Shown here: piece by piece, positions 1 to 41,901 of the stretch
How the letters are laid out: each line of letters begins with the position of its first letter
Position numbering within the stretch: position 1 is the first letter of the stretch
From: a virus
Lineage: Duplodnaviria; Heunggongvirae; Uroviricota; Caudoviricetes
Length of the DNA: 41,901 nt
Strand: one strand, 5' to 3'
Virus record (IMG/VR): IMGVR_UViG_2541047898_000007
Made by a program: the position numbers and the translations under genes
The notes under the pieces: generated by a model
Told to the model about the DNA's origin: nothing
Database searches by the model: none
The model's input: the letters and a program-made list of their open reading frames with translations, nothing else

Positions 1-1194
1 ATGATCACCGACACAAAGCTCAGGAAGGCGCTCGGCAAGAAAAGAGATGATATCGAGATTATTTCTGATTCGCACGGGCTCAACGCCAGAATCAGCCAGG
101 CCGGAAAAATATCATTTTTCTATCGGTATCGCTGGGCCGGTAAAGCGGTAAAACTCAATGTTGGTGATTATCCTGCAATGAGTATCACCCAGGCAAGAGA
201 GCGTCGCCAACAATTCAGAAACTGGTTAACTGAGGGACTGGATCCGCGAGAGCAGGTGAAGCTGGATAAGCAGACCCGACAGGAAGCGATGTCCGTTGCC
301 GAAGCGTTCAATTACTGGATTGAAAGGCACTGTATCGCTAACGGGCTAGTTAAAGTCGATTACTATCGCCAGGTGTTTGAGAAACATATCGCCGAACCGA
401 TGAAGAATGTCAAAGTCGATAACACAGCGAAAATGCACTGGATCAACGTCTTCGATTCTATAGAAAGCAGGGTGATGGCTCATTACATGCTTTCGCTGTG
501 CAAACGGGCGTTTAGGTTCTGCGTTAACAGAAGTGTGATCGCCTCAAACCCACTCGAGGGATTACTGCCATCTGATGTCGGGCAAAAGCCTAAAAAGAGA
601 ACTCGCAGGATGGACGATGACGATCTGCGCAAAATCTATCAGTGGTTGAAAAGCCATATGTCGATAGAGTCCGTTTTCCTGGTGAAATTTATTATGCTTA
701 CCGGATGCCGTACGGCTGAGATTCGACTTAGTGAGAGATCATGGTTTCGATTGGATGATAATGAGTGGGTCGTGCCTGCGGGCAGTTATAAAACTCGGGT
801 ACATATTAGAAGGGGACTCTCAGACGCCGCCGTTAACCTGGTCAGAAATCACCTCAAGAAAATAAACACCAATCACCTGGTGACTTCACAACGTAAAATT
901 GATGGCGGGATCAAAGATTCGCCCGTTCATTCACCTGTGGCATCCAATTACGCCCGTTCTATTTGGAATGGAACAGGTATGGCAGAGTGGTCGCTTCATG
1001 ATATGAGGCGGACGATAGCCACAAATCTCTCTGAGTTAGGTTGCCCGCCGCACGTAATTGAAAAGCTGCTCGGGCATCAGATGGTGGGGGTTATGGCGCA
1101 TTACAACCTTCATGACTATATCGATGATCAGAAACACTGGCTCCGCGTTTGGCAGAGCCATCTTGAAGAGATCATCGGAGAGCCCTTCAGTTAA
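1..1194 (+). CDS. int: Phage tyrosine integrase (site-specific recombinase); starts at base 1 so the 5' end may coincide with the window edge
   Basis: 397 aa ORF; C-terminal catalytic region with HDMRRT...LLGH...HY signature typical of tyrosine recombinases; N-terminal arm-binding-like region; position at prophage edge. Confidence 0.85.
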
Positions 1195-1433
1195 TTTATC
1201 TTCTTTTTATCCTCCCACTCTTTGATTGACTCAGAGCGCCAGCGGTTAGGGTTGCCGGGCCAGTCAGGGGGTGGGAACGGGCATACGAAGCCCCGAGGCA
1301 TTGTGTCTGCACTTTGCCATGACCAAAGGGTTTTGCGTGAAATTTTGTAGCGACTGGTCAGGTCTGACGTTACCAAAATATCATCCATAGCTCTCTCCAG
1401 TTGCCCGTTCGGGCCATTCAAAATCTTTTTCAA
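1191..1433 (-). CDS. AlpA-like excisionase / small DNA-binding regulator
   Basis: 80 aa; motif ISRKTLWSW followed by Pro-rich PFPPP...RW resembles AlpA/Xis-type helix-turn-helix proteins; 4 bp overlap with int stop, convergent. Confidence 0.55.
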
Positions 1434-1672
1434 CCAACCTGCCCGGGCAGGGAGCGGAGACGGCGCATGCCGGTCATCGCTGTGGCCACGTAGCTCGCCT
1501 TTCGGTTCACCACCTCCACCCAGACTTTCACGCCTTCAACCTTCACCGTATAAGTCTCTTTCATCTTGCTTCGCCCATAGTCGCCATATGTTTGCAAGTG
1601 AGCTGCCAGCGCGATGTCGCATGCTTGGCGAGCTAAAGGTGATTGCTTACTTCCTCGATTGATCAGTCGCAT
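1430..1672 (-). CDS. Hypothetical small protein
   Basis: 80 aa ORF translationally coupled (4 bp overlap) to the xis-like gene; no recognisable motif. Confidence 0.35.
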   Translation of the reverse strand: MRLINRGSKQSPLARQACDIALAAHLQTYGDYGRSKMKETYTVKVEGVKVWVEVVNRKASYVATAMTGMRRLRSLPGQVG

Positions 1673-1710
1673 ATAATCTCCTTGAGGGAGGGTTACCCCT
1701 CCCGGTCTCG

Positions 1711-2829
1711 TCAGGCCACGTATTCCGGTTTCATATCCGCCAGGGTGATGCTGAATTGATCGTGCAGTTCATCGCCTAAGTGACGCTTTGAAGATGCAAG
1801 CATGCGCTCGGCTTCAGCGAACCGTTCGGCTGCATGCGGCTCGTCGGGCTGGGGCAGGGATTTAATAGCCTCCTCAACCTTGTTGCGTGCATCCACTAGG
1901 TAATAACGCTTTACGGCTTTGTTTTTCAGCTCGGTGAATAGTGCGGATCCCAGCGTAGCTTTCGCCGTTTCAATGTCGGCACGCAGCGATTTGGCGCTAT
2001 CCACGTCCTGAGCAGATTCGATGCGTTCGCGGAAATCATCGGCAAGAGAGTCGACATTTACCGACGATTCCTGTGCGCTTTGCGTGGTTGTGACGGTGTC
2101 ACCTGAGATATCAGCCAGGCTAACGCGTTGCGGCGTTGGGTTGATCTCTTTTTCTGTGCGCTGTTCAATCTCATCAGGGGTGTACACACCAAGAACAACT
2201 GCAGGGCAATATAGGCGCGCCCAGTATTTGAGTGCCAGATAAGCGATCTGCTGTTTCGGGTTTGATACCCAAAGTGGAGAATTACGTGTGATTACGCTGG
2301 AGAGGAAAACAGGCTCTCCCCAGGTGATATCACTTTCACCGCGAATAACGGCACCTACCCGTACCGACAGTCCTTGTTCATCAGCACTTTCCCAACCGCG
2401 TACCATTTCTTTCTTGTCGTACGTCCCGCCACCTTTCGCAGGCTTTTTAACGGTTATCTCGCGGCTGCTGGCACATTTCGACCAGTCGCCCTCGTACTCA
2501 TAGTGAAAGCGGCCAACGATGGCGTTTGAGCTGGAGATCACCGCATTAACCAGTTGCGCTTCGTATCCCAGGACACCGTTAACCAGGTGCGTCTTTTGCG
2601 CCACGGCGTAAGGGTTCATACCCCACTGCATCGCCTGCATGATGATGGCCATGCAGTCTGCCGGATTGCCGCGGAGGTGCTCAGGCACCGTTACGGCTGC
2701 CTGTGCCATCAACCCGGCGACAGACTGAAGCTGGGTTAAAGCCTGCACGTTGAAAATGGCATTGCTGGCTGAGATCGTGTTTGGAGTCTGCTGTTCAGCG
2801 GTTACGATATTCGTGTTTTCCATCATCAT
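1711..2829 (-). CDS. Single-strand annealing protein, Bet/Red-beta (RecT superfamily), with extended acidic C-terminal region
   Basis: 372 aa; segment CMAIIMQAMQWGMNPY...NGVLGYEAQ resembles the lambda Bet core (FIALLIVANQYGLNPW); lies immediately downstream of a large exonuclease gene as in recET/red operons. Confidence 0.6.
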   Translation of the reverse strand: MMMENTNIVTAEQQTPNTISASNAIFNVQALTQLQSVAGLMAQAAVTVPEHLRGNPADCMAIIMQAMQWGMNPYAVAQKTHLVNGVLGYEAQLVNAVISSSNAIVGRFHYEYEGDWSKCASSREITVKKPAKGGGTYDKKEMVRGWESADEQGLSVRVGAVIRGESDITWGEPVFLSSVITRNSPLWVSNPKQQIAYLALKYWARLYCPAVVLGVYTPDEIEQRTEKEINPTPQRVSLADISGDTVTTTQSAQESSVNVDSLADDFRERIESAQDVDSAKSLRADIETAKATLGSALFTELKNKAVKRYYLVDARNKVEEAIKSLPQPDEPHAAERFAEAERMLASSKRHLGDELHDQFSITLADMKPEYVA

Positions 2830-2834
2830 TCCCC

Positions 2835-5800
2835 TTATGCCTGAGTACGCAGCGCTTCAAGGCGGCGCAGGTCGAAGTCGTTCAGTTCGTCGGTGTAGTC
2901 AGCAGTGATTGGCGCTGGCCATTCACCTGTGTCGAATCCGGTTGCGATATTGCGCATCGCTTTGCGGTACTCGAGCATACCCAGCTCCAGTAGTTCAGCG
3001 GATGCCTCGATGATGGCGATCCAGTGGTAGTTCTCGTCTTTGTTGACGAAAATCCAGAAGAACTGATCCAGCGCTGCGGTTTCGCAGTACATAGCCGCGC
3101 TCAGGTGATAATCACGTTCAATAATTTCCCGGTGTAGCCTGGCGCGCAGGCTTTCCTGCTTAACATTCCACATGCTGATGGTTTTCAGGTCTGCACCTAT
3201 ACGCACGCCATCCAGGTCGATCTCAAGGTCAGGGCGCACACGAACTTCCAAGCCCGTCTCCTCGTCAAAACCAAAGTAGCTCACCTCAACGGCTCGGCTA
3301 GGGTGGGTCAGCAGCATGCCGGCGGTCGGGTGTGCCAGAAGCGCTTTTTGAATATTCAGCGCGGTGCTCAGCTGCTGGCGGGTGACCAGCACTTTTCCTT
3401 CCGGGTTATCGCGCCAGGCATCCAGCAGTTCGTCGGCAAATACGGCATCTGGTTTGACTGCCTTCACGGCCTGGATCATGTCTGCTTTGGTACCGGACAC
3501 TTTCAGTGGTGCCGGTTTCTGTGCTTCCTGAGCCACAAGGTCAGGGTTGATGATTGCCAACTGCTCCAGCAGCGCGTCACGGCTGCCGCTGGTTTTAACC
3601 GGCGGCGGCAGGGTGGCGTTGTACTCTTTAATGCATGCCTTCATTGCCGTCGCCGTCTGCTTCTGGTCACCATCAATACGCTGGAAGTCAGCTGGCAGCG
3701 CCATATAGTTCTGTGCCGTTTCTTCCAGGTTAGCGCCAAGCGGAACCTGCGGCGGCAGGGTGGCGTTGTACTCTTCCAGTAACACCTTGATGTCGTCGGC
3801 AGACAGCAGCGCCGGCAGGCTGGCATTGTGCTCATCGATAAAGGCGCGCAGGGTCGCGGCCGTTGTGAATGCGCCTTCAGGGATCACCGGTTCAACGCTG
3901 AATTCTGCGTCCAGTAGTTCAGGCTGCAACGCCAGCGCATGCACCAAGTTGCCCATGTCCAGCACCGCTGAGCGCTCTTTGACGATGGTTTTCTCTACGT
4001 GGCGCGCATTGAAGTACATCAGCGAAACGCGCGCATCTTTCACCTGGGTTGAGCTGATGCCGTTGGCGGCGTGGTAAACCTCGTTTGGCAGCCCTTCATA
4101 GCGGCCTGGCTCGAAATAAGCGGGATAAACAACAGCTGGTTCGTCAGATTGCGCTTCTGGCTCGGTTTGTGCTGCAACTGGTTCGGTTTGGCTTACAGAA
4201 TCGCTATTTTTGGCGACAGAATCCGTATTCTGGTCTACATCGTCCTTCTGGCTGGTATCTGACTCTTCACCAGACTCCAGACTGCTTTCGCCTGGCTGTA
4301 CTTCATCACCAGCTTGTTTTTCATCACTGACAGTTTCTTGAACCTGCACATTGCTGGTGGTCTCCGTAGCCTTTTTCGTGCCATGAGTTGCTGAGTTCTG
4401 CAGCAAAGCCGTAACGTCGAATATTCCGTTGCCGACATTTTTAACCAGTTCTTGTTCGACTTTCTGCGGTTGTGCTGCCGCTTCCTCTGCGCGGCGGCGT
4501 GCTCCTTCTTCACGCACGCGTTGCAGGTTCTCTTCGTGAGTGCAGAAGGATTTGCGCGGAGACTCCTTACCTTCAGGTTGGGGAATTTCCTGTGCTGCGG
4601 GTTCAGCCTCATGCAACGGCAATAACTCGACCGCGGAATTGAACGCGGCTGTCATGGTCTGGTTAACAAATTCCAGGTGAGCGACAGGAGTTAAATGAAT
4701 ATTTTCCGGTGCGATACGTACCAGGTTAAAAATAGCCGTGCGGTTAACACCCAGAACGCCTGGCTGATTGCGCAGGATGTTGCTCCATGATTTCCATGGT
4801 TCTTCTTTTTTGGTCACGATTTCTTTAGCGCGACGAAGAATGCTGCCCGGGATCTCGAAGTGGTTGAAGTCCATAGGCAGAAGGGCACACGCAATCTCTA
4901 AATCGAGAGTGTCCAGTGTGTGGTGTGCGTCAGGTCCACGGTCAGTGACGTAACCGCCGTCGGCATTAGTGCCGGAATCAGTACGCTGCACACTACTGAT
5001 GCGATTACCGGCGGCCCATTCGCGAACGAGGATACCGCGGTCGATGTGATCTGTAGCGAACCACAATTTCAAAAACTGGATTAAGGTTGCGAGTTCAGGG
5101 ATTTTTCCATCGACAGGGAAGACTTTCTTAACGGCATTCACGACTTTATGAATATCGTGCTCAATGGCTTTTTTGAATGCTTCCACATTCTCAGCTGCCA
5201 GCAGCAGGTTCTGGACGTACGCGTCATCGGTGTCCATCTCAAGGCGGACAATCTCATTTTTCTGCCCTGCGTCGATGTGATAGAGATATTCACCATCACC
5301 GATGAACTGAGCCAGTACGCGCTGGCGGAATGGCAGGGTGGCAACAACGATCAGGTTCGGTTGCTGTGTCTGCTGGGATTGCTCTTCGGTATCGACTTCA
5401 CCATCAACGACGCCACCTTCTGCCCGGCCGTTCTCGTCGGTCTGGATACCGTCCTCAACAGTGAGATCTTGACCCGTTGTAACGTCAGCAGCGTTGCTGG
5501 TTTCAGTTTTGAGCAACTGCAACTTACCACTGCGCCAGTCTTCTACCAGTTGATTGCGGTCACCGGCATCGGTGTTCACCCAGTCAGACATGAATGCAGC
5601 GATCAATCTTGGCTCGTGCTCTTCGTCTGGTGTGAAAATGTCCTTAACCGCCCGAATCATTTTCCACTCAGCATTCAGGCTGAGTTTGGCGGTCGCGGGC
5701 ACATCGTTCCTTGCCACAAGCAGGCTATGGAGATATGTATTGCCTTCATCCAGTGACATTTCGCTGGCAGCCAACTGCTGCTCTTTAGTGACGTGGGTTT

Positions 5801-6224
5801 GGTATTTATCGTTCATCAGATGGACGGCAAAGCGGACCGCTGGAGTACGGTTTTCAACCGGGACAATTTCGGACGCAGTCGCATCTTCAACGATTACGGT
5901 CGGAGTAGGTGTGTAGGGGGCGTCAACGGAACCAGTAGACACACCAGCGGCTTTTGGCAGCCAGGTGCGCCCATCGTCCTGAAGCTCGTAGCGATCACAC
6001 CAGGTAAAATCAACTTCACCTTCTTTCGGCAGGCCGTCGACAACTGGGAAATCAGTGCGAATCGGTTTGGCGTAGTCCTTACCCCGACCTGTTTCGATAC
6101 CTGCATCTTCCAGCGCAACATCCAGCATCAGATTGGCGCGAGCCTCGGTTTTAGCAGTGAACCAGACCACTGCATCTTGCTTTCCGGATTTCTGAGTGGC
6201 TTTAACCACATTAAAGAATTCCAT
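2835..6224 (-). CDS. Large RecE-like exonuclease (exonuclease VIII-like) with long acidic low-complexity N-terminal and central region
   Basis: 1129 aa ORF directly upstream of, and co-oriented with, the Bet/RecT-like gene; call rests on synteny and size, catalytic motif not verified by eye. Confidence 0.5.
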   Translation of the reverse strand: MEFFNVVKATQKSGKQDAVVWFTAKTEARANLMLDVALEDAGIETGRGKDYAKPIRTDFPVVDGLPKEGEVDFTWCDRYELQDDGRTWLPKAAGVSTGSVDAPYTPTPTVIVEDATASEIVPVENRTPAVRFAVHLMNDKYQTHVTKEQQLAASEMSLDEGNTYLHSLLVARNDVPATAKLSLNAEWKMIRAVKDIFTPDEEHEPRLIAAFMSDWVNTDAGDRNQLVEDWRSGKLQLLKTETSNAADVTTGQDLTVEDGIQTDENGRAEGGVVDGEVDTEEQSQQTQQPNLIVVATLPFRQRVLAQFIGDGEYLYHIDAGQKNEIVRLEMDTDDAYVQNLLLAAENVEAFKKAIEHDIHKVVNAVKKVFPVDGKIPELATLIQFLKLWFATDHIDRGILVREWAAGNRISSVQRTDSGTNADGGYVTDRGPDAHHTLDTLDLEIACALLPMDFNHFEIPGSILRRAKEIVTKKEEPWKSWSNILRNQPGVLGVNRTAIFNLVRIAPENIHLTPVAHLEFVNQTMTAAFNSAVELLPLHEAEPAAQEIPQPEGKESPRKSFCTHEENLQRVREEGARRRAEEAAAQPQKVEQELVKNVGNGIFDVTALLQNSATHGTKKATETTSNVQVQETVSDEKQAGDEVQPGESSLESGEESDTSQKDDVDQNTDSVAKNSDSVSQTEPVAAQTEPEAQSDEPAVVYPAYFEPGRYEGLPNEVYHAANGISSTQVKDARVSLMYFNARHVEKTIVKERSAVLDMGNLVHALALQPELLDAEFSVEPVIPEGAFTTAATLRAFIDEHNASLPALLSADDIKVLLEEYNATLPPQVPLGANLEETAQNYMALPADFQRIDGDQKQTATAMKACIKEYNATLPPPVKTSGSRDALLEQLAIINPDLVAQEAQKPAPLKVSGTKADMIQAVKAVKPDAVFADELLDAWRDNPEGKVLVTRQQLSTALNIQKALLAHPTAGMLLTHPSRAVEVSYFGFDEETGLEVRVRPDLEIDLDGVRIGADLKTISMWNVKQESLRARLHREIIERDYHLSAAMYCETAALDQFFWIFVNKDENYHWIAIIEASAELLELGMLEYRKAMRNIATGFDTGEWPAPITADYTDELNDFDLRRLEALRTQA
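3603..3840. repeat. Intragenic direct repeats in the RecE-like gene (two perfect 26 bp copies at 3603-3628 and 3750-3775, a third degenerate copy near 3810-3840)
   Basis: cggcggcagggtggcgttgtactctt occurs twice 147 bp apart; corresponds to repeated peptide unit containing EYNATLPP. Confidence 0.7.
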
Positions 6225-6363
6225 GTGAGATCCTCATTTTTGGGTGTTAGAATCCCCGGACCATTGATAGCGCCCATTGGGTTAACTTTGGTTTTAATGT
6301 TGTTTCCGGTGTAACTTTGGTCGGTACCACCGGACGTAGATCCCGCCTTGCGCGGGGTTTTCG

Positions 6364-6525
6364 TTATGCTTCGTGGGCCATCTGGTCGAACGAAGCGCAA
6401 CGTACTGAACAGTAATCACGTTGCTCGCGTTTCAACTGCGTGCCGTGGATAAAGAGCAGTTCGTTTTTAACTTCCTTCCCTTGCTTGATCGGCTTGCGGC
6501 AGTACGCGCATTTTTTCTCCTGCAT
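6364..6525 (-). CDS. Small zinc-ribbon-like protein (53 aa), absent from the ORF track because it is under 60 aa
   Basis: Manual translation of the reverse strand gives MQEKKCAYCRKPIKQGKEVKNELLFIHGTQLKREQRDYCSVRCASFDQMAHEA with CxxC...CxxxC spacing; sits in the leftward early operon. Confidence 0.4.
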   Translation of the reverse strand: MQEKKCAYCRKPIKQGKEVKNELLFIHGTQLKREQRDYCSVRCASFDQMAHEA

Positions 6526-6536
6526 AACTCACTCCG

Positions 6537-6845
6537 TTAATGGCTAAGGCCATGTCCTAAACCGTTTAGATAAACCTCAACCAGCAAATCTTTGGTGTAG
6601 GTACGTTCGATGCCACGGTGAAGATACAGGCGACCGCGTGCGTTAGCAGATGCGGTCCAGGTTGAGTCTTTGTGTTTTACAAGCATCCCCGGCTGAACTG
6701 CGCCGCGGTTTACTGTCTGTGTACCGTAGTGCTGATGAACCATGATGTACTCCAGTTTTTCTGAGTGAACTTCGCTGGTGTTGCTGCGGCGCTGATCTTC
6801 ACGGTTGAGCGCTTTAACTCTGCAATTCACCACCGCGAAGCTCAC
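6537..6845 (-). CDS. Hypothetical early leftward protein
   Basis: 102 aa ORF, first sizeable ORF downstream of the predicted PL; no recognisable motif. Confidence 0.3.
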   Translation of the reverse strand: MSFAVVNCRVKALNREDQRRSNTSEVHSEKLEYIMVHQHYGTQTVNRGAVQPGMLVKHKDSTWTASANARGRLYLHRGIERTYTKDLLVEVYLNGLGHGLSH

Positions 6846-7195
6846 TTCTGTGCTTTGCCCTTGTCGCCAAGCTGGCGGAACGTTTCAAACCTACTGCGCG
6901 TTTAAGTATTGTTTTGAATACCAAAACCGAGTCAAATCAGCTTTAGTATTGCCACTCTCAAGTGGTTATCTGTCTTTGAGTTTGTGGATGATGATCTGCA
7001 TCATCACAGTCCATACCAGATTGGTTATTGCAACCGCTATAGCTGCTGTAGAAACCAAAGTCGCTAACGAGTAGTTGTCTGCCATAAATCAATCCATCCT
7101 TTACATCCTGAGGACGTTTCACCCTTATCGCCTTATCGCCGGCCAGCGGAGTTTTGGGCCATCTGCGCATTTGTGTGCGTTGTTTGGATGAGGTG

Positions 7196-7237
7196 ATAAT
7201 AGCTAAAGCGATTATTTGAATCAATCGCCTAAACGAT
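7196..7237 (-). promoter_or_regulatory. Predicted leftward early promoter (PL-like) with overlapping operator dyads (OL)
   Basis: Minus strand reads TTGATT (plus 7219-7224), 17 nt spacer, TATTAT (plus 7196-7201); dyads ATAGCTAAAGCGAT (7199-7212) and ATCGCCTAAACGAT (7224-7237) match the ATCGC-N4-GCGAT operator pattern seen at OR. Confidence 0.45.
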
Positions 7238-7352
7238 AATATATTTAGATAAAGCGATAATTTTATGATTTATAAGATTATTTATTTGTTCGAGAAATGT
7301 GTGAGGAAATGACATTAGCGAAGTGATTGGGGGAAATTTAATCTGGTGAGGC

Positions 7353-7378
7353 AATAAAAAACCCGGCAAGCCGGGTTT
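7353..7378 (-). terminator. Rho-independent terminator immediately after the cI stop
   Basis: Plus strand aaaaaacccggcaagccgggttt; on the minus strand a GC hairpin (cccggc / gccggg) followed by a T-run. Confidence 0.6.
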
Positions 7379-8069
7379 ATGCGAAGCGCTTGTAGTCTAT
7401 TGATTGTCTCAGTAGCACTTTAGCCATTACGTAGAACTGATCTTCGTCTTCTGACTCAATATACCATTTCTCGTAGATAGGGTTGTCTGAGATAACAGCA
7501 AGCCGATCTCTTTGCATCTGAAGCCTTTTGACGTGCAGAGTTTTTCCGAACACAAATACGTAAACACCATCACCATCAAAATGAGTCACGCCAGTATCAA
7601 CAAAAATTTGATCTCCTGGTGAGATGGTTCCATCCATGCTGTCGCCGTTCACGGTAATAACTTTTACATTAGCTGCGGGGCGATTTCCGAAAAGTGCGCG
7701 AGCCTGTTCAGTTGTGTATTCGATTGCTCTTATGGTTTCGATAAAATCGCTGGTAACTAGCGAGCCAGGACCGGCGCTGGCCTTAACGTCAAGCACATCC
7801 ACGCGGTATATCTCATTCAAAACTGGTTTAATTTGGTATGGCGTGTTTACTTCGCGAATGCCAGATTCAAACATTTCACCTTGTCCTGTTGAAAGCCATT
7901 CAGGACGCACACCAAGAACAGATGCGATCTCTACTGTTTTTCGTGAGCCTTTCGCACCTTTAAGCAATTTATTTACGCTGGACTGAGCCATACCAACATC
8001 TTTCGCCAGCTTAGCCTGCGTATATCCAGCGACGTCCATTGCGTGCCCTAAGCGTTCTGAAAATCCCAT
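7377..8069 (-). CDS. cI: CI-like prophage repressor (N-terminal HTH, C-terminal S24 LexA-like autopeptidase domain)
   Basis: 230 aa; N-terminal QAKLAKDVGMAQSSVNKL HTH-like segment; C-terminal VNGDSM ... KRL segment with Ser/Lys dyad arrangement typical of S24 peptidases; divergent from a cro-like gene across an operator-rich region. Confidence 0.85.
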   Translation of the reverse strand: MGFSERLGHAMDVAGYTQAKLAKDVGMAQSSVNKLLKGAKGSRKTVEIASVLGVRPEWLSTGQGEMFESGIREVNTPYQIKPVLNEIYRVDVLDVKASAGPGSLVTSDFIETIRAIEYTTEQARALFGNRPAANVKVITVNGDSMDGTISPGDQIFVDTGVTHFDGDGVYVFVFGKTLHVKRLQMQRDRLAVISDNPIYEKWYIESEDEDQFYVMAKVLLRQSIDYKRFA

Positions 8070-8101
8070 AAAAGCCTCTGTTTAAGTCCCCTTTAAATGG
8101 T

Positions 8102-8170
8102 ATCGCTAAGGCGATTGCTTGGCAAAAAATCGCATAGGCGATTGACAATCGCTAAAGTGATATCCATAAT
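8102..8170 (+). promoter_or_regulatory. OR-like tripartite operator with rightward promoter (PR-like)
   Basis: Three 14 bp dyads ATCGCTAAGGCGAT (8102-8115), ATCGCATAGGCGAT (8129-8142), ATCGCTAAAGTGAT (8148-8161); TTGACA at 8142-8147, 17 nt spacer, CATAAT at 8165-8170, then cro-like ATG at 8198. Confidence 0.55.
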
Positions 8171-8197
8171 CGTTTTAAACTAATAGCTGAGGTGATT

Positions 8198-8431
8198 ATG
8201 AAGAACCCCGCAGTAGAAAAAGCGATTGCCCTTGTCGGTAGTCAGAAAGAGTTAGCTAAACGCTGTGGAAAGGCCCAATCAACGATTTGTGATTGGTTGA
8301 ATGGGAAGAAGCGTATTTCTCCTGTTCATGTCCCAGACCTTGTTAATGCCGTTAACGGAGAAATTCAGGCATACGAATTTCGACCTGATCTTCCATCCAT
8401 TTTTCCACATCCAAATAACCATGCCATTTAG
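8198..8431 (+). CDS. Cro-like / YdaS-type small HTH regulator
   Basis: 77 aa from the ATG at 8198 (track ORF begins at an upstream GTG 8192); motif GSQKELAKRCGKAQSTICDW is a helix-turn-helix; divergent to cI. Confidence 0.55.
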   Translation: MKNPAVEKAIALVGSQKELAKRCGKAQSTICDWLNGKKRISPVHVPDLVNAVNGEIQAYEFRPDLPSIFPHPNNHAI

Positions 8432-8472
8432 TCAAACCAGTGGCGTAACTCACTTTATGAGGATTATCACCC

Positions 8473-8793
8473 ATGGAGAACGCAATCGCACGAAAGTTAG
8501 ACCCGCCAATTATCAATCCGGTTGAGATCGAAAGTGTCCTGCTCAACCGGCTTGCATCAGTGGGTCAGAAGTCTTACGCCGAGTATATGGGCATAAGCGA
8601 GTCGACAGCCAGCAGGCGCAAAGCAGAGGGGCATTTTAGCACCATGGCGAAAGAGCTGGCCTTCTTGGGTATTCAGGCTGCGCCACCGGAAGCGGTGCTG
8701 GTGTCACGTGAATATCTGGCCTCAGTCGAAACGCTCGCTGATATCGGACTGAAAGCCGAAAGGGCAAGGCCAGGGCCGCTGGGGTGGGATTGA
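8473..8793 (+). CDS. CII-like transcriptional activator
   Basis: 106 aa; IESVLLNRLASVGQKSYAEYMGISESTASRRK resembles lambda CII (IESALLNKIAMLGTEKTAEAVGVDKSQISRWK); position after cro. Confidence 0.6.
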   Translation: MENAIARKLDPPIINPVEIESVLLNRLASVGQKSYAEYMGISESTASRRKAEGHFSTMAKELAFLGIQAAPPEAVLVSREYLASVETLADIGLKAERARPGPLGWD

Positions 8794-8885
8794 AGATGGC
8801 AGAAACCAGAAAAGGCGAAAGCCGCAGTGCACGAACACAAGCGGCTTTCTACGCGAATTAACTGAACAAATTCACAGGAGTAATT

Positions 8886-9812
8886 ATGGCAAATACTGCT
8901 GAAGTAATCAATTTCCCTATCAAAACCGAGCAAACAGGAGGTCCTATGGCCGACCTGTCCAACGGGTACACCCGGATCGCCAACGAGATTCAGAAGCTCA
9001 AACCACGCCTGCGCATGTCGGGGCGTGAATGGCAATGCCTGGAGGCGGTTATCTGGTTGACCTACGGATGGAACAAAAAACAGGACCGGGTTACTAATAC
9101 CGTCATCGCAGGGCTAACAGGCCTGGCTGATACGCATGTATCAGACGCGATCAGTTCTCTGGCTGAACGTGGAATTATTTTCAGTCACAAGCAGGGCGTG
9201 ATGAAAATTGTCGGTATAAATACTGACCTGAATGCCTGGATTTTGGACAAACCGAAAACGGGAAAACTCTTCCCGAAATCGGGAAAATCCTTCCCGAAAA
9301 CGGGAAAAACCTTCCCGGAAACAGTAGCCACCCAAGACTATAACAATAACAATATTAAAAGATCATCGTCAGAGAATTCTGGCGAATCCTCAGACGACCG
9401 GCTGAACAAGTTTTTATCAGCTCACCCTGAAGCGGTTATTTACACCCCCAACTTCACCAAGTGGGGAACAGTTGCTGACCAGCAATGCGCCGAGTGGATC
9501 CTCACTCTGCTCGAAAAAGTTAAACCCTTCCCGAAAAAACCCGTCATGGCCGCCTGGGCGAATGACGTGCGCCTGATGCGCGAGCTGGATGGCCGGAGCC
9601 ATCGTGAAATCTGCGAGCTTTTCCAGTGGGCCAGCAAGGACGCCTTCTGGCACGCCAATATCCTCTCGCCTGCAAAGCTCCGTGCTAAGTGGGACACGCT
9701 CTCACTTCAGCGCGACGCTGCCGCCCGTCGCACCACAACCGGCGGCGTCCCGGGCATCGACTTCAACAACACAGACTGGATCAACGAGGTGTTCGATGGA
9801 AAGACTATCTGA
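8886..9812 (+). CDS. Replication initiator, lambda O-like, with origin iterons inside the gene
   Basis: 308 aa; follows cII; contains the iteron array and an AT-rich stretch within the coding sequence as in lambda O; repeated peptide KLFPKSGKSFPKTGKTFPE encoded by the iterons. Confidence 0.7.
   Translation: MANTAEVINFPIKTEQTGGPMADLSNGYTRIANEIQKLKPRLRMSGREWQCLEAVIWLTYGWNKKQDRVTNTVIAGLTGLADTHVSDAISSLAERGIIFSHKQGVMKIVGINTDLNAWILDKPKTGKLFPKSGKSFPKTGKTFPETVATQDYNNNNIKRSSSENSGESSDDRLNKFLSAHPEAVIYTPNFTKWGTVADQQCAEWILTLLEKVKPFPKKPVMAAWANDVRLMRELDGRSHREICELFQWASKDAFWHANILSPAKLRAKWDTLSLQRDAAARRTTTGGVPGIDFNNTDWINEVFDGKTI
9251..9324. repeat. Origin of replication iterons (about 3.5 copies of a ~20 bp dyad unit TCCCGAAAACGGGAAAA) followed by an AT-rich segment (about 9335-9370)
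   Basis: accgaaaacgggaaaa / tcccgaaatcgggaaaa / tcccgaaaacgggaaaaa / cttcccggaaac read directly; similar in form to lambda ori iterons (TCCCTCAAAACGAGGGA). Confidence 0.65.
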
Positions 9813-10485
9813 GCAGCTGGCGAACTGTGACCGCGAGAGTTTCCGCCGCATCGCCCATGGCATGCCTGAGGCTCCGGCAGAGTGCCCGGGTGTCGAGCAG
9901 ACGGCGGAGATTTTCAACGGTCTGTTCAGTGCTCTGCGTGCCGCGTTCCCGGCGGCAATGGCCGTTTTCCGTGAGCAGAGCGAGTTCAACGAGCTGCGCC
10001 GCCAGTGGCTGATGGCGTTTCAGGAGAACGGGATCACCACCATGGCCCAGGTCGCCGCCGGCATGCGTGTCGCTCGCCGCCAGGAGAAGCCGTTCCTGCC
10101 GTCTCCGGGCCAGTTCGTCGCCTGGTGCAAGGAGGAGCGCTGCCTGCTGGGGATCACCGTTGACGACGTGATGACTGAGTACTGGAAGTGGCGCCGCCTG
10201 GTGTTCCGTTTCCCGACCAGTGAGCAATACCCCTGGCCAGCGCCGGTGCTTTACCACATCTGCACCGAGCTGCGCCGCCAGAGTACCGATCGGCAGATGA
10301 CCGAAAACGAGATGCGCCAGGCCGCCGGAAAGGTCCTGGCCGGATGGGAAGAGCGCGTCGCCGCGGGTAAGCCCGTACCGCCAATCCGTCGCGCCATCGC
10401 CGCGCCGGCTAAAGCCAGCGGCCCCACACCAGCAGAGATGCTGATGGCCGAATACAAAAAACGCAAAGCAGCTGGTCTGATTTAA
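9796..10485 (+). CDS. Replication protein P-like (helicase loader)
   Basis: Starts at the in-frame ATG 9796 within track ORF 9589-10485 (upstream part overlaps O in another frame); segment ENGITTMAQVAAGMRVARRQEKPFLPSPGQFVAWCKEE matches my recollection of lambda P; follows O. Confidence 0.6.
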   Translation: MERLSEQLANCDRESFRRIAHGMPEAPAECPGVEQTAEIFNGLFSALRAAFPAAMAVFREQSEFNELRRQWLMAFQENGITTMAQVAAGMRVARRQEKPFLPSPGQFVAWCKEERCLLGITVDDVMTEYWKWRRLVFRFPTSEQYPWPAPVLYHICTELRRQSTDRQMTENEMRQAAGKVLAGWEERVAAGKPVPPIRRAIAAPAKASGPTPAEMLMAEYKKRKAAGLI

Positions 10486-10496
10486 CAGGAGAACAC

Positions 10497-11222
10497 ATGG
10501 AAACCGTCATTCAAGCACTGGAAAAAATGGGCCGGGCGACATACCGCGAAGTGGCAGCCCGTCTGGATATCGAACCTGTGGAAGCACTGAACATGCTGCG
10601 CGAACAGCGCGAGCAGGGCATGTGTGATTTCTCCGACGGCGGCTGGTTTGTTGGCAGGCTGAAGGACCAGAAGAACACCCCTGCACCAGCTCCGGCTGTC
10701 GCCGCTAAAGCGCCATTGCGCGGCGAAGAGCCGAAGGAGATCAGCGTAGAGGGGATCACCCGCCTGCTGGCGCAACGCGGTGCCATGGATACTGTGGGCA
10801 TCGCCAGGGAATTTGGGCGTAACGCTCGCGGCATCACCGCATGGATGGGTTCACTGGCCCGCCAGGGCGTCGTGGTGAAGAACGGGCAGGGCAGGGGAGT
10901 AACCTGGTCATTGCCGGCACCCGCAGCACCAGCAGCAGGACCAGCACCAGCAGCAGAGGCAGTCAGCGTAGAGCATGAACTGACGAAGGCCGGCCCGGAG
11001 AAAGATATCGCGCAGATTGTCAGCGAAATCCCCGCGTTCACTGAAGGGTGCGCCGCCAGCATGTCCATTCCGGCGGCCCGGATGATCTCCCGCGAAATTC
11101 GTCGCACCAAAAACAGGCTGGCGCAGCTGACGAAACTGCAGGGCGCCGTGCGCACTTTTGCCCGTCATAAAAATCTCGTGCAACAGCTGGTGAACCAGGA
11201 GGCAACCAGTGAGCGAGATTAA
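10497..11222 (+). CDS. Hypothetical phage protein with Ala/Pro-rich linkers
   Basis: 241 aa; good RBS (caggag) upstream; PAPAPAVAA and PAPAAPAAGPAPAA low-complexity linkers; typical position after P in lambdoid prophages. Confidence 0.5.
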   Translation: METVIQALEKMGRATYREVAARLDIEPVEALNMLREQREQGMCDFSDGGWFVGRLKDQKNTPAPAPAVAAKAPLRGEEPKEISVEGITRLLAQRGAMDTVGIAREFGRNARGITAWMGSLARQGVVVKNGQGRGVTWSLPAPAAPAAGPAPAAEAVSVEHELTKAGPEKDIAQIVSEIPAFTEGCAASMSIPAARMISREIRRTKNRLAQLTKLQGAVRTFARHKNLVQQLVNQEATSERD

Positions 11223-11661
11223 CTATCAGGCTCTGCGACTGGCGGCAGAAAATGCAACACCAGGCGAATGGTGTGCTGATGACTACCATGGAGTAATTGC
11301 CGATGCCGGACTGAACGCCAATTACTACATAGCATCATGCTCAGGACCAGATAATCGCGCCAATAAACGATTCATAGCCGCCGCCAATCCTGCCACCGTC
11401 TTGGCGCTGCTGGATGAGCTGGAGAAGATGCAGGCGCAATCGTCCAAATGGTGCGAAGCCTTCCATAAAGCCGTTTCCGTTGGCGCTCGGTATGAGGAGC
11501 GGATTGCTGAACTGGAAGCACGGGAAATATCGCTCCCAGAACGTAGAAGCATGCTTCATCGAACAGATTTTCACGAGGATTACCAAACGGTAATGGCATA
11601 CAAAGTTTCTGAAGTCATCGCTGCAATCCGCGCCGCTGGCATTCGCATCAAAGGAGAGTGA
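11209..11661 (+). CDS. Ead/Ea22-like protein
   Basis: 150 aa; N-terminus MSEINYQALRLAAENATPGEW resembles the Ead/Ea22 family signature. Confidence 0.5.
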   Translation: MSEINYQALRLAAENATPGEWCADDYHGVIADAGLNANYYIASCSGPDNRANKRFIAAANPATVLALLDELEKMQAQSSKWCEAFHKAVSVGARYEERIAELEAREISLPERRSMLHRTDFHEDYQTVMAYKVSEVIAAIRAAGIRIKGE

Positions 11662-11662
11662 G

Positions 11663-11854
11663 ATGAACGGACAGATATCAATTGTTCGACCAGGAGCATG
11701 TGACGATCGCGAAATACGAATGATTATTCGTCTGGCGATGGGGAAAACAATAACAGCTCTCATTACTCCAGAAAATCTCGCATTAGCATTAACAGGAAAG
11801 TCAGACCTGCCAGTAGAGCTAAAGCTGCGAAATATTGAGATTAAAGTGAAATAG
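11663..11854 (+). CDS. Hypothetical small protein
   Basis: 63 aa ORF tightly packed between neighbours. Confidence 0.3.
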   Translation: MNGQISIVRPGACDDREIRMIIRLAMGKTITALITPENLALALTGKSDLPVELKLRNIEIKVK

Positions 11855-11856
11855 TT

Positions 11857-12525
11857 ATGAATACTCTTACCAAAGAATGGTTACAGAACACGATTACCAG
11901 CATTGAGTCAGCACGGGATGAAATACCGTTCGGACTCGATGAAGATCAAAACGACATGCTTACCGCATTAAAAATTGCACTGGCATCACTGGCAGCAGTA
12001 TCGGATGAACGAGCAGCCTATGAATTATTTATGGAGAAGCGTTTCGGGGAATCTGTAGATCGCCGTAGGGCAAAAAATGGCGATAGAGAATACATGGCAT
12101 GGGATATGGCGCTTGGCTGGATTATCTGGTGTCACCGCGCCGCCATGCTTCAGGCCGAACCTGTAAGTAATAGTGATGAGTTACCGCTGGACTATCTGCA
12201 AGGACACAAAGACGGCCTGGAGTGGGCTGCACAATTGGCAGAAGCCAATCATCCGCAAACAGGTGACTGGTTGTACGACGACCAAATCGATCTTGCCAGG
12301 GCGATTCGCAAAGGTCCGGATATGCCTACTGTTCAGGGTGGCAACTCTCCGGTGATTCCAGATGGTTGGGTGATGGTGCCGGTTGAGCCTACGATAGCCA
12401 TTCTAGACGAATTCGATTCGATTATTGATTACGGCGCTGAGGATTCTAAGGATGCGTGGAGTCGTCTTCTGGCAGCCGCTTGGATTAAATCGCTGCCAGC
12501 AGCGCCGCGGCAGGAGGTGAAGTGA
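11857..12525 (+). CDS. Hypothetical protein
   Basis: 222 aa; AT-richer than flanking replication genes; no recognisable motif. Confidence 0.4.
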   Translation: MNTLTKEWLQNTITSIESARDEIPFGLDEDQNDMLTALKIALASLAAVSDERAAYELFMEKRFGESVDRRRAKNGDREYMAWDMALGWIIWCHRAAMLQAEPVSNSDELPLDYLQGHKDGLEWAAQLAEANHPQTGDWLYDDQIDLARAIRKGPDMPTVQGGNSPVIPDGWVMVPVEPTIAILDEFDSIIDYGAEDSKDAWSRLLAAAWIKSLPAAPRQEVK

Positions 12526-12809
12526 TGGGCGCTTTCGCGAAATATACGATTATTGACTGGATTGTCTTCTTTCAGGTGGTGCTCATCTGGTTTTTTATGG
12601 CTTACAAGGCAGGGCAATGGATTTTCGGCATAGCACTTCGCAAAGGCTGGCGGTGGTTGAATCGTAAGGATGAGAAGTCGCTGGCTTTGGATTCCTTTTA
12701 CGATGCGTTTCGCCTTGGGGATATCCAGCCAGGGGAAGCTATTGTGATCACCACTGAAAGCGGTATGACTATTCGAATCCACAAGCCAAAAGGGGCGGAT
12801 AATGGCTAA
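12522..12809 (+). CDS. Small membrane protein (one or two predicted TM segments)
   Basis: 95 aa; hydrophobic stretch IIDWIVFFQVVLIWFFMAYKAGQWIFGIAL; 4 bp overlap with upstream gene. Confidence 0.4.
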   Translation: MMGAFAKYTIIDWIVFFQVVLIWFFMAYKAGQWIFGIALRKGWRWLNRKDEKSLALDSFYDAFRLGDIQPGEAIVITTESGMTIRIHKPKGADNG

Positions 12810-13140
12810 GACCGCAGCAGAACGCAAAGCTGCCCAGCGCGCCCGGCAAGCCGCTGCTGGTGGGCGTAAATTTGAGCTCATACTTGATACGCAGGAAATG
12901 GATATGCTGGAGCGCAATTGTGCATCACGCCGTCCGGGGCGAGCGCCGTATGAAATGAGCGAGTACATCGCGTTACTGATCCGTCAGGATGATGCCCGAG
13001 TTCGTGGTCGCATTAAGTCAATCAGTGCGAACCGCTGCGGTAAATGCGGTGATGTGCCGCCAGTTAAGTCGTGTCCATGCGCCGGTGATTCGCAATGCTG
13101 GGTTACGCGTGGCTGGCATGATGTGAAGTTAGTCGTGTGA
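12802..13140 (+). CDS. Hypothetical protein with basic N-terminus and Cys-rich C-terminus
   Basis: 112 aa; N-terminal AERKAAQRARQAA; C-terminal CGKCGDVPPVKSCPCAGDSQCW. Confidence 0.4.
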   Translation: MAKTAAERKAAQRARQAAAGGRKFELILDTQEMDMLERNCASRRPGRAPYEMSEYIALLIRQDDARVRGRIKSISANRCGKCGDVPPVKSCPCAGDSQCWVTRGWHDVKLVV

Positions 13141-13167
13141 CATGTCACAATATAATCAATAACATAC

Positions 13168-13190
13168 AAGCCTCTTCGGAGGCTTTTTTT
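13168..13190 (+). terminator. Rho-independent terminator
   Basis: aagcctcttcggaggctt hairpin followed by seven T. Confidence 0.6.
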
Positions 13191-13281
13191 GTCGGCGTTA
13201 AATTGCTTTTGCCTGTATGCCAAGCCATAATATCCCTGTCAGCCTGAGAAACTGACGACCATCTGCGCCAAGAAGAACATC

Positions 13282-13878
13282 ATGGCGCACTTACAACTAA
13301 TAAAGCAATCTTCAGGAATTCTGATCCCGGCCACGCCGGAGACCAGCGAATTACTGCAATCAAAAATTAAGCTCGGTGCCGTGCTGGAGGCCGACTTTAA
13401 ACAGGTACGCAATCCTGCGTTTCACCGCCGCTTTTTCGCTCTGCTGAATCTTGGTTTTGAATACTGGGAACCAACTGGCGGCGCTATCTCCTCCAATGAA
13501 CGCAAGCTGGTTACCGGCTATGCTAAATTCCTGGCTTCCTATGGTGGTAACGAAGGCGCACTGCTGGATGCGGCTGAGCAATACCTTGACCGCATTGCCG
13601 ATAAGCGTACTGGTAGCATCTGCGCCTGTAAGTCATTCGATGCATATCGTGCATGGGTCACTATTGAGTCCGGCCATTACGACGCCATTCAGCTGCCTGA
13701 CGGCACCCTCCGCAAACATCCCCGCAGTATCTCATTCGCAAATATGGATGAAACTGAGTTCCAGCAGCTGTACAAAGCCGCGCTCGATGTTCTGTGGCGA
13801 TGGATACTCTCCCGATCATTTCGCAGTTGTGAAGAGGCAGAAAACGCCGCCGCCCAGCTGATGAGCTTTGCGGGGTGA
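13282..13878 (+). CDS. DUF1367-like nin-region protein
   Basis: 198 aa; family assignment from memory of lambdoid nin-region proteins; synteny upstream of YbcO-like and rusA. Confidence 0.45.
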   Translation: MAHLQLIKQSSGILIPATPETSELLQSKIKLGAVLEADFKQVRNPAFHRRFFALLNLGFEYWEPTGGAISSNERKLVTGYAKFLASYGGNEGALLDAAEQYLDRIADKRTGSICACKSFDAYRAWVTIESGHYDAIQLPDGTLRKHPRSISFANMDETEFQQLYKAALDVLWRWILSRSFRSCEEAENAAAQLMSFAG

Positions 13879-14084
13879 TGGCGATGAAATTTTCCTGGTT
13901 CCACCATCACGAATGCACCACCGAACAGGCCGACGAGCTGGTGGAGAAATACCGGGCGCGCGGTGTAAAGACAGAGCGCAGCCTGAATCGCGACAACATC
14001 ACCTGGACCGTCAGCGCGCAATTGCCGGAAGGCGATAACGCGCCTCGCCCGAGCCGGGTATGGCAAAGCAAGGCGTGGGGGTGA
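13875..14084 (+). CDS. Hypothetical small protein
   Basis: 69 aa; 4 bp overlap with upstream stop. Confidence 0.3.
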   Translation: MMAMKFSWFHHHECTTEQADELVEKYRARGVKTERSLNRDNITWTVSAQLPEGDNAPRPSRVWQSKAWG

Positions 14085-14086
14085 GC

Positions 14087-14377
14087 ATGGCAAATTTACG
14101 CAAAGAGGCTCGTGGTCGTGATTGTCAGGTTCGAATTCCCGGCGTCTGCAACGGTAACCCGGAAACGTCTGTACTGGCGCACATTCGCCTGGCCGGGTTA
14201 TGTGGCACCGGAATCAAACCGCCTGATCTGATTGCCACCATTGCATGCTCTGCCTGTCACGACGAGATCGACCGCCGTACACATTTTGTCGATGCTGAGT
14301 ATGCTAAAGAATGCGCGCTGGAAGGTATGGCGAGAACGCAGGTTATCTGGCTGAAAGAGGGGGTAATCAAGGCGTGA
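14087..14377 (+). CDS. YbcO-like putative nuclease (DUF1364)
   Basis: Starts at the in-frame ATG 14087 within track ORF 14060-14377; [23 protein letters not shown]...[12 protein letters not shown] closely resembles E. coli DLP12 YbcO as I recall it; lies directly upstream of rusA. Confidence 0.6.
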
Positions 14378-14736
14378 ATACTTACAACATCACATTGCCC
14401 TGGCCGCCGAGCAATAACCGCTACTACCGCCATAATCGCGGGCGCACGCACATCAGCGCAGAAGGGCAGGCATACCGCGATAACGTCGCCCGAATCATTA
14501 AAAACGCAATGCTGGATATCGGTCTGGCTATGCCTGTGAAAATCCGCATTGAGTGCCACATGCCGGATCGCCGTCGCCGTGACCTGGATAATCTGCAAAA
14601 GGCCGCTTTTGACGCACTCACCAAAGCAGGTTTCTGGCTGGACGATGCTCAGGTCGTTGATTATCGCGTTGTGAAGATGCCCGTTACCAAAGGTGGAAAG
14701 CTGGAACTGACAATCACCGGGCTGGAGGCCGTATGA
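14374..14736 (+). CDS. rusA: Holliday junction resolvase RusA
   Basis: Starts at GTG 14374 within track ORF 14311-14736; [25 protein letters not shown]...[34 protein letters not shown] is near-identical to E. coli RusA. Confidence 0.85.
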
Positions 14737-14873
14737 CATTTGAATCCTGTTTTTCCGATCACCTCCGCGTTCGCTGGCAGCGGCTTCGCTTATACCACTT
14801 TCCCGGCTCTGTGCTAACGGACTACCGGATACTGAAGAATTACGTGAAAACTTATGCTGGAGAAGCGCTATGA
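14733..14873 (+). CDS. YlcG-like small protein (46 aa), absent from the ORF track
   Basis: Manual translation [46 protein letters not shown]; ATGA overlap with the rusA stop and with the Q start. Confidence 0.45.
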
Positions 14874-15652
14874 ACCTTGAAAACACAGTGAAATACCACT
14901 TCGCTAAATCCACACTGATTAGCGATTCTCCGCGCGCTACCGCCTCCGATTCACTGACCGGTACCGACATAATGGCTGCCATGGGCATGACGCAGGAACG
15001 CGCCGCAATGGGTTACAGCGCCTTCCTCGGCAAGATGGGCATAAGCAATAACGACCGGGATCGGGCGATCGGTCTGCTGGCTGAGTACGCGATGACAAAA
15101 TGCGACAAGGTTGCCGCACTGCGTAAGCTCGGTGCCGCGGTTAAACCTCAGGTGATGCACCAGTTGGCCACCTTCGCTTTTGAGGACTATTCCCGCAGCG
15201 CTGCCAGCGTGAAGCAGTGCGATTGTTGTGACGGTCAGGGCTTCATTGAGGCTGACGTGTTTACCAATAAATTCCGTAAGCCAGAAGGGAAAATGACCGT
15301 GTCCGGGATGGTGAAGGTCAAAGAATCCATCAAAGTGCTATGCAAAAAGTGTAATGGCTCTGGTGTGGTTAGTGCTTCTTGCAGTGATTGCCATGGGCGC
15401 GGCAAGGCAGTGAACCAGGCTCTTACTGAGAAACAGGGCGTTCCTGTTCTGGCTGACTGTAAGCGCTGCGGAGGGCGTGGGTATGAACGACTTCCGTCGA
15501 CTGAAGCCTATGCTGCTGTATGCCAGATTACTGACGCCATTAGCCTGGACACCTGGAAAAAGTCTGTTAAGCCATTCTACGACCTGCTGATCACGAAATT
15601 TGATATCGAAGAGTCCTGGGCCGAAAAACAGCTTAAGCAGATAACGCGGTAA
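14870..15652 (+). CDS. Late-gene antitermination protein Q-like
   Basis: 260 aa; paired CxxC motifs (CKKCNGSG...CSDCHGRG...CKRCGGRG); position after rusA and before the lysis cassette. Confidence 0.55.
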   Translation: MNLENTVKYHFAKSTLISDSPRATASDSLTGTDIMAAMGMTQERAAMGYSAFLGKMGISNNDRDRAIGLLAEYAMTKCDKVAALRKLGAAVKPQVMHQLATFAFEDYSRSAASVKQCDCCDGQGFIEADVFTNKFRKPEGKMTVSGMVKVKESIKVLCKKCNGSGVVSASCSDCHGRGKAVNQALTEKQGVPVLADCKRCGGRGYERLPSTEAYAAVCQITDAISLDTWKKSVKPFYDLLITKFDIEESWAEKQLKQITR

Positions 15653-15855
15653 CGCCTATAGCGATAGCCTATGATTTTGTCTTGGGCTATTTACTTTTCC
15701 CGAATCTGTGTTAATTTTGTCCCAACGATGGGTTAATGCCTTCGTTTCAAGCCCTGCGGATAACACCGTGGGGTTTTTGCGTTTCTGGAGACAGCAATAC
15801 CAAGGTTCGAGACATTCAGGTAAAATTGATGCATTACAGGATGTGAGGTTGGGGA

Positions 15856-16425
15856 ATGAATAATCTACCCGATGATTACTTTTTGGATGCGGACGACGAA
15901 CTCGTTGCTTTTCTGGAGAAGCAGGGCGAGGATTGTATACGCGAAATTCACCAGTCCAACGCACTAAACAAAGAAAATGGCCAGAAGTTATTGAGTATAC
16001 TCATTGCTGGCGTGGGCTCGTCATTTTTGTTATTAACGCAACGTACAGGTTTTGATTACCTCACCGCTGGAATGTCTGTTTTTTTAGTCTACTGGGCAAT
16101 GTGTGCGGCTTATCTTGTTCGCTGCGTCCTCGTTGTAAGGTCACGAGCTCTCGTGTCATCGACACCCTATGCGCTTTACCATGATGGCTATAAAGGGTTT
16201 ACTGAAGATGATTACACTGGTTTTGAGTCGAAAGGATTTTCAGGAAAGCGTTCAACATTGAACGTCTTGCGGCGCTACCGGCTTGCGGATTTAACCAGAA
16301 TGGCTGAAATGAGTAAAAAAGAGAATGCCAGAATAGGCCGAGAACTAGAAAGGGTAAGGATCGCTACAATCCTCACCCCTGTTTGTGCACTTGTAATCTC
16401 AGTACTTACTTACCTTTTTTTCTGA
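15856..16425 (+). CDS. Membrane protein of unknown function (moron between Q and lysis genes)
   Basis: 189 aa; acidic N-terminus, predicted TM helices (LLSILIAGVGSSFLLL, MSVFLVYWAMCAAYLV, ILTPVCALVISVLTYLFF); AT-richer than neighbours; preceded by about 200 bp non-coding. Confidence 0.5.
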   Translation: MNNLPDDYFLDADDELVAFLEKQGEDCIREIHQSNALNKENGQKLLSILIAGVGSSFLLLTQRTGFDYLTAGMSVFLVYWAMCAAYLVRCVLVVRSRALVSSTPYALYHDGYKGFTEDDYTGFESKGFSGKRSTLNVLRRYRLADLTRMAEMSKKENARIGRELERVRIATILTPVCALVISVLTYLFF

Positions 16426-16645
16426 TGTTTTCAGCAGAATCGGCAACAAAGGTATAACCTGTCCTCAGATTTCTTTCGGCTGGCTGTGGAGCCGGTTTAG
16501 GCTGTGGTGCGGGTTGAGGCTTATTTTCTCCAGATGGTTTGTTTGATTCACTCATATAATTCTCCATGTTTGATAGGGTTATTTTTGGCGATTTAACGAT
16601 ATCAAATACAGTGATTTGCTGCTAGAGCATGCACTTATCTATAAC

Positions 16646-16676
16646 TCGCCCCGGCACCCGCTGGGGCTTTTTTATT
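16646..16676 (+). terminator. Rho-independent terminator upstream of the lysis cassette (possibly tR'-like)
   Basis: cgccccggcacccgctggggc hairpin followed by tttttt. Confidence 0.5.
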
Positions 16677-16789
16677 TCCGGCTCACGGTAATCATCCGCT
16701 ACGTGCTTTGTTGATAAATCCAACCCGTGAAGCCTGAGCCTATTTCCCCTCATACCTGAGAGGACTCACAGCAATTAAGAGGGGGCTAA

Positions 16790-17176
16790 ATGTCCGATCC
16801 AATTTCCGGTACTGGGCTGGCTGGTGGTGCCCTGACGGGTGCCAGTGTTTATGGACTGCTGACCGGAACTGATTACGGCGTTGTATTTGGCGCATTTGCA
16901 GGGGCTGTATTCTACATAGCAACAGCAGCGGATCTGAGCGCATCGCGCCGACTGGCATATTTTATCGTGTCGTATATTGCCGGGATCCTTTGCTCTGGGT
17001 TGGTTGGCTCCAAGCTGGCAAGCTTGACCGGATACAGTGATAAACCTCTGGATGCCATTGGTGCCGTAATCGTATCTGCTTTAGCCGTTAAGATCCTGAC
17101 GTTCCTGAATAATCAGGATATCGGGTCGCTGGTGGCGCTCATAACGCGCCGGGGAGGTTCAGGTGGAGCTAAATGA
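16790..17176 (+). CDS. Putative holin
   Basis: 128 aa; Gly/Ala-rich hydrophobic segments and charged C-terminus; first gene of the lysis cassette, RBS agaggggg upstream. Confidence 0.5.
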   Translation: MSDPISGTGLAGGALTGASVYGLLTGTDYGVVFGAFAGAVFYIATAADLSASRRLAYFIVSYIAGILCSGLVGSKLASLTGYSDKPLDAIGAVIVSALAVKILTFLNNQDIGSLVALITRRGGSGGAK

Positions 17177-17444
17177 CCCGACAGCAACTATAAACGCGCT
17201 GTTATGTGCTTGTGTTGTTATTACTCTGATGTTTTATCGTCGTGGTGATTCGCGGCATCGTCCTTGGGTTTCACGTTTAGCCTGGCTGATTACTGTTACA
17301 TACAGTGCTGTTCCGTTGGCCTATCTCTGTGGGATTTATCCCCATTCCTCATGGCCCATTATCGTGGCGAATACTATTTTTCTTTCCGTGCTGGTGGCCG
17401 TCAGAGGCAACGTTGCACGCCTGGTTGATCATCTGAGGCACTAA
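17163..17444 (+). CDS. Second holin-like / antiholin-like membrane protein
   Basis: 93 aa; predicted TM segments; overlaps neighbours at both ends. Confidence 0.4.
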   Translation: MELNDPTATINALLCACVVITLMFYRRGDSRHRPWVSRLAWLITVTYSAVPLAYLCGIYPHSSWPIIVANTIFLSVLVAVRGNVARLVDHLRH

Positions 17445-18058
17445 TGAACCAACAATTATTTCAAAAGGCGGCTGGTATCAGCGCCGGACTGGCTGTGCGC
17501 TGGTTTCAACCAGTAGATGCAGCGATGAAAGAATTCGGCATTACAGCACCCGCGGATCAGGCCATGTTCATCGCTCAGGTAGGTCATGAGTCTGGTGGCT
17601 TTAGCGCTGTAGTTGAAAATTTGAACTACACACCATCTGCGCTGGTGGCGACGTTCGGAAAGAGGATCACACAGCAGCAGGCTGATGCCCTTGGCAGAAC
17701 ATCCGGACATGCAGCTCGTCAGGATGCTATTGCCAATCTGGTGTATAGCAACCGCCTGGGTAACAAAGCGCCCGGCGACGGCTGGAAATATCGCGGCAGA
17801 GGGTTAATTCAAATCACTGGCCTCGACAATTATCGCACCTGCGGGGCTGCTCTGAAGTTAGATTTGGTGACTTCACCTGAACAACTGGAACAGGAACTAC
17901 AGGCTGCGCGCTCAGCTGCATGGTTCTACACCTCTAAAGGCTGCATGATCTACGGTGCCGATATTAATCGTGTTACTCGCATCATTAACGGCGGTCTGAA
18001 CGGTATTGAGGATCGTAAGGTCCGATACAACAAGGCGCGGGCGGCGCTGCTGGTATGA
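17444..18058 (+). CDS. Endolysin, glycoside hydrolase family 19 (chitinase-like lysozyme)
   Basis: 204 aa; FIAQVGHESGGF and GRGLIQITG motifs typical of GH19 phage endolysins. Confidence 0.75.
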   Translation: MNQQLFQKAAGISAGLAVRWFQPVDAAMKEFGITAPADQAMFIAQVGHESGGFSAVVENLNYTPSALVATFGKRITQQQADALGRTSGHAARQDAIANLVYSNRLGNKAPGDGWKYRGRGLIQITGLDNYRTCGAALKLDLVTSPEQLEQELQAARSAAWFYTSKGCMIYGADINRVTRIINGGLNGIEDRKVRYNKARAALLV

Positions 18059-18447
18059 AGATGAGTTATTGGGCGCTTATTTTAACGTTTATTGCTTGTA
18101 TTGCTGGTGGTCTTGTCTGGTCAGCGAATCATTACCATGGAAAGTTTCTGGAGGAACAGCGGCGCGCTGACGATGCAGAACAGCGCGCTGATTCCTTTGA
18201 GACCATCACCGCGAATGTCCTGCGCACCGTAGCAATAACGAACATCATTCTGGAGACAAATCAATATGCCAGGCAGCAGATCGCACTGGAGTCACAGAGA
18301 ACCGAGAACGATATCAAGGCTGCTGTTGCGGATGATGATTGTGCTGTTCGTTTTGTGCCTTCTGGCGCAGTTAAGCGGCTGCACGACTACGCGAACGGTC
18401 TACGTTCCAGTTCCGGTGGTTCCGTTACCAGCCAACCTGACGGCTGA
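18055..18447 (+). CDS. Rz-like i-spanin
   Basis: 130 aa; N-terminal TM helix then coiled-coil-like periplasmic domain; follows the endolysin. Confidence 0.6.
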   Translation: MKMSYWALILTFIACIAGGLVWSANHYHGKFLEEQRRADDAEQRADSFETITANVLRTVAITNIILETNQYARQQIALESQRTENDIKAAVADDDCAVRFVPSGAVKRLHDYANGLRSSSGGSVTSQPDG

Positions 18448-18610
18448 AACACCCCAGCCAGATTTACCCGATCCGTTTACGTGGGGAGCAAGCCTTAACC
18501 TGAATGTTGCGTTGTTGTCAGCGTTAGCACAGTGCAACAGGGATAAGGCTGATATCAGGACTTTCGAGAACAACAGGGCAGGACAAACAGATGGCACGAT
18601 TAAACGTTGA
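18332..18610 (+). CDS. Rz1-like o-spanin lipoprotein, nested in the +1 frame of Rz and extending beyond it
   Basis: Internal start MMIVLFVLCLLAQLSGC gives a signal peptide with lipobox LSGC; Pro-rich mature region. Confidence 0.55.
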   Translation: MMIVLFVLCLLAQLSGCTTTRTVYVPVPVVPLPANLTAETPQPDLPDPFTWGASLNLNVALLSALAQCNRDKADIRTFENNRAGQTDGTIKR

Positions 18611-18776
18611 AGTTATCCCACCAGACAGCGAGGTGCTGAACGGGATTTTTGCAGAGATTGAGCGCAAATATGCGCGTCAGCCGCTGACGCCAAAAGTAAT
18701 TGATGAAATGCAACGCGAAGCGACGCGCCTTGTACGGCGAATGATAACCACAAAGGTTACGTTCGTCCGGGACTGA
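18591..18776 (+). CDS. Hypothetical small protein
   Basis: 61 aa ORF overlapping the Rz1 end. Confidence 0.3.
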   Translation: MARLNVEVIPPDSEVLNGIFAEIERKYARQPLTPKVIDEMQREATRLVRRMITTKVTFVRD

Positions 18777-18830
18777 CATTACAGAAGCCCTTCACTGAGG
18801 GGCTTCGATAATGGAGCACTGGGATTATTC

Positions 18831-19451
18831 ATGAACAGACCACACCCACCAGCGCATTTTACGATGCCACCTGACCCGAAGCCTTACATCAGCATAATGC
18901 CCGCCATTGACGTTGGCGAGTGGCTGAATCAGCACATCCTGAGCGATGAGGGTGACCTCTACAACCCTGACCACCAGCATTTGCTTGAAGCGGATCTGTG
19001 CTTTCTCTGGGCGTCGAACACTTTCGAGAAGAAAGGGCGGTCCGTGCTGGGGCAGGCGGAAGAAGTGGCAATGCGGGCTGGAGGCTGGCAGAAAGCGCGG
19101 ATGGAGCAGCAGATGTATGAATGGTTCGGCAGGGTGCCGCAGTTCATCATCACGCTGGCCGCCGATTACTGCTCGCAATGTTCCGATCTGGAATTCTGCG
19201 CGCTGATAGAGCACGAGCTTTATCACATCTGCCAAGCGACAGATGAATTTGGTGCGCCGAAGTTCACGCAGGAAGGGCAGCCAAAGCTGAAGCTGCGCGG
19301 CCATGACGTGGAAGAGTTTGTGGGCGTGGTTCGCCGTTACGGTGCGAGCCGGGACGTGCAGGAAATGATTGATGCGGCGAATCAGCCAGCGGAGGTTGCT
19401 CATCTCGATATTGCCAGAGCGTGCGGGACGTGCATGCTGCGACTGGCTTAA
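18831..19451 (+). CDS. HExxH-motif protein, putative zinc metallopeptidase-like, between lysis and packaging modules
   Basis: 206 aa; IEHELYHI contains HExxH; additional Cys pairs (CSQCSD, CGTC); co-oriented with the late operon. Confidence 0.45.
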   Translation: MNRPHPPAHFTMPPDPKPYISIMPAIDVGEWLNQHILSDEGDLYNPDHQHLLEADLCFLWASNTFEKKGRSVLGQAEEVAMRAGGWQKARMEQQMYEWFGRVPQFIITLAADYCSQCSDLEFCALIEHELYHICQATDEFGAPKFTQEGQPKLKLRGHDVEEFVGVVRRYGASRDVQEMIDAANQPAEVAHLDIARACGTCMLRLA

Positions 19452-19482
19452 ATACTGGACTGTATAAGACGAATGGTGATTT

Positions 19483-19956
19483 ATGGCTGCATTAAAACCT
19501 GATGTGAAAGCCTTCATCATTCAGTCGCTTGCGTGCTATGACACGCCATCGCAGGTGGTCGAGGCTGTCCAAAAAGAATTCGGGATCAGGATCACCCGCC
19601 AGCAGGCTGAATCTCACGACCCCACGAAGGCCAGCGGTAAGACGCTCGCCAAAAAGTGGATCGAGATGTTCCACGCGACGCGCGAACGGTTCCTGACCGA
19701 AACCAGCGACATTCCGATAGCGAACAAATCCTATCGCCTCCGCGTGCTTGACCGCATGGCAACCAAAACCGAGGGGATGAAAAACTTCTCCCTGACGGCG
19801 CAGCTTATCGAACAGGCCGCGAAAGAGGTTGGCGACGCTTACACCAATAAGCTGAAGGTTGAGAGCACTGGCAAGGATGGCGGCCCGATCAAGACCGAGA
19901 CGACCAACCTCACCGCAGATCAGGCCGCAGAGATTTACCGCAAGATGATGGGGTGA
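19483..19956 (+). CDS. Terminase small subunit
   Basis: 157 aa; immediately upstream of and overlapping the large terminase start. Confidence 0.55.
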
Positions 19957-21581
19957 TCATGCCTCTCCCGTTTGAATTCGATTTCAGAAACCCTGATTAC
20001 CAGATGGTTTTTGAATGGCGGATGGAGCGCTTACAGCGCATTCGCCAGAACCCTGAAATGCTGCCAGCGCTAAAGCAGTTTTACCGCACCAACCCGGCAC
20101 AGTTCATCATCGACTGGGGTATGACGACTGACCCGCGTAACATCGATTATGGCCTGCCGGTCACCATCCCTTTTCTGCTGTTCCCGAAACAGGAAGAATG
20201 GATTCACTGGATCATGGAGCGGCGCGAACGGCTGGAGAACGGCATCACCGAAAAGAGCCGCGAAATGGGGCTCAGTTGGACCGCGATCGGGCTGGCCTGC
20301 TCGCTTTGTCTCTTCAACAAAGAAATGGTCATCGGTTTCGGCTCCCGTAAAGAGGAATACGTCGACAGCACCGGTGACCCGAAGGCGCTGTTCTGGAAGG
20401 CGCGAAAGTTCGTGGAAACACTGCCCATCGAGTTTCGTGGTTCGTGGGACGAGAAGAAGCATGCGCCGTATATGCGCGTTGAGTTTCCAGATACTGGCGC
20501 GGTTATCAAAGGCGAGGCTGGCGACAATATCGGACGTGGTGACCGTACCACGCTCTACCTGGTGGATGAAGCTGCATTCCTCCAGCGTCCTCTGTTGATT
20601 GATGCGGCGCTGTCGCAAACCACCCGTTGCCGTATTGACCTGAGCTCGGTTAATGGCATGGCGAACCCGTTCGCGCAGAAGCGCCACGGCGGAAAAATAC
20701 CAGTATTCACGTTCCACTGGCGAGATGACCCGCGCAAGGATGAAGAGTGGTATCGCAGGGAGTGCGAGAAAATCGACAATCCGGTGGTGGTGGCGCAGGA
20801 ACTTGACCTGAACTACAGCGCATCTGCGGAAGGCGTCCTGATCCCGTCCGACTGGGTACAGGCTGCCGTCGACGCGCATATCAAACTTGGTATTCAGCCA
20901 ACGGGCAAGCGACTGGGCGCGATGGACGTCGCCGACGAAGGCCGGGACAAAAATGCCTTTTCGACCCGTCACGGCTTCCTTCTGGAGAACGTGCGTGAAT
21001 GGTCCGGCGTTGGCAGCGACATTTACCAGTCTGTTGAGAAGGTCTTCGGCTTTTGCGAACAGGACAACCTCGAAGAGTTTCGCTTCGACGAGGACGGCCT
21101 GGGTGCTGGCGTTCGCGGCGATGCGCGCGCCATCAACGAACTGCGTTACGCAGCGCGCCGACCGTCAATACTCGCCACACCGTTTCGTGGTAGCGGCGCG
21201 GTATTTGATCCGGACGATGAAGCGGTGCGCGGGGACAACGGACAGGCCGCACGCCTGAACAAGGACTTCTTCGCCAACGCCAAGGCCCAGAGCTGGTGGT
21301 GGCTACGCAAGCTTTTCCAGAACACCTATCGCGCCGTGGTTGAGGGCATGGCCTACAACCCGGACGAAATCATCTCAATCAGCAGCGCCATGGCGAGCAA
21401 AGACAAACTCATCATTGAGCTGTCGCAGCCGACCTACTCCATTAATGGCGTGGGGAAAATCGTTGTTGATAAACAGCCTGATGGCACCAAGTCGCCGAAC
21501 CTCGCCGACTCGGTGATGATCAGCTACGCGCCAATGAATTCAGCCCTGAACATCTGGGAGCTGCTAGGGAGACAGGCCTGA
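19953..21581 (+). CDS. Terminase large subunit
   Basis: 542 aa; GTG start overlapping terS stop; size and position typical; ATPase-like N-terminal region and nuclease-like C-terminal region. Confidence 0.8.
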
Positions 21582-23050
21582 TGGCACGAAACAAGCAATC
21601 CTCTCAGCGAACGGCACAGGCCACCGCTGACGGCTACGAGAACTTCGTCGCCCGCGTTGGGATGCAGACGCCTAACCAGCATTCAGCATCGACCTACCGG
21701 GCGAACTTCACCAGCCGCAACCGCATGCTGGTGGAATGGTCATATCGCGGTTCGTGGGTTATCGGTGAAGCGGTCGACGCTATCCCGGACGATATGACCC
21801 GAAAGGGCATTCGCATCACTTCGGAGATTGACGCCAAAGACCGTGGCACCCTCGAAGCGCAACTGGATGAGTTGCAGATCTGGGATGCGCTGAACGACGT
21901 GCTGAAATGGTCGCGCCTCTACGGCGGCGCGGTCGGCTTCATCATGATCGAGGGGCAAGCACCAATGACCCCGCTGCGACTCGAAACCATTGGCGAGGGC
22001 AAGTTTAAGGGCATTCTCCCGCTCGACCGCTGGATGATTAACCCGGTGCTGACACGCCGCATTAAAGAGATGGGGCCGGACCTCGGCAAGCCTGAGTTTT
22101 ACGACGTGGTGACCACCGCAACGGGCATTCCGGCCTGGCGCATCCATCACAGCCGCCTGATCCGCTTTGATGGCGTCACGCTGCCATTCCAGCAGAAGAT
22201 GACCGAAAACGAATGGGGAATGTCGGTTGTAGAGCGTATCTGGGATCGGCTTACTGCGTTCGATAGCGCTACTGTCGGCGCGGCGCAGCTGGTCTATAAA
22301 GCGCATCTGCGTACCTATAGCGTGGAGAAGTTGCGCGAGCTTATCGCGCTTGGAGGCCCGGCGTTCGAAGCGTTGCTGAAGAACATCGACCTGATCCGCC
22401 AGTTCCAGAGCAATGAAGGTATGACGCTCATGGACTCGCGGGATAAGTTCGAAACCCACCAGTACAGCTTTAGTGGTCTGGATGACATTCTTTCGCAGTT
22501 TGCTGAGCAGATCAGCGGTGCCGTTGGTATCCCGCTGGTACGCCTGTTCGGTCAATCCCCGAAAGGCTTCTCTACTGGTGATGCAGACCTCGCCAACTAT
22601 TACGACCGGGTGAGCTCATTGCAGGAGCGCCGCTTACGGCTGCCGATGCGCCGGATACTGGACATTATGCACCGCTCGGAACTCGGAAAGCCGCTGCCGG
22701 ACGATTTCACGTTTGAGTTTAACCCGCTATGGCAAATGTCAGACGTTGACCGATCAACGGTGGCCGTAAACACCACCAACGCGATCAGTACCGCGCTGGG
22801 CGACGGATTGATGACGCGTAAGGCGGCGATGACCGACCTGCGCGAAAACTCTGACGTCACCGGCATCGGGGCATCCATTACCGACGAGGATATCGAGAAT
22901 GCCGAAGACGAAGCGCCGCCAGGCATCGGCGAACTTGGCGACAAACCGCCAGAGCCGCCAGGCGGAGATCCGATATCGAACGAGCCTACGGCAGATAGCG
23001 CGGGCGGTCGGGGATATCGTAAATGGTCGCTACGATGGTTCAAACGATAG
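21581..23050 (+). CDS. Portal protein
   Basis: 489 aa; ATGA-type overlap with the terL stop; acidic C-terminus; canonical position. Confidence 0.7.
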   Translation: MARNKQSSQRTAQATADGYENFVARVGMQTPNQHSASTYRANFTSRNRMLVEWSYRGSWVIGEAVDAIPDDMTRKGIRITSEIDAKDRGTLEAQLDELQIWDALNDVLKWSRLYGGAVGFIMIEGQAPMTPLRLETIGEGKFKGILPLDRWMINPVLTRRIKEMGPDLGKPEFYDVVTTATGIPAWRIHHSRLIRFDGVTLPFQQKMTENEWGMSVVERIWDRLTAFDSATVGAAQLVYKAHLRTYSVEKLRELIALGGPAFEALLKNIDLIRQFQSNEGMTLMDSRDKFETHQYSFSGLDDILSQFAEQISGAVGIPLVRLFGQSPKGFSTGDADLANYYDRVSSLQERRLRLPMRRILDIMHRSELGKPLPDDFTFEFNPLWQMSDVDRSTVAVNTTNAISTALGDGLMTRKAAMTDLRENSDVTGIGASITDEDIENAEDEAPPGIGELGDKPPEPPGGDPISNEPTADSAGGRGYRKWSLRWFKR

Positions 23051-23672
23051 CGTCACCGAAATAATGGATGCGCTGGAGCGCTACAGCGAAATCATCACCC
23101 CCTGGGCGACTAAGGTTGCTGAGAGCTTCACCGCCGACATTGCGCGCCAGAATGAAAAGCAGTGGCGTCAGCACAGTCGGAACATCAGCGCAGAACTACG
23201 CAACATGGTCGACCGCGCCCCGGTAGGCCAGGTGATGAAATCCATCGTCGCCGAGCAAATTAAGTACATCAAATCTCTGCCTCTTGAGGCCGCCGATCGG
23301 GTGTATGACATTCAGAACAAGGCCATCGAGGCTGTAGTAACTGGTGGCCGCGCTGAGCCATTCGCGAAAGAGATAGCTGCTTCCGGTGACGTGTCACGCT
23401 CACGAGCGAACCTTATCTCCCGGACTGAGCTTGGGCGCGCAACCGGTGCATTGGATCAGGCGCGTGCGCTGTCAATCGGCTCGAATGGTTATATCTGGCG
23501 TACAGCCGAAGATGGCGACGTCCGGCATTCTCATCGAGAGATGGAAGGGAAGTTTGTCGAATGGGGCCGACCTCCAACGCTTGACGGCATGACCGGTCAC
23601 GCTGGCGAGCTCCCGAACTGCCGCTGTTACAAAGAAATCGTCTTCCCCAACCCTCATTCTTATCTCGCCTGA
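22899..23672 (+). CDS. Head morphogenesis protein (Mu F / SPP1 gp7-like)
   Basis: 257 aa; C-terminal YIWRTAEDGDVRHSHREMEGKFV...CRCY resembles the Mu F family; overlaps the portal 3' end by about 150 nt, so the true start may be an internal ATG. Confidence 0.65.
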   Translation: MPKTKRRQASANLATNRQSRQAEIRYRTSLRQIARAVGDIVNGRYDGSNDSVTEIMDALERYSEIITPWATKVAESFTADIARQNEKQWRQHSRNISAELRNMVDRAPVGQVMKSIVAEQIKYIKSLPLEAADRVYDIQNKAIEAVVTGGRAEPFAKEIAASGDVSRSRANLISRTELGRATGALDQARALSIGSNGYIWRTAEDGDVRHSHREMEGKFVEWGRPPTLDGMTGHAGELPNCRCYKEIVFPNPHSYLA

Positions 23673-23686
23673 ATCGCAGGTAAACC

Positions 23687-24919
23687 ATGAAATATTTTTT
23701 CAATACCCGGCTGGGGGAAACCCGTTATCAGCTGGCTGACGGCTCGCTGCTGTGCAAAGACGTGCCGATAGGTCGAACGGGTAAGCAGCTTTACGGCGCT
23801 GCCGATCTGCCAAACCTCAAACCCGACAAGCTCGGCGAGATAGTCGTAACGCGCTCTCCTGATCAGGTATTCCATCCGGCCACGCTCGCCTCATTCGAAG
23901 GGATGAGCATCACGATCCTGCATCCTGAAGATGAAAACGGGAATGTGCGGCTGGTCAACCCCGAGAACTGGAAAGAGCTTGCGGTCGGGCATCTTCAGAA
24001 CGTTCGGCGCGGGACTGGTGATCAGTCTGATTTGATGCTGGCTGACCTTATCGTCAAAGACGAAAGCGCCATTCAGCTGATCGAAGATGGTCTGCGCGAA
24101 GTGTCGTGCGGCTATGACGCTGAGTACGAGCAGACCGAACCCGGAAAAGCCGAGCAGGTCGATATTACCGGAAACCATGTGGCTCTTGTCCCTAAAGGCA
24201 GAGCCGGAAATCGTTGTGCAATTGGAGACAGAGACACAATGGCAAATCAAAAGAAAAGCTGGTGGACCCGCATGCGCACGGCCATCAAAACGGGTGATGC
24301 TGACACCATGAACGAACTGCTGGACTCTGCGCCAGCGGCGGTAACGGGCGATGAAGGGGATCTGCCGAGCGGCGTTAACCTCAACATTAATCTTTCACCG
24401 CAACAACCATTGCCGGACAAAAAGCCGGAAATGGGCGGAGAGCCAACCGGCGACGGCGAGGACGATATCAAAACCTTGCTCAAAGCCCTGCTGGCTAAGC
24501 TGGAAGGTACTGCAACGGGCGATAACGACGATAAGCCTGACGGCAAAGATAACAAAGACCCTACCGGCGAGGGTGAGGACGACGAAGAGGAAACCACGAT
24601 TACCGGTGACGCTGCTTATCGTGCCGAAGTTATCGTTCCGGGTATCGATCTGAGCCGTAAGGTGAAACCGACCGCGTTCAAACGTGATGTGCTGTCCGCC
24701 GCTGACAAAACACTGGTTCGCCAGGTTGTCGGTGATGCAGATATCCGCAAATTGCCCAAGCAATCGGTCGATATGGCGTTTAACGCCGTGTCTGAGATTG
24801 CCAAAGGGCGAAACACCCGCAGCACCACGGGCGATGCACAACGTCCAAATATGGGCATGACCAGCATCGCTTCCCTGAACAAACAAAACGCCGACTTCTG
24901 GTCTAACCGCAAAGGATAA
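23687..24919 (+). CDS. DUF2213-like putative scaffolding / prohead core protein
   Basis: 410 aa; N-terminal domain followed by a long acidic, Gly/Asp/Glu-rich low-complexity region; located between head morphogenesis and capsid genes. Confidence 0.45.
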   Translation: MKYFFNTRLGETRYQLADGSLLCKDVPIGRTGKQLYGAADLPNLKPDKLGEIVVTRSPDQVFHPATLASFEGMSITILHPEDENGNVRLVNPENWKELAVGHLQNVRRGTGDQSDLMLADLIVKDESAIQLIEDGLREVSCGYDAEYEQTEPGKAEQVDITGNHVALVPKGRAGNRCAIGDRDTMANQKKSWWTRMRTAIKTGDADTMNELLDSAPAAVTGDEGDLPSGVNLNINLSPQQPLPDKKPEMGGEPTGDGEDDIKTLLKALLAKLEGTATGDNDDKPDGKDNKDPTGEGEDDEEETTITGDAAYRAEVIVPGIDLSRKVKPTAFKRDVLSAADKTLVRQVVGDADIRKLPKQSVDMAFNAVSEIAKGRNTRSTTGDAQRPNMGMTSIASLNKQNADFWSNRKG

Positions 24920-24923
24920 TCCA

Positions 24924-25427
24924 ATGACTGCATATTTGTACCGGATGCCTGTTGGCATTGCCGGGGCTATCTCTCGCCCGCAGGATTTAACCGTCGAGCC
25001 GGTGATCCTTAAATCCGCTAACGCCTTCGCTGCCTATGGTCTGGCTGGCAAATACGACGCTGACGGCTTTTTTGTGCCGCTGGCGGACGGTGACACCTCC
25101 GACAAAGTGAAGGGGATCTACGTTCGTCCGTATCCGACCACATCACAGCCGGACATGGTTCGCCAGGTGGGGACAGATAAGAACTTCCCGGGCGATGCAA
25201 TGAAGCGCGGTTACATGACCGTTAACCTTGGTTCTGACTTTGATGCCAGCACCATCAAAAAAGGTGACCCGGTATACGTTGTTGTCTCCACTGATGAATC
25301 TATTAAAGTGCCGCTGGGTGGTTTCTGCTCTTCAAGCGTGGAAGGGAAAACTGTCGTACTCGCGAATGCTGAATTTACTGGTGCCGGTGACGCTAACGGT
25401 AATGCAGAAATCTCCTGGAAGATTTAA
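24924..25427 (+). CDS. Hypothetical head protein (possible decoration protein)
   Basis: 167 aa; immediately upstream of the major capsid gene. Confidence 0.35.
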   Translation: MTAYLYRMPVGIAGAISRPQDLTVEPVILKSANAFAAYGLAGKYDADGFFVPLADGDTSDKVKGIYVRPYPTTSQPDMVRQVGTDKNFPGDAMKRGYMTVNLGSDFDASTIKKGDPVYVVVSTDESIKVPLGGFCSSSVEGKTVVLANAEFTGAGDANGNAEISWKI

Positions 25428-25438
25428 GGAACAGACAA

Positions 25439-26380
25439 ATGATTACTTTTGATCAGGCAACCGTAGATAGCTCCGGTGCCTTTCTCATCGGGGAGCTGGA
25501 GCGACTCGACCAGACGCTGAACCTGCCTCTGGTGGGGTACACCTGGACCCGAGATATTCAACTGCGTGAAGACGTGTCTATCGCAGATGACATTTCCAGC
25601 TGGACGAATACCAGCTTCGCCGCTGCGGGTACTGGTGCAAATCCGAATGGTAAAAACTGGGTAGGCAAAGACTCCACCGCTATTGCTGGCGTGAACGTGG
25701 ATATCAGCAAAGACGGCAATCCACTGAACCTCTGGGGTATGGAACTGGGCTGGACCGTTGTAGAGCTGGCAGCTGCTCAGCAGGTAGGCCGCCCGATTGA
25801 TACCCAGAAGTACGACGGGATGCAGCTCAAATGGCAGATGGACAACGACGAGCAGGTTTACATCGGTGATGACGCACTCGGCCTGAAAGGTCTGGCAAAC
25901 CTCGTCGGTGTGACGCTGAACAACGCGCCGAAGACCTGGGCGAACTCAACCAACGACGAGATCCTCGATAGCGTGAACAGCATTCTGTCTAATGCCTGGG
26001 CAGCATCCGGTTATTCCATCGTGCCTTCTGATCTGCGCATTCCGCCAGAGCAGTATTCACTGCTGGCGAGCCGTAAGGTTTCCGAAGCGGGTAACCAGTC
26101 ACTGCTGACCTATCTGGCTGTGAACACTATCGCTTTCCACCAGAACGGCGTTCCGCTTGAAATCAAAGCGGTCAAATGGCTGAAAGGGCGTGGGGTTGGC
26201 GGTAAAGACCGTATGATCGCCTACACCAACGACAAGAAATACGTGCGCTATCCGCTGGTGCCGTTGCAGAGCGTTCCTGTCCAGTATCGCGGTCTGTATC
26301 AGATTGCGACCTACTACGGCAAGCTCGGTGCGGTTGAGCCAGTGTACAAAGAAACCCTGTCCTACGTGGACGGTATCTGA
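25439..26380 (+). CDS. Major capsid protein (DUF2184-like)
   Basis: 313 aa; position; strong stem-loop just downstream. Confidence 0.65.
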   Translation: MITFDQATVDSSGAFLIGELERLDQTLNLPLVGYTWTRDIQLREDVSIADDISSWTNTSFAAAGTGANPNGKNWVGKDSTAIAGVNVDISKDGNPLNLWGMELGWTVVELAAAQQVGRPIDTQKYDGMQLKWQMDNDEQVYIGDDALGLKGLANLVGVTLNNAPKTWANSTNDEILDSVNSILSNAWAASGYSIVPSDLRIPPEQYSLLASRKVSEAGNQSLLTYLAVNTIAFHQNGVPLEIKAVKWLKGRGVGGKDRMIAYTNDKKYVRYPLVPLQSVPVQYRGLYQIATYYGKLGAVEPVYKETLSYVDGI

Positions 26381-26421
26381 TAACCAGAACGGCCCCGAAA
26401 GGGGCCAGAAGGGAACTGAAA

Positions 26422-26811
26422 ATGGCGAAAGAAAAGCTGGTTACCATCCATGTTCACACCCCGTTTACGCTGACGCTCGGCGATCAGTCAAAAAGGGAGT
26501 TTGGCCGGGGACGGCATAACGTACCGGAAGAGGTCGCGTCGCACTGGTTCACCCAGGCGCACTCCGAGCTTTCCGAAAGCGTGATTAGCGACACCGATGA
26601 TCTGCAACCCATTATCGACAGCCTGCAAGCTCAGATTGCCGACAAAGATAAGCAGATTATCGATAAAGATCAGTTGATTGCCGATCTGCGAGAAGCGCTG
26701 CTCAAGCTGCAAGAGCAGAACGACAGCCTGCAAGCGCAGATTGCTGCCGCCCAGACTGGCGGTAATGGGGCGAAAGATGCCAAAGAATCAAAGCCTGCCA
26801 ACAGTAAGTGA
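26422..26811 (+). CDS. Hypothetical coiled-coil protein
   Basis: 129 aa; heptad-like [44 protein letters not shown]. Confidence 0.4.
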
Positions 26812-27184
26812 TTTTCGGCGCGACTTTCCACAGTTTGCTGACCCTGCCAAATATCCCGAAGCACAAATCCAGTTTCGTCTGAATCTGGCTGATGTGCTGC
26901 TGAGCGAAAACGTCACCGGCAAAGAGTTGTTTCCGTACTTTGTCGAGTTGTTCGTGGCTCACTACATGACGCTCTGGGCGGCAGATAGCCGGGCAATGCT
27001 CGTCGGCGGCCCGGGTGGCTCAACCAATGGTGTTCAGTCCTCCAAGTCCGTTGACAAGGTAAGCGTCAGCTATGACACCAGCGCGACGCTAAACCCTGAC
27101 GCAGGCTTCTGGAATAACACCCGATATGGCGCTGAATTTTATCAGCTGATCACGATGTTCGGTGCGGGCGGTCGCCAGCTATGA
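26777..27184 (+). CDS. DUF4054-like head-tail connector protein
   Basis: Start chosen at in-frame ATG 26777 inside track ORF 26678-27184; [14 protein letters not shown] resembles DUF4054 N-termini. Confidence 0.4.
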
Positions 27185-27735
27185 GTTTCAAAAGTGGTGT
27201 AACAACGAGGGTTGATAACGCTCAGGCCATTCTGGATGCGCTCCGGTCGCTAACCAAAAAGGATGTGCTGGTGGGCATCCCGGAAGAAGACAGCGAGCGT
27301 GAGGATGTTCCGTTTGGTAATGCCGGGATCGGTTACGTCAACGAATACGGCTCACCAGCGCAAAACATACCCCCACGCCCGCACCTGATCCCCGGCGTTA
27401 AATCCGTAGAGGAACAGACGGTGCCGCAGCTCAAAGCAGCGGCGCAGGCTGCGCTTGATGGAAATGCGGCGGGTGCGGAAAGAGCGCTTAACCGCGCCGG
27501 AACGCTGGCCGCGAATGGCGTCAGGCGTTACATGACCATTACCGGCTTTACACCGCTTGCTGATAGCACCGTTGAAGCACGCGCACGCCGTGGGCGCAAA
27601 GGGGCAAAAGAGGAACTTGCGCGGCGCGCTGCTGGTGAGTCTCCTGGAACCGATCTGGTGAAACCGCTAATCGACACCGGGCAATATCGCAGAGCTATTA
27701 CCCATATTGTGAGGGATAAAGATGCCGAATCTTGA
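27181..27735 (+). CDS. Hypothetical virion morphogenesis protein
   Basis: 184 aa; translationally coupled within the head-to-tail gene block. Confidence 0.4.
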
Positions 27736-37101: not shown

Positions 37102-38301
37102 ATGGCTTTGAACCTCGACACGCTGGGGCTATCGGCAACGGTAACCGCCCAGGGGATTAGTGCGCCTGATTACCAGACAATCCTTGATACACTGACCAGC
37201 TATTTCAGGCAGATTTACGGTAGTGATGCCTACCTCGAACCAGACAGCAAAGATGGGCAAATGGTCGCGCTGGTGGCTCTTGCGGTGCATGACGCTAACA
37301 ATACCGCTATCGAGATCTACAACTCTTTTTCACCGACGACAGCGCAGGCCGCAGCGCTTAGCAACAATGTGAAAATTAACGGGATCACGCGAAAAGTAGC
37401 GACAAACTCTACTGCTGACCTTCTGTTAACCGGTACGGCAGGCACGACTATCACGAATGGCTCCGCACGGGATAAAAACGGCATTATCTGGAATTTTCCA
37501 GCGAGTGTGGCGATCGGCGTTGATGGTACTGTGCTGGTGACGGCCACATGTGCGAATAGCGGTTCGGTTGCGGCGCTGGCCGGGACTATTACCACTATCA
37601 ACACCCCGACCCGAGGTTGGGTGTCGGTAACCAATCCAGTTGCGGCTACTGTCGGTTCACCAGCCGAAACCGACGCAGAGCTGCGCATTCGGCAGGGGCA
37701 AAGCGTCGCGCTACCATCGATCACACCGTTTGAAGGTGTCGACGGTGCTATCGCTAATGTTGCTGGCGTGACACGTCACAAACTATATGAGAACGACACT
37801 GGGGCAACCGACAGCAACGGGCTGCCGCCACACTCTATTTCCGCCATCGTCGATGGAGGGGATGTTACCGAGATAGCCCAAACAATCCGGGGGAATAAAG
37901 GGCAGGGAACCGCAACTTACGGTAAAACTTCTGTCACGGTGCCGGATACTTACGGTAATCCACACGTCATCAGTTTTTCGCGCTCTACCGATGTGCCAAT
38001 TTTCGTAGCCATTACCCTGAAAGTTTTTACCGGCTATACCTCTCAAATCGGCGAGCAGATTAAACAGGCTGTTGCCGATTATATAAATGGCCTAACAATT
38101 GGCGACGACGTTCTGCTGAGCCGTATTTATTCCCCGGCAAACCTCGGCGTTGTGAGCGGCGGGAATGCCCGCTATTACGATATTACCGACCTGCTGATCG
38201 GTAAGTCGTCTGGCAGCGTATCGGCATCAAACATTGATATTGCCTATGATGCTTCTGCGTCCTGTAGCACCGCGAATATCAGTATCACGGTGACCTCATG
38301 A
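37102..38301 (+). CDS. Baseplate J-like protein (Mu gp47-like)
   Basis: 399 aa; position and size. Confidence 0.6.
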   Translation: MALNLDTLGLSATVTAQGISAPDYQTILDTLTSYFRQIYGSDAYLEPDSKDGQMVALVALAVHDANNTAIEIYNSFSPTTAQAAALSNNVKINGITRKVATNSTADLLLTGTAGTTITNGSARDKNGIIWNFPASVAIGVDGTVLVTATCANSGSVAALAGTITTINTPTRGWVSVTNPVAATVGSPAETDAELRIRQGQSVALPSITPFEGVDGAIANVAGVTRHKLYENDTGATDSNGLPPHSISAIVDGGDVTEIAQTIRGNKGQGTATYGKTSVTVPDTYGNPHVISFSRSTDVPIFVAITLKVFTGYTSQIGEQIKQAVADYINGLTIGDDVLLSRIYSPANLGVVSGGNARYYDITDLLIGKSSGSVSASNIDIAYDASASCSTANISITVTS

Positions 38302-38978
38302 GCAAATACACCGAACTGATCACTAACTACCACGCTACCAAGCCACTCTTTTTTGACCATATAGATCTGAGCACCCGCCCGCTGATTGATGTGTCCAGCA
38401 CTATGTCAGGGCTTATAACAGCCTTCGATATTGATACTGCTGTCGGTGTACAGCTCGACATCCTCGGTCTGTGGATCGGACGCAGTCGCATAGTCAGCCA
38501 GCCAATTAGCGGAGTTTATTTCAGCTGGGACACTGACGGGCTTGGATATGACCAGGGCATCTGGCAGGGGCCATATGATCCTGATTCTGGCTATACGACG
38601 CTAAGCGATGAGACGTACCGCATCATTCTGAAAGCGAAAATCGCTATCAACAACTGGGACGGCCGGAACGATTCTCTGCCTCCCATCCTTGACGCTGCGA
38701 CTGCAGGTTCAGGCCTGAAGATGCAGATCGTCGACAACCAGGACATGACGATATCGGTCTGGGTATTCCCCGAGACTGATATTTCTGATGTGTCACTCGA
38801 ACTGATAGCTGCTATCAAACAGGGCTATCTCACCGTTAAAGCTGCTGGCGTATGGGCCGGTGATGTTGAAACGCCTTCGGTAGAAGCACCATCCGAGGGC
38901 TCTAAATTCTTTGGGTTTGATATGGATAACGAATACATCGGTGGGTTCGATGTTGGGGCATGGGGGACAATACTCTAA
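38298..38978 (+). CDS. Baseplate / tail protein I-like (Mu gp48-like)
   Basis: 226 aa; follows the J-like gene with 4 bp overlap. Confidence 0.5.
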   Translation: MSKYTELITNYHATKPLFFDHIDLSTRPLIDVSSTMSGLITAFDIDTAVGVQLDILGLWIGRSRIVSQPISGVYFSWDTDGLGYDQGIWQGPYDPDSGYTTLSDETYRIILKAKIAINNWDGRNDSLPPILDAATAGSGLKMQIVDNQDMTISVWVFPETDISDVSLELIAAIKQGYLTVKAAGVWAGDVETPSVEAPSEGSKFFGFDMDNEYIGGFDVGAWGTIL

Positions 38979-39889
38979 TGGCAATAAATAACTTTAAACC
39001 TTTCGCGACAGCAGCAAATGCTAACGTGACGGCCCAGGCTGACTGGGAAACACTTCCGGCTCTACTCTCTGGTTTCATGGCAGGAAAGGCATCCAGTGCG
39101 CAGGTAAACAAAGCTATTCGACAGGCCAGCTTTATTGCGGCAGCACTGGCACAGTACACGGCCAACAAAAGTGGGCTGGACGTTCTTGATGATGGTGACC
39201 TGAACGGGTTTATCTCCAAAATGGGGACCGCTTTTGGGAAAGATTTCCAGGCGCTTGACGCCACGCTGACGGCATTGGCTGGGCTCGCAACTGGTGCAAA
39301 TAAACTCCCGTATTTCACTGGAACTGATACAGCAGCTCAGACTGATTTAACTTCTGTTGGCCGTGACATTATTGGGAAAAATACTATTGCTGACATTCTC
39401 ACATACCTTGGTTTGGGAGAAGGCTCTGCATTACCTGTTGGTGTGCCTGTTCCATGGCCTTCAGCCACACCGCCAACAGGCTGGCTGAAATGCAACGGTG
39501 CGGCATTTTCTGCTGAAGAATACCCGGAACTGGCAAAGGCTTATCCAACAAATAAATTACCTGATTTACGCGGTGAGTTTATTCGTGGCTGGGATGACGG
39601 GCGCGGTATTGATGCAGGACGTGTTTTATTGAGTATTCAGGCCGGAATGCTGGAAAAGCACCGTCATCCTGTTGTCGCCAACGATGGGTATGACTCAAAA
39701 GAGGAATGGGAACTGGCGACAATCTTCAGAAGAGCATATACGCAAGGCAGGGGGCTTGATGCTGCCGCTGCCGGAGGGAGTCTGATCCCATCACCGACAC
39801 TTCATTCACGAGGGAGTATCGGTAATACTGGCGGGAGTGAAACCCGTCCACGAAATATTGCATTTAACTATATCGTGAGGGCTGCATAA
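38978..39889 (+). CDS. Tail fibre protein; constant N-terminal part up to about 39408 and invertible variable C-terminal part
   Basis: Start at ATG 38978 (TAATG overlap with upstream stop) within track ORF 38960-39889; C-terminal tail-collar-like motif PWPSATPPTGWLKCNGAAFSAEEYPELAKAYP; a hix-like crossover site lies inside the gene. Confidence 0.7.
   Translation: MAINNFKPFATAANANVTAQADWETLPALLSGFMAGKASSAQVNKAIRQASFIAAALAQYTANKSGLDVLDDGDLNGFISKMGTAFGKDFQALDATLTALAGLATGANKLPYFTGTDTAAQTDLTSVGRDIIGKNTIADILTYLGLGEGSALPVGVPVPWPSATPPTGWLKCNGAAFSAEEYPELAKAYPTNKLPDLRGEFIRGWDDGRGIDAGRVLLSIQAGMLEKHRHPVVANDGYDSKEEWELATIFRRAYTQGRGLDAAAAGGSLIPSPTLHSRGSIGNTGGSETRPRNIAFNYIVRAA
39396..39421. other. Left invertase crossover site (hix/gix-like, 26 bp) inside the tail fibre gene
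   Basis: TTCTCACATACC TT GGTTTGGGAGAA; 15 bp (39408-39422) is a perfect inverted copy of 41267-41281. Confidence 0.6.
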
Positions 39890-40491
39890 TGGATAACGCC
39901 GTATTAAATAGCGAGCTTATTACCACGAAGGCGGGGAATATTACCGTCTATAACTATGATGGTGAGACGCGGGAATATATTTCTGCATCAACTGAATATC
40001 TTGCAGTGGGTGTCGGTATTCCAGCATATTCCTGTTTAGACGCTCCTGGTACATCTAAGGCTGGTTATACAATTTGCCGTTCTGTGGATTTAAAATCATG
40101 GGAATATGTGTCAGACCATCGCGGTGAAATCGTCTATAACACCGAAACGGGAGATGCCAAAGAAATCACAGCACTAGGCGACTATCCCGAAAATACAACC
40201 ACTATCGCCCCGTTAACGCCATACGATAAATGGGATGGTGAAAAATGGGTGACAGATACTGAGGCACAACACGGTGCCGCAGTAGAAGCGGCAGAAGCAC
40301 AGCGCCAGTCACTGATTGATGCAGCAATGGCTTCCATCAGTCTGATTCAACTGAAATTGCAGGCCGGACGTAAACCGACGCAGGCAGAAACAACCAGACT
40401 TAACGCTGTGCTGGATTACATTGACGCGGTGACGGCAACAGATACCAGCACCGCGCCGGACGTCATCTGGCCTGAACTGCCGGAGGCGTAG
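39889..40491 (+). CDS. Tail fibre assembly protein (U-like)
   Basis: 200 aa; ATGA overlap with the fibre stop; C-terminus ...DVIWPELPEA. Confidence 0.6.
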   Translation: MDNAVLNSELITTKAGNITVYNYDGETREYISASTEYLAVGVGIPAYSCLDAPGTSKAGYTICRSVDLKSWEYVSDHRGEIVYNTETGDAKEITALGDYPENTTTIAPLTPYDKWDGEKWVTDTEAQHGAAVEAAEAQRQSLIDAAMASISLIQLKLQAGRKPTQAETTRLNAVLDYIDAVTATDTSTAPDVIWPELPEA

Positions 40492-40903
40492 GCCATTCAA
40501 TATCTGGAGCACTGGAAATATCAACCATTTCCAGTGCGTCCAGATAATCAAGCCATGAATTATATTGCGCCAGCTCCTCACCTTTCAGACGACCAATAGC
40601 AGCCTTTCCTGGCCACTGCTTACTGTTAATATATTCATTAACTCGATTTATGAGTGCCTGTTTTTTTCGTTCCGCTTCTGACAGTTGTTCTTCATGAGTT
40701 AGCGGCGGTACGTCATCCCATGCAGGATAGCCATCATCACCCGCAACTCTCACCTTCCCTGGAGGTGGGGACAGGTACTTAATAAATATATCCTCATCAA
40801 CTTCAACTCCATTATGAGGCCATAACCCAGACTCCTTATACTGACTTTCCAGAGTAAATGGGTAAAACATATTAGTTTTTGCATCGTAAAGATATTTACT
40901 CAT
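40463..40903 (-). CDS. Alternative tail fibre assembly protein (U'-like) within the invertible segment
   Basis: Start taken at the internal ATG (plus 40901-40903; MSKYLYDAKTNMFYPF) one nt after the upstream stop; C-terminus ...DIEWPTPPAVQAR parallels the + strand copy. Confidence 0.55.
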   Translation of the reverse strand: MSKYLYDAKTNMFYPFTLESQYKESGLWPHNGVEVDEDIFIKYLSPPPGKVRVAGDDGYPAWDDVPPLTHEEQLSEAERKKQALINRVNEYINSKQWPGKAAIGRLKGEELAQYNSWLDYLDALEMVDISSAPDIEWPTPPAVQAR

Positions 40904-40904
40904 T

Positions 40905-41300
40905 TTATCTTCCTGTAGCAAACCAGCGGCAACCAGCGACAGTTGGAACATTGAAGGATGGATTTCCTTTATCAAGAGATCCCAGGTTCTCTGCTATGAC
41001 ATTTGAGTTAGTCAATTTATAGAATTGCCATACTGACATTTTCCCTGCCACAGGAGCCTGGTCATGTTCATTAATAGAAATGACGGCTGTCGGAAATGGG
41101 ATAGGAAAATTAATCAAAACTTCATTTGTTGTGGCCTCAGTTAGCCCCCATTGTTCAATATAACCATCCGGGCTTCGTCTCCATCCCGTCGTTGTATCTC
41201 CCCCACACTCCCACGCTGACATATCAGGAATTTGGTTTTGCCCGTTACCCACATCCCGTTTTGCCGCTTCTCCCAAACCAACCTTTTTTATAACCATCAA
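40905..41300 (-). CDS. Alternative variable tail-fibre C-terminal segment (S'v-like), expressed only after inversion fuses it to the constant part
   Basis: 131 aa ORF whose 5' region crosses the right hix-like site; shares the GLGE crossover-encoded peptide with the + strand fibre. Confidence 0.55.
   Translation of the reverse strand: MMVIKKVGLGEAAKRDVGNGQNQIPDMSAWECGGDTTTGWRRSPDGYIEQWGLTEATTNEVLINFPIPFPTAVISINEHDQAPVAGKMSVWQFYKLTNSNVIAENLGSLDKGNPSFNVPTVAGCRWFATGR
41268..41293. other. Right invertase crossover site (hix/gix-like, 26 bp)
   Basis: TTCTCCCAAACC AA CCTTTTTTATAA, close to the hixL consensus TTCTTGAAAACCAAGGTTTTTGATAA as I recall it. Confidence 0.6.
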
Positions 41301-41352
41301 AAATCTGGTGATGCTTCGCCGTTTCTCCTGTTTTCATAACAGGAGAAATCCC

Positions 41353-41901
41353 ATGATTTACGGTTATGCCCGAGTATCAACAAACCACCAGGACACTGAA
41401 TTGCAACTAACGGCGCTCAAGTCAGCGGGTTGTGAGAAAATTTTTGAAGAGCATGCCAGCGGGAGGAAATCGAATCGGCCGGTTCTAAAACGGCTGATCG
41501 CCACTATGCAGCCGGGGGATGAACTGGTGGTCTGGAAGCTGGACAGGATAGGCCGCAACGTTCTGCATGCGCTGTTGATGTTCCAGCAGTTACAGGAAAA
41601 GGGTATCAACTTCCGCAGTATTACCGATGGCGTGGATCTCAAAACAGCCAGCGGCCGCTATAACTTTCGTAACATCCTTTCCGCAGCACAATATGAATCT
41701 GATCTTAATAGCGAACGTACCTTAGCAGGGCTGGCCGTAGCCAGGGCAAAAGGGCGAGTTGGTGGTCGCAGGCCTAAGTTCACGGATGAGCAATGGCGGG
41801 AAATGGGGGAGCGGATGGCAACCGGTGAATCACGACAAAGCGTATCAAAAACGTATGGAGTAGGGCTCTCAACTCTGTATAAAAAGTTTCCAGCTAGCTG
41901 A
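41353..41901 (+). CDS. Serine recombinase, DNA invertase (Gin/Hin/Cin/Pin family)
   Basis: Start at ATG 41353 (RBS aggag) within track ORF 41308-41901; MIYGYARVSTNHQDTELQ with catalytic Ser, resolvase core, C-terminal HTH; stop coincides with the window end. Confidence 0.85.
   Translation: MIYGYARVSTNHQDTELQLTALKSAGCEKIFEEHASGRKSNRPVLKRLIATMQPGDELVVWKLDRIGRNVLHALLMFQQLQEKGINFRSITDGVDLKTASGRYNFRNILSAAQYESDLNSERTLAGLAVARAKGRVGGRRPKFTDEQWREMGERMATGESRQSVSKTYGVGLSTLYKKFPAS

Follow-up and report, generated by a model that had tools for sequence, protein, structure and literature searches.

RecET is widely used for recombineering and direct cloning. Structural work on RecE covers only the nuclease domain (residues 606-866; PDB 3H4R) of the Rac protein (exonuclease VIII, E. 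coli K-12 b1350; 866 aa), the rim loops of which are disordered in the crystal. A 2023 review describes the Rac rim loop as short and disordered and puts it on the side where dsDNA enters the central channel; this loop, residues 665 to 698, is thought to capture dsDNA. Roles of Rac His-652 and Lys761 are described in the RecE literature. Lambda Exo (Red-alpha) is comparable to the protein analyzed here in being a ring-shaped, processive 5'->3' exonuclease with an annealase partner and with rim loops that contact downstream duplex, but it is a trimer of 226-aa subunits with short rim loops and has neither an N-terminal region nor a SAP domain. FAN1 is a 5' exo/flap nuclease with a SAP domain. 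It shares with our protein the combination of a SAP DNA-binding motif and a PD-(D/E)XK nuclease (VRR-nuc) acting 5'->3', but its nuclease subfamily is unrelated, its SAP is a separate upstream domain, and it has no ring oligomer or repeat array. The closest described proteins are the "RecE" proteins of Gifsy-1, HK225, mEp237, and PHB10, which are annotated and, as far as we found, biochemically uncharacterized.

Results

A RecE-family gene of an HK225-like prophage. The window, by which we mean the whole 41,901-nucleotide stretch of DNA that was analyzed, contains the following genes, domains, and active-site codons.

2835..6224, minus strand: recE-family gene, stop codon included, 1129 aa (ORF list; Pfam PF06630 and PF12684; PHROG 607)
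1711..2829, minus strand: RecT-family annealase gene, 372 aa, 5 nt downstream of recE (Pfam RecT, E 2.5e-36; PHROG 561)
3897..4124, minus strand: nuclease domain, N-terminal part, aa 701-776; aligns with Rac RecE 595-669 and 3H4R chain residues 5-72
2835..3380, minus strand: nuclease domain, C-terminal part, aa 949-1129, with DUF3799 at aa 952-1104; aligns with Rac RecE 693-850
3939-3941, minus strand: invariant His762, equivalent to Rac His-652
3228-3230, minus strand: D999, equivalent to Rac D748
3189-3191, minus strand: D1012, equivalent to Rac D759
3183-3185, minus strand: K1014, equivalent to Rac K761

The ORF was confirmed, with a product of 1129 aa. A preliminary description of this DNA had called the product a RecE-like exonuclease by synteny with the neighboring recT-like gene only; domain searches do find a C-terminal PD-(D/E)XK domain beside a RecT-family gene, and direct homology now supersedes the synteny argument. 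Pfam Exonuc_VIII (PF06630) matches aa 4-102 (E 1.3e-32; 113.7 bits against a cutoff of 25), with a second stretch at about aa 287-339 matching the end of the model, and DUF3799 (PF12684, PDDEXK) reaches 39.3 bits, the cutoff being 26 (E 7.8e-10). The match to PHROG 607 has E=0. The sequence alone finds PDB 3H4R by phmmer at E 0.0023, and a profile built from 28 homologues finds it at E 3.1e-11. BLASTP against K-12 RecE yields four collinear segments, of which those in the nuclease domain have E values of 2e-11 and 3e-06. H762, D999, D1012, and K1014 do not vary among 28 diverse homologues and align to the active-site residues H652, D748, D759, and K761 of Rac RecE. These matches assign the protein to the RecE family as an exonuclease, although not as a Rac equivalog: the NCBIfam model for the latter (NF007259) gives 514.7 bits against a cutoff of 1269. 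By analogy, we predict a toroidal tetramer with processive 5'->3' dsDNA exonuclease activity. The AlphaFold2 (AF2) monomer model places the nuclease core at pLDDT <50, with a shallow alignment (83-100% identity), and a Foldseek search of this poorly modeled C-terminal region against the PDB returned nothing below E 0.07; the fold assignment therefore rests on sequence and profile homology.

The gene itself is already known, correctly nameable, and annotated as a RecE-family exonuclease of an HK225-like E. coli prophage. RefSeq holds identical proteins from E. coli prophages, among them one from E. coli HH107 (100%) under the name "RecE family exodeoxyribonuclease"; RecE of phage HK225, also 1129 aa, is 95.4% identical at the nucleotide level and 97% at the protein level. 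The recE-then-recT order is common to HK225, Gifsy-1, PHB10, mEp237, and Rac; kil and ydaE homologues lie upstream, in the same layout as in Rac and HK225, consistent with an operon. No similarity between the window RecT and Rac RecT was found by BLASTP.

Two sources of extra mass. The protein had been called unusually large. It does exceed Rac RecE, but relatives reach 1217-1255 aa, and 1129 aa is thus not exceptional for the family. Segment order is the same as in Rac RecE (N-terminal Exonuc_VIII domain, helical module, mid domain, acidic linker, C-terminal PD-(D/E)XK domain), at only 22-39% identity. The extra mass had been placed at the N terminus; part of it is there, but about 140 further residues lie inside the nuclease domain. 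By sequence comparison, two changes set the protein above textbook RecE in size: an N-terminal helical module has been duplicated, adding about 172 aa with an acidic disordered linker, and a loop of the nuclease ring has grown. The extra size is modular accretion, not new function. The N-terminal half is divided as follows.

5949..6224, minus strand: domain A, aa 1-92, small alpha/beta, start of Pfam Exonuc_VIII; AF2 strands and helix at pLDDT 59-82
5517..5867, minus strand: helical module copy 1 (B), aa 120-236; aligns with Rac RecE 120-230; AF2 helical bundle at pLDDT 82-90
5355..5516, minus strand: acidic disordered linker L1, aa 237-290; net charge -11, pI 4.05, pLDDT 25-40
4989..5354, minus strand: helical module copy 2 (C), aa 291-412; paralogue of B
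4611..4952, minus strand: helical mid domain D, aa 425-538; 30% identity to Rac RecE 241-351; AF2 helices at pLDDT 78-89
4125..4589, minus strand: linker L2, aa 546-700; charged at first, then an acidic and polar tract of low complexity

Domain A is 39% identical to Rac RecE 6-87. Self-BLAST of the entire protein gave no internal match, and the module duplication is seen only by targeted comparison, in which B and C share 29% identity (E 2e-11). Helix starts in the AF2 model of C are offset by 171-173 aa from those of B, and Rac RecE residues 182-248 align twice to the protein by BLASTP. Two N-terminal modules are present in the window protein, HK225, and PHB10, whereas Gifsy-1, mEp237, and a Klebsiella phage (961-1012 aa), like Rac, carry the C copy only. 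Mid domain D is itself duplicated in relatives of >1200 aa.

The preliminary description had speculated that the extra acidic N-terminal mass might have an additional role, for example in DNA mimicry or anti-restriction. The acidic, polar low-complexity tracts that it reported are real (aa 237-290, and aa 601-700 within L2, with a net charge of -17), the whole protein is very acidic (net charge -75, pI 4.7), and the N-terminal region of RecE has no assigned function in the literature. However, Rac RecE has the same pI of 4.7, the acidic tracts are linkers, the first of them predicted to be disordered, rather than a folded mimic, and the added mass duplicates an existing RecE module. Pfam, PHROG, and NCBIfam searches matched only RecE-type nuclease families plus a few weak, subthreshold models, and no structural relative of the folded N-terminal domains was found among solved structures. 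Neither domain content, nor fold, nor composition sets this protein apart in favor of such a role; we rejected DNA mimicry and anti-restriction as a working hypothesis and regard it as very improbable; duplication of a RecE module accounts for the N-terminal growth. Within L2, Tandem Repeats Finder reported a 21-bp tandem duplication at 4187-4229.

The expanded rim loop is related to SAP domains. The second source of mass is an unaligned gap between the two matches to 3H4R and Rac RecE.

3381..3896, minus strand: expanded rim loop, putative SAP-derived helix array, aa 777-948; equivalent of the 34-aa Rac RecE loop 665-698

The loop spans 174 aa here. AF2 models its helices at pLDDT 80-94, including one at 857-869, a linker at 870-880, a helix at 881-891, and another helix at 912-922 preceded by G911. 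This arrangement has the features of a SAP domain, namely, two helices, an extended linker of about 8-11 aa, and a conserved Gly; the SAP-like G-x-K position is occupied by invariant G911 and by K913, which is at least 90% conserved. Along with these two, I796, N800, and P925 are invariant or nearly so within the insert.

Pfam SAP (PF02037) scores the insert at 14.5 bits, below its cutoff of 23.9, and matches helix 2 alone (aa 907-920). Because of this subthreshold score, we draw the link to SAP through distant single-unit relatives. Stand-alone DUF3799 nucleases of 314-340 aa (P0241, P0245, and P0263), which belong to the same nuclease fold family, carry at the same site a Pfam SAP domain scoring 29.6-34.4 bits against the same cutoff. 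Their SAP-type helix-linker-helix precedes the motif P-[DE]-A-[VIL]-F-x-[DE]-E, as it does in the window protein. They differ from the window protein in having no RecE N-terminal region and a single canonical SAP unit of about 50 aa instead of a multiplied array. An HMM built only from eight distant single SAP units gave 52.4 bits on the window protein, compared with a maximum of 8.1 on shuffled copies, with SAP-type matches at aa 856-895 and 901-944. These profile matches make the insert a homologue of the true SAP domain that the distant nucleases carry at this structural site. In the Gifsy-1/HK225/mEp237/PHB10 subfamily, the 141-aa insert core is conserved at 78-100% identity and the two halves of the nuclease at 83-100%. 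No link between SAP domains and RecE was found in the literature searched, and the architecture reported here apparently has no earlier description.

SAP domains bind DNA in FAN1, another PD-(D/E)XK nuclease, and DNA binding by the array is predicted here as well; its net charge of -8 (pI 4.6; -2 for the 49-aa unit described below), atypical of a DNA-binding surface, argues for caution. The acidity would fit a different reading, in which the helix array is a protein-interaction module for the long RecT or a host factor such as SSB and copy number changes valency. SAP domains can switch to partner binding, as in SLX4-MUS81, and all Gifsy-type RecE loci examined are paired with a long RecT (361-372 aa) that is unlike Rac RecT by BLASTP. 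That co-occurrence, however, involves few loci and is phylogenetically confounded, the site corresponds to a loop on the dsDNA-entry side, and by analogy with lambda Exo-Red-beta the annealase would be expected at the ssDNA-exit face. We consider partner binding rather unlikely and favor engagement of duplex DNA by the array.

In another clade, an unrelated repeat array occupies the same rim-loop site; the loop could simply tolerate anything. A precomputed annotation, PF27432.1, was considered as a descriptor of the insert and rejected, as alleles of 966 aa retain the insert but have no PF27432 match.

Copy-number alleles of a 49-aa unit. Direct repeats are found within the loop-coding DNA.

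3603..3628: 26-bp exact direct repeat, copy 1 (repeat search)
3750..3775: second exact copy of the 26-bp direct repeat, offset by 147 nt from the first
3804..3835: degenerate third motif copy, 75% identity over 32 nt; encodes IDEHNASLP
3627..3773, minus strand: 147-bp (49-aa) copy-number-variable unit, present once here and flanked by the 26-bp repeats

Both perfect repeats and the degenerate copy are as first reported; an exact 26-mer pair in 3.4 kb has a chance expectation of about 1e-9. The accompanying claim of a tandem triplication of a unit of about 50 aa fails: the [YH]NA[TS]LP motif occurs at aa 799, 819, and 868, at spacings of 20 and 49 aa, with a shared motif of only 9-18 aa, and Tandem Repeats Finder did not report the EYNATLPP repeat as an array.

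Natural alleles carry zero, one, two, or three units. In this lineage, alleles encode 1080, 1129, and 1178 aa, in steps of exactly 49 aa, the 1080-aa form being without the unit. Across clusters, insert lengths of 57, 106, 155, 204-206, and 253 aa fit 8+49n. E. coli CUWW10 has two perfect 147-bp copies, and the unit occurs two to three times in P0275, P0277, P0288, P0271, and P0272. Within an allele the copies match exactly; their sequence varies among Citrobacter, Salmonella, and E. coli. The existence of zero- to three-unit alleles, differing by exact multiples of 49 aa, confirms recombination-driven length variation, as the preliminary description had proposed.

It had also named an assembly artefact as what would undo its reading. 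Short repeats can be misassembled, and the variants are rare: 51 of 53 complete E. coli genomes carry a single unit, one carries two, and one lacks it. Nevertheless, an identical 561-bp region is found in some 20 complete and independent E. coli genomes, the one-unit arrangement recurs in phage HK225, and the variants are all in frame, differ by exact 147-bp units, and recur across species and data sources. We judge an artefact extremely improbable and treat the repeats as genuine.

Whether unit number matters is a separate question. The array might be functionally neutral, a disordered surface loop that tolerates insertions and in which short direct repeats expand and contract without consequence. 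Alleles with zero to three units coexist among close relatives, the corresponding Rac loop is short and disordered, its 34 residues being enough for Rac RecE to work, and the unrelated array of the other clade fits this reading too. Against neutrality, the 155-aa insert form has a fixed length in about 25 clusters, down to 53% identity, the five insert positions listed above are conserved, the array is modeled with high confidence, and distant nucleases have kept a bona fide SAP domain at the site. Neutrality thus appears unlikely, and we retain the reading of a functional, SAP-derived array. Adaptive "tuning" by copy number is unproven because the variants are so rare (2 of the 53 complete genomes), and an influence of unit number on phenotype is no more than putative.

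Discussion

Our best explanation, which we think probably correct, is that the window encodes a RecE-family 5'->3' dsDNA exonuclease of a lambdoid, HK225-like prophage, enlarged by module duplication and by a SAP-derived, copy-variable loop array. The gene would be expressed from an early-left operon, kil-ydaE-recE-recT. By homology with Rac RecE, a ring-shaped oligomer would resect DNA ends and pass the 3' overhang to the RecT partner for single-strand annealing. At the rim, the SAP (helix-extended-helix) loop would have been internally multiplied into three helix-1-like units, a spacer helix, and two helix-2-like units, probably forming flexible arms around the channel mouth that help to capture or hold duplex DNA. 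Unequal recombination or replication slippage between the 26-bp repeats would add or remove whole 49-aa units.

A broader generalization is more tentative. Perhaps the presumed DNA-capture rim loop of the RecE/DUF3799 family was ancestrally a SAP domain that, in Gifsy-1/HK225-type RecE, became a recombination-prone array whose unit number (zero to three extra, with independent arrays in another clade) tunes engagement of DNA ends or partners; we regard this as possible but doubtful. If true, the array would act as a "processivity/end-capture dial" that varies in nature and might be used to improve RecET recombineering. Most relatives carry the SAP-derived array at this rim-loop position, and nature has already sampled zero to three extra units; this allelic series offers a testable handle on DNA-end capture by RecE and an engineering resource. 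The message for annotation is mundane: this is an ordinary RecE-family gene whose size reflects domain duplication and loop expansion, with no hidden function.

Length also varies outside the rim loop, at one further pair of repeats.

5289-5302 and 5397-5410: 14-bp near-repeat pair, 108 nt apart (repeat family D11)

This pair bounds a 36-aa deletion in the 1093-aa alleles, seen in an alignment with UPEC85, with the microhomology GATGGTGAA.

RecE identity and prophage context

The ORF under study (2835-6224, minus strand) encodes a 1129-aa protein with the N-terminus MEFFNVVK. The preliminary description had called it a RecE-like nuclease by synteny only; this footing is now superseded by direct homology from Pfam, PHROG, BLASTP, and a profile comparison with the RecE nuclease-domain structure 3H4R. 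Pfam places Exonuc_VIII (PF06630, E = 1.3e-32) in the N-terminal part and the PDDEXK-like DUF3799 (PF12684, E = 7.8e-10) in the C-terminal part, and PHROG 607 matches with E = 0. By BLASTP, the 866-aa Rac RecE of Escherichia coli K-12 aligns in four collinear segments. A profile of 28 diverse homologues matched 3H4R (E = 3.1e-11); H762, D999, D1012, and K1014, which are invariant in those 28, align with Rac His-652, Asp-748, Asp-759, and Lys-761, and the roles of His-652 and Lys-761 have been described in the literature. Because it scores too low for the Rac RecE equivalog of NCBIfam, we treat the protein as a family member, not as a Rac orthologue.

At the DNA level, the gene matches a "RecE family exodeoxyribonuclease" of E. 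coli HH107 with 100% identity; identity exceeds 99% for 29 complete genomes and is 95.4% for recE as annotated in phage HK225. Judged by sequence, it is already known and correctly named, being covered by the RefSeq, HK225, and PHROG annotations. A RecT-family gene begins 5 nt after recE, and ydaE and kil homologues precede recE, an arrangement like that of Rac and HK225. The features of the region are as follows.

1-1194 (+), integrase
1191-1433 (-), 80-aa ORF between the integrase and DUF4060 genes; no Pfam match
1430-1672 (-), DUF4060
1711-2829 (-), RecT-family partner, 372 aa
2835-6224 (-), RecE-family nuclease
6364-6525 (-), ydaE-like
6537-6845 (-), kil
7377-8069 (-), CI-like LexA/S24 repressor

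Rightward early genes and morphogenesis-sized ORFs lie beyond the repressor, up to the window end, and the whole (1-41901) looks like a near-complete lambdoid prophage. By position, the 80-aa ORF could be an excisionase. The Pfam RecT domain of the partner spans aa 39 to 228 and is followed by a C-terminal extension of ∼140 aa. BLASTP detected no similarity between this partner and the 269-aa Rac RecT (best E = 22), although both belong to Pfam RecT. Long RecT proteins (361 to 372 aa) accompany all Gifsy-type RecE loci examined.

Two sources of the extra residues

The window protein exceeds Rac RecE by 263 residues, and a segment map together with the Rac comparison points to two sources. One of these is a duplication, in which residues 182 to 248 of Rac align at two places, in modules B (aa 120 to 236) and C (aa 291 to 412), which are paralogues (29% identity, E = 2e-11). 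In the AlphaFold model, the helices of B recur in the same order in C, 171 to 173 aa further on, and pLDDT is 82 to 93 in both; the acidic linker between them is predicted to be disordered (pLDDT 25 to 40). The segment map places Rac, Gifsy-1, mEp237, and a Klebsiella phage among single-module RecE proteins and HK225, the window protein, and PHB10 among two-module ones. The second source is an insertion. The 3H4R/Rac alignment covers aa 704 to ∼784 and resumes at aa ∼943, leaving an unmatched gap in the nuclease domain of about 155 aa versus 15 aa in Rac.

The protein had been described as unusually large, but its length does not stand out within the family: relatives from Enterobacter, Leclercia, and Metakosakonia reach 1217 to 1255 aa through a further duplication, that of mid domain D. 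These library proteins (P0273, P0274, P0278-P0282, P0284, and P0289) carry it together with both B and C. Duplication of N-terminal domains is a recurrent event in the RecE family.

The acidic and polar low-complexity tracts noted earlier are real, with net charges of -11 at aa 237 to 290 and -17 at aa 601 to 700. One more small slippage-type repeat, a 21-bp tandem duplication (window 4187-4229; two copies, 81% match), lies in acidic linker sequence and encodes the ...NTDSVAKNSDSVSQ... segment.

Within the N-terminal half, conservation is highest at aa 384 to 429 (window ∼4950-5070), with W388, D395, G397, W403, G406-N407-R408, R414...N420-A421-x-G423-G424, and ...T427-D428-R429 conserved; a Gly-rich loop in this stretch (aa 414 to 424) is disordered in the AlphaFold model. 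Rac RecE also has this stretch (RTASGANAGGGNLTDRG), and DUF5669 and TIGR02647 match it weakly, below threshold. The stretch may act as a functional motif in the uncharacterized RecE N-terminal region.

The nuclease insert is SAP-derived

An exhaustive search with aa 699 to 1129 returned 2592 homologues, in which the insert was measured as the residues separating the two halves of the nuclease. Its lengths fall into classes of 4 to 16 aa (15 in Rac), 43 to 60, 86, 106, 124 to 135, 155 to 164, 180, and 206 to 208 aa. In the close clade they are 57, 106, 155, 204 to 206, and 253 aa, which fit 8 + 49n. One-unit inserts conform to the classic SAP motif, e.g., TTEDIKAVLKECGEKVSGNKPELIERLKAV, and three distant DUF3799 nucleases of the stand-alone type score above the curated cutoff of Pfam SAP at exactly the insert site (29.6 to 34.4 versus 23.9 bits).

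An HMM built from eight distant units only scored 52.4 bits on the window protein, versus a maximum of 8.1 for shuffled copies. It matched a complete helix-linker-helix at aa 856 to 895 and a helix 2 with the trailing P-D-A-V-F-A-D-E motif at aa 901 to 944; with closer relatives added, helix-1-like units at aa 781 to 804 and 805 to 824 were also matched. With high confidence, AlphaFold predicts short insert helices at aa 788-801, 808-821, 832-840, 857-869, 881-891, 893-900, 912-922, and 929-938 (pLDDT 80 to 94). In the insert, the 28 homologues, down to 34% identity, all share I796, N800, G911, and P925, and K913 is kept in at least 90% of them. We regard the window insert as SAP-derived; since Pfam SAP, scored on the insert itself, does not reach the cutoff, we do not call it a SAP domain.

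A precomputed Pfam annotation, PF27432.1, is assigned to most two-module homologues, including P0001 and most of the close ones. That it denotes the SAP-derived insert is ruled out by 966-aa alleles that retain the insert without PF27432.

Alleles differ by whole repeat units

Two perfect 26-bp repeats are present at 3603-3628 and 3750-3775, 147 nt apart (chance expectation of an exact 26-mer pair within 3.4 kb, ∼1e-9), and a degenerate third copy lies at 3804-3835 (75% over 32 nt), 60 nt beyond the second. The triplicated tandem unit of ∼50 aa that the preliminary description proposed was an over-reading, because the three motif copies ([YH]NA[TS]LP; aa 799, 819, and 868) are unequally spaced, by 20 and 49 aa, and share only 9 to 18 residues, and because Tandem Repeats Finder did not call the EYNATLPP-motif region as an array. 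The actual layout is a single 49-aa unit between the two 26-bp repeats, plus a third related motif upstream.

The suggestion that slippage or recombination drives length variation is borne out, as natural alleles differ by whole 147-bp units. The 1178-aa allele of E. coli CUWW10 has two perfect tandem copies of the unit (window 3627-3773), and in 1080-aa alleles, from twelve 90%-identity clusters, the unit is precisely absent (...LEEYNATLPP/PVKTSG...). Two or three units are present in other alleles from E. coli, Salmonella, and Citrobacter. Any one protein has identical copies, but they differ among lineages, which implies that the expansions were recent and independent. The region is covered in 53 complete E. 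coli genomes, of which 51 carry a single unit, one carries two, and one lacks it.

A further polymorphism, a 36-aa deletion (aa 274 to 309), yields the 1093-aa alleles found in 11 of the 120 clusters listed; an example is the E. coli UPEC85 locus (L002, 3001-6282). Near-repeats of 14 bp at 5289-5302 and 5397-5410, 108 nt from each other, flank the deletion, which occurs at GATGGTGAA microhomology. It takes away the last part of the acidic linker and the first part of module C, including the predicted first helix of this module, yet it is widespread. In another E. coli genome, NZ_OZ510750.1, the recE match ends at query nt 2739 of 3390 above an annotation naming "RecE family exodeoxyribonuclease" and "recombinase RecT," which suggests a deletion taking away the 3' end of recE.

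A repeat array at the rim of the nuclease

Window residues 775 to 948 (174 aa) are the counterpart of Rac residues 665 to 698 (34 aa), a rim loop; the SAP-derived array therefore elaborates that loop. No order is seen in the crystal for rim loops of Rac RecE; in complexes with DNA they are ordered in part. Because the array occupies this site, we propose that it may provide flexible arms at the mouth through which double-stranded DNA enters. FAN1 is a precedent for a SAP domain and a PD-(D/E)XK 5' nuclease in one protein. Caution about a DNA-holding role comes from the net acidic charge of the array (-8) and from the ability of SAP domains to bind protein as well, as in SLX4-MUS81.

In the literature searched, no paper was found to contain "SAP domain" together with RecE, and a RecE-family review mentions no insertion. 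Two findings thus appear undescribed there: that in most RecE/DUF3799 nucleases the rim loop consists of a SAP domain or of an array derived from one, and that this loop is copy-number polymorphic. A SAP-derived, copy-variable rim loop is a modest, testable refinement and no surprise.

A further caution is that, at the same rim-loop site, another RecE/DUF3799 clade carries an array of unrelated repeats (KPENQSLKPSDK..., 1 to 7 copies), which makes the site a general hot spot for such arrays. The repeat of that clade is ∼24 aa long with a consensus like KPENQSLKPSDKVIAAVEDWIAAG, and the arrays total 43 to 180 aa (library proteins P0177, P0182, P0186, P0192, P0200, and P0176).

What the first reader, a model, noticed from the sequence alone, without database searches (positions are those of the whole stretch)
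6850..7195. Leftward early leader lacks a recognisable N-like antiterminator; short hairpin as candidate nut-like element
Downstream of the predicted PL the first ORFs are a 102 aa protein without an Arg-rich motif and a 53 aa zinc ribbon. An alternative 88 aa ORF (6958-7224, minus) would contain a basic N-terminus (MRRWPKTPLAGDKAIRVKR) only if started internally with a poor ribosome-binding context. A 5 bp stem hairpin (ccact-ctca-agtgg, about 6950-6964) is present in the leader. Whether this phage uses N-type antitermination, an RNA-based mechanism, or none on the left arm is open.
Basis: inference. Interest (0 to 1): 0.35.

Follow-up and report, generated by a model that had tools for sequence, protein, structure and literature searches.

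The report
N-less phage leader, conserved RNA motif
This is the start of the leftward early operon of a Gifsy/Rac-type E. coli prophage with no lambda-N-like antiterminator; the flagged hairpin is an ordinary stem-loop after an overlooked 39-residue membrane-peptide gene, but the transcript carries two copies of a widespread, undescribed 60-base leader motif of unknown role.

Summary
The window is a prophage of E. coli HH107 (100% match). Its left arm is Rac/Gifsy-like: PL, kilR, ydaE, recE, recT.

The hairpin exists at 6952-6965, but 5-bp hairpins occur at 7.4 per kb here. It has no boxA, no GNRA-like loop and no partner in the PR operon. It also lies after the first gene, not in the leader.

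That first gene was missed. It is a 39-aa hydrophobic ORF (6966-7085, minus). It is conserved behind four different repressors, with substitutions mostly at third codon positions. The 88-aa ORF is the unselected alternative frame. The 102-aa ORF is KilR, which most likely starts at Met35. The 53-aa ORF is YdaE.

I found no N homologue, no Arg-rich candidate, no HK022-type put and no Rfam family.

What is there is a ~60-nt motif present twice in the PL transcript (7123-7181 and 6851-6912). It also occurs in Gifsy-1/-2, mEp237, SPN3UB and at least 120 viral contigs. In the loci searched it was always PL-sense and usually single-copy. In 85 of 87 loci it ends 4-22 nt before the first start codon.

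Most likely the left operon runs without N; no intrinsic terminator is predicted along it. The motif is probably a 5'-UTR module. An antitermination role is not excluded.

The parts
7196..7224 (-). PL promoter (-35 TTGATT, 17-bp spacer, -10 TATTAT); inferred transcription start about 7189-7190
   Evidence: Consensus scan. It overlaps operator OL1, 7198-7213. A relative with lambda-like operators (L028) is identical from the -10 onward. The start site is inferred, not mapped.
7198..7260 (.). OL operators: three copies of the AATCGCTAAAGCGATT-type repeat also found at OR (8101-8162)
   Evidence: Pattern search gave 6 matches against 0.42 expected, all at OL or OR. The second and third OL copies were read from the sequence.
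7123..7181 (-). Leader motif ('Gifsy-type PL leader core'), copy 1, in the ~105-nt PL leader
   Evidence: Covariance model R1 scored it 47.1 bits, E 8e-12. The strict pattern has 2 hits against 0.00 expected. The sequence is identical in L027-L034 behind a different repressor.
6966..7085 (-). First gene of the operon: 39-aa hydrophobic (single-helix-like) peptide MADNYSLATLVSTAAIAVAITNLVWTVMMQIIIHKLKDR
   Evidence: Homologues P0001-P0003 are 79-97% identical. In L028 and L035 it is the first gene after the repressor/PL, and in L036 it follows a PL-like promoter and a C-terminal S24-like fragment. Differences cluster at third codon positions. It is not annotated by PGAP.
6952..6965 (-). The flagged hairpin (A): CCACU-UGAG-AGUGG, directly after the stop codon of the 39-aa gene
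   Evidence: It is conserved in L035 with an extra G-C pair and absent in L036. No U-tract follows in PL sense. On the + strand it is followed by a T-rich tail.
6917..6950 (-). Hairpin B, a 14-bp stem with G-U pairs (AAUACUAAAGCUGA...UCGGUUUUGGUAUU)
   Evidence: Minimum-free-energy fold. It is present in L036 with a U-to-C change that turns G-U into G-C. In L035 only the 3' arm is present.
6851..6912 (-). Leader motif, copy 2, upstream of kilR
   Evidence: R1 scored it 64.2 bits, E 1e-16. The same motif sits upstream of kilR in mEp237 and in about 60 E. coli genomes.
6766..6846 (-). Long imperfect hairpin, or GTG-initiated upstream ORF, between motif copy 2 and the kilR ribosome-binding site
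   Evidence: Fold z-score of -2.25 for 6740-6970. The GTG frame is fused to kilR here (102 aa) but is out of frame (44 aa) in mEp237, L052 and L154. Other relatives lack the insert altogether.
6537..6743 (-). kilR (FtsZ inhibitor), 68 aa from Met35 of the 102-aa ORF
   Evidence: PHROG 294, E 1e-36, aligned from residue 28. NCBIfam NF008465 aligned 1-66 of the 68-aa form, scoring 62 bits, below its 92-bit curated cut-off. PGAP uses the same start.
6364..6525 (-). ydaE (zinc-binding protein)
   Evidence: NCBIfam YdaE_coli 99 bits, PHROG 1520 and the PGAP name.
6958..7224 (-). The 88-aa ORF: not a gene
   Evidence: It begins upstream of the inferred start site and overlaps the 39-aa gene in the frame that does not show third-position bias. 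It has no family hit.
7377..8069 (-). CI-type repressor (HTH plus S24 peptidase) with its terminator at 7359-7378

Best explanation
The interval is the promoter-proximal part of the early-left operon of a Gifsy/Rac-type lambdoid prophage that has no N gene and most likely needs none on this arm.

Transcription from PL (start about 7190) yields a ~105-nt leader holding a conserved ~60-nt motif. It then runs through a 39-aa membrane-peptide gene, two stem-loops (the first is the flagged hairpin) and a second copy of the motif. After that come kilR, ydaE, recE, recT and a DUF4060 gene.

The flagged hairpin is an intercistronic stem-loop with no nut-like properties.

The conserved motif is a 5'-UTR module that abuts the ribosome-binding site of the first cistron. 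I infer that it sets translation initiation and/or the stability of that cistron, which is often toxic. Early ribosome loading would also shield the untranslated leader from Rho.

The second copy exists because the small-gene cassette, with its own copy of the motif, was recombined in front of a motif-kilR cassette.

Shown: the anatomy, the conservation, and the absence of N, nut and put. Inferred: the function of the motif and the lack of any need for antitermination.
For: No N:
- The PGAP annotation of the identical HH107 region has none.
- PHROG, Pfam and NCBIfam scans of 16 early ORFs found only KilR, YdaE, Cro, CII and a Q-like protein.
- No Arg-rich N-terminal ORF lies in the leaders.

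No nut:
- boxA patterns are at chance level, and none falls in a leader.

No put:
- No similarity to HK022 putL/putR or HK639 putL beyond 13-nt chance matches.
- Rfam gave nothing.

No need shown on this arm:
- No minus-strand terminator-like site lies between 7190 and 1200.

The motif:
- Exactly two copies, both in PL sense, and nothing in the PR operon even with filters off.
- One copy per locus in the 47 of 48 viral loci that gave a match (two in L111, none in L085) across 601 kb, with no further weaker copy.
- Present in Gifsy-1/-2, SPN3UB, PHB10, mEp237 and SEN34, whose records show no N.
- In 85 of 87 distinct loci the next start codon preceded by a Shine-Dalgarno lies 4-22 nt downstream. 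These starts begin with 35 different six-residue N-termini, spanning many unrelated families.
- A weak motif-like hit coexists with an HK022-type putL in L018. This argues the motif is not itself the antiterminator.
- Homology breakpoints between prophages fall at the motif edges, 6902/6909 and 7166.
Against: - A motif found once per phage, only at the head of the PL operon, and more conserved in sequence than its flanks also fits a loading site for a processive antitermination factor.
- Rho-dependent terminators cannot be predicted with these tools, so 'no antitermination needed' is not demonstrated.
- The PR operon has a canonical intrinsic terminator (13168-13193) upstream of Q and no known means of reading through it. 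The phage may therefore have an unrecognised antitermination system after all.
- Structural support for the motif's short GC hairpin is weak. The stem is nearly invariant, with only 2 cells showing double changes. Most sequences were also found with a pattern that fixes those bases.
- Two alternative pairings are thermodynamically ambiguous.
- No experiment bears on any of this.
Confidence: 0.5

Rival explanations
1. The ~60-nt motif, with its 5' companion hairpin, is a cis-acting RNA element. Alone or with a host factor, it makes PL transcription complexes resistant to termination, probably Rho-dependent. It would be a functional analogue of put or nut for the left arm only.
For: It sits at the position of nutL/putL, within +10 to +70 of the inferred start. 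It is typically single-copy per phage, is PL-sense, and was found in phages without a recognisable N gene. Its sequence is conserved across different immunity types and downstream genes. Specialists already expect RNA-based antitermination in N-less lambdoids (PMC12315714). KilR-type genes are known to be kept silent by Rho/NusG in Rac (titles and abstracts, plus my own knowledge of Cardinale et al. 2008).
Against: There is no counterpart in the PR operon, although that arm has the clear terminator. No intrinsic terminator is predicted downstream in the left operon. Covariation is weak. A weak motif-like copy coexists with a genuine putL in L018 and lies after terminators, next to a start codon. 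The motif always abuts a ribosome-binding site.
Confidence: 0.2
2. The motif has no function of its own. It is a conserved junction ('linker') at which lambdoid modules recombine, and the two copies are the scar of inserting the small-gene cassette.
For: Homology between prophages ends at the motif edges. Identical sequence from the -10 onward sits behind unrelated operators. Many different genes follow the motif. Duplicated copies are seen only in the window type (including L111 and L027-L034) and in L035.
Against: Conservation of about 90% or more over 60 nt across Escherichia, Salmonella, Klebsiella and Citrobacter phages, with unrelated flanks, needs selection. U-G wobbles are tolerated only in the transcribed sense. 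Position relative to the start codon is fixed.
Confidence: 0.12
3. Hairpins A and B act in the opposite direction, as an intrinsic terminator for a rightward antisense transcript across the kilR leader. Alternatively they act as a leaky attenuator of PL transcription between the small gene and kilR.
For: On the + strand, hairpin A is followed by a T-rich tail and was picked by the terminator scan (6951-6966). An antisense sRNA gene (isrB-like) does exist nearby on the + strand.
Against: No + strand promoter-like site lies between 6362 and 6950. The isrB-like RNA has its own terminator at about 6340-6362. No U-tract follows in PL sense. Hairpin A is absent in L036, and hairpin B cannot form in L035.
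Confidence: 0.08
4. One reading: the hairpin is a boxB-like nut element used by an unrecognised N-like protein.
For: Only that a hairpin exists in the promoter-proximal transcript, and that the right arm has a terminator that something must overcome.
Against: There is no boxA, no GNRA-like pentaloop, no second site in the PR operon, no Arg-rich protein and no N-family hit. The hairpin lies 3' of a translated gene and is not beyond chance.
Confidence: 0.03

Closest known systems
Left-operon leaders of Salmonella prophages Gifsy-1 and Gifsy-2 (also SPN3UB, mEp237, PHB10); uncharacterised
   Same: They carry the same ~60-nt motif, in PL sense, just after the repressor gene and just before a small first gene. 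The downstream modules (ydaE, recE/recT) are the same, an isrB sRNA lies antisense upstream of recE, and no N gene is present.
   Different: Gifsy-1/-2 have a 6-bp 5' hairpin (GACAAC...GUUGUC) where the window has a 4-bp one. They have a single copy of the motif and a different first gene (MIDFARKP..., 38 aa). Their repressors work with antirepressors, whereas this one is a CI/S24 type. mEp237 and SPN3UB have the long form, with an extra structured 5' module that is absent here.
Lambda nutL with N protein
   Same: Position: a conserved RNA element between PL and the first gene of the early-left operon.
   Different: No N gene, no boxA, no boxB-type hairpin and no nutR counterpart. Here the motif touches the ribosome-binding site.
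HK022/HK639 putL antiterminator RNA
   Same: A promoter-proximal RNA of about 60-70 nt in a lambdoid phage without N. Relatives of this very repressor family carry a real putL (L018).
   Different: There is no sequence similarity. There is no pair of adjacent long stems, covariation is weak, and no right-arm copy exists. A dependence on the beta' zinc-binding domain could not be tested.
E. coli K-12 Rac prophage left arm (racR - ydaG - ydaF - kilR - ydaE - racC - recE - recT)
   Same: Same operon logic and the KilR, YdaE, RecE and RecT families. A weak motif-like match (25.9 bits) lies just upstream of ydaG, the first gene after racR.
   Different: The Rac kilR leader is unrelated in sequence and holds the annotated sRNA KilS. 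Rac has sieB, ydaF and ydaG between PL and kilR.

Membership tests
Lambda-type N/nut antitermination | N-family protein with an N-terminal arginine-rich motif encoded just downstream of PL | tested here: not met
   No N hit in PHROG, Pfam or NCBIfam for the PL-proximal ORFs or for 10 further early ORFs. PGAP names none. A six-frame scan found no Arg-rich N-terminus in either early leader.
Lambda-type N/nut antitermination | boxA (CGCUCUUA / UGCUCUUUAACAA-like) a few bases upstream of the hairpin | tested here: not met
   14 matches against 10.4 expected, and 19 against 28.9 expected. None lies in the PL or PR leader. The best one (6446-6458, 2 mismatches) is inside ydaE and is not conserved in Gifsy-1 ydaE.
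Lambda-type N/nut antitermination | boxB: short GC-rich stem with a GNRA-like pentaloop | tested here: not met
   The flagged hairpin has a UGAG tetraloop, and 3 of its 5 stem pairs are G-C (2 are A-U).
Lambda-type N/nut antitermination | A second, similar site in the PR operon (nutR) | tested here: not met
   The cro-cII gap is 41 nt with no similar hairpin. The cII-O gap holds an oop-like terminator on the other strand.
HK022-type put RNA | Sequence similarity to putL/putR (two adjacent stem-loops, about 70 nt, starting near +3 of PL) | tested here: not met
   blastn-short with HK022 putL/putR, HK639 putL and the L018 putL gave only 10-13 nt chance matches, none in a leader. The leader does not fold better than shuffles, z = +0.61.
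HK022-type put RNA | Action through the RNA polymerase beta' zinc-binding domain | not testable with these tools
   This needs genetics or biochemistry.
Gifsy-type PL leader motif (defined here; no published family found) | Consensus AACGCGCA(G/U)NAGGU - 2 to 6 nt - AAACGUUC - CGCYRGCC(Y)GGCG - AYAAGG(G)CAAA | tested here: met
   Two matches to model R1, 64.2 and 47.1 bits.
Gifsy-type PL leader motif (defined here; no published family found) | PL-sense, downstream of the repressor-proximal leftward promoter, ending a few bases before the first start codon | tested here: met
   Copy 1 lies at about +10 to +67 of the inferred PL transcript. Copy 2 ends 5 nt (13 nt from the fixed AAGG of the motif) before the GTG of the kilR upstream ORF. 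The family-wide figure is 85 of 87 loci within 22 nt. Copy 1 is atypical: it ends 37 nt before the ATG, and the equivalent of the L035 start codon reads ACG here.
Gifsy-type PL leader motif (defined here; no published family found) | Conserved RNA secondary structure | tested here: inconclusive
   The short GC stem is 98.5% paired but almost invariant, and it was ascertained by pattern. A correlated indel (loop U/C with an extra G: 58 against 69 sequences, 1 exception) supports an alternative pairing. Predicted probabilities are split between the two.
   KilR: PHROG 294 at 1e-36 and NCBIfam NF008465 at 3.6e-17 (62 bits, below its 92-bit curated cut-off). YdaE: NF041288 at 99 bits, above its cut-off of 35.

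The most novel reading that the evidence does not exclude
The ~60-nt Gifsy-type leader motif would be a new class of cis-acting RNA that protects PL transcription from termination, probably by Rho, in N-less lambdoid phages. It occurs here in two copies and elsewhere pairs with a strongly covarying 65-nt 5' module. That would answer how Gifsy-, Rac-, ST64B- and SfV-like phages manage early gene expression without N.
Probability: 0.2. Interest if true: 0.75.

Novelty: new variant of a known kind. Interest (0 to 1): 0.45.

Why it matters
Many lambdoid phages of Escherichia, Salmonella, Shigella and Klebsiella have no N gene, including Gifsy-1/-2, which carry virulence genes. How they control early transcription is not known, and recent work simply guesses 'put-like' (PMC12315714).

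This analysis removes a false lead, the hairpin. It adds a missed small membrane-protein gene. It also defines a concrete, widespread, unannotated leader motif that can be mutated and tested in existing Gifsy genetic systems. In related phages it points to a second, well-structured leader RNA that sits ahead of terminators.

If neither element has a transcriptional role, the result is still useful. It would show that this left operon is built to run without antitermination, and that the unexplained terminator lies on the right arm, before Q.

Tried and rejected
- Rfam at gathering and E-value thresholds, on the window and on Gifsy-1, ST64B, SfV and WEM25 loci: only isrB and STnc100, nothing for the leader.
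- HK022/HK639 put similarity: none. nhmmer with the put alignment printed no output, so I rely on blastn-short.
- boxA searches: chance level.
- The 88-aa ORF as an N candidate: rejected by frame analysis and the lack of any family hit.
- Base pairing of the isrB-like sRNA with the leader: 15 of 200 shuffles scored as well, so it is not significant.
- An internal promoter TTGACT-16-AACAAT (6935..6908) for kilR: the spacing is not conserved in L035 (19 nt), so it is probably chance.
- K-12 Rac KilS sRNA as a homologue of the kilR leader: the sequences are unrelated.
- ops/RfaH, CsrA and sigma-dependent pause readings of GGCGAYAAGG: compared by eye with consensus sequences from memory only. Key positions do not fit, so I did not pursue them.
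- Literature search for the motif strings, and for Gifsy leader or antitermination work: nothing found. King et al. 2011 could not be read, so I used the HK639 GenBank annotation of putL instead.

Full report
**Origin and layout.** The window matches the chromosome of E. coli HH107 at 100% identity. It is a lambdoid prophage next to kch. From the right end of the left arm the layout is:
- a CI-type repressor (7377-8069, minus) with its terminator;
- OL/PL;
- 633 bp that PGAP leaves unannotated;
- kilR, ydaE, recE, recT and a DUF4060 gene, all on the minus strand;
- a convergent integrase.

The right arm has cro, cII, O, P, nin-type genes and a Q-like antiterminator at 14870-15652. PL is TTGATT-17-TATTAT at 7224..7196. 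It overlaps an operator repeat that recurs at OR; the repeat has 6 matches against 0.42 expected. I infer a transcription start near 7190.

**Checking the observation.** The hairpin is real (6952-6965; RNA sense CCACU-UGAG-AGUGG). However, perfect 5-bp stems with 3-8 nt loops occur 309 times in the window, or 7.4 per kb.

KilR most likely starts at Met35 of the 102-aa ORF, for three reasons:
- the profiles align from there;
- PGAP uses that start;
- in mEp237, L052 and L154 the GTG extension is out of frame with kilR.

The true first gene was missed. It is a 39-aa hydrophobic ORF at 6966-7085 (minus) with an AAGGA Shine-Dalgarno. The protein database holds three homologues of 79-97% identity. 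In L028 and L035 it is the first gene after the repressor and PL, behind a lambda-like CI and a short HTH_3 repressor. In L036 it follows a PL-like promoter and a C-terminal S24-like ORF fragment. With the window's CI/S24 repressor that makes four immunity contexts.

Between these copies, 12 of 16, 15 of 21 and 14 of 18 nucleotide differences fall at third codon positions of this frame. The 88-aa ORF is the overlapping frame, starts upstream of the inferred transcript start and has no family hit. It is not a gene. The flagged hairpin begins one base after the stop codon of the 39-aa gene, so it is intercistronic and not in the leader.

**Is there an N, a nut or a put?**
- No N-family hit came from PHROG, Pfam or NCBIfam for 16 early ORFs.
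- A six-frame scan found no Arg-rich N-terminus in either early leader.
- boxA patterns are at chance level and none is in a leader.
- The hairpin loop is not GNRA-like.
- The cro-cII gap is only 41 nt. The cII-O gap holds what looks like an oop-type antisense RNA terminator.
- HK022 putL/putR, HK639 putL (as annotated in its GenBank record) and a putL in a relative (L018) have no counterpart in the window.
- Rfam finds nothing in the leader.

**What the leader does contain.** I compared the leader with relatives that share the repressor and with contigs that carry the small gene. This showed a conserved stretch present twice in the window, both times in PL sense: 7123-7181 in the leader and 6851-6912 upstream of kilR.

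A strict pattern (CCGCYRGC-N1-3-GGCGAYAAGG) has 2 hits against 0.00 expected. The motif is 98-100% identical in Gifsy-1 and Gifsy-2. It also occurs in SPN3UB, FSL SP-016, PHB10, mEp237, SEN34 and several Klebsiella phages.

A covariance model built from 60 sequences gave these results:
- only the two copies in the window, even with filters off;
- one copy per locus in the 47 of 48 viral loci that gave a match, over 601 kb (two in L111, none in L085), with no further weaker copy;
- a weak match just upstream of ydaG in K-12 Rac.

The consensus is AACGCGCA(G/U)NAGGU, 2-6 nt, AAACGUUC, CGCYRGCC(Y)GGCG, AYAAGG(G)CAAA. In 85 of 87 distinct loci an SD-preceded start codon follows within 4-22 nt. These starts begin with 35 different six-residue N-termini, spanning many unrelated families: KilR types, several small hydrophobic peptides, the MIDFARKP peptide of Gifsy-1 and others.

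The motif has two settings:
- Short form: the transcript starts CAUC, then a 5' hairpin of variable sequence, then the motif. Gifsy-1/-2 and the window's copy 1 are of this kind.
- Long form: a further 65-nt module precedes the motif. That module is absent from the window.

**Structure of the motif.** A short GC stem (CGCYR/YGGCG) is 98.5% paired. It is almost invariant, though, and most sequences were found with a pattern that fixes it. This is therefore weak evidence; only 2 cells show double-sided change.

A correlated indel supports an alternative pairing, GCC(U)/(G)GGC. An extra loop U or C goes with an extra downstream G in 58 sequences, 69 have neither, and there is one exception. Predicted pair probabilities are split between the two. 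U-G wobbles are compatible only with the transcribed strand. I conclude that the motif is defined by sequence more than by demonstrable structure.

**How it most likely works.** No terminator-like site is predicted on the minus strand between PL and the end of the operon. The genes are closely packed. This gives no sign that processive antitermination is needed on the left arm.

The motif always touches a ribosome-binding site. It is found at the first cistron only. In L018 a weak copy coexists with a real putL and lies after terminators, next to a start codon. The best-supported reading is therefore a 5'-UTR module governing translation start and/or stability of the first cistron, which is often toxic.

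The duplication is explained by recombination within the motif. Homology breakpoints between prophages fall at its edges, at 6902/6909 and 7166. A relative with lambda-type operators is identical from the -10 onward. This function is inferred, not shown, and I give it 0.5.

The main rival, at 0.2, is that the motif is a loading site or self-acting RNA that protects PL transcription, for example from Rho. Its single-copy, promoter-proximal, strongly conserved nature fits that. Rho-dependent sites cannot be predicted here.

**What remains unexplained.** The PR operon has a canonical intrinsic terminator (AAGCCUC-UUCG-GAGGCUU followed by seven U; 13168-13193) between the replication genes and Q. 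I found no N, nut, put or motif on that arm. The phage may therefore still have an unrecognised antitermination device, but on the right arm.

**Seen in related loci.** The 65-nt 5' module of long-form leaders occurs in mEp237 and SPN3UB. It also occurs without the motif in ST64B, SfV, SfII, SfIV, ZF40 and phiNP. It has strong covariation:
- 93.5% of cells are paired, against at most 47% for slid controls;
- 9 of 14 pairs show compensatory double changes;
- the covariation score is 0.385 against 0.139 for shuffles, exceeded in 0 of 500.

The module starts about 10 nt into the PL transcript. In ST64B and SfV it is followed by long untranslated leaders with terminator-like hairpins; the SfV record annotates one. 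It has no Rfam family, and I found no paper containing its sequence. It is a better candidate than anything in this window for a new put-like antiterminator.

**Verdict.** The absence of N is supported. The hairpin as a nut-like element is not. The region is an N-less Gifsy/Rac-type left-operon head with a missed small gene and two copies of a widespread, undescribed leader motif.

Noticed in passing
Related loci, not the window: L160 1488-1563 (ST64B), L161 1488-1563 (SfV), L001 4102-4177 (mEp237), about 45 IMG/VR loci: A 65-nt structured RNA lies at about +10 of PL transcripts in N-less lambdoid phages (consensus CCACC-AA-GGC(AGGAC)GCC-CACGAAGUAGCCG-CCGNN(GGCAUACGAA..)NNCGG-AUGA-GGUGG). 9 of 14 pairs show compensatory changes, and 93.5% of cells are paired against at most 47% for slid controls. 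In ST64B and SfV it precedes long leaders with terminator-like hairpins. It has no Rfam family. It is a candidate new put-like antiterminator class.
   Followed up: partly
window 13168-13193 (+): A canonical intrinsic terminator (AAGCCTC-TTCG-GAGGCTT followed by seven T) lies in the PR operon between the replication/early genes and the nin/Q region. No N, nut, put or leader motif is present on that arm. How Q gets expressed is unexplained.
   Followed up: partly
window 6266-6362 (+), promoter-like 6225-6253: An isrB-like Hfq-binding sRNA gene (32 bits against a gathering score of 35) lies antisense to the PL operon between ydaE and recE, with its own terminator. Gifsy-1 has a full-scoring isrB (99 bits) at the same relative position, and WEM25 has a 30-bit copy.
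   Followed up: partly
window 8817-8849 hairpin and 8883-8911 promoter-like site, both on the minus strand: This looks like an oop-type antisense RNA. A Po-like promoter (TTGATT-17-CATAAT with an extended TG) sits at the start of the O gene and reads leftward into a 9-bp hairpin plus T-tract at the end of cII. HK639 annotates an 'M3-like RNA' at the same position.
   Followed up: no
window 6766-6846 (-): An ~80-nt imperfect hairpin, or GTG-initiated upstream ORF (MSFAVVNCRVK...), lies between motif copy 2 and the kilR ribosome-binding site. The peptide is conserved. The ORF is fused in frame to kilR in some prophages and out of frame (44 aa) in others. Other relatives lack the insert. It may be a regulatory leader for the toxic kilR.
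   Followed up: partly
L014 and L015 about 4890-5130; L018 about 4790-4890; L008 and L013 about 4880-4960: Phages with related CI repressors carry quite different PL leaders. The Pantoea loci have boxA (GCTCTTTAACAA), a hairpin and an N-like protein (MNSKQRYNAKRAAEHRAKK...). L018 has an HK022-type putL. L008 and L013 have a boxA-like sequence inside a long non-coding leader that starts like the HK639 leader. Leader and antitermination modules are swapped independently of immunity.
   Followed up: partly
window 7186-7190 and 7094-7098 (-); also Gifsy-1, L003 and most short-form leaders: PL transcripts of many immunity types begin with the same CAUC(C). This is complementary to the GGAUG in or near the Shine-Dalgarno of the first gene. 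The minimum-free-energy folds of the window and L003 leaders pair these two ends. It could occlude the ribosome-binding site.
   Followed up: no
window 6446-6458 (-), inside ydaE: An 11-of-13 match to rrn boxA (TGCTCTTTATCCA) lies in PL sense. The overall count is at chance level and the Gifsy-1 ydaE does not have it, so it is probably fortuitous.
   Followed up: yes
L159 2961-3015 (-) = E. coli K-12 Rac, between racR and ydaG: A weak match (25.9 bits) to the leader motif lies directly upstream of ydaG, the first gene of the Rac left operon. This would allow the motif to be tested in K-12.
   Followed up: no

Follow-up and report, generated by a model that had tools for sequence, protein, structure and literature searches.

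The dyad ATCGC-N4-GCGAT, repeated on either side of a phage repressor gene in the 41.9-kb stretch of viral DNA analysed here (41,901 nucleotides, hereafter the window), is almost certainly the binding site of the prophage repressor CI and of its counterpart Cro, as judged from the placement of the copies, their conservation among relatives and the covariation of their bases with the recognition helices of both proteins. The locus that carries them is very probably a conventional lambdoid immunity region with a lambda-style lysis/lysogeny switch.

Gene organization of the immunity region

Positions 7100-8500 of the window are 100% identical to a prophage region on the chromosome of Escherichia coli HH107 (NZ_CP116405), where RefSeq annotates, in order, an integrase, RecT, RecE, YdaE, a small hypothetical gene, an unannotated gap, an XRE-family regulator, a transcriptional regulator, a CII-family regulator, O and P, with an antitermination protein farther along the same prophage annotation. 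A first-pass annotation, made from the nucleotide sequence, had named the two genes flanking the central control region cI and cro, and Pfam, PHROG and structural homologues all agree with these assignments. The cI gene (7377-8069, minus strand) encodes a repressor of 230 amino acids that matches Pfam HTH_3, Phage_CI_repr and Peptidase_S24 as well as phrog_4 (transcriptional repressor); an AGAGG Shine-Dalgarno sequence lies ahead of its ATG, and directly past its stop codon our scan recovered, at 7378-7359 on the minus strand, the intrinsic terminator mentioned in the first reading, and gave it an 8-bp stem with 5 GC pairs, then TTTATT.

The cro gene (8198-8431, plus strand; 77 amino acids, helix-turn-helix SQKELAKRCGKAQSTICDWLNG) matches Pfam YdaS_toxin and HTH_3 and phrog_35. 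It diverges from the adjacent cI and has behind it a cII-family activator gene of the same immunity module (8473-8793, plus strand; Pfam Phage_CII; phrog_725) and, downstream of the latter, the replication gene O (8886-9812; Pfam and PHROG matches), which is the gene order of a lambdoid switch. In the leftward direction, the first recognisable gene under the predicted promoter PL is kil, a septation inhibitor (6537-6743, minus strand; phrog_294, E = 2.8e-35; also a CDS in RefSeq), followed by ydaE, recE and recT. A 70-amino-acid open reading frame at 6958-7170 was considered as an N-like antiterminator but found no support, being without a Pfam or PHROG match. Folding of the PL leader gave no support for a structured RNA or nut/put-like element (z-score +0.87), and Rfam gave no significant match across positions 6200-9200.

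CI joins an N-terminal helix-turn-helix to a C-terminal S24 self-cleaving domain, as lambdoid repressors do, and its sequence holds the Ala-Gly site in ...KASAGPG..., the Ser in GDSM and the Lys in HVKRL, the C-terminal domain also aligning to UmuD'. Residues 4-64 of its N-terminal domain match the DNA-binding domain of the 434 repressor (2r63 and 1per; phmmer, E = 8e-5), a modest similarity. Identity to HK022 CI is 72% over 143 amino acids of the C-terminal domain and 56% over the whole protein. Cro is homologous to the solved Cro structures 3bd1, 8co2 and 8c7k, and its helix-turn-helix is identical to that of CI at 11 of 24 positions, including the AQS that starts the recognition helix.

Operators and predicted promoters

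Three related operators lie in the 128-bp interval between cI and cro, where they overlap a predicted PR and a candidate PRM in the manner of a lambdoid right operator. OR3 (ATCGCTAAGGCGAT, 8102-8115) and OR2 (ATCGCATAGGCGAT, 8129-8142) are perfect copies of the dyad, OR2 being a 16-bp dyad (AATCGC..GCGATT), and OR1 (ATCGCTAAAGTGAT, 8148-8161), with one mismatch, is the poorest consensus match of the three. The predicted PR (TTGACA-17-CATAAT, 8142-8170, plus strand), directed toward cro, cII, O and P, was found by the promoter scan with 11/12 consensus bases, and OR1 takes up positions 1-14 of its 17-bp spacer, the place that had been given for the third dyad. The coordinates reported earlier were all correct, and three dyads are indeed present between cI and cro; their description as evenly arranged was wrong, since the centre-to-centre distance is 27 bp from OR3 to OR2 and 19 bp from OR2 to OR1. 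Likewise, the -35 hexamer TTGACA had been placed between the second and third dyads, which the scan bears out except that its first T is also the last base of OR2. In the opposite direction, a candidate PRM for the maintenance of cI (TTGCCA-17-TACCAT, 8097-8125, minus strand; 9/12 in the scan) is predicted, with OR2 3 bp upstream of its -35 hexamer and OR3 filling its spacer and touching its -10.

OR1 should be the site that matters most for PR. As it is the poorest match whereas OR2 and OR3 are perfect, a lambda-like order of affinities is not to be assumed. Counted from the predicted start of PRM, the centre of OR2 would fall near -45.5, and the equivalent operator centre of lambda lies at about -42; this more upstream position makes activation of PRM by CI from OR2 uncertain.

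A second operator cluster lies over the predicted PL on the far side of cI, again as in lambdoid phages. The leftward promoter proposed earlier (TTGATT-17-TATTAT) was recovered by the scan at 7224-7196 on the minus strand with a score of 9/12, reading into kil, ydaE, recE and recT. OL1 (ATAGCTAAAGCGAT, 7199-7212, one mismatch) overlaps the PL -10 by 3 bp together with the promoter-proximal spacer, and OL2 (ATCGCCTAAACGAT, 7224-7237, one mismatch) begins with the final base of the PL -35. Of the two to three dyads that had been assigned to this promoter, these two hold, and the third, OL3 (TTAGATAAAGCGAT, 7245-7258), 21 bp beyond OL2, is degenerate, with one good half-site and 3 mismatches. The distance from OL1 to OR1 is 949 bp. 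The view that no rex-like gene lies between cI and OL was upheld: RefSeq annotates no gene between the cI stop codon and OL, and the sole open reading frame there, of 46 amino acids with a TTG start, overlaps the terminator and the operators and is implausible.

Conservation in close relatives and the extent of the recognised unit

A scan of viral contigs returned 165 CI relatives, 80 of which were examined (IMG/VR; CI 85-100% identical). OR2 and OR3 occupy the same positions in all 80, and OL1 and OL2 are found in essentially all of them, the OL1 anchor being missing in 4 loci, at least one of which is truncated. Spacings are fixed (19 and 27 bp at OR, 25 bp between OL1 and OL2), and, in relatives with a recognisable OL3, the step from OL2 to OL3 is 21 bp. 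The 4 bp at the centre vary (CCTA, CATA, CATT, CGTA; CTTG, CCTT, CTGT, CTAG). In the 45 unique OR variants the mean entropy per column is 0.06 bits for half-sites, 0.42 for centres and 0.19 for the DNA separating the sites, and the OR2 half-sites are invariant; the OR region is highly conserved overall in these close relatives, and its footprint is less discriminating than that of OL. Among 57 unique OL variants the half-sites of OL1 and OL2 are virtually invariant, the intervening DNA varies most and OL3 is loosely constrained, reading ATCGATAAAGCGAT, with one mismatch, in many relatives. OR1 is also kept, mostly as TTCGCTAAAGTGAT. PR is conserved, PL is found in the same place as TTGACT-17-TATTGT, and the position of the candidate PRM is kept with weaker hexamers (TTGCTA / TAGAGT).

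Relatives fall into classes with about 170, 510, 690 or 825 bp between cI and OL1, a result of the cargo open reading frames that many of them have in this interval, and OL remains with PL despite 340-650 bp of cargo between OL and cI. The gene-free interval is particular to the prophage of the window, cargo genes being present there in many relatives. In a separate observation, relatives have a dyad about 700 bp to the right of PR that sits in a different, YdaT-family gene, is perfect in 12/25 and shows free synonymous drift.

More distantly, Klebsiella phage Mulock shares about 75% DNA identity with the window and has a CI N-terminal domain that is 78% identical. Its right operators read ATCGCCAAGGCGAT, ATCGCATAGGCGAT and ATCTCTTTTGCGAT, with the same spacing and PR hexamers, and differ from those of the window in that OR1 of Mulock has its degeneracy in the opposite half; on the left, Mulock has three good dyads, against two and the degenerate OL3 in the window. 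Mulock, Klebsiella phage ST13-OXA48phi12.5 and about 160 IMG/VR prophages have the half-sites, spacings and promoter layout of the window, whereas the genes left of PL differ in Mulock and the relatives. The CI recognition helix MAQSSVNKLLKG is unaltered in almost all of 46 CI variants, and this near-constancy is the reason why the relatives should form one immunity group; the prediction from operator and helix sequences is homoimmunity of the window prophage with Mulock, ST13-OXA48phi12.5 and the IMG/VR relatives. The only deposited phages with the same immunity region are uncharacterised Klebsiella phages, and the region is found in 27 of 5,426 complete E. coli genomes.

The same data bear on how much DNA is recognised. 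It is possible, though we hold it the less probable case, that the real unit is a 16-bp dyad, AATCGCY-N2-RGCGATT, or one strong TAAAGCGAT-like half-site with a weak partner, bases other than the ten named in the first reading then setting the affinity. The perfect 16-bp dyad at OR2 agrees with such a unit, and so do the A and T that flank most sites, the bases at position 6 (T, A, T, T, C and T across the six sites) and position 9 (always a purine), and the retention of exactly one perfect half-site by every imperfect operator. The 933W repressor binds most strongly to a natural site that deviates from its consensus (PMC3317979), which points the same way, and with this precedent the poor consensus match of OR1 is no proof of weak binding. 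The outer flanks, however, are not kept at OR3 or OL2, and the bases that are invariant across the relatives are the ten named ones, so that a longer unit would refine the 14-bp dyad as operator and not replace it.

Covariation of operators and recognition helices

Distant homologues, whose CI N-terminal domains are 50-54% identical to that of the window, each have three 14-bp dyads of the form AT-NNN-N4-NNN-AT in the cI-cro interval. In APC_JM3.2 the dyad is ATAGC-N4-GCTAT and the recognition helices are SQPSVW in CI and KQPSVW in Cro; HK639 and SH2026Stx1 have ATAAC-N4-GTTAT, with SQPAIQ in CI and SQPAVH or TQPAVH in Cro; ST104 and 4A7 have ATACGCAAGCGTAT and weaker relatives of it (ATACG..CGTAT), with AQPTIW in CI and KQPTVW or AQPTVW in Cro; and in the window ATCGC-N4-GCGAT goes with AQSSVN in CI and AQSTIC in Cro. 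Within each phage, CI and Cro have the same recognition-helix start, and both shift with operator positions 3-5. Of the computational evidence for the dyads as common operators of CI and Cro, this covariation is the strongest, and it supports the initial proposal that the dyad determines the specificity of the repressor.

The Cro of the window is of the YdaS-like type also found in HK639, in Stx1 phages (SH2026Stx1, PA28), in APC_JM3.2 and in P22-like phages of the ST104/BTP1 type. With a homologous CI N-terminal domain, this Cro and three 14-bp dyads, the window belongs with these phages; its half-site is that of none of them, positions 3-5 being CGC versus AGC, AAC or ACG, and its CI helix has QSS where those of the APC_JM3.2, HK639/Stx1 and ST104 groups have QPS, QPA and QPT, respectively. 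The spacing at OR is also different, as the homologues HK639, Stx1, APC_JM3.2 and ST104 have an even 24-25 bp and the 19/27-bp arrangement is particular to the window family. On the evidence of operators and helices, this family has its own DNA specificity, new within a known family. In the literature searched we found no published characterisation of the HK639, Stx1, APC_JM3.2 or ST104 operators and no published record of the operator sequences of the window.

These results also make it very improbable that the dyads are bound by CI or Cro alone, or by some other factor of phage or host origin, with CI using different sequences. The cI-cro interval and PL hold no other repeated dyad, the recognition helices of CI and Cro begin alike and, in four further phage groups, covary together with the operator, and the sites are unlike the LexA box (CTGT-N8-ACAG) and the lambda CII repeats (TTGC-N6-TTGC). 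A search for the lambda-type CII site gave a single site with one mismatch, at the start of cII, the pattern not being enriched.

Distribution of the dyad in the prophage

The first reading had proposed a motif search across the whole prophage, and in this search the sites are concentrated in the two control regions. The exact dyad ATCGCNNNNGCGAT occurs twice in the window against 0.13 expected, and both copies, OR3 and OR2, lie between cI and cro. Allowing up to one mismatch raises the count in the whole window to 7, where 2.33 would be expected (sites starting at 7199, 7224, 8102, 8129, 8148, 388 and 8976), and 5 of the 7 fall within about 190 bp of control DNA (Poisson P ~1e-12). The repeated 14-bp dyad reported for OR and OL is therefore real, with two perfect copies at OR and three one-mismatch copies at OR1, OL1 and OL2. 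Further operators elsewhere in the prophage were considered and rejected, as the only sites with no more than one mismatch beyond OR and OL are 388 and 8976, a number within expectation.

Only a 4-bp gap yields such sites: gaps of 0-3 and 5-10 bp and an everted order of the half-sites all leave OR and OL without a site of up to one mismatch. At the two-mismatch level 52 sites are found in the window where 29 are expected, and other gaps and the everted pattern give 22-43; as the excess is matched by these controls, it reflects codon content (Ile-Ala, Ala-Ile) and not additional operators. The reading of the palindromes as a functionless chance product of composition or codon usage can draw on this excess and on the frequency of ATCGC and GCGAT in coding DNA, but it is refuted for practical purposes by the clustering of perfect and one-mismatch sites in non-coding control DNA with the 4-bp gap only, and by positions that are kept across relatives while the centres drift.

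Proposed regulation

With the dyads taken as common operators of CI and Cro, CI dimers would bind ATCGC-N4-GCGAT via a 434-like helix-turn-helix, occluding PR from OR1 and OR2, which would keep cro, cII, O and P silent, and PL from OL1 and OL2, which would do the same for kil, ydaE, recE and recT. Expression of cI would be maintained from the weak leftward PRM just downstream of OR2, and at high CI levels OR3, in the PRM spacer, would serve to turn PRM off (negative autoregulation). Cro, whose helix starts with AQS(S/T) like that of CI, would occupy these sites too and, in lytic growth, repress PRM, and under SOS conditions RecA-stimulated self-cleavage of CI at the Ala-Gly site via the S24 domain would lead to induction. 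We infer these steps, from occlusion to induction, by analogy with lambda, 434 and HK022.

HK022 CI binds adjacent operators cooperatively and forms OL-OR loops over about 700 bp (PMC8053113). Since the C-terminal domain of the window CI is 72% identical to that of this repressor, pairwise cooperativity and OL-OR looping, here over about 950 bp, are likely by analogy. A switch wired unlike lambda and the nearest homologues, with CI loading from OR2/OR3 or acting mainly through OL-OR looping, could follow from the 19/27-bp spacing, from OR1 being the worst match and from OR2 lying some 3-4 bp farther from the predicted PRM than in lambda, if these features reflect function. We regard such a wiring as unlikely; if true, it would entail a different autoregulation and induction logic.

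Under the conventional reading the architecture is that of textbooks, with no new regulatory principle, and its main value lies in the prediction of an immunity group and in the series of helices and operators. The group would comprise a minority of E. coli prophages, Klebsiella phages like Mulock and about 160 viral contigs, among which mutual exclusion is predicted. Together with APC_JM3.2, HK639/Stx1 and ST104, the window forms a natural series in which three operator positions and a few helix residues change jointly in CI and Cro, and which can be used for studies of helix-turn-helix-DNA recognition or for orthogonal repressor/operator pairs.

Comparison with HK022 and 434

The window resembles HK022 in its compact region without rex, in the presence of several operators on either side of cI in both phages and in the HK022-type C-terminal domain of its CI, its OL-OR distance being about 950 bp versus about 700 bp in HK022. 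The likeness ends at the DNA-binding domain, where the N-terminal part of HK022 CI barely aligns with that of the window and the helix-turn-helix is not alignable, and at the operators, no ATCGC-N4-GCGAT dyad being found in the HK022 OR and OL regions. The HK022 control regions have GTAC/AGT-rich palindromes, taken by eye as its operators. A further HK022 operator lies some 300 bp downstream from OR (PMC8053113, summarising Carlson and Little 1993); in the window, unlike HK022, no dyad with up to one mismatch occurs between 8162 and 8975. The site at 8976 was considered as an equivalent of the HK022 far-right operator and rejected, as it sits in the O-gene codons I-A-N-E-I and is within chance expectation.

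Compared with 434, the C-terminal domain of the window CI differs in being HK022-like, and the N-terminal domain has its closest solved structure, at modest similarity, in the 434 repressor. The operator itself is different, that of 434 being ACAA-N6-TTGT with a 6-bp centre and the window half-site being ATCGC with a 4-bp centre, and the window does not have the 434 immunity operator. Both phages have 14-bp dyads in which the outer bases are conserved and the A/T-rich centre varies. The recognition helices of 434 CI and Cro start with QQS, where those of the window have AQS, and in both phages there is a Gln at the first helix position and an A at operator position 1, a pairing that, by analogy, may represent the same contact in 434 and in the window.

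Discussion

The C-terminal domain of CI (7377-8069, minus strand) is 72% identical to that of HK022 CI (HK022 comparison locus L092, 923-1630, minus strand), and its N-terminal DNA-binding domain can barely be aligned with the corresponding HK022 domain; compared with the HK022 repressor, the window CI is thus chimeric at the level of its domains. Leftward, a mosaic joint is marked by the loss of similarity to close relatives ~30-40 bp past the PL -10, and the left arm is Rac-like, with the order kil-ydaE-recE-recT and a RecE of 1129 aa. The stretch separating ydaE from the start of recE matches the Hfq-binding sRNA isrB in Rfam, but below threshold (6266-6362, plus strand; E = 0.003, 32 bits where the gathering score is 35).

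From the predicted PL start to kil, ~450 bp carry no annotated gene (6744-7190, minus strand). No N-like antiterminator was recognised in this leader, a 70-aa ORF at 6958-7170 matched nothing in Pfam or PHROG, and the fold of the leader RNA was not unusual (z = +0.87). The leader contains a tandem GGCGATAAG (two copies, at ~7120-7140), which holds two operator half-sites, at 7127 and 7135. The left half of OL1 (7199-7212) reads ATAGC and is invariant across all relatives examined; exactly this half-site is used in the more distant APC_JM3.2 immunity group.

Two positions to the right of PR, one in the window and one in relatives, could extend the operator set. At 8183-8196, ATAGCTGAGGTGAT departs from the predicted operator dyad (ATCGC-N4-GCGAT) at two bases, overlaps the Shine-Dalgarno sequence and start codon of cro, and is near-invariant among relatives and in the Klebsiella phage Mulock; it may simply be the cro ribosome-binding site, or may be a fourth weak site. 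In relatives with a YdaT-family gene after cro, a dyad lies ~700 bp downstream of PR inside I-A-S-A-M codons (710-723 in the related prophage locus L021, and at the equivalent position in 24 other loci), perfect in 12 of the 25 loci and showing synonymous drift in the remainder. This distal dyad could be a weak distal operator, comparable to the extra operator of HK022, or else a by-product of the codons. The window has a CII-family gene at that position, not a YdaT-family one, and its own one-mismatch dyad, at 8976-8989, falls within codons of the O gene. Just within the start of this cII, on the antisense strand, TTTCGTGCGATTGC (8482-8495, minus strand) differs by one mismatch from the lambda CII-site pattern TTGC-N6-TTGC, which was not enriched across the window. 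Lambda PRE occupies the same place, near the start of cII.

In many relatives the interval from the cI stop codon to OL is occupied by cargo ORFs unrelated to one another, and the distance from cI to OL1 falls into classes of ~170, 510, 690, and 825 bp. Examples from three related prophages are a lipoprotein-like ORF of 158 aa (L021, 2229-2705), one of 186 aa with a signal peptide (L027, 2277-2837) and one of 124 aa on the opposite strand (L039, 2207-2581, minus strand), none with a Pfam match. The counterpart in the window prophage (7259-7376) is empty. The interval looks like a hot spot for moron insertion, and the cargo ORFs occupy the position of rex in lambda.

Follow-up and report, generated by a model that had tools for sequence, protein, structure and literature searches.

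The mechanism by which replication is initiated in phage lambda has been described (PMC5043065, PMC7466680, PMC3349717), and comparative sequencing of lambdoid phage origins dates back to 1979, in work by Grosschedl and Hobom and by Moore et al. (both as cited in PMC5043065). The lambda origin, ori-lambda, comprises four iterons (ITN) and an A+T region of 38–40 bp, all inside gene O. The comparison made by Grosschedl and Hobom reportedly took in phage phi80. In the RefSeq record of the latter (NC_021190) four sites are annotated as 'protein_bind gp15', and the GenBank record of lambda marks four iterons at the corresponding position of gene O.

Here we analysed a prophage locus that belongs with these systems. 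In the window, by which we mean the whole 41.9-kb stretch of DNA under analysis, positions 9249–9397 very probably constitute an origin of the phi80 specificity type for the vegetative (theta-mode) replication of a lambdoid prophage, located in the stretch of the prophage's initiator gene that codes for the linker. Four lines of evidence lead to this reading, namely the anatomy of the region, its homology to sites annotated in phi80 and lambda, purifying selection acting at the DNA level, and the co-variation of the iterons with the N-terminal domain of the initiator. The origin had previously gone unannotated: a prophage with 100% identity to the window resides in the E. coli HH107 chromosome, where RefSeq labels the two genes concerned 'replication protein' and 'replication protein P' and annotates no origin. 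The kind of origin has long been known, so that the case is real but ordinary and leaves current views of lambdoid replication unchanged. Its main value is one of annotation, since the origin is located to the base and typed as having phi80 specificity.

The O-like replication initiator gene (8886–9812, plus strand) encodes a protein of 308 amino acids, homologous to the product of phi80 gene 15. The protein matches PF04492 (Phage_rep_O, 1.7e-22, residues 21–118), which was the only family above its cut-off in the Pfam scan, as well as PHROG 277 ('replication initiation O-like', 5e-109). It is 38% identical to lambda O over the full length and 68% identical to phi80 gp15 overall, a value that rises to 82% over the N-terminal 150 amino acids (residues 1–150). 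The P-like helicase-loader gene (9796–10485, plus strand; 229 amino acids), a homologue of phi80 gene 14, shares 17 nt with the 3' end of the O gene, and its product matches PHROG 109 and PF06992 (Phage_lambda_P, 3.6e-50), with 46% identity to lambda P and 61% to phi80 gp14. The O and P assignments of the preliminary description of this DNA are therefore well founded. Upstream lie a cI-like repressor gene (7377–8069, minus strand), a cro-like gene (8192–8431) and a cII-like gene (8473–8793). Between the cI-like and cro-like genes, and upstream of cro-cII-O-P, there is a pR-like promoter (8142–8170, plus strand; TTGACA, 17 nt, CATAAT), which on the strength of its match to 11 of the 12 consensus positions is the putative promoter of the O and P mRNA and is presumed to activate the origin by transcription.

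The origin opens with four dyad units of the class TTCCCGRAAWCGGGAA (9249–9326), arranged head-to-tail at a spacing of exactly 21 bp. In the unit dyad, the arms TTCCCG and CGGGAA are disposed around a 4-bp centre, and 18 of the 24 arm positions are self-complementary. Iteron 1 (AAACCGAAAACGGGAA, 9249–9264) has a degenerate left arm and the right arm CGGGAA, iteron 2 (TTCCCGAAATCGGGAA, 9270–9285) has full dyad arms, and iteron 3 (TTCCCGAAAACGGGAA, 9291–9306), with perfect 6-bp arms, matches the consensus exactly. Iteron 4 (TTCCCGGAAACAGTA, 9312–9326) is a variant unit adjoining the AT-rich block. A-rich bases follow each unit, and after these come three variable bases. Tandem Repeats Finder reports the array at 9252–9322, with a period of 21, 3.4 copies, 88% matches and a score of 107, while 300 dinucleotide-preserving shuffles of the initiator gene scored no higher than 46. 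The 41.9-kb window contains the core CCG[AG]AA[AT]CGG at three places, all of them within the array and 21 bp apart, and a search with a 14-mer allowing up to three mismatches gave 12 matches against 4.07 expected, a number reached in none of 100 shuffles. In addition, the 10.5-bp periodicity of AA dinucleotides has its maximum over the 41.9-kb window at 9236–9340, with A-tracts both in and between the units; as far as this sequence proxy goes, the phased A-tracts are a signature of intrinsically bent iteron DNA.

The AT-rich block (9330–9365; 36 bp, 25% G+C) begins three bases past the last iteron. It is A-rich on the top strand (20 A vs 7 T), is the lowest G+C stretch of the O–P genes and falls in the bottom 0.44% of all 36-nt windows. 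The block aligns with the A+T region of lambda and with the corresponding block of phi80, and by this analogy it is presumed to be the putative site of initial strand opening. Directly 3' of it lies an imperfect palindrome (9366–9397; 32 bp, TCGTCAGAGAATTC-TGGC-GAATCCTCAGACGA) with an EcoRI site inside, near-identical in lambda and phi80; it corresponds to the palindrome that borders the lambda ori region on the right. Iterons, AT-rich block and palindrome all lie within the ORF 8886–9812.

Much of this anatomy had been anticipated. The preliminary description had reported tandem dyad units followed within ~20 bp by an AT-rich tract, all inside the initiator coding sequence, and both the position of the tract and its placement within the gene were correct. 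The repeats and their dyad symmetry are likewise real, as judged by the repeat score and the paired arm positions given above, but the units number four and not ~3.5; the 17-mer given there (TCCCGAAAACGGGAAAA) occurs exactly, at 9292–9308. The extent proposed, 9251–9370, takes in the array and the AT-rich tract but stops short of the conserved non-coding signal, which continues to 9397.

The status of the palindrome is less clear than that of the other two elements. Over 29 distinct sequences, 86% of the cells are paired, and two pairs show compensatory changes, one from G-C to C-G (19 vs 9 sequences) and the other from A-T to G-C (15 vs 10). As these changes constitute two haplotypes linked to C-terminal alleles of the initiator, probably no more than one or two events lie behind them. 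Two relatives (L029 and L035), both with other C-terminal sequences, lack the palindrome. Since one account places ori-lambda at bases 39034–39160 (PMC3349717), and this interval ends before the EcoRI palindrome, we list the element as a conserved neighbour of uncertain role, and its membership in the origin is uncertain.

The nearest relative of the window's origin is phi80. A megablast search against phages gave partial matches and missed phi80, which was found by a search in protein mode. The four sites annotated as 'protein_bind gp15' line up column by column with the window's units, iterons 1 to 4 corresponding to sites 1 to 4 in order, and 8 bases differ within the sites. The two origins share the iteron class, the number of units, the 21-bp spacing, the AT-rich block, the palindrome and the location in the linker-coding part of the initiator gene, as well as a P-like partner and an antisense small-RNA locus in the cII–O gap, a candidate in the case of the window. 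They differ in the spacer bases and in the extent of the O–P overlap, which is 17 nt here and 4 in phi80, and the overall identities of the initiator (68%) and of the P-like protein (61%) are those of a distinct phage. The prophage surrounding the window's origin is, unlike phi80, Rac-like (RecE/RecT) and adjoins kch. From these sequence comparisons, the window's origin is assigned to the phi80 specificity type, with phi80 and not lambda as its closest known counterpart.

The fourth unit merits separate consideration. Iteron 1 is kept in 23 of 23 relatives and iteron 2 is kept across relatives. The right arm of the fourth unit reads GGTA in 21 of 23 relatives (units there ending in ACGGTA), and the fourth site of phi80 (TTCCCGAAAACGGTA) has this GGTA variant too. 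In the window the unit reads ACAGTA, that is AGTA in place of GGTA, which amounts to one extra, synonymous G to A change. This change is absent from the fourth unit of every relative; elsewhere, 11 of 92 units tolerate the same A there.

The altered fourth unit raises the question of whether this is a phi80-type origin by descent that is now an inactive relic, disabled by the fourth iteron or by some other defect of the prophage. The element is a chromosomal prophage adjoining kch, the 3.2-kb immunity-to-P stretch (7300–10500) is present whole in only 1 of 5426 complete E. coli genomes, and the fourth-unit change is unique among fourth units. Moreover, a Kluyvera locus (L028) retains the array although its initiator gene is frameshifted. 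Nevertheless, the O and P reading frames of the window are intact and full length relative to phi80, the change in the fourth unit is synonymous and tolerated in other units, and near-identical proteins (P0001) are found on 18 contigs. The phage encoded in the window also looks complete: genes for integrase, recombination, immunity, replication, antitermination and lysis are followed by long ORFs of the structural region. On balance we regard an inactive relic as improbable, and a phi80-type replication origin remains the preferred reading.

The comparison with lambda brings out both a common plan and a different specificity. The order of elements is the same in the two phages, namely the sequence coding for the N-terminal domain, four dyad iterons, an A-rich block, the EcoRI palindrome, the sequence coding for the C-terminal domain, and P. 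The palindrome is nearly identical (GTCAGAGAATTCTGGCGAATCCTCTGAC in lambda), including the EcoRI site, the O and P families are homologous, and phased A-tracts are a feature of both origins (PMC5043065; PMC3349717). The AT-rich block, with 36 bp, is close in length to the A+T region of ori-lambda. In contrast, the lambda iterons are of another type (TCCCTCAAAACGAGGGA), with TCCC/GGGA arms 9 bp apart instead of 6 bp as here, and their spacing is irregular (20, 24 and 23 bp) whereas here it is exactly 21 bp. The N-terminal domain is only ~30% identical to that of lambda-type O (tblastn), and thus cross-recognition is not expected. The alignment with lambda and other lambdoid origins that had been suggested as a check places the repeats where the lambda iterons are annotated, and the phi80 sites align with the repeats in every column. 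The earlier statement that the locus reproduces the lambda ori architecture therefore holds, the iterons themselves being of another sequence class than those of lambda.

As to the protein encoded by the origin, the iteron units begin at codon 122 and the origin DNA as a whole corresponds to codons 122–170. In an AlphaFold model of the initiator, for which 28 sequences were used, the N-terminal part is a helix-helix-helix-hairpin domain predicted with moderate confidence (pLDDT 50–64). The model further has a stretch without structure between the two folded domains (residues 114–167, pLDDT below 50), and a confident C-terminal domain (169–282). Comparison of these boundaries indicates that the origin DNA encodes the inter-domain linker. 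That the iterons lie in the linker had also been stated in the preliminary description, and agrees with the end of the Pfam domain at residue 118. The repeated KxFPKxGK peptide reported there is encoded as well, in the form PKTGKLF-PKSGKSF-PKTGKTF-PET.

The N-terminal domain (residues ~21–118) is predicted, with moderate confidence, to be a DNA-binding domain of winged-helix-like fold, on the basis of the topology of the model and of Foldseek matches that are not significant. A Foldseek search of the model against the PDB gave nothing significant (best E = 0.055), the MarR-, ArsR- and DnaD-like matches at most hinting at a winged helix, and a sequence search of the PDB returned no solved relative of the initiator, only winged-helix regulators at chance level (E ≥ 0.036). 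To our knowledge, no structure exists for the O family.

A coding sequence in which both the DNA and the encoded peptide are repetitive can be read in two ways. The repeats could have been selected as a peptide repeat of FPKxGKx heptads serving as a protein linker, with the DNA being functionless and its iteron likeness a by-product. In favour of this, the period is exactly seven codons and the peptide repeat is conserved. In order to compare the locus with its relatives we scanned one genome per species, and obtained 26 loci matching the whole initiator or its N-terminal half with 63–89% amino acid identity. These come from about 15 genera of Enterobacterales (Silvania, Kluyvera, Pseudescherichia, Citrobacter, Atlantibacter, Phytobacter, Yokenella, Enterobacter, Izhakiella, Klebsiella, Pantoea, Buttiauxella, Morganella, Xenorhabdus and Pectobacterium), and the phi80-type origin is thus widespread in prophages of this order. 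The four units are present in register in all 26 homologous loci examined, among them L028 with its frameshifted initiator gene, the absence of the repeats from close homologues having been named beforehand as an outcome that would speak against an origin. The positions that vary across relatives are the three spacer bases between units.

The synonymous sites were analysed in 22 non-redundant sequences, taking into account codons with a conserved amino acid. The entropy of the third codon position is 0.17 bits in codons 122–170, as compared with 1.10 in the N-terminal and 1.28 in the C-terminal domain (Mann–Whitney P = 5e-10), and when four-fold degenerate codons alone are considered it is 0.19 bits in the origin versus 1.35 (N-terminal) and 1.50 (C-terminal). 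The synonymous sites of the AT-rich block are frozen too. Furthermore, when the same 27-residue peptide was recoded with synonymous codons drawn from the window's own usage, the number of cores was 0.42, as opposed to 4 in the native sequence (P = 2.5e-4). The arm positions that fit the dyad numbered 10.8 ± 1.65 in the recoded sequences and 18 in the native one, a value that none of 20000 recodings reached.

The Morganella locus (L025) bears on this question as well. Here all four units have changed jointly to TTACCG...CGGTAA, which forces Gly to Val three times and Phe to Leu in the peptide, so that the peptide is altered while the DNA retains a dyad, though of another sequence. Apart from this, the changes unique to this initiator in its N-terminal domain, which is otherwise invariant, are limited to E15D, V55I and D87N. 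The last of these falls in the predicted third helix, which is the predicted recognition helix, and, on a tentative reading, the concerted change of the iterons together with D87N would mark a residue with which O-family proteins contact bases.

Taken together, conservation, frozen synonymous sites, recoding and the Morganella locus indicate that the peptide repeat is a passenger of the DNA repeat. The DNA itself is the selected object, and the whole block is under purifying selection. Selection for a peptide linker is further disfavoured by lambda, which has the same DNA architecture with quite a different peptide, and by the annotation of the homologous phi80 sites as protein-binding, and we consider it highly unlikely. 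The locus therefore offers a worked example of how the synonymous sites of a coding sequence can be fixed by an overlapping DNA function.

It also provides a worked example of the modular pairing of iterons with the N-terminal domain of the initiator. A further group of loci (L027 and L031–L036) matches the window's initiator only from residues ~140–175 onward. These loci have the C-terminal domain in common with it and, except for L035, also the AT-rich block and the palindrome, but their N-terminal domain belongs to another PF04492 subtype, that of CUS-3 and the Stx2a phages, and their repeats are different (CCCGCGCAT). The systems of the CUS-3 / Stx2a-phage type are therefore similar to the window in protein family and C-terminal half, and differ from it in the N-terminal subtype and in having units of the CCCGCGCAT type, at a spacing of ~12 bp and encoding PAHxPAH. 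The reverse situation is found in Klebsiella phage 5 LV-2017, which has the N-terminal domain and the iterons in common with the window (81% nucleotide identity) and then carries another C-terminal allele and another P allele. The gene downstream in this phage is annotated as a DnaC-type loader, an assignment that we rejected, as Pfam identifies the product as a P-family protein. Judged from these sequences, the pattern is the classical modular one, in which iterons go with the N-terminal domain and the P partner goes with the C-terminal domain. The Shiga-toxin phages 933W and P27 differ from the window in having six lambda-type iterons and a lambda-like O, in place of the four phi80-type units found here.

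The segment comprising the AT-rich block and the palindrome (9330–9397) is almost unchanged across at least three initiator classes (lambda-type, phi80-type and CUS-3-type), whereas the N-terminal domain and the iterons differ between them, and within the phi80-type set its synonymous sites are frozen. Tentatively, this segment may do more than serve for unwinding. It could be a dedicated site, for helicase loading or for binding of the C-terminal domain or the P complex, or it could be a fixed junction at which cassettes of iterons and N-terminal domain are exchanged between phages, although we consider such an additional role rather unlikely.

Among more distant systems, the iteron-regulated plasmid origins (F RepE, R6K pi, pSC101 RepA, P1 RepA) have repeated initiator sites beside an AT-rich unwinding element. 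This arrangement is also treated in PMC5043065. The window's origin resembles them in this working principle, but its initiator is not a member of a plasmid Rep family, PF04492 being the only family matched. In addition, the origin lies here within the initiator coding sequence, and helicase loading would proceed via a dedicated P protein.

By analogy with lambda, we infer initiator binding, bending, unwinding and helicase loading at this origin, as well as activity of this prophage copy. In the mechanism that we propose, transcription from the pR-like promoter would lead to the O-like and P-like proteins, and the transcript would cross the origin. Dimers of the winged-helix N-terminal domain of the initiator would bind the four dyad iterons which, being two helical turns apart, would lie on one face of the bent DNA, so that binding would wrap it into an O-some. 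On supercoiled DNA, the stress would be relieved by opening of the adjoining A-rich 36-bp block, to which the C-terminal domain of the initiator would recruit the P-like protein and the host DnaB helicase. Release of the helicase by the host chaperones would then allow replication to start.

The array could alternatively be thought of as mainly a control or exclusion element, acting by titration of the initiator, by silencing of incoming phages of the same replication type, or through terminators on the antisense strand. Cloned lambda iterons, together with oop transcription, are inhibitory to phages that share the replication type (PMC3349717). In the window, adjoining units form a terminator-like hairpin on the minus strand (9275..9259), and a candidate oop-like RNA lies just upstream. 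However, the AT-rich block, the P-like partner gene and the homology with phi80 and lambda all indicate initiation, and roles of this sort would be secondary to, and dependent on, the same recognition of iterons by the initiator. As for the hairpin, we take it to be a by-product of two adjoining units and not a terminator, considering that terminator-like matches are no commoner than in shuffles (2 found vs 1.9 expected). A mainly controlling function thus appears very improbable, and control or exclusion would be an addition to initiation rather than an alternative to it, leaving the replication origin as the preferred interpretation.

Two other matches to the iteron were considered outside the array and set aside. 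A fifth half-unit at 9525–9542 (CCTTCCCGAAAAAACCCG) is taken as a chance occurrence, since it is not conserved in phi80 and is without a right arm, and a lone near-perfect core on the minus strand at 28428–28441, isolated within a structural-region ORF, was not counted as part of the origin.

The candidate small RNA, of the oop (lambda) or M3 (phi80) type, is antisense and located in the cII–O gap (8815..8911, minus strand). Its promoter-like site (TTGATT, 17 nt, TG-CATAAT) is found at 8911..8883. In a search of the whole window at Rfam gathering thresholds no family was matched, so that neither the origin nor the cII–O gap has a known RNA. The candidate would fold into two hairpins (−28.5 kcal/mol, z = −4.2), the second of which has a G+C-rich stem followed by a T-rich tail, and the annotated M3 RNA of phi80 has the same position and the same two-hairpin shape.

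In the homologous locus of Morganella morganii H1r (L025, approximately 1400-1500), all four iterons have undergone a concerted change, in which TTCCCG...CGGGAA is replaced by TTACCG...CGGTAA. The N-terminal domain of the corresponding initiator is otherwise invariant, with only three unique substitutions, including D87N, which affects residue 87 (window numbering) and falls in the predicted recognition helix. The iteron change and D87N may constitute a protein–DNA specificity pair, on the strength of a single observation.

In Kluyvera genomosp. 3 YDC799 (L028, approximately 3375-3395), the loss of one base within iteron 2 frameshifts the initiator gene, whose open frame stops after 146 amino acids, but the AT-rich block and palindrome are still in place, as is what remains of the array. 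The EcoRI palindrome is absent from the loci of Pectobacterium odoriferum (L029) and Xenorhabdus stockiae (L035), which also have different C-terminal sequences, and in the former the four phi80-type iterons are still present, as is most of the AT-rich block. These findings suggest an exchange point immediately beyond the right edge of the AT-rich block, and a palindrome that not all origins of the phi80 type require.

A second class of O-family initiators was found in L027 and L031-L036 (in each locus, about 260 nt upstream of where the match starts), with a different N-terminal domain and a C-terminal domain similar to that encoded in the window. Among its phage relatives are CUS-3 and Stx2a-converting phages. 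All of these loci but L035 share the AT-rich block and palindrome with the window, and their repeats are CCCGCGCAT-type units with a spacing of about 12 bp, coding for PAHxPAH peptides.

Two further iteron-like sequences were noted in the window itself. A half-iteron (CCTTCCCGAAAAAACCCG, 9525-9542), without the right arm, lies in the part of the initiator gene that codes for the C-terminal domain, and its peptide, PFPKKP, is not conserved in phi80. The other is a lone, near-perfect iteron core (TCGCGAAAACGGGA, 28428-28441, minus strand, one mismatch), located in an ORF of the structural-gene region (28044-28649) with no neighbouring copies; we estimate the chance expectation for such a match at about 0.01.

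In the cII-O gap we identified a candidate antisense small RNA (8815-8911, minus strand), comprising a promoter-like site (TTGATT, a 17-nt spacer and TG-CATAAT) and two downstream hairpins, in the second of which a T-rich tail comes after a G+C-rich stem (RNA fold z = -4.2). Its location and shape match those of the annotated M3 RNA of phi80, the homologue of lambda oop, but sequence identity between the two is small, and scanning the window yielded no Rfam match for the candidate.

The prophage adjoins the host kch gene, and its first gene codes for a tyrosine integrase (window 1-6224). Genes for RecT and for a RecE-family exonuclease of unusual length (1129 amino acids) come next. In this arrangement, a replication module of the phi80 type is coupled to a Rac-like recombination module. 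The overlap between the O-like and P-like genes is 17 nt (9796-9812), as against 4 nt in both lambda and phi80. Directly 3' of the P-like gene, a DUF1627 gene contains 4.3 copies of a 9-nt tandem repeat (GCACCAGCA, 10917-10956), coding for an alanine/proline-rich peptide.

Follow-up and report, generated by a model that had tools for sequence, protein, structure and literature searches.

The gap between the antiterminator gene Q and the lysis genes of an E. coli prophage holds a mobile cassette of two convergent genes. The cassette is about 877 bp long (~15791-16667) and lies directly 3' of the late terminator tR' in the window, the whole stretch of 41,901 nucleotides that was analysed. One gene encodes a predicted inner-membrane protein of 189 residues (ORF189) and the other, on the opposite strand, a hydrophilic proline-rich protein of 49 residues (ORF49). 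A preliminary description of the region had recognized a single membrane-protein gene and an antisense ORF. All of the elements listed there were found in place, and the antisense ORF is present, but the unit consists of two genes, with ORF49 as a conserved and co-inherited partner. The features of the cassette exceed what chance would produce, as both ORFs have matches among PHROG families (E 6e-84 and 5e-26) and the pair recurs in 87 of 89 related loci, where a small convergent Pro-rich ORF of 47-64 aa extends across the last 20-35 nt of the large gene. The cassette may constitute an undescribed phage-defence or toxin-antidote module.

The late control unit and the boundaries of the cassette

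The Q protein encoded upstream of the cassette (14870-15652, plus strand) belongs to the lambda-Q family (PF03589, E 2e-45; 37% identity to lambda Q, E 1e-54). It is followed on the same strand by the late promoter PR' (15690-15717), composed of the -35 sequence TTTACT (15690-15695), a 16-nt spacer and the -10 sequence TAATTT (15712-15717). PR' aligns with lambda PR' column for column and is invariant in the phages HK225 and mEp237 and in E. coli KL53. Transcription would start at ~15724, at the first position of the element AACGATGGGTTAAT (15724-15737, plus strand), which is identical to the initial transcribed sequence of lambda PR' and which we take to be, as established for lambda, the sigma70-dependent pause element that forms part of qut. 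A terminator scan placed the intrinsic terminator tR' at 15749-15786 (plus strand), where it aligns with lambda tR' and corresponds to an annotated terminator in HK225. Just after tR', at 15790, homology with other phages stops. This second, upstream terminator, absent from the preliminary description, separates the late promoter from the insert and would end the PR' RNA at about 55-60 nt.

A Q of the lambda family, a promoter with a -10-like pause element and a downstream terminator make up a late control unit of the lambda type. It resembles that of lambda in the Q family, the -35 and -10 sequences, AACGATGGGTTAAT and the alignable terminator. It differs in the extra DnaJ-like zinc-finger insert (CxxCxGxG) of its Q, in the sequence of the promoter spacer, which is the place of the DNA site of lambda Q, and in the length of the promoter-proximal RNA, which in lambda, as 6S RNA, amounts to 194 nt. 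The positions of PR' and qut relative to the insert had been left unresolved; homology to lambda now places them upstream of it. As PR', the pause element and tR' all precede the insert, the latter is situated inside the Q-dependent late operon. ORF189 thus belongs to the Q-dependent unit and probably has a promoter of its own as well. The placement of the three elements provides exact coordinates for transcript mapping.

The proposed nature of the insert, a moron that occupies the cargo slot between Q and the holin gene, is borne out by the comparison with related phages, in which the flanks are common and the cargo is variable. The flanks up to 15790 and from ~16663 onward are common to HK225, mEp237 and E. 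coli KL53, which have other cargo or none in between; the cassette is thus an optional insert at a point where its relatives have the neighbouring genes side by side. Its base composition deviates, with a GC content of 0.42-0.47 across 15550-16750 versus 0.50-0.58 on either side, in agreement with the AT-richness noted earlier, and the non-coding stretch before ORF189, put at ~200 bp, measures 203 bp (15653-15855). The strong terminator reported at 16646-16676 was recovered in the terminator scan as a stem (16648-16667) followed by TTTTTTATTT. In this second plus-strand intrinsic terminator (16648-16677) the stem is specific to the cassette and the T-run belongs to the phage backbone; other cargoes each bring their own, different stem before the one common T-run. 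A bidirectional function of the terminator was ruled out because no T-run is present on the minus strand. A conserved backbone block (16668-16745, plus strand) connects the terminator to the lysis genes and is near-identical in HK225, mEp237 and KL53, although these differ in cargo and holin. The lysis cassette, which begins with two holin-family genes (16790-17176 and 17163-17444, plus strand; PF16931, E 1e-34; PF05449, E 7e-20), is complete, with a GH19 endolysin and Rz/Rz1. A search of the region against Rfam gave no match.

Two convergent genes and their predicted transcripts

ORF189 (15856-16425, plus strand) is predicted to be inserted in the inner membrane with the N-terminus inside. 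The predicted layout consists of an acidic cytoplasmic N-terminus, a TM hairpin at residues 45-93, a basic, helical cytoplasmic region at 94-167 and a C-terminal TM segment at 168-189. The acidic N-terminus and the approximately three TM helices of the preliminary description are both evident: the first 43 residues have a net charge of -8, residues 69-95 and 166-189 are strongly hydrophobic and residues 45-61 form a Gly/Ser-rich hydrophobic helix. The AF2 model (pLDDT 83) contains long helices at 14-62, 68-92 and 134-188. Among the invariant residues are E21, E25, G52, R140, N157 and R168. No direct match of ORF189 was found in Pfam, NCBIfam, PADLOC or among solved structures. In Pfam and PHROGs no holin, antiholin or lysis family matched, and the best PHROG is a family of unknown function.

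The inner-membrane proteins P22 SieA, HK97 gp15 and T4 Imm block the DNA entry of incoming phages. ORF189 might act likewise as a classical superinfection exclusion protein in the inner membrane of the lysogen, with ORF49 as a regulator or an unrelated small protein. A moron that encodes an inner-membrane protein and has a -10-like element and a terminator of its own is arranged like the HK97 gp15 moron, and the slot is rich in defence genes. Such a role is nevertheless very unlikely, given that the predicted periplasmic exposure of ORF189 comprises just ~6 variable residues (62-67) and the C-terminal end, while its charged and conserved portions face the cytoplasm. In PHROGs, ORF189 resembles no annotated exclusion protein, and exclusion would explain neither why the gene is so strictly inherited together with one for a small cytoplasmic protein nor the antisense geometry.

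ORF49 (16406-16555, minus strand) begins with MSESNKP, continues with a PQ-rich spacer and carries the C-terminal motif RTGYTFVADSAENIRKKGK. It is preceded by GGAG 7 nt 5' of the ATG, is annotated in RefSeq as WP_162842358 and shares 20 nt with the 3' end of ORF189, an overlap that had escaped the first description. Pairwise differences at codon positions 1, 2 and 3 amount to 0.42, 0.34 and 0.61, and this excess at the third position shows that ORF49 is protein-coding. A chance ORF or a purely non-coding antisense RNA was ruled out by the codon-position pattern, the conserved motifs and a reading frame that is kept despite indels. The AF2 model of ORF49 is mostly disordered (pLDDT 64). Matches were found neither in Pfam nor in NCBIfam or PADLOC, and in PHROGs only to a family of unknown function. 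Homologues with 24-31% identity at other prophage positions also possess a convergent Pro-rich ORF, of 42-67 aa. Judged from co-inheritance, ORF49 is an obligate partner of ORF189.

Both genes are preceded by -10-like elements at fixed distances from their ATGs. The element of the putative ORF189 promoter, TAAAAT (15821-15826, plus strand), lies within the conserved sequence CATTCAGGTAAAAT; in at least 22 of 39 divergent cassettes it is found 38-45 nt 5' of the ATG, and its variants TAAGAT and TAGTAT retain A2 and T6. In the remote locus L100 its counterpart is AGGTATAAT. From this promoter, the ORF189 transcript would start at ~15833 and run to ~16677. Upstream of ORF49, the conserved block ATTTGATATCGTTAAATCGCCAAAAATAACC (16578-16608, minus strand) contains the extended -10 sequence TGATATCGT (16604 to 16596). 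TGnTAYnnT occurs at -46 to -57 from the ORF49 ATG in 33 of the 39 representatives, and the block was found again in the remote locus L097. The ORF49 transcript would accordingly start near 16589. The -35 elements are weak, and a strict sigma-70 consensus scan of the region returned no promoter.

A 14-bp hairpin in the ORF49 transcript (16350-16380, minus strand) is located 26 nt past the ORF49 stop codon, antisense to the ORF189 codons for RVRIATILTP. It occurs in all 39 representatives, with a mean dG of -20.3 on the minus strand versus -14.7 on the plus strand. Compensatory changes are seen in 6 of the 14 pairs, 91.5% of the cells are paired compared with 43-53% in slid controls, and one pair is G.U in 37 of 38 sequences. 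The hairpin was assigned to the minus strand because on the plus strand the G.U pairs would become A.C mismatches, which rules out a plus-strand element. Compensatory changes even alter ORF189 residues, from RVRIATILTP to RARMVTILAP, a clean example of how selection on RNA structure shapes a coding sequence on the opposite strand. The hairpin is the probable 3' end of the ORF49 RNA, as a terminator or a stabiliser. In many cassettes, however, only a short U-tract or none follows the hairpin, so that transcription may not end there. With these ends, the ORF49 mRNA (~16589 to ~16345) would be able to pair over its entire length with the final ~250 nt of the mRNA of ORF189.

Distribution, the PycTM lead and a model of function

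A member of the cassette family is present in 242 of 5,426 complete E. coli genomes (~4.5%) and in many other Enterobacterales prophages. The cassette is combined with each of the three Q families (PF03589, PF06530, PF06323) and with different holins, and is also present inside a tail-gene cluster. Remote family members adjoin cI/Cro/CII, the usual neighbourhood of lysogen-expressed exclusion genes, or are situated in early regions far from the lysis genes, so that linkage to an endolysin or holin is not constant. The Q-to-holin slot, which carries stx in Shiga-toxin phages, is a general hot spot able to hold known defence systems such as Kiwa: in a Serratia rubidaea prophage with the cassette, the slot contains KwaA (E 2e-84) and KwaB (E 4e-96). 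In the literature, searched by accessions, PHROG ids, slot and PycTM, no description of the cassette was found.

In 67 of 67 orientable loci ORF189 is co-directional with late transcription, as it also is at the location in the tail cluster. This orientation suits a role in the lytic phase as well as a role in defence.

ORF189 could be synthesized mainly from the Q-dependent late transcript and act in the phage's own lytic cycle, for example in holin triggering or lysis timing through partial depolarisation, or in late superinfection exclusion, whereas ORF49 and the antisense RNA would merely silence it in the lysogen. Consistent with such an accessory are the position of ORF189 3' of PR'-tR', its uniform orientation and the antisense orientation of ORF49 to late transcription, as a consequence of which induction would shut ORF49 off. 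In the remote loci L097 and L099 the small ORF follows the repressor operon and is read in the same direction, an arrangement that also speaks for a defence context; there, too, induction would lower the small ORF relative to the large gene. We consider this account unlikely, however, as ORF189 lacks homology to holins, antiholins and other lysis proteins, the lysis cassette is already complete, close phage relatives manage without the cassette and the remote members reside in immunity or early regions, at a distance from lysis genes.

A lead to function came from a clear family member that serves as an intermediate sequence, P0155, which matches the profile of the ORF189 family (E 8e-22) and, over the full length of the models, PADLOC PycTM (E 1.5e-8) and the CBASS 2TM effector (4e-5). 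P0155 also bears a precomputed match to PF18967 (PycTM), which was not among the matches in our own Pfam scan of P0155 at E <= 0.01. Four further family members have weaker matches to the PycTM or 2TM effector models. ORF189 itself did not match PycTM in Pfam or PADLOC (E <= 0.1 to 1), a search with P0155 for cyclase-linked PycTM relatives retrieved cyclase-less family members only, and no cyclase or CD-NTase adjoined the cassette in the more than 100 loci inspected. The annotated or Pfam-labelled neighbourhoods were likewise free of a cyclase. Homology to PycTM is thus seen through intermediate sequences, without a direct model match or an adjacent PycC. Because a single intermediate, P0155, is strong, the link is a lead, not proof, that the ORF189 family is remotely related to PycTM and the 2TM effectors. 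As a cyclase is never adjacent, the activation route of PycTM-like effectors is missing. PycTM has been described to disrupt membrane integrity in abortive infection (PMC11224242).

The explanation that we favour, with confidence just short of even, is that ORF189 is a membrane-permeabilising effector that ORF49 restrains both as a protein and as an antisense RNA. In the lysogen, the two genes would each be transcribed from their own promoter, and ORF49 would bind the cytoplasmic domain of ORF189 and keep it inactive, a restraint reinforced by antisense pairing and convergent transcription. Collapse of the ORF49 supply, caused either by an infecting phage that shuts off transcription or by head-on, Q-modified late transcription after induction, would release ORF189. 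Free ORF189 would then permeabilise the inner membrane, whereby infection is aborted or the cell killed. Among the functions initially suggested, the distant connection to PycTM and the neighbouring Kiwa system now make an effector of the abortive-infection type the preferred guess. A lysis component has become less plausible, in view of the missing holin or antiholin homology and the relatives located away from lysis genes.

The same gene-pair logic would apply to an addiction module that kills cells which lose the prophage and takes no part in phage defence. ORF49, as the candidate antidote, is a small, disordered and probably labile protein, and in 3 of 8 species-representative genomes (L010-L012) ORF189 is broken by deletion, IS insertion or frameshift, with ORF49 still intact in L012. 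Gene decay is, however, common in prophages anyway, post-segregational killing is of little gain to an integrated prophage and the toxicity of ORF189 is putative. Addiction overlaps the favoured explanation, from which it differs solely in the selective benefit, and is in our opinion improbable.

A broader version of the favoured explanation appears rather doubtful to us. The cassette would then define a family, both new and widespread, of abortive-infection or toxin-antidote systems carried by prophages, in which a cyclase-less, PycTM-like pore former is governed by a disordered Pro-rich protein with an antisense mRNA instead of by a nucleotide signal, and in which a selected hairpin constrains residues at the entry of the last TM helix.

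Comparison with known systems

The cassette resembles the morons in lambdoid late operons, such as stx and HK97 gp15: it is an autonomous insert of deviant base composition that has a -10-like element and a terminator of its own and separates genes which are neighbours in related phages. Its place, immediately after PR'-tR' and ahead of the holin gene, is also that of stx, and Q-dependent readthrough will therefore express the cassette as well. It differs from these morons in having two convergent genes whose transcripts would overlap and whose proteins are unrelated to characterised moron products. Since both proteins fall outside Pfam, NCBIfam and PADLOC, the candidate system is missed by current tools.

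With PycTM (PF18967) and the CBASS 2TM effectors, ORF189 shares a size of ~160-190 aa, an all-helical, membrane-embedded structure and an occurrence in mobile elements and defence contexts; the proposed action, membrane permeabilisation that leads to abortive infection, would also be the same. The differences are that ORF189 itself falls below either model and that its loci are devoid of a cyclase or CD-NTase. Its partner is instead the convergent 49-residue Pro-rich protein, and the signal that activates or restrains ORF189 must therefore differ from that of the PycTM and 2TM systems.

The combination of a membrane-protein gene with an opposed short transcript that would end in a strong hairpin, the predicted 3'-end overlap and the prophage location are reminiscent of type I toxin-antitoxin systems of Bacillus prophages (txpA/RatA, bsrG/SR4) and of lambda cII/oop. 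The antisense overlap implied by the positions of the promoter-like elements and terminators is ~250 nt. Type I systems combine a small hydrophobic toxin peptide of less than 60 aa with a non-coding antisense RNA, whereas the putative toxin of the cassette has 189 aa and its antisense transcript encodes a conserved protein under purifying selection. Control is therefore likely to occur at the protein level or to be dual, rather than purely by RNA. If the model holds, a PycTM-like effector without a cyclase, joined to a small partner protein from a convergent gene and controlled by protein and antisense RNA alike, would represent an unprecedented defence or toxin-antidote architecture.

Late promoter and cargo slot

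The window is a lambdoid E. coli prophage and corresponds to the IMG/VR contig IMGVR_UViG_2565956724_000005. Its genes around the insert are ordered ninB, DUF1364, rusA, ylcG, Q, ORF189, ORF49, two holin-family genes, GH19 endolysin and Rz/Rz1, and the interval 15600-16800 is 100% identical to the chromosome of E. coli LR-33. The antiterminator Q (14870-15652, PF03589 match) shares 37% identity with lambda Q (E 1e-54). At residues ~113-170 it contains a ~53-residue insert, absent from lambda Q, whose additional CxxCxGxG zinc-finger repeats match the DnaJ central domain with E 3e-7, under the Pfam cut-off. The holin-family genes lie in tandem at 16790-17444, upstream of the endolysin gene, encode proteins of 128 aa (PF16931) and 93 aa (PF05449) and overlap by 14 nt.

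The preliminary description had left open where the Q-dependent promoter and qut site lie relative to the insert; alignment with lambda, HK225, mEp237 and E. coli KL53 places them upstream of it. A block from ~15686 to 15790 is invariant across HK225, mEp237 and KL53, and homology ends beyond it. The block contains the late promoter PR', with a -35 TTTACT and a -10 TAATTT as aligned to lambda, and AACGATGGGTTAAT, an exact match to the beginning of the lambda PR' transcript. In lambda, this initial stretch carries a sigma70-dependent pause element that is required for Q loading. The terminator at 15749-15786 can be aligned with lambda tR' and is annotated as a terminator in HK225. The insert thus begins directly behind tR', and Q-modified polymerase has to traverse the insert before reaching the lysis genes. 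The predicted promoter-proximal RNA of PR' (15724-15786) is only ~55-60 nt long, in contrast to the 194-nt 6S RNA of lambda; ~140 nt between the pause region and tR' are missing. The stx genes of Stx phages occupy the same position, between tR' and the lysis genes.

At the right boundary, comparison of HK225, mEp237 and KL53 revealed a GC-rich stem that differs from phage to phage and a T-run common to all. A block of ~78 bp after the second terminator (16668-16745), for which an Rfam search gave no match, is nearly identical in the three despite different cargo or holin. The variable stem, shared T-run and shared block together put the mobile unit at ~15791-16667. Between the conserved flanks HK225 carries a 136 aa minus-strand gene, mEp237 a 213 aa gene and KL53 ~240 bp without a gene, which bears out the earlier proposal of a cargo slot, as does the GC content of 0.42-0.47 around the insert, compared with 0.50-0.58 in the AT-poorer flanks. 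In a Serratia rubidaea NCTC12971 prophage (L005, 4103-5500) the slot holds a complete Kiwa defence system (KwaA E 2e-84, KwaB E 4e-96), with a Q21-family antiterminator on one side and a copy of the cassette on the other. By position, the cassette is an ordinary moron. In phage vB_Apl-pPE4 (listed host Actinobacillus pleuropneumoniae; L013, 4483-5057) cassette and holin are separated by a TerB-domain gene and a 50 aa gene, so several cargo units can stack in the slot.

A convergent gene pair

ORF189 (15856-16425, plus strand) has the anatomy proposed for it from the sequence: an acidic N-terminus with a net charge of -8 over 43 residues and three hydrophobic segments (~45-61, 69-95 and 166-189). 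The predicted plus-strand terminator was located at 16648-16677, and the antisense, Pro-rich ORF49 at 16406-16555 on the minus strand, preceded by a good Shine-Dalgarno sequence. An AF2 model of ORF189 (pLDDT 83) consists of three long helices that run from the cytoplasm into the membrane. According to the positive-inside rule, both soluble parts are probably cytoplasmic and only ~6 residues periplasmic. Such scant periplasmic exposure weakens the case for classical exclusion by a block of injection, which we consider improbable.

The close family comprises ~189 aa proteins of Enterobacterales, every one annotated as hypothetical (alignment A3). Eight genome loci, 80 viral contigs and two phage records were examined. 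Of 89 loci encoding a full-length homologue, 87 have an opposite-strand ORF of 47-64 aa whose overlap with the 3' end of the large gene measures 20-35 nt. Common to the small proteins are an MSESNKP-like start, a variable-length Pro/Gln-rich spacer and the C-terminal motif R..hhVGDSAE..RKKxK. Outside the overlap, pairwise differences at codon positions 1/2/3 amount to 0.42/0.34/0.61, so ORF49 is translated and under purifying selection. Modelled alone, ORF49 is mostly disordered (pLDDT 64). A profile search widened the large-protein family to ~100 clusters of 160-200 aa, and every remote member looked up (24-31% identity) has a convergent Pro-rich ORF of 42-67 aa at its 3' end. Three ORF189 homologues are broken: by a deletion in Yersinia pekkanenii (L010), at codon 112 by an insertion that contains a 121 aa ORF in Symbiopectobacterium purcellii (L011), and by a frameshift in Leclercia adecarboxylata (L012), where the small ORF is intact.

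The close family occurs downstream of all three Q families (PF03589, PF06530, PF06323), and several remote members adjoin cI/Cro/CII or lie in early regions, away from the lysis genes. In Citrobacter koseri prophages (L106 and L107, 5001-5706) the cassette is embedded in the tail-gene cluster, where it is flanked by a DUF6246 gene and the tape-measure gene and points the same way as the structural genes. All orientable loci (67 of 87), without exception, have the large gene in the orientation of the flanking operon. This constant co-orientation with late transcription supports a lytic-phase accessory that is silenced in lysogeny, a reading that is unlikely in our estimate, though less so than an injection block. 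In a distant-mode search, 242 of the 5,426 complete E. coli genomes contained family members, and six carry the exact variant of the window; one example is likewise situated between a Q-like gene and a holin gene of the lambda family.

Promoter-like elements and an antisense hairpin

The motif ..CATTCAGGTAAAAT is conserved 38-45 nt upstream of the ORF189 ATG, and its variants TAAGAT and TAGTAT retain two key -10 positions. The block ATCTGATATCGTTAAATCGCCAAAAGTAAC ahead of ORF49 is much better conserved than the coding DNA and recurs in one remote locus; within it, 33 of 39 representatives have an extended -10 (TGnTAYnnT) at a constant distance from the ATG. A scan of the region for strict consensus promoters found none, so both promoters stay predictions.

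A minus-strand hairpin of 14 bp (16380 to 16350), 26 nt beyond the ORF49 stop, is present in 39/39 representatives; in 36 of them its stability exceeds that of the plus-strand counterpart (mean -20.3 kcal/mol, versus -14.7 on the plus strand). Compensatory changes affect 6 of the 14 pairs, 91.5% of the cells are paired versus 43-53% with slid partners, and the covariation score was reached by 0 of 500 shuffles. At one position of the stem, 37 of 38 sequences have a G.U pair, the plus-strand equivalent being an A.C mismatch. Through the compensatory changes, RVRIATILTP in ORF189 becomes RARMVTILAP, so RNA structure on the antisense strand shapes the ORF189 protein. Since the U-tract behind it is short, the hairpin may act as a weak terminator or stabilise the 3' end. 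If the transcripts start and end where predicted, the final ~250 nt of the ORF189 mRNA would be complementary to the ORF49 mRNA. A second hairpin, flanked by the ORF49 promoter block and the plus-strand terminator, occupies ~16610-16645 and the equivalent position in related loci; its arms read GCCAGA..TCTGGC in many cassettes and have other, still complementary sequences elsewhere.

A possible membrane effector and its relatives

A literature search found no description of the cassette, whose convergent two-gene architecture is uncharacterised. Neither protein matched Pfam, NCBIfam or PADLOC; both match PHROGs of unknown function, and PDB fold and sequence searches with ORF189 were uninformative. 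A PADLOC scan of 54 divergent family members yielded one clear link, through the remote member P0155 (188 aa), which matches the ORF189 profile over its full length (E 8e-22) and, also at full length, the PADLOC models of the Pycsar membrane effector PycTM (E 1.5e-8) and the CBASS 2TM effector (4e-5). P0155 has a precomputed match to PF18967 (PycTM), which was not listed in our own Pfam scan at E <= 0.01. Four further members gave marginal matches to effector models. The P0155 gene adjoins cI/Cro/CII and has the usual convergent small ORF; no cyclase was found at the locus. The relation to PycTM, drawn through one strong intermediate, is a lead.

According to PMC11224242, PycTM disrupts membrane integrity in abortive infection. 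We tentatively favor, at somewhat short of even odds, a model in which ORF189 is a membrane-permeabilising effector restrained by its small partner. The ORF49 protein would bind the cytoplasmic domain of ORF189, antisense pairing and convergent transcription would back up this restraint, and a collapse of ORF49 expression would act as the trigger that releases ORF189. The analysis shows the anatomy of the cassette, the pairing of its genes, their coding status and the RNA hairpin; toxicity, antagonism and the trigger are inferred. To a pure addiction module we assign little probability. The cassette is possibly linked to the effectors of cyclic-nucleotide systems and is devoid of the signalling enzyme of those systems.

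Follow-up and report, generated by a model that had tools for sequence, protein, structure and literature searches.

A putative metallopeptidase gene linked to DUF2280-type small terminase genes in a lambdoid prophage and its relatives

Between the lysis genes and the DNA packaging genes of a lambdoid myovirus-type prophage lies a gene for a 206-residue protein with a HELYH motif, and its position raises the question of whether it is accessory cargo or a part of the packaging module. The window, by which we mean the whole stretch of 41,901 nucleotides that was analyzed, contains on the lysis side a tR'-like terminator (16648), holin-like genes, a GH19 endolysin gene, and the Rz/Rz1 spanin genes, and these are followed on the packaging side by a 61-aa ORF, the 206-aa ORF (18831-19451, plus strand), a DUF2280 gene, the gene for the large terminase subunit (TerL), and portal and head genes. 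The spanin pair (18055-18610, plus strand) consists of an Rz-like gene at 18055-18447 and an Rz1/LysC gene at 18266-18610 in another frame, and its assignment comes from a Pfam LysC match (E 4e-18) and from the PGAP annotation of relatives; the lysis cassette ends with this pair, which also borders a variable slot on the left. The DUF2280 protein is 157 aa long (19483-19956, plus strand; Pfam DUF2280, PF10045, E 9e-50), and the stop of its gene overlaps the start of the gene for TerL (542 aa; 19953-21581, plus strand). TerL shares 96% identity with the protein annotated as TerL in phage vB_EcoM-606R2 and is called 'bacteriophage TerL protein' in some PGAP records. Positions 18300-19960 are 100% identical to a prophage of E. 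coli O19:H7 strain 730V1. The 730V1 prophage adjoins tRNA-Thr and proA.

The sequence-only reading of this region had given three open reading frames, of 206 aa and 61 aa on the plus strand and of 231 aa on the opposite strand, and all of them are present exactly as given. The antisense ORF (18825-19520, minus strand) covers the 206-aa gene, and the plus strand had been favored. Comparison with relatives whose proteins are 90-97% identical bears this out: substitutions fall overwhelmingly at codon position 3 of the plus frame, which is position 1 of the antisense frame. The counts at positions 1, 2, and 3 are 7, 4, and 57 in one relative (L069; 57 of 68 at position 3) and 16, 10, and 61 in another (L073). 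In relatives with 81-91% protein identity (L072-L075, L079), the longest open stretch of the antisense ORF is only 92-115 aa, and neither Pfam nor PHROG contains a family that matches it. Given the position-3 substitutions, the interrupted antisense frame, and the lack of an antisense family match, we conclude that the plus strand is the coding strand, and we reject the antisense ORF as a gene. The 206-aa gene is under purifying selection. The 61-aa ORF (18591-18776, plus strand) is a real gene as judged from its sequence relationships, since PHROG 12811 matches it over its full length (E 2e-35), its homologues at 52-60% identity keep a length of 60-61 aa, and their substitutions follow the order of codon positions 3 > 1 > 2 (41, 19, and 10).

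A search of peptidase families had been proposed as a check on the HELYH motif. When run with Pfam, it places the 206-aa protein in PF18894 (PhageMetallopep, 'Putative phage metallopeptidase', zincin-like) at E 2e-43 and 148 bits, where the gathering cut-off is 23.7, and the match covers model positions 2-134 of 134. The protein also falls in PHROG 513, which is labeled "transposase", and PGAP annotates WP_001567573.1, 'putative metallopeptidase', at the same position of the identical 730V1 stretch. We found 3,500 homologues at E ≤ 0.001, which reduce to 890 representatives at 50% identity. The protein is therefore a plain member, indistinguishable in kind from the rest, of a named, widespread, and RefSeq-labeled family, and as such is already catalogued, although the function in the family's name is putative. 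A search of the available literature returned no biochemical or genetic study of PF18894, NCBIfam holds no model for the protein, and the sole PADLOC match (12 bits, E 0.013) is to an unrelated model.

When 75 representatives with 33-53% identity to the window protein are aligned, the residues that the family retains stand out. H128, E129, H132, H158, G171, C198, and G199 are invariant, and H48, H50, D159, and E161 are each more than 90% conserved (D159 in 70 and E161 in 74 of the 75 sequences). The HELYH motif, at residues 128-132 (nucleotides 19212-19226, plus strand), is thus as the sequence-only reading described it, with its histidines and glutamate present in 75 of 75 sequences. This invariance, together with the match over the whole PF18894 model, argues that the HExxH is not a chance motif. 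H128 and H132 would hold the catalytic metal with E129 as the general base, and H158 (19302-19304), or its neighbor D159 or E161, is the candidate third ligand. The same reading had suggested that pairs of cysteines might bind a second metal, and here the alignment separates two pairs. The C-terminal pair of the C198-G-x-C201 sequence (19422-19433) is conserved, C198 in all 75 sequences and C201 in 67, but the CSQC pair is not, with cysteine found in just 12 (C114) and 18 (C117) of the 75. C123 and a cysteine after the motif are conserved in approximately 70%. A conserved second metal site built not from CSQC but from H48 and H50 (18972-18980) together with C198 and C201 is plausible, and it is probably a structural one that ties together the two termini of the protein. 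Conservation of the residues is the basis on which H158 and H48, H50, C198, and C201 are proposed as candidate ligands.

The structure prediction is a confident one (AF2 model, pLDDT 94.5, pTM 0.88). It places HExxH at the end of a predicted helix at residues 119-131 and contains the core fold of a zincin, namely a mixed sheet, a backing helix, and an active-site helix, which answers the part of the earlier reading's structural check that concerned the fold. The values listed in the structural comparison are 7.2 for projannalysin, 6.5 for selecase, 6.4 for the SprT domain of Spartan, 5.8 for BepA, 5.7 for both proabylysin and YbeY, and 4.9 for Wss1. These alignments span approximately 90 of the 206 residues at 10-16% identity, and the best matches are peptidases. 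Searches of the PDB by sequence, with the protein and with its profile, gave nothing significant; a Foldseek search of the PDB likewise gave nothing significant (best E 0.31), and BFVD returned family members and weak matches only. The model thus suggests that the core of the protein is a minimal zincin with family-specific additions, these being an N-terminal helix with a D-H-x-H sequence, a beta-hairpin between HExxH and H158, and a C-terminal helical part that ends in C-G-x-C. Taken together, the metallopeptidase reading stands at the level of family, motif, and fold, and it is from these that the metal ligands and the peptidase chemistry are inferred.

The relationship to characterized zincins is one of core fold. 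Minigluzincins (projannalysin, proabylysin, and selecase) and M48/M56 catalytic domains (BepA, HtpX, and BlaR1) align over the core, some 90 of the 206 residues, at 10-14% identity, but neither sequence-level nor Foldseek searches match them to the window protein, and they differ from it by the D-H-x-H helix, the hairpin between HExxH and H158, and the C-G-x-C helical end. SprT, Spartan, and Wss1 are DNA-targeted minimal zincins. The window protein has no SprT-like or WLM match in Pfam at E ≤ 0.1, which leaves it outside that group, and the spacing between its HExxH and the candidate third histidine is 25 residues, which we take to be longer than in Spartan or Wss1.

The sequence-only reading had regarded the lysis/packaging junction as a slot for morons, with the peptidase gene and the 61-aa ORF as inserts. 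This fits the 61-aa ORF but is not supported for the peptidase gene. The 1.2 kb that precedes the peptidase gene was compared in 76 close relatives and sorts into at least 25 classes with no relationship to one another; the slot holds the 61-aa ORF, KilAC/ANT-like proteins, or other small genes, and in some relatives the spanin gene ends right at the leader of the peptidase gene. The 61-aa ORF, which occupies the slot between the spanins and this leader in the window, is present in 34 of 80 close relatives, as expected for a moron. None of the 80 lacks the peptidase gene, and only the 61-aa ORF behaves as cargo of the slot. A check of conservation and position across related prophages, which the sequence-only reading had also proposed, therefore finds a constant gene with upstream neighbors that vary. 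No conserved family occupies the gene upstream of the peptidase gene: DUF5131, ANT, NusG-like, and GIY-YIG matches occur once each, and the rest are unassigned. An HNH/Vsr-like gene lies directly upstream in Acinetobacter and Burkholderia phages, and given the heterogeneity of the upstream genes this "HNH" link is specific to those lineages.

The conserved block begins approximately 55 nt before the ATG of the peptidase gene. Its left edge is marked by a stem-loop in the leader (18777-18813, plus strand) with the sequence CAUUA..GAAGCCCUUC-ACU-GAGGGGCUUC..UAAUG. The predicted folding energy is -22.2 kcal/mol (z -4.4), and 0 of 200 shuffled sequences fold as well. The leader is identical or nearly so in relatives with differing upstream genes, and in two loci (L038 and L042) a variant stem (AAGCCCAUC/GGUGGGCUU) keeps the pairing with a different sequence. 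The stem-loop lacks a U-tract and is therefore not a canonical terminator, and because a search of Rfam over the whole window gave no match, it is not a catalogued RNA either. A moron would be expected to carry its own promoter and terminator. Weak consensus scans detected neither for the peptidase gene: one promoter-like site lies inside the gene, two such sites occur in 4.2 kb where 3.7 are expected from shuffled sequences, and no terminator-like site follows the gene.

What does stay with the peptidase gene is the gene downstream. In the peptidase-seeded sample (118 loci and the window), DUF2280 lies downstream in 109 of 119 sources, mostly adjacent and with a few gaps of up to approximately 870 nt. 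Conversely, the peptidase gene lies immediately upstream in 77 of 78 viral loci that were seeded with DUF2280. The arrangement extends to bacterial genomes: in a sample of species-representative loci from Alpha- and Betaproteobacteria, Armatimonadota, Acidobacteriota, and Chloroflexota, whose peptidases have 40-55% protein identity, DUF2280 follows at a distance of no more than approximately 800 nt in 77 of 80, and of no more than 400 nt in 66. These locus samples are ranked by similarity and are not random. Counted by genus in the GenBank phage collection, the two genes are almost equally frequent: 62/62 for Acinetobacter, 44/44 for Pseudomonas, 8/8 for Vibrio, 7/7 for Burkholderia, and 8/9 for Klebsiella. 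The peptidase gene precedes the DUF2280 gene in enterophages as well as in Pseudomonas, Acinetobacter, and Vibrio phages, in most loci as its immediate neighbor, and the order peptidase-DUF2280-TerL can be read from Pseudomonas JBD44 (gp16-gp17-gp18), Acinetobacter Ab105-2phi (ORF38-40), and Vibrio Athena1 (0035-0037). Many alphaproteobacterial loci have a spacer of 250-400 nt with no consistent ORF between the two genes, and no conserved small gene was found in the 250-700 nt spacers of these loci. Fusion proteins of the peptidase and DUF2280 were absent from approximately 270 loci. The linkage appears to be undescribed in the searchable literature.

There are exceptions. No peptidase match was found in 181 Salinibacter phage records with a DUF2280 terminase gene, and in the one Salinibacter phage that we inspected a membrane protein gene lies upstream of DUF2280. 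A few peptidase genes lie beside another type of small terminase gene, directly before TerL, or far off (L105, L103/L110, L207, L262, and PHB04), and homologues away from terminase genes occur in PHB04, L086, and L088. These exceptions indicate that the enzyme is not mechanistically indispensable for every DUF2280 terminase. Close adjacency of two genes may also persist through co-inheritance alone.

The TerL candidates downstream of the gene pair form approximately 16 BLASTP clusters, most of which have no detectable similarity to the window TerL, and TerL differs even where the peptidase is 80-97% identical to that of the window (L065, L075-L085). Within the DUF2280 protein, the first 100 aa are clearly more conserved than the rest (82% versus 53% in L075). 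Phage vB_EcoM-606R2 presents the converse case. Its TerL is nearly that of the window, but its small subunit is a Terminase_2 protein (PF03592) that resembles the window DUF2280 protein over the last 39 aa alone (64% identity), and its Rz gene is followed directly by the gene for the small subunit, with no peptidase gene. This swap indicates that the DUF2280 protein is a small terminase subunit (TerS) with a C-terminal tail that matches TerL, and that the peptidase gene travels with the N-terminal domain of the DUF2280 protein and not with TerL. The position of the gene, upstream of TerL and overlapping it, agrees with an assignment of DUF2280 as a putative TerS. No solved structure of a DUF2280 homologue was found. 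The same pattern conflicts with the view of the peptidase gene as a moron inserted at the junction, since the gene is constant among close relatives, tied to DUF2280, and absent with another TerS.

A subset of PF18894 family members (260-327 aa) carries an N-terminal extension that forms a three-helix domain. This extension has weak matches to helix-turn-helix (HTH) families (HTH_Tnp_1 at 3.5e-5 and HTH_8 at 7e-5, and also MerR, HTH_28, and HTH_23), and predictions of the long form show three confident helices, a disordered linker, and the zincin domain. Genome loci with an open frame long enough for the extension (e.g., L217, L235, L259, and L276) still have DUF2280 downstream. The "transposase" label of PHROG 513 and of many phage records probably stems from the weak HTH_Tnp_1-like domain of these long forms, and is probably wrong. 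The HTH-like domain suggests an enzyme that acts on DNA or close to it. For short forms such as that of the window, targeting could come from TerS. An hhalign comparison of the long-form N-terminal HTH with DUF2280 revealed no relationship.

These observations are best accommodated, in our judgment, by a late-expressed zinc hydrolase that is functionally tied to the DUF2280 TerS and has a role in or around the initiation of packaging, a reading to which we assign a probability of roughly 0.55. The 206-aa protein would be made late and would work in the cytoplasm as a zinc-dependent hydrolase with a minimal zincin fold, most likely as a peptidase. Its gene would open the DNA packaging module and would not be accessory cargo. 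The gene and the N-terminal, DNA-recognition domain of a DUF2280-type TerS would be passed on together as one unit, with the C-terminal tail of TerS and TerL exchanged independently of that unit. Inheritance with the N-terminal domain points to packaging initiation by this type of TerS as the step in or around which the peptidase most likely acts. Its substrate may be TerS, or else a protein that binds TerS or the DNA recognized by TerS. A bolder version of this proposal is tentative, and we consider it well short of probable: the peptidase would be a third, previously unrecognized component of DUF2280 terminase modules, and efficient initiation would depend on its cleavage of TerS, or of a protein that sits on TerS or on pac DNA. 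Conceivable candidates for such a protein are a host nucleoid protein and a TerS inhibitor encoded by a satellite or a defense system. A cleavage role associated with TerS would account for the joint exchange of the gene and the DNA-recognition domain of TerS.

Other explanations must be weighed against this reading. The peptidase could be an accessory, moron-like protease that acts on host, defense, or TerS-binding satellite proteins and sits beside DUF2280 merely through co-transfer at the edge of a module. Its location at the lysis/packaging junction next to a hypervariable slot fits this, as do the Salinibacter phages whose DUF2280 terminases lack it and the few homologues away from terminase genes, and zincins serve as effectors across many conflict systems. 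However, the gene is retained in every close relative while its neighbors change; DUF2280 follows it across phyla at 40-55% protein identity; and in 606R2 it is lost together with the DUF2280 domain while TerL is kept. It also lacks its own terminator, has promoter-like sites no more often than shuffled sequence, and has no meaningful PADLOC match, so the moron or anti-defense role that had been suggested for it is not supported, and we regard an accessory protease as unlikely. Less likely again is that the gene is kept for a cis-acting site, such that the pac or recognition DNA of the DUF2280 domain lies inside or beside it and the enzyme's function is unrelated to packaging. Pac phages such as P22 and SPP1 have their recognition site in or just upstream of the TerS gene, the swapped unit spans the leader to the N-terminal domain of TerS, and the alphaproteobacterial spacers without a consistent ORF would be compatible with such a site. 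A synonymous-site scan of 130 distinct gene sequences found a mild dip in variability at peptidase codons 91-115 and in the first ~20 codons of DUF2280. Normalized synonymous codon entropy is nevertheless 0.43-0.76 of the maximum along the whole peptidase gene, where amino acids are conserved, and no segment has strongly suppressed synonymous change; with entropy this high and dips this mild, a strongly conserved embedded DNA element is not evident. Moreover, the catalytic residues are invariant across phyla, which a cis site alone fails to explain and which indicates selection on the protein as such. A pac site in the peptidase region is possible if it is weakly conserved or co-diverging.

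The least probable of the explanations that we considered, and one to which we give little credence, is that the zincin-like fold supports a reaction other than proteolysis, for example that of a YbeY-like metal-dependent nuclease with DNA or RNA as its substrate when packaging starts. Against this, the window protein has a peptidase-type HExxH with an invariant glutamate where YbeY has H-x3-H-x5-H, its best structural matches are peptidases, and TerL already supplies the packaging nuclease. We also considered a role as a head-maturation protease and rejected it, because phages that have the peptidase in common do not have the same head and portal modules (Phage_portal_3/DUF1073 in the window versus DUF4055 in Ab105-2phi).

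The preferred reading, a hydrolase tied to the DUF2280 TerS, has partial parallels in known systems. Like ImmA/IrrE (COG2856, M78), the window locus places the gene of a small HExxH enzyme beside the gene of an HTH DNA-binding protein, and in the ImmA/ImmR and IrrE/DdrO pairs that HTH protein is the substrate of the protease. In contrast to ImmA/IrrE, the window protein has no Peptidase_M78 match and its partner is a small terminase and not a repressor. Purely by analogy with ImmA/ImmR pairs and with SprT/Spartan, one might imagine that the peptidase/DUF2280 pair works in a similar way, with cleavage of the partner. HNH endonucleases of the HK97-like type offer a parallel in position, in that the gene of a small enzyme keeps its place beside the terminase genes across unrelated phages. 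HNH proteins beside terminase have a role in packaging that has been demonstrated; the peptidase family is a different class of enzyme, and its packaging role is a proposed one. Finally, morons of lambdoid phages at the lysis/packaging junction share with the window the position after Rz/Rz1, and the 61-aa ORF and the alternative genes of the slot behave in that manner. The peptidase gene differs from them: it is constant, it follows the type of TerS, and neither a promoter nor a terminator of its own was detected.

These results have consequences for annotation and for the biology of the phages concerned. DUF2280 can be named a small terminase, a correction of the same kind as that of the "transposase" label. 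What makes the context of the peptidase gene noteworthy is that it is attached to one type of TerS across several phyla, survives the exchange of TerL, and disappears when TerS is swapped. We know of no standard packaging model that includes such a protease, and the linkage and the swap pattern together provide a concrete, testable hypothesis of a protease in DNA packaging. Should the linkage prove to be a functional one, a protease would be at work in or around DNA packaging in a large set of temperate phages, among them common prophages of E. coli, Klebsiella, Pseudomonas aeruginosa, and Acinetobacter baumannii.

Directly upstream of the holin region, at positions 16648-16677 of the window, lies a canonical intrinsic terminator with a GC-rich stem and a T-run, which occupies the tR' terminator position of a Q-antiterminated late operon. 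Further downstream, the stretch from the spanins to the leader of the peptidase gene (18448-18776 in the window, with an equivalent 1.2 kb in loci L006-L085) forms a hypervariable slot. Among 76 close relatives, the sequences in this slot fall into at least 25 classes, and in addition to the 61-amino acid ORF found in the window (18591..18776), the slot can hold KilAC/ANT-like antirepressor-type proteins and numerous unknown small genes.

In the relatives compared, a leader of approximately 55 nucleotides with a strong stem-loop is kept alongside the peptidase gene irrespective of what lies upstream. The stem-loop occupies positions 18777-18813 within the leader (18777-18830) that precedes the peptidase start codon, and its predicted RNA fold has an energy of -22 kcal/mol (z -4.4). 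Loci L038 and L042 carry a variant in which the bases differ and the stem is preserved. The stem-loop lacks a U-tract, and a search of Rfam returned no family. It may act in the processing or stability of the RNA, or may mark a recombination boundary. Four loci (L067, L072, L073, and L074) have an additional segment of approximately 85 nucleotides that separates the stem-loop from the start codon, about 110-25 nucleotides before the peptidase ATG, and that is not present in the window. Within it, the imperfect palindrome TTATCCC...GGGATAA occurs twice and resembles a protein-binding site.

In phages of Acinetobacter and Burkholderia, the beginning of the peptidase gene is overlapped by a gene for a small endonuclease (3553-4020 in locus L003, and in phage records). 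Its product is annotated as HNH, and as Vsr-like in one paper and one record; a Pfam search at E <= 0.001 produced no match. The peptidase family itself, PHROG 513, is widely labeled "transposase," for example in JBD44 gp16 and in the phiPSA1 and YMC/09/02/B1251 records. The sole basis that we found for this label is a weak HTH_Tnp_1-like match in the N-terminal extension of the long forms of the family (260-327 amino acids), and "transposase" seems to be a misannotation that has spread between records.

Many alphaproteobacterial prophages (L200, L211, L216, L225, L226, and others) have a spacer of 250-400 nucleotides between the peptidase gene and the DUF2280 gene. No consistent ORF was found in these spacers, which are a candidate pac or regulatory region. 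In the Novosphingobium locus L248, the spacer is occupied by a 227-amino acid ORF with a GIY-YIG-like motif, as judged by eye, and this ORF may therefore encode a homing endonuclease. The DUF2280-type small terminase is also found in 181 records of Salinibacter ruber phages, at 33% identity. In the single such record inspected, Salinibacter phage 4_20 (L197, 3432-4480), a 172-amino acid hydrophobic, membrane-like protein replaces the peptidase upstream of the terminase gene.

The last 39 amino acids of the DUF2280 protein (19837-19953 in the window; counterpart at 3501-3617 in locus L279) form a C-terminal tail that is common to a DUF2280-type and a Terminase_2-type small terminase, with 64% identity. 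The large terminase partners of these two proteins are 96% identical. The tail is thus a swappable module. Because the tail is shared with a Terminase_2-type small terminase, and both types are paired with a 96%-identical large terminase, the comparison argues that small terminase is the proper annotation for DUF2280.

Follow-up and report, generated by a model that had tools for sequence, protein, structure and literature searches.

Here we report that a temperate phage carries, directly behind its major capsid protein gene, a short GC-rich hairpin which, judged by its recurrence and its compensated variation among relatives, is not a product of chance and is maintained by selection. The hairpin was studied in the window, by which we mean the whole 41,901-nt stretch of DNA that was analysed (IMG/VR record IMGVR_UViG_2541047898_000007). 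By its sequence and by that of its relatives, it is a standard intrinsic terminator hairpin minus the terminating part, the U-tract. We consider it most likely to be a U-less hairpin of the protective type, terminator in form and of an ordinary, already known kind. As to its role, the reading that we favour, at a little under an even chance, is that of an exonuclease barrier, by which the mRNA of the head shell would be stabilised relative to that of the low-copy neck genes.

Genome setting and fold of the post-capsid hairpin

The window represents a complete temperate phage with an integrase at 1-1194 and a lambdoid-style regulatory region comprising NinB, RusA and a Q antiterminator. After Q, the + strand genes follow in the order lysis, terminase, portal, DUF2213 scaffold/protease, cement and capsid, and beyond the capsid gene come connector/neck, tail sheath, baseplate and fibres (Table 1). 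The capsid region is 96% identical in DNA to that of Citrobacter phage Omnitron and 90% identical to that of Salmonella phage SEN34, where the product is annotated as 'major head protein'. The cistron downstream of the capsid gene is the first of the low-copy neck-side genes; 3' of it lie genes for a virion structural protein, Neck1 and a head-tail adaptor, with the tail sheath gene at 28653. Homologues of its product share a conserved N-terminal part of ~55 aa (MxKxxV/IHTPF...; phrog_6497), the C-terminal coiled coil is highly variable, with lengths of 73-129 aa among annotated relatives, and matches to scaffold-like proteins were weak only. Elsewhere in the window, just 5' of the terminase genes, the ORF at 18831-19451 matches both phrog_513, which PHROGs labels 'transposase', and Pfam PF18894, a putative phage metallopeptidase (E 2.2e-43), and the 'transposase' label is probably misleading.

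Read directly, the junction behind the capsid gene runs ...GGTATC TGA TAA CCAGAAC GGCCCC GAAA GGGGCC AGAAGGGAACTGAAA ATG.... The hairpin therefore occupies 26391-26406, within the interval 26388-26409 of the initial annotation, and consists of a perfect 6-bp all-GC stem capped by GAAA, just as had been claimed there for the region after the capsid gene. The missing U-tract is equally borne out by the sequence, since the 10 nt 3' of the stem, AGAAGGGAAC, hold no T and the first T is found at 26417. Only the distance of 8 nt given from the stop codon to the stem needs correction, because the stem begins 10 nt past TGA (26378-26380) and 7 nt past a second in-frame stop, TAA (26381-26383). These tandem stops are consistent with a back-up stop for a very highly translated capsid gene; TGA TAA CCAGAAC is kept across the close clade of the window, and in Yersinia relatives the pair is TAA TAA.

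The 41-nt intergenic region folds with -16.0 kcal/mol, corresponding to z = -3.45 against dinucleotide shuffles, of which 1 in 200 was equally stable, whereas the z-score is merely -1.49 when the hairpin is folded in an 80-nt context. When the 41.9-kb window was scanned for perfect stems with a minimum of 6 bp and 5 GC pairs, 15 matches were returned, ~13 of them distinct. Because such hairpins are not rare in the window, it is position and conservation, and not the sequence alone, that exclude chance. The evidence from this single sequence is suggestive, not conclusive.

Table 1. Features of the window, with hairpins found at the equivalent site in annotated relatives (SD, Shine-Dalgarno-like motif)
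Feature	Position	Strand	Sequence, evidence or context
Q-like antiterminator gene	14870-15652	+	phrog_127, E 5.7e-104; PF03589 Antitermination protein Q, E 2.2e-45
Canonical intrinsic terminator	15749-15776	+	between Q gene and holin gene
Canonical intrinsic terminator	16648-16667	+	GCCCCGGC-ACCC-GCTGGGGC then TTTTTTATTT; between Q gene and holin gene, ~120 nt 5' of holin ATG
Major capsid protein gene, 313 aa	25439-26380	+	Pfam PF09950 Major_capside, E 6.7e-82
Tandem in-frame stops TGA TAA ending the capsid gene	26378-26383	+	direct read
Hairpin 5' arm	26391-26396	+	GGCCCC; direct read, folding, perfect-stem scan
Hairpin loop (GNRA tetraloop)	26397-26400	+	GAAA; direct read
Hairpin 3' arm	26401-26406	+	GGGGCC; direct read, folding, perfect-stem scan
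U-less spacer	26407-26421	+	no T in 26407-26416; holds SD-like AAGGGA
SD-like motif	26409-26414	+	AAGGGA; 7 nt 5' of next start codon, ~2-3 nt past stem
Downstream cistron, 129 aa, coiled-coil tail	26422-26811	+	phrog_2619, E 2.4e-47, function unknown
Terminator of the 96-aa ORF	35489-35471	-	own terminator of that ORF
96-aa ORF	35495-35785	-	matched by several PHROGs without assigned function; lies within the + strand tail/baseplate operon
Canonical terminator	35973-35992	+	8-bp stem, UUCG loop, T-run; within tail/baseplate operon, just 5' of baseplate gene at 36008
Hairpin of E. coli vB_EcoM-606R2			ATGGCCCC-CTGGC-GGGGCCAT
Hairpin of Hafnia phage yong1			GGCCCCC-ATAT-GGGGGCC
Hairpin of Klebsiella phage Mulock			GCGGCCC-GAAA-GGGCCGC
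Hairpin of Klebsiella phage GZ7			loop GGAA
Hairpin of Klebsiella phage ST16-OXA48phi5.2			one G.U pair

Recurrence of the hairpin among relatives

For a scan at species level, one genome per species with a capsid alignment was taken, which gave 80 loci with 56-98% capsid identity. A perfect hairpin (at least 6 bp, at least 5 GC pairs) was found to start 0-40 nt past the capsid stop in 51 of the 80, where ~1.5 would be expected from a frequency of 0.019 per 41-nt window in the rest of the same loci, and the site carries 43 distinct hairpin versions among these relatives. In all annotated relatives examined, a GC hairpin lies at the equivalent place with a differing sequence (Table 1). The compensated stem changes among relatives, together with this excess over expectation, confirm that the hairpin picked out initially is real.

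Among the distinct tetraloop sequences, all six inner positions are paired in 42 of 42, with 2-4 pair types at each position, including C-G/G-C and A-T swaps. These counts were made on loop-anchored ungapped segments and are hence fitted to the structure, so that an unfitted alignment served as the cross-check: in 84-nt segments aligned with MAFFT and folded with RNAalifold, the hairpin core is the only consensus structure, and 3 of its 4 pairs show two-sided changes. A MAFFT alignment of the 22-nt hairpin segments misregistered stems of the GGCGGG type and was not used for pair counts. At closer range, 80 near-identical IMG/VR loci were compared, a set with capsid proteins 97-100% identical that holds little covariation information; 79 of them share an unchanged hairpin, and several positions vary in the 15-nt spacer that follows. 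The sole variant (IMGVR_UViG_3300029577_000112) reads GGCCCC GAAA AGGGCC, by which the loop-closing pair is lost and a 5-bp stem with a 6-nt loop is left.

The gap between the capsid gene and the next gene is bimodal in the 80 loci, being either at most 13 nt and without a hairpin, or 35-75 nt. A GC hairpin is present in every long gap of Enterobacterales, and the sole long gap without one, 76 nt in Yersinia phage YP3, involves a mis-assigned start. Short gaps without a hairpin are found in Burkholderiales, Xanthomonadales, Acinetobacter and a Xenorhabdus group. In these hairpin-less relatives, the capsid gene and the next gene abut or overlap and the SD lies at the stop codon, an arrangement of the coupled kind. 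A second hairpin peak, ~600 nt past the capsid stop, was dismissed, as it comprises dissimilar palindromes located in coding sequence and no shared element.

Some of these observations could also be accommodated if the hairpin had no current function, being either what is left of a terminator after loss of the T-run or a side effect of mosaic recombination at the junction of a conserved capsid gene and a variable gene. BLAST matches to Klebsiella phages stop at window position 26403 (query 965), inside the hairpin, the downstream gene varies in length and in C-terminal sequence among relatives, and relatives outside Enterobacterales lack the hairpin. A relic, however, should decay, whereas the stems stay perfect through compensatory changes across clades, down to ~75% capsid identity; furthermore, GNRA loops are strongly enriched, and in near-identical genomes the hairpin is more conserved than the spacer flanking it. 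We therefore regard the lack of a current function as very unlikely.

Strand and molecule on which the hairpin acts

A palindrome of this kind may act on either strand or as DNA, and the loops and the imperfect pairs discriminate between these cases. When 34 tetraloops were read on the + strand, 23 were GNRA and 2 were UNCG, as against 3 and 0 when they were read on the - strand, and non-Watson-Crick pairs flanked by pairs were G.U in 9 cases and A.C in 3. The loop types and the G.U bias, along with a - strand tail that is not T-rich in the relatives, imply that the element acts as sense-strand RNA of the capsid mRNA. On these comparative counts the hairpin is established as one that works as + strand RNA.

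The consensus scan does call a terminator-like element on the - strand, TGGCCCCTTTCGGGGCCG followed by TTCTGGTTAT, and the - strand fold is nearly as stable (-15.3 kcal/mol). No - strand gene ends at the site, however, and relatives show no T-rich tail on the - strand, their upstream flanks being for example CAGCCAC, CCTTCACAC and CCCAGCAATC; the GNRA/UNCG loop counts and the G.U pairs also favour the + strand over the - strand. As for a palindromic DNA site bound by a protein, both stem and loop are more variable than sequence-specific binding would allow. A - strand terminator directed against antisense transcription, or a protein-binding DNA site, is thus scarcely credible. A boxB-like protein-binding hairpin was also rejected, since loop and stem vary freely among relatives (GAAA, GCAA, ATAT, CTGGC, TCCG and others).

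Relation to intrinsic terminators

Like an intrinsic terminator, the element is a GC stem-loop on the sense strand past a gene. Intrinsic termination also needs a U-rich tract, through which the hybrid is weakened and the polymerase pauses. No such tract follows the stem, and the terminator scan gives no + strand call here, while the canonical terminators in the window have the tails TTTTTTATTT and TTTTATGG. Among distinct sequences from the relatives, the number of T in the 8 nt past the stem is bimodal, with 0-2 in 32 and 4-7 in 21. The T-rich forms are represented by AAGCCCC-TCCG-GGGGCTT followed by TTTTAATGG in Morganella and by AGGCGGG-GAAA-CCCGCCT followed by TTTTTTATGG in Citrobacter/Enterobacter, and by sequence they are textbook, canonical terminators standing at the capsid site of some relatives.

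On the capsid tree, every member of the window clade is U-less, as are those of the Klebsiella, Yersinia and Pantoea clades, and many compensated stem variants occur among them, which argues that the U-less state is old and maintained and does not reflect recent decay. The exact 16-mer of the window hairpin, GGCCCCGAAAGGGGCC, occurs in at least 120 IMG/VR contigs, and in 85 of 102 unrelated contexts (83%) it is followed by at least 4 T within 8 nt.

A terminator was also seen on the other side of the capsid gene. Seven hairpin-less loci, from Dyella, Rhodanobacteraceae, Achromobacter, Solilutibacter and Frateuria, have a canonical terminator ~100 nt 5' of the capsid start, for example AAACCGCC-TTCG-GGCGGTTT followed by TTTTGTGGG. 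This pre-capsid terminator lies ~1050 nt before the capsid stop and thus on the opposite side of the gene from the hairpin.

Transcription through the late operon

The whole tail module lies 3' of the hairpin on the same strand, and no convincing + strand promoter was found directly 3' of the hairpin, the scan giving weak and distant ones at 34984 and 35504. The Q gene, combined with a canonical terminator inside the essential tail operon (35973-35992), implies that the late polymerase reads through terminators. RNA polymerase loaded with Q is termination-deficient, and Q blocks the formation of terminator hairpins in a narrowed RNA exit channel (PMC9388147, PMC6606751). Of the two terminators between Q and holin, that at 16648-16667 is a candidate for the tR'-type terminator of a Q-controlled late promoter, which Q would override; a consensus scan located neither a late promoter nor a Q-binding site near these holin terminators. 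The 96-aa ORF on the - strand, with its own terminator, looks like an antisense moron.

This setting bears on whether the hairpin is itself a weak or partial terminator, or a hairpin-dependent pause, that lowers transcription past the capsid gene, either by acting on polymerase that Q has not modified or in spite of Q. Other clades do have the hairpin with 5-7 T at the exact position, the identical 16-mer mostly belongs to a terminator when it occurs in other phages, and a post-capsid terminator is known in phages, as in the case of T7 Tphi after gene 10 (PMC5592923). Yet there is no T in the 10 nt past the stem, where a U-rich tract is required, and the window clade has retained the U-less form over a long divergence. 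Moreover, the Q gene is present with implied read-through of the terminators at 16648 and 35973, and all tail genes lie 3' of the hairpin with no convincing + strand promoter directly past it. Termination or pausing of this kind is accordingly improbable in our estimate.

The initial annotation had offered a choice between a stabilising element and a partial terminator, and had set aside a full terminator. What stands of this is a selected hairpin on the sense strand that is no full terminator, lacking the U-tract and having the tail genes downstream, and that is placed at the boundary of shell and neck genes; the partial-terminator half of the proposal is disfavoured by the T-less 10 nt, the Q antiterminator and the canonical terminator within the tail operon.

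Other candidate elements

A recoding stimulator of the T7 gene 10A/10B type was considered and rejected, as the frame relations across relatives are 23/18/16 and the frame that would link the two genes is mostly closed. As for the window itself, its downstream gene reads in the -1 frame, which is open from 26338; no canonical slippery heptamer was seen in 26338-26380, and the tandem stops TGA-TAA are present. A REP/BIME repeat was rejected as well, because the 16-mer is single-copy in the window even with 3 mismatches; on inspection, this minimal 16-nt hairpin presumably has no REP consensus. No Rfam family was matched anywhere in the window at gathering thresholds.

Discussion

The hairpin marks a boundary, with high-copy shell genes 5' and low-copy neck/connector genes 3', which is where a step-down in expression should be useful. 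Considering that Q-modified polymerase should ignore terminators, the hairpin would act after transcription. In the scheme that we favour, the late operon would be copied by Q-modified, terminator-resistant polymerase, which the U-less hairpin would not release, and the long late transcript would be cut at some point downstream. PNPase and RNase II, degrading from 3' to 5', would then stall at the hairpin and leave a longer-lived mRNA ending just past the capsid gene. As a consequence, the shell proteins (scaffold/protease, cement and capsid) would be made from a more abundant mRNA than the 12-copy neck proteins.

The paradigm for such an arrangement is malE-malF (Dar and Sorek 2018, PMC5927463). 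Of 34 E. coli operon pairs with selective stabilisation of the upstream gene, 26 have RNA 3' ends just past a stable U-less hairpin, and these hairpins are conserved in Salmonella and Enterobacter (PMC5927463). The phage element resembles this type in being a stable U-less stem-loop at the 3' end of the more-needed cistron inside a polycistronic operon, here at the shell/neck boundary, and in having a structure conserved in homologous operons. It differs in being a single minimal 6-bp hairpin that is no REP/BIME repeat, and in belonging to a phage late operon. Furthermore, most of the protective hairpins of E. coli lie inside the downstream coding sequence (PMC5927463), whereas the phage hairpin is intergenic and abuts the next SD.

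Several observations nevertheless count against a barrier. Six GC pairs are near the lower limit for an exonuclease block; as stated where PMC2811032 cites Spickler and Mackie, stem-loops with five GC pairs were ineffective as a PNPase barrier in vitro. The high-copy tail sheath/tube genes lie ~2 kb further 3', so that a scheme in which everything downstream is less abundant is not obviously optimal. The relatives in Burkholderiales, Xanthomonadales, Acinetobacter and Xenorhabdus get by with no hairpin at all. Finally, the tight spacing of hairpin and SD is not needed for 3' protection, and could reflect a translational role or mere genome compaction.

A translational role would be that of an attenuator or insulator, in which the hairpin would occlude the standby site and block re-initiation or scanning by capsid ribosomes, the downstream protein being translated weakly and independently. 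The distance from the end of the stem to the ATG is indeed tightly constrained: it is 13-16 nt in all U-less loci, and of the 57 distinct loci, 55 fall within 10-20 nt. The hairpin also separates a very highly expressed cistron from a low-copy one. In addition, the hairpin-less relatives have coupled genes, so that the hairpin alters the geometry of coupling. We still consider such a role unlikely. Direct coupling of the homologous gene pair is tolerated in the hairpin-less relatives, and the SD of the next gene is unpaired in the fold predicted in both 41-nt and 80-nt contexts. The extreme stability, the near-pure GC stems and the GNRA/UNCG loops typify terminators or exonuclease barriers and exceed what a standby block needs, and the near spacing may be nothing but compaction.

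Compared with other known systems, the hairpin shares with intrinsic terminators its GC stem, its GNRA tetraloop and its place just past a stop codon, and is unlike them in the absence of the U-tract and in an operon that is Q-antiterminated. Post-capsid terminators have been predicted in JG068 and LIMEzero (PMC3765740), in addition to T7 Tphi, which acts on T7 RNAP and not on host RNAP. Hairpins of Rho-dependent transcripts, which are U-less and shield these transcripts from PNPase and RNase II (PMC6061677), have a terminator-like geometry and energy of stem and loop with little U past the stem, as is the case here. A protective role against PNPase/RNase II would be common to both. Those hairpins, however, lie at transcript ends with rut sites 3', whereas a translated gene begins 15 nt past the phage hairpin, and Rho termination is unlikely here because the polymerase is expected to be Q-modified.

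With the boxB of lambda nut, the hairpin has in common a short GC stem, a GAAA-type loop and a phage of lambdoid regulation. The pentaloop of boxB is read sequence-specifically by N, boxA precedes it, and it is located near early promoters. By contrast, the loop of the phage hairpin varies freely among relatives, and the site is midway along the late structural operon, 10.7 kb 3' of the Q gene. In the literature, we found general precedents only and no described stem-loop after the major capsid gene for this phage group.

It is mildly interesting that one conserved site can be either U-rich or U-less in a late operon that is likely under Q antitermination. As a tentative and still rather doubtful generalisation, phages may keep U-tract-stripped terminator hairpins in Q-antiterminated late operons as post-transcriptional devices that set the ratio of shell to neck, through an exonuclease barrier and/or standby occlusion, the U-tract, kept or lost at one conserved site, then serving as a tunable switch in evolution between control of transcription and control after it. 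With the natural series of hairpins that have or lack a U-tract, transcriptional dosage effects in phage late operons could be told apart from post-transcriptional ones, and synthetic operons could gain compact parts that act as mRNA stabilisers or as insulators. In practical terms the value is modest, and no new question is opened.

For annotation, a post-capsid hairpin without a T-run should not be named a terminator. The hairpin also shows where the next gene truly begins, as is illustrated by SEN34 (NC_028699, locus 2451-2852), in which the annotated start falls inside the hairpin. The ATG annotated for gene 8 is made there by a C-to-T change within the 5' arm (A-TGGCCCC...), and one has to go 33 nt further 3', to locus position 2484, to reach the conserved SD and ATG. 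Judged by these conserved signals, the start deposited for SEN34 gene 8 probably lies 11 codons too far 5'.

Follow-up and report, generated by a model that had tools for sequence, protein, structure and literature searches.

A probable two-state tail-fibre switch of the e14 P-segment type, with a divergent serine invertase, at the right end of a temperate phage

A tail-fibre switch with two states, of the Gin/Cin/Pin (e14 P-segment) type and very probably functional, lies at the right end of this complete temperate phage. In the window, i.e., the whole 41,901-nucleotide stretch of DNA that was analysed, the structural elements of the switch are intact and in frame, and relatives carry the segment in both orientations; the switch of the well-known Gin/Hin family proposed in the preliminary description is thereby borne out. 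Its sole unusual point is the divergent branch to which the flipping enzyme belongs.

Crossover sites and fibre modules

The segment is delimited by two imperfect palindromes of 26 bp that are inverted relative to each other and share, once both are read in one sense, their 2-bp crossover dinucleotide, as in the Gin, Hin, Cin and Pin systems. The left site (39396-39421; TTCTCACATACC-TT-GGTTTGGGAGAA, central TT at 39408-39409) lies inside the fibre gene, where it encodes ..ILTYLGLGE, and the right site (41268-41293; TTCTCCCAAACC-AA-CCTTTTTTATAA) has its central AA at 41280-41281. Hix-like sites with complementary central dinucleotides had been proposed at exactly these coordinates, and both points hold. 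The perfect 15-bp inverted "core" that had also been described needs rewording: a repeat search did return a 15-nt inverted repeat that is 100% complementary (39408-39422 and 41267-41281), but it is off-centre, made up of the 12-nt inner half-site plus the central dinucleotide and a single further base.

The whole 41.9-kb window was scanned, tolerating up to three mismatches, with TTNTCNNAAACCWWGGTTTNNGANAA, a consensus for the hix/gix/cix/pix-type family. The two sites (one mismatch in the left, three in the right) were the only matches in the window, and 100 dinucleotide-preserving shuffles yielded none, with none expected by chance. Both sites also align with the annotated P1 cixR and cixL, Mu gix and e14 sites, the central TT of the left site falling on the annotated crossover of P1 cixR. 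Two other explanations of the repeats were discarded: (i) a chance inverted repeat is ruled out by the shuffle scan and by the alignment with known family sites, and (ii) a multi-site (Min- or shufflon-like) system is ruled out because the window holds just two consensus matches. The crossover repeat is that of e14, TTGGTTTGGGAGAAGG, which has been used experimentally and at which the e14 P segment inverts (PMC12529663).

The invertible segment comprises the 1870 bp between the central dinucleotides (39410-41279). Upstream of it lie Baseplate_J and DUF2612 genes, and the DUF2612 baseplate gene ends in a stop codon that overlaps the fibre-gene ATG at 38978. As read from the open reading frame list and its translations, the constant N-terminal part of the fibre, Sc (amino acids 1-144; 38978-39409, plus strand), extends to the crossover, whose TT supplies the second and third letters of the Leu144 codon. 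Since both sites, in addition, encode (L/V)GLGE in one common frame, amino acids 1-144 can be joined to either of two tips. The tip now expressed, Sv (amino acids 145-303; 39410-39889, plus strand), is 159 amino acids long and carries a phage tail Collar domain (Pfam PF07484, 1.4e-15); its central part varies in comparison with StfE, encoded by K-12 stfE of e14. A TfaE-like tail-fibre assembly chaperone of 200 amino acids follows (39889-40491, plus strand; Caudo_TAP, PF02413, 5.5e-32), with 87% nucleotide identity to e14 tfaE. On the opposite strand is the alternative, at present silent C-terminus, Sv' (40905-41279, stop at 40905-40907), a 124-amino-acid tip with a Gp53-like C-terminal domain (PF21882, 2.6e-11), followed by its own chaperone of 146 amino acids (40463-40903, minus strand, ATG at 40903; Caudo_TAP, 2.7e-34). 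The two chaperone genes overlap by 29 bp at the 3' end of the Sv' chaperone gene.

Inversion in silico keeps the fibre in frame, exchanging a protein of 303 amino acids with a Collar tip for one of 268 with a Gp53-like tip. The crossover thus lies within a fibre gene that has two in-frame C-termini with a chaperone after each, and the earlier account of a segment of about 1.87 kb carrying two such pairs proves accurate, all of its frames being intact and remaining open after inversion. The exact 303-amino-acid protein is on record (WP_021563658.1, E. coli UMEA 3148-1), whereas the exact fusion protein of the inverted state was absent from a collection of 15 billion proteins. A search of NCBIfam gave the fibre, the chaperones and the invertase no specific family, only sub-threshold matches, and Rfam had no match in 38900-41901.

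Orientation in relatives and likeness to known systems

The segment is inverted in the Citrobacter phage Omnitron (CP115737.1, unannotated), which is 95% identical to the window over 79% of positions 20000-41901, the part searched. The junction sequences are swapped exactly at the TT/AA dinucleotides, with breakpoints at 39408 and 41281. Omnitron, which represents the flipped state, has the same right site and invertase catalytic domain; it differs in the fibre N-terminus, the left outer half-site and the DNA-binding domain of the invertase. Prophages of E. coli, such as that of strain ET896, group with Omnitron among the closest systems.

The exact right-site 26-mer was found, with an identical outer flank, in 25 IMG/VR viral contigs, a count that includes the window itself (IMGVR_UViG_2565956724_000005), and had no match in a collection of one genome per species. 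The tip facing the invertase was of the Gp53/AAK type in 13 of the contigs, of the Collar type in 11 and another sequence in one, and wherever both sites were found the complementary tip stood at the left site. Opposite states were not found in any pair of these loci with over 95% identity across more than 1.5 kb, the modules being too mosaic for that, and it is thus relatives that supply the cross-genome evidence. A cassette 99.6-99.9% identical throughout to that of the window occurs in both orientations, between identical flank proteins, in the e14-like prophages of E. coli A32 and MIN10, elements that use PinE. Unrelated phages, this shows, have swapped near-identical fibre cassettes with the crossover sites as the exact boundaries. 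Further, among complete E. coli genomes, 13 join the Sc family of this phage to a Collar tip and at least seven to a Gp53-like tip. Both orientations are thus on record between relatives rather than within this clone, with breakpoints at the central dinucleotide; in e14, both coexist in clonal cultures (PMC4272514).

Among the known systems, the P segment of e14 with PinE (E. coli K-12 and e14-like prophages) has an identical crossover repeat (TTGGTTTGGGAGAAG), the same gene order (fibre Sc, Sv, tfa, opposite-strand tfa' and Sv', invertase), a size of about 1.8-1.9 kb and the same 29-bp convergent chaperone overlap, and the K-12 e14 Collar/TfaE module is 87-90% identical to that here. The two differ in the fibre N-terminus, the baseplate and the outer half-sites, and PinE is 55% identical to the present invertase; moreover, e14 is a defective lambdoid remnant, whereas this phage is an intact 41.9-kb element with a DUF2612/Baseplate_J myovirus-type tail. 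The G segment of Mu follows the same logic (Sc/Sv/U, U'/Sv', with gin directly to the right, 26-bp sites and a 2-bp crossover), but it measures 3 kb, has much longer fibres, a TC/GA central dinucleotide and fibre modules with no nucleotide similarity to those here, and Gin, 51% identical to our enzyme, differs in its helix-E and Fis-contact residues. In P1, S at cixR is 70% identical to the Sc end and site here, with crossover on the same TT; its C segment, however, is 4.2 kb long with cin on its other side. Hin and the H segment of Salmonella have the same recombinase family and site type and serve as the model system for how strands are exchanged and how Fis and the enhancer control the reaction (PMC3798978, PMC4513852), although Hin flips a promoter and the present system a coding C-terminus.

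The invertase and its control

Directly to the right of the segment, where the preliminary description had placed it, lies a full-length serine DNA invertase of 182 amino acids (41353-41901, plus strand), its stop being the last codon of the window. Both the PF00239 domain (3.6e-39) and the C-terminal HTH_7 domain (PF02796, 1.5e-9) score over their cut-offs, as in a small serine recombinase, and the protein aligns end to end and without gaps with the Gin structures 3UJ3/4M6F (E = 1e-56). Tyr5, Arg7, the catalytic Ser9, Arg65 and Arg68 are present; these five residues, together with Phe87, are kept across the invertase clade. Identity to Gin, Cin and PinE is 51-55%, compared with 77-83% among those three. 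The exact protein was found on at least 1000 contigs, the catalytic domain is invariant in 26 loci, and clade members in Salmonella, Morganella and Serratia occupy the same fibre-Tfa-Tfa'-fibre' context. The invertase belongs to a widespread, unstudied branch of a known family. Public relatives of the prophage are unannotated or carry the label "recombinase family protein".

A Fis-dependent enhancer had been assumed in the 5' part of the gene. The annotated enhancer of P1 cin (nt 19-90 of the gene) corresponds in position to 41371-41442 here, by the P1 annotation, a motif scan and alignment. The motif scan employed a degenerate Fis consensus. In gin, pinE and cin it recovers a 48-bp pair of sites, with centres at nt 30 and 78 in all three, inside the annotated P1 enhancer; for the present gene it is too weak to be decisive. 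Its candidate Fis-like sites, at 41375-41389 (site I) and 41423-41437 (site II), have centres 48 bp apart; site I (TATCAACAAACCACC) is kept, while site II (CAGCGGGTTGTGAGA), conserved in P1, lacks G(-7) and C(+7). Synonymous-site conservation was only weakly elevated (0.51 versus 0.59, from four clade and three canonical genes).

The regulatory surfaces of the protein also differ from those of Hin. The basic residues 47, 48 and 51 of Hin, with Gln151, Arg154 and Leu155, are specific to Fis/enhancer-dependent members (McLean et al. 2013, PMC3798978). Lys46 and Arg47 match Hin 47 and 48, but the equivalent of Lys51 is alanine, a position never basic in 120 clade representatives, and those of Gln151, Arg154 and Leu155 are Glu, Glu and Arg in this phage and variable in the clade. 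The hydrophobic gate of Hin helix E is formed by Phe105, Met109 and Leu112, plus Phe106, and characterised small serine recombinases are reported to be hydrophobic at 105, 109 and 112 (Chang and Johnson 2015, PMC4513852). Here the equivalents of these three are Asn, Ile and Ala and that of His107 is Arg; the Phe106 equivalent alone is kept. None of the four substitutions varies among the 120 clade representatives, and helix E reads Y-N-F-R-N-I..A..Y in the 120 closest cluster representatives versus the canonical F-F-F-H-V-M..L..M. In Hin, F105N permits inversion and cleavage without Fis, and H107 is the position of the strongest hyperactive mutation (PMC4513852). The region at the position of the assumed enhancer retains site I; with site II degenerate and the Fis/enhancer-control residues divergent, dependence on Fis can at most be presumed.

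The leader of the invertase gene contains a conserved palindrome, GTTTCTCCTGTT-TTCAT-AACAGGAGAAAT (41321-41349, plus strand), which as RNA is predicted to fold into a hairpin of -25.5 kcal/mol (z = -3.8). The Shine-Dalgarno sequence AGGAGA (41341-41346) lies inside its 3' arm, 6 nt before the invertase ATG, and homologues from Salmonella, Morganella and Serratia retain the hairpin, a U-A pair giving way to C-G in one compensatory change. The palindrome resembles a 25-bp pseudo-site, TTCTCC-N13-GGAGAA, a pattern with no other occurrence in the window, and the invertase itself might conceivably bind it. A promoter and terminator scan revealed no invertase promoter above shuffle expectation, and none is therefore claimed.

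Competing readings and probable consequences for host range

Homology to Gin and Hin suggests the following course: dimers of the invertase (41353-41901) would bind both 26-bp sites and then synapse; Ser9 would cleave the two strands at the TT/AA centres to leave overhangs of 2 nt, and half of the tetramer would rotate by 180 degrees before the ends are religated, inverting 39410-41279. Presumably, large amounts would be made only of the module that is fused to the late-operon fibre gene, so that each virion released by a lysogen population would have one of the two receptor specificities. With unrelated receptor-binding domains on the two tips, and with Mu and P1 as established precedent, the two states would probably differ in adsorption and host range. 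By analogy with e14, Mu and P1, a mixed population, as predicted earlier, might be expected in any culture.

Two rival readings concern the role of the cassette in the lysogen. The switch could be a fossil there, its sites and genes apparently intact but meaningful inversion gone, for instance owing to a silent invertase or a poor pair of sites. The three mismatches of the right site, the want of a convincing invertase promoter, the sequestration of the ribosome-binding site in a strong hairpin and the missing record of a state-2 protein with this exact Sc all speak for such decay. We nevertheless regard it as highly improbable: the catalytic residues are all intact, the identical right site and leader recur in 25 contigs with orientations split about 1:1, the Omnitron segment is flipped, and silent and expressed modules alike retain open frames and chaperones. 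Little more credible is the suggestion that in the lysogen the cassette serves also, or mainly, as an anti-phage device for the host. It starts from a silent-side open reading frame of 130 amino acids (40905-41297, minus strand) made of five right-flank codons, VGLGE and the Gp53-like tip; this architecture (few flank codons, VGLGE, Gp53-like domain) is common to StfE2 of e14, which blocks T2 adsorption (PMC12529663), so that the frame, if expressed in the same way, might block adsorption of other phages. The sequence similarity to StfE2 is weak, however, no Shine-Dalgarno sequence precedes the ATG at 41297, and we rejected an identification with StfE2, the architecture being all that is common. 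Because the prophage looks complete, from integrase to fibres, a host-range role in the virion is the simpler reading.

A further alternative keeps the architecture of the switch and changes its control: the clade would lack the canonical Fis/enhancer invertasome, being naturally enhancer-independent or otherwise gated. Its activity would be limited instead by low expression, as the conserved hairpin or pseudo-site in the leader would mask the ribosome-binding site. The distance of the enzyme from the mutually close Gin, Cin and PinE, the uniformly altered helix E, the never-basic Lys51 position, the phenotypes of Hin F105 and H107 mutants, the exchanged Fis-contact residues, the defective site II and the conservation of the leader hairpin across genera all point in this direction. 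Conversely, Lys46 and Arg47 are retained, as are site I with its 48-bp geometry and the equivalents of the essential Phe106 and Phe88; other clade members have a better site II (e.g., TAGCAGGATGTGCTC in Morganella), about one-third of them combine the same catalytic domain with the canonical Q..RL patch, compensating residues will have co-evolved in a natural enzyme, and the consensus behind the site assignments is degenerate. On balance we consider this alternative unlikely, if worth entertaining. In its general form it is somewhat speculative and rather doubtful: a large Enterobacterales clade, always beside fibre cassettes and with regulatory surfaces unlike those of every studied Fis-dependent invertase, may invert DNA without the canonical invertasome, limited by a leader palindrome that sequesters the ribosome-binding site.

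As a two-state tail-fibre switch, the cassette adds nothing conceptually; it is an ordinary, cleanly delimited host-range switch of the e14/Mu/P1 type. Its annotation fixes the crossover positions to the nucleotide and defines the two fibre isoforms in the Omnitron-like phage family of E. coli and Citrobacter. In addition, it draws attention to an invertase clade with many members; their sequence predicts altered gating by Fis and the enhancer, and they would be a natural test case for the helix-E gating model of Hin.

Fibre cassette and crossover sites

In the window the start codon of the tail-fibre gene (+ strand, ATG at 38978) overlaps the stop codon of the preceding DUF2612 baseplate gene, with a Baseplate_J gene upstream. 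In the present orientation the fibre gene encodes a 303-aa protein that bears a Collar domain (PF07484) and is identical to WP_021563658.1 of E. coli UMEA 3148-1, which makes that strain the probable source of the window. The two inverted hix-like sites with central TT and AA that the preliminary description had reported read as claimed: the left site (39396-39421) is TTCTCACATACC-TT-GGTTTGGGAGAA, with the TT at 39408-39409, and the right site (41268-41293) is TTCTCCCAAACC-AA-CCTTTTTTATAA, with the AA at 41280-41281. As for the "15 bp inverted core" also described, the repeat stood but its status as a core did not; a repeat search returned 39408-39422 and 41267-41281 as a 15-nt inverted repeat with 100% complementarity, which takes in the central dinucleotide, then the inner half-site (12 nt) and a single base beyond it, rather than a centred core. 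When all 41,901 bases were scanned on both strands with the family site consensus TTNTCNNAAACCWWGGTTTNNGANAA, the left and right sites were the only matches with three or fewer mismatches, and no match occurred in 100 dinucleotide-preserving shuffles of the window. Alignment with annotated relatives placed the crossover annotated for P1 cixR on the window's central TT (39408-39409), and Mu gixL and gixR, as well as both e14 sites, align with the two sites of the window. The window repeat is identical to the repeat TTGGTTTGGGAGAAGG/CCTTCTCCCAAACCAA at which inversion of the e14 P segment was mapped experimentally (PMC12529663). Another inverted repeat, in the constant region of the fibre gene (39157-39172 and 39350-39365; 16 nt, 94% complementary), may be due to chance.

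The segment between the central dinucleotides measures 1870 bp, bearing out the description of a ~1.87 kb segment with two alternative C-termini, each served by its own chaperone. Codon 144 (Leu) has the crossover TT as its second and third bases, and the two sites are translated in the same frame, as (L/V)GLGE. Flipping 39408-41281 in silico regenerated both sites and produced an open fibre of 268 aa (stop at 40905-40907) that ends in a Gp53-like_C domain (PF21882). The Collar tip is followed by one Caudo_TAP chaperone gene (39889-40491, + strand) and the Gp53-like tip by another (40463-40903, - strand); the 3' ends of these convergent genes share 29 bp (40463-40491), an overlap also seen between tfaP and tfaE of e14 but absent between U and U' of Mu. 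As read from the sequence, then, a constant N-terminus can be joined to either of two tips, each with a cognate chaperone, and the unrelated receptor-binding domains of these tips suggest different host ranges.

The silent side of the cassette contains an ORF of 130 aa (40905-41297, - strand) composed of five right-flank codons, VGLGE and the Gp53-like domain, with no obvious ribosome-binding site upstream of its start. It shares its build, though only weak sequence similarity, with e14 StfE2, which blocks T2 adsorption (PMC12529663).

Cassette orientation among related phages

The window opens with the ATG of a tyrosine integrase gene (1-1194) and closes with the invertase stop codon (41899-41901), and is therefore a trimmed whole prophage; in a related prophage of E. 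coli ET896, the end carrying the same invertase adjoins yciI-tonB. The closest deposited phage, Citrobacter phage Omnitron (CP115737.1, unannotated), aligns with 79% of the window's right half (20000-41901) at 95% identity. The Omnitron flanks align on the + strand, whereas the whole 39408-41281 interval aligns on the - strand. At the left junction Omnitron has ...ACC-TT-GGTTTGGGAGAA|GCGGCAAAACGG, where GCGGCAAAACGG is the right-inner sequence of the window, and at the right junction it has GGCTCTGCATTACC, the left-inner sequence of the window; by sequence, these junctions are exactly the product of TT/AA exchange.

The exact right site, together with an identical 30-bp outer flank, is common to 25 IMG/VR contigs, one of which, IMGVR_UViG_2565956724_000005, is the window in full. 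The tip facing the invertase is of the Gp53/AAK type in 13 of these contigs, of the Collar type in 11 and of another type in one. Both sites were located in 18 loci, drawn from the right-site contigs, Omnitron and the window, and there the expressed tip is Collar (seven loci), Gp53/AAK-type (eight) or other (three), with the complementary module at the other site, as is also the case among loci with the same left outer half-site. One contig (IMGVR_UViG_2925939204_000007) has the exact right site and the invertase next to unrelated inner sequence, ACGATAAATAAAGCC..., with no left site detectable within 6 kb, and may represent a deleted or degenerate switch.

Among complete E. coli genomes, the window's constant fibre family is fused to Collar in 13 and to a Gp53-like tip in at least seven; the exact fusion protein of the flipped state was absent, by exact look-up, from a collection of 15 billion proteins. 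The cassette (39394-41287) is 99.6-99.9% identical to those of e14-like E. coli prophages; in strains A32 and MIN10 it lies in opposite orientations, although the proteins encoded on either side (baseplate J, YmfQ, PinE and a GIY-YIG protein) are identical. These e14-like prophages carry the near-identical cassette, yet use PinE and have flanks unrelated to those of the window, and the similarity breaks off no more than a few bases from the crossover sites, suggesting that phages exchange cassettes at these very sites. In clonal cultures, e14 inversion states coexist (PMC4272514), and a systematic survey of programmed inversions detected DUF2612-adjacent fibre genes (PMC9881135).

The invertase and its 5' region

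Directly right of the segment, as the preliminary description had it, lies a serine invertase gene (41353-41901, + strand; 182 aa) with Resolvase and HTH_7 domains. Its product aligns end to end and without gaps with Gin crystal structures (E = 1e-56) and carries Tyr5, Arg7, Ser9, Arg65, Arg68 and Phe87. The exact protein is found on at least 1000 contigs, mostly from E. coli. Across 26 loci the catalytic domain (aa 1-147) is essentially invariant, as are the first 130 nt of the gene; the C-terminal DNA-binding domain is mosaic and exists in at least four versions, one of them Pin-like. By homology to Gin and Hin, dimers on both sites would synapse, Ser9 would make 2-nt staggered double-strand cuts at TT/AA, and half of the tetramer would turn 180 degrees before the ends religate; since the sites are inverted and the overhangs match, only inversion would result. 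The Gin/Hin-type arrangement first noticed is confirmed as an observation, and its interpretation is supported: this is a complete tail-fibre switch of the e14 P-segment/Mu G type that is very probably active.

The invertase leader contains a palindrome (41321-41349; 12 bp, perfect) whose 3' arm holds the Shine-Dalgarno sequence AGGAGA (41341-41346), and which is predicted to fold as an RNA hairpin (-25.5 kcal/mol, z = -3.8). Homologues from Salmonella, Morganella and Serratia keep the hairpin, with one compensatory change (U-A to C-G), while its flanks vary; a search of 38900-41901 gave no Rfam match to it. Its arms begin with TTCTCC, like the crossover half-sites, at a spacing of 25 bp (26 bp for the half-sites). 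The palindrome may act as a translational throttle, or as an invertase operator or autoregulatory pseudo-site. A smaller hairpin (41307-41320) directly precedes it.

Regulation of the invertase clade

A Fis-dependent enhancer had been anticipated in the 5' part of the invertase gene. The cin enhancer of P1 is annotated at nt 19-90 of the gene, and our scan, which used a degenerate Fis-site consensus, placed Fis-like 15-mers centred on nt 30 and 78 (48 bp apart) in gin, pinE and cin. In the window, site I (41375-41389, TATCAACAAACCACC) is kept close to canonical, but at site II (41423-41437, CAGCGGGTTGTGAGA) G(-7) and C(+7) are both missing. Better second sites occur in other members of the clade, and synonymous-site conservation is only weakly elevated (0.51 versus 0.59, from four clade and three canonical genes). 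We therefore treat 41371-41442 as a candidate enhancer.

Gin, Cin and PinE are 51-55% identical to the window invertase, compared with 77-83% among themselves. The 120 cluster representatives nearest to the window invertase (79-100% identity) span E. coli, Citrobacter, Klebsiella, Enterobacter, Salmonella, Serratia, Morganella and other genera, and almost all are annotated simply as 'recombinase family protein'; the Salmonella, Morganella and Serratia members sampled share the fibre-Tfa-Tfa'-fibre' context. Where helix E of Gin, Cin and Pin reads F-F-F-H-V-M..L..M, all 120 representatives have Y-N-F-R-N-I..A..Y. In Hin, Phe105, Met109 and Leu112 form a hydrophobic gate, F105N makes inversion and cleavage independent of Fis, and the strongest hyperactive mutation sits at His107 (PMC4513852). 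The enhancer and Fis contacts, Lys47/Arg48/Lys51 and Gln151/Arg154/Leu155, are reported to be peculiar to invertases that depend on Fis (PMC3798978); the window invertase has K, R, A and E, E, R at these positions, and the Lys51 equivalent is basic in none of the 120 representatives. About a third of the other clade members combine this catalytic domain with the canonical Q..RL patch. We consider it unlikely that control of the window invertase is genuinely different from the Fis/enhancer mode. The switch itself belongs to the known e14 P-segment/Mu G type, and the regulation of this invertase clade is a modest, testable side question.
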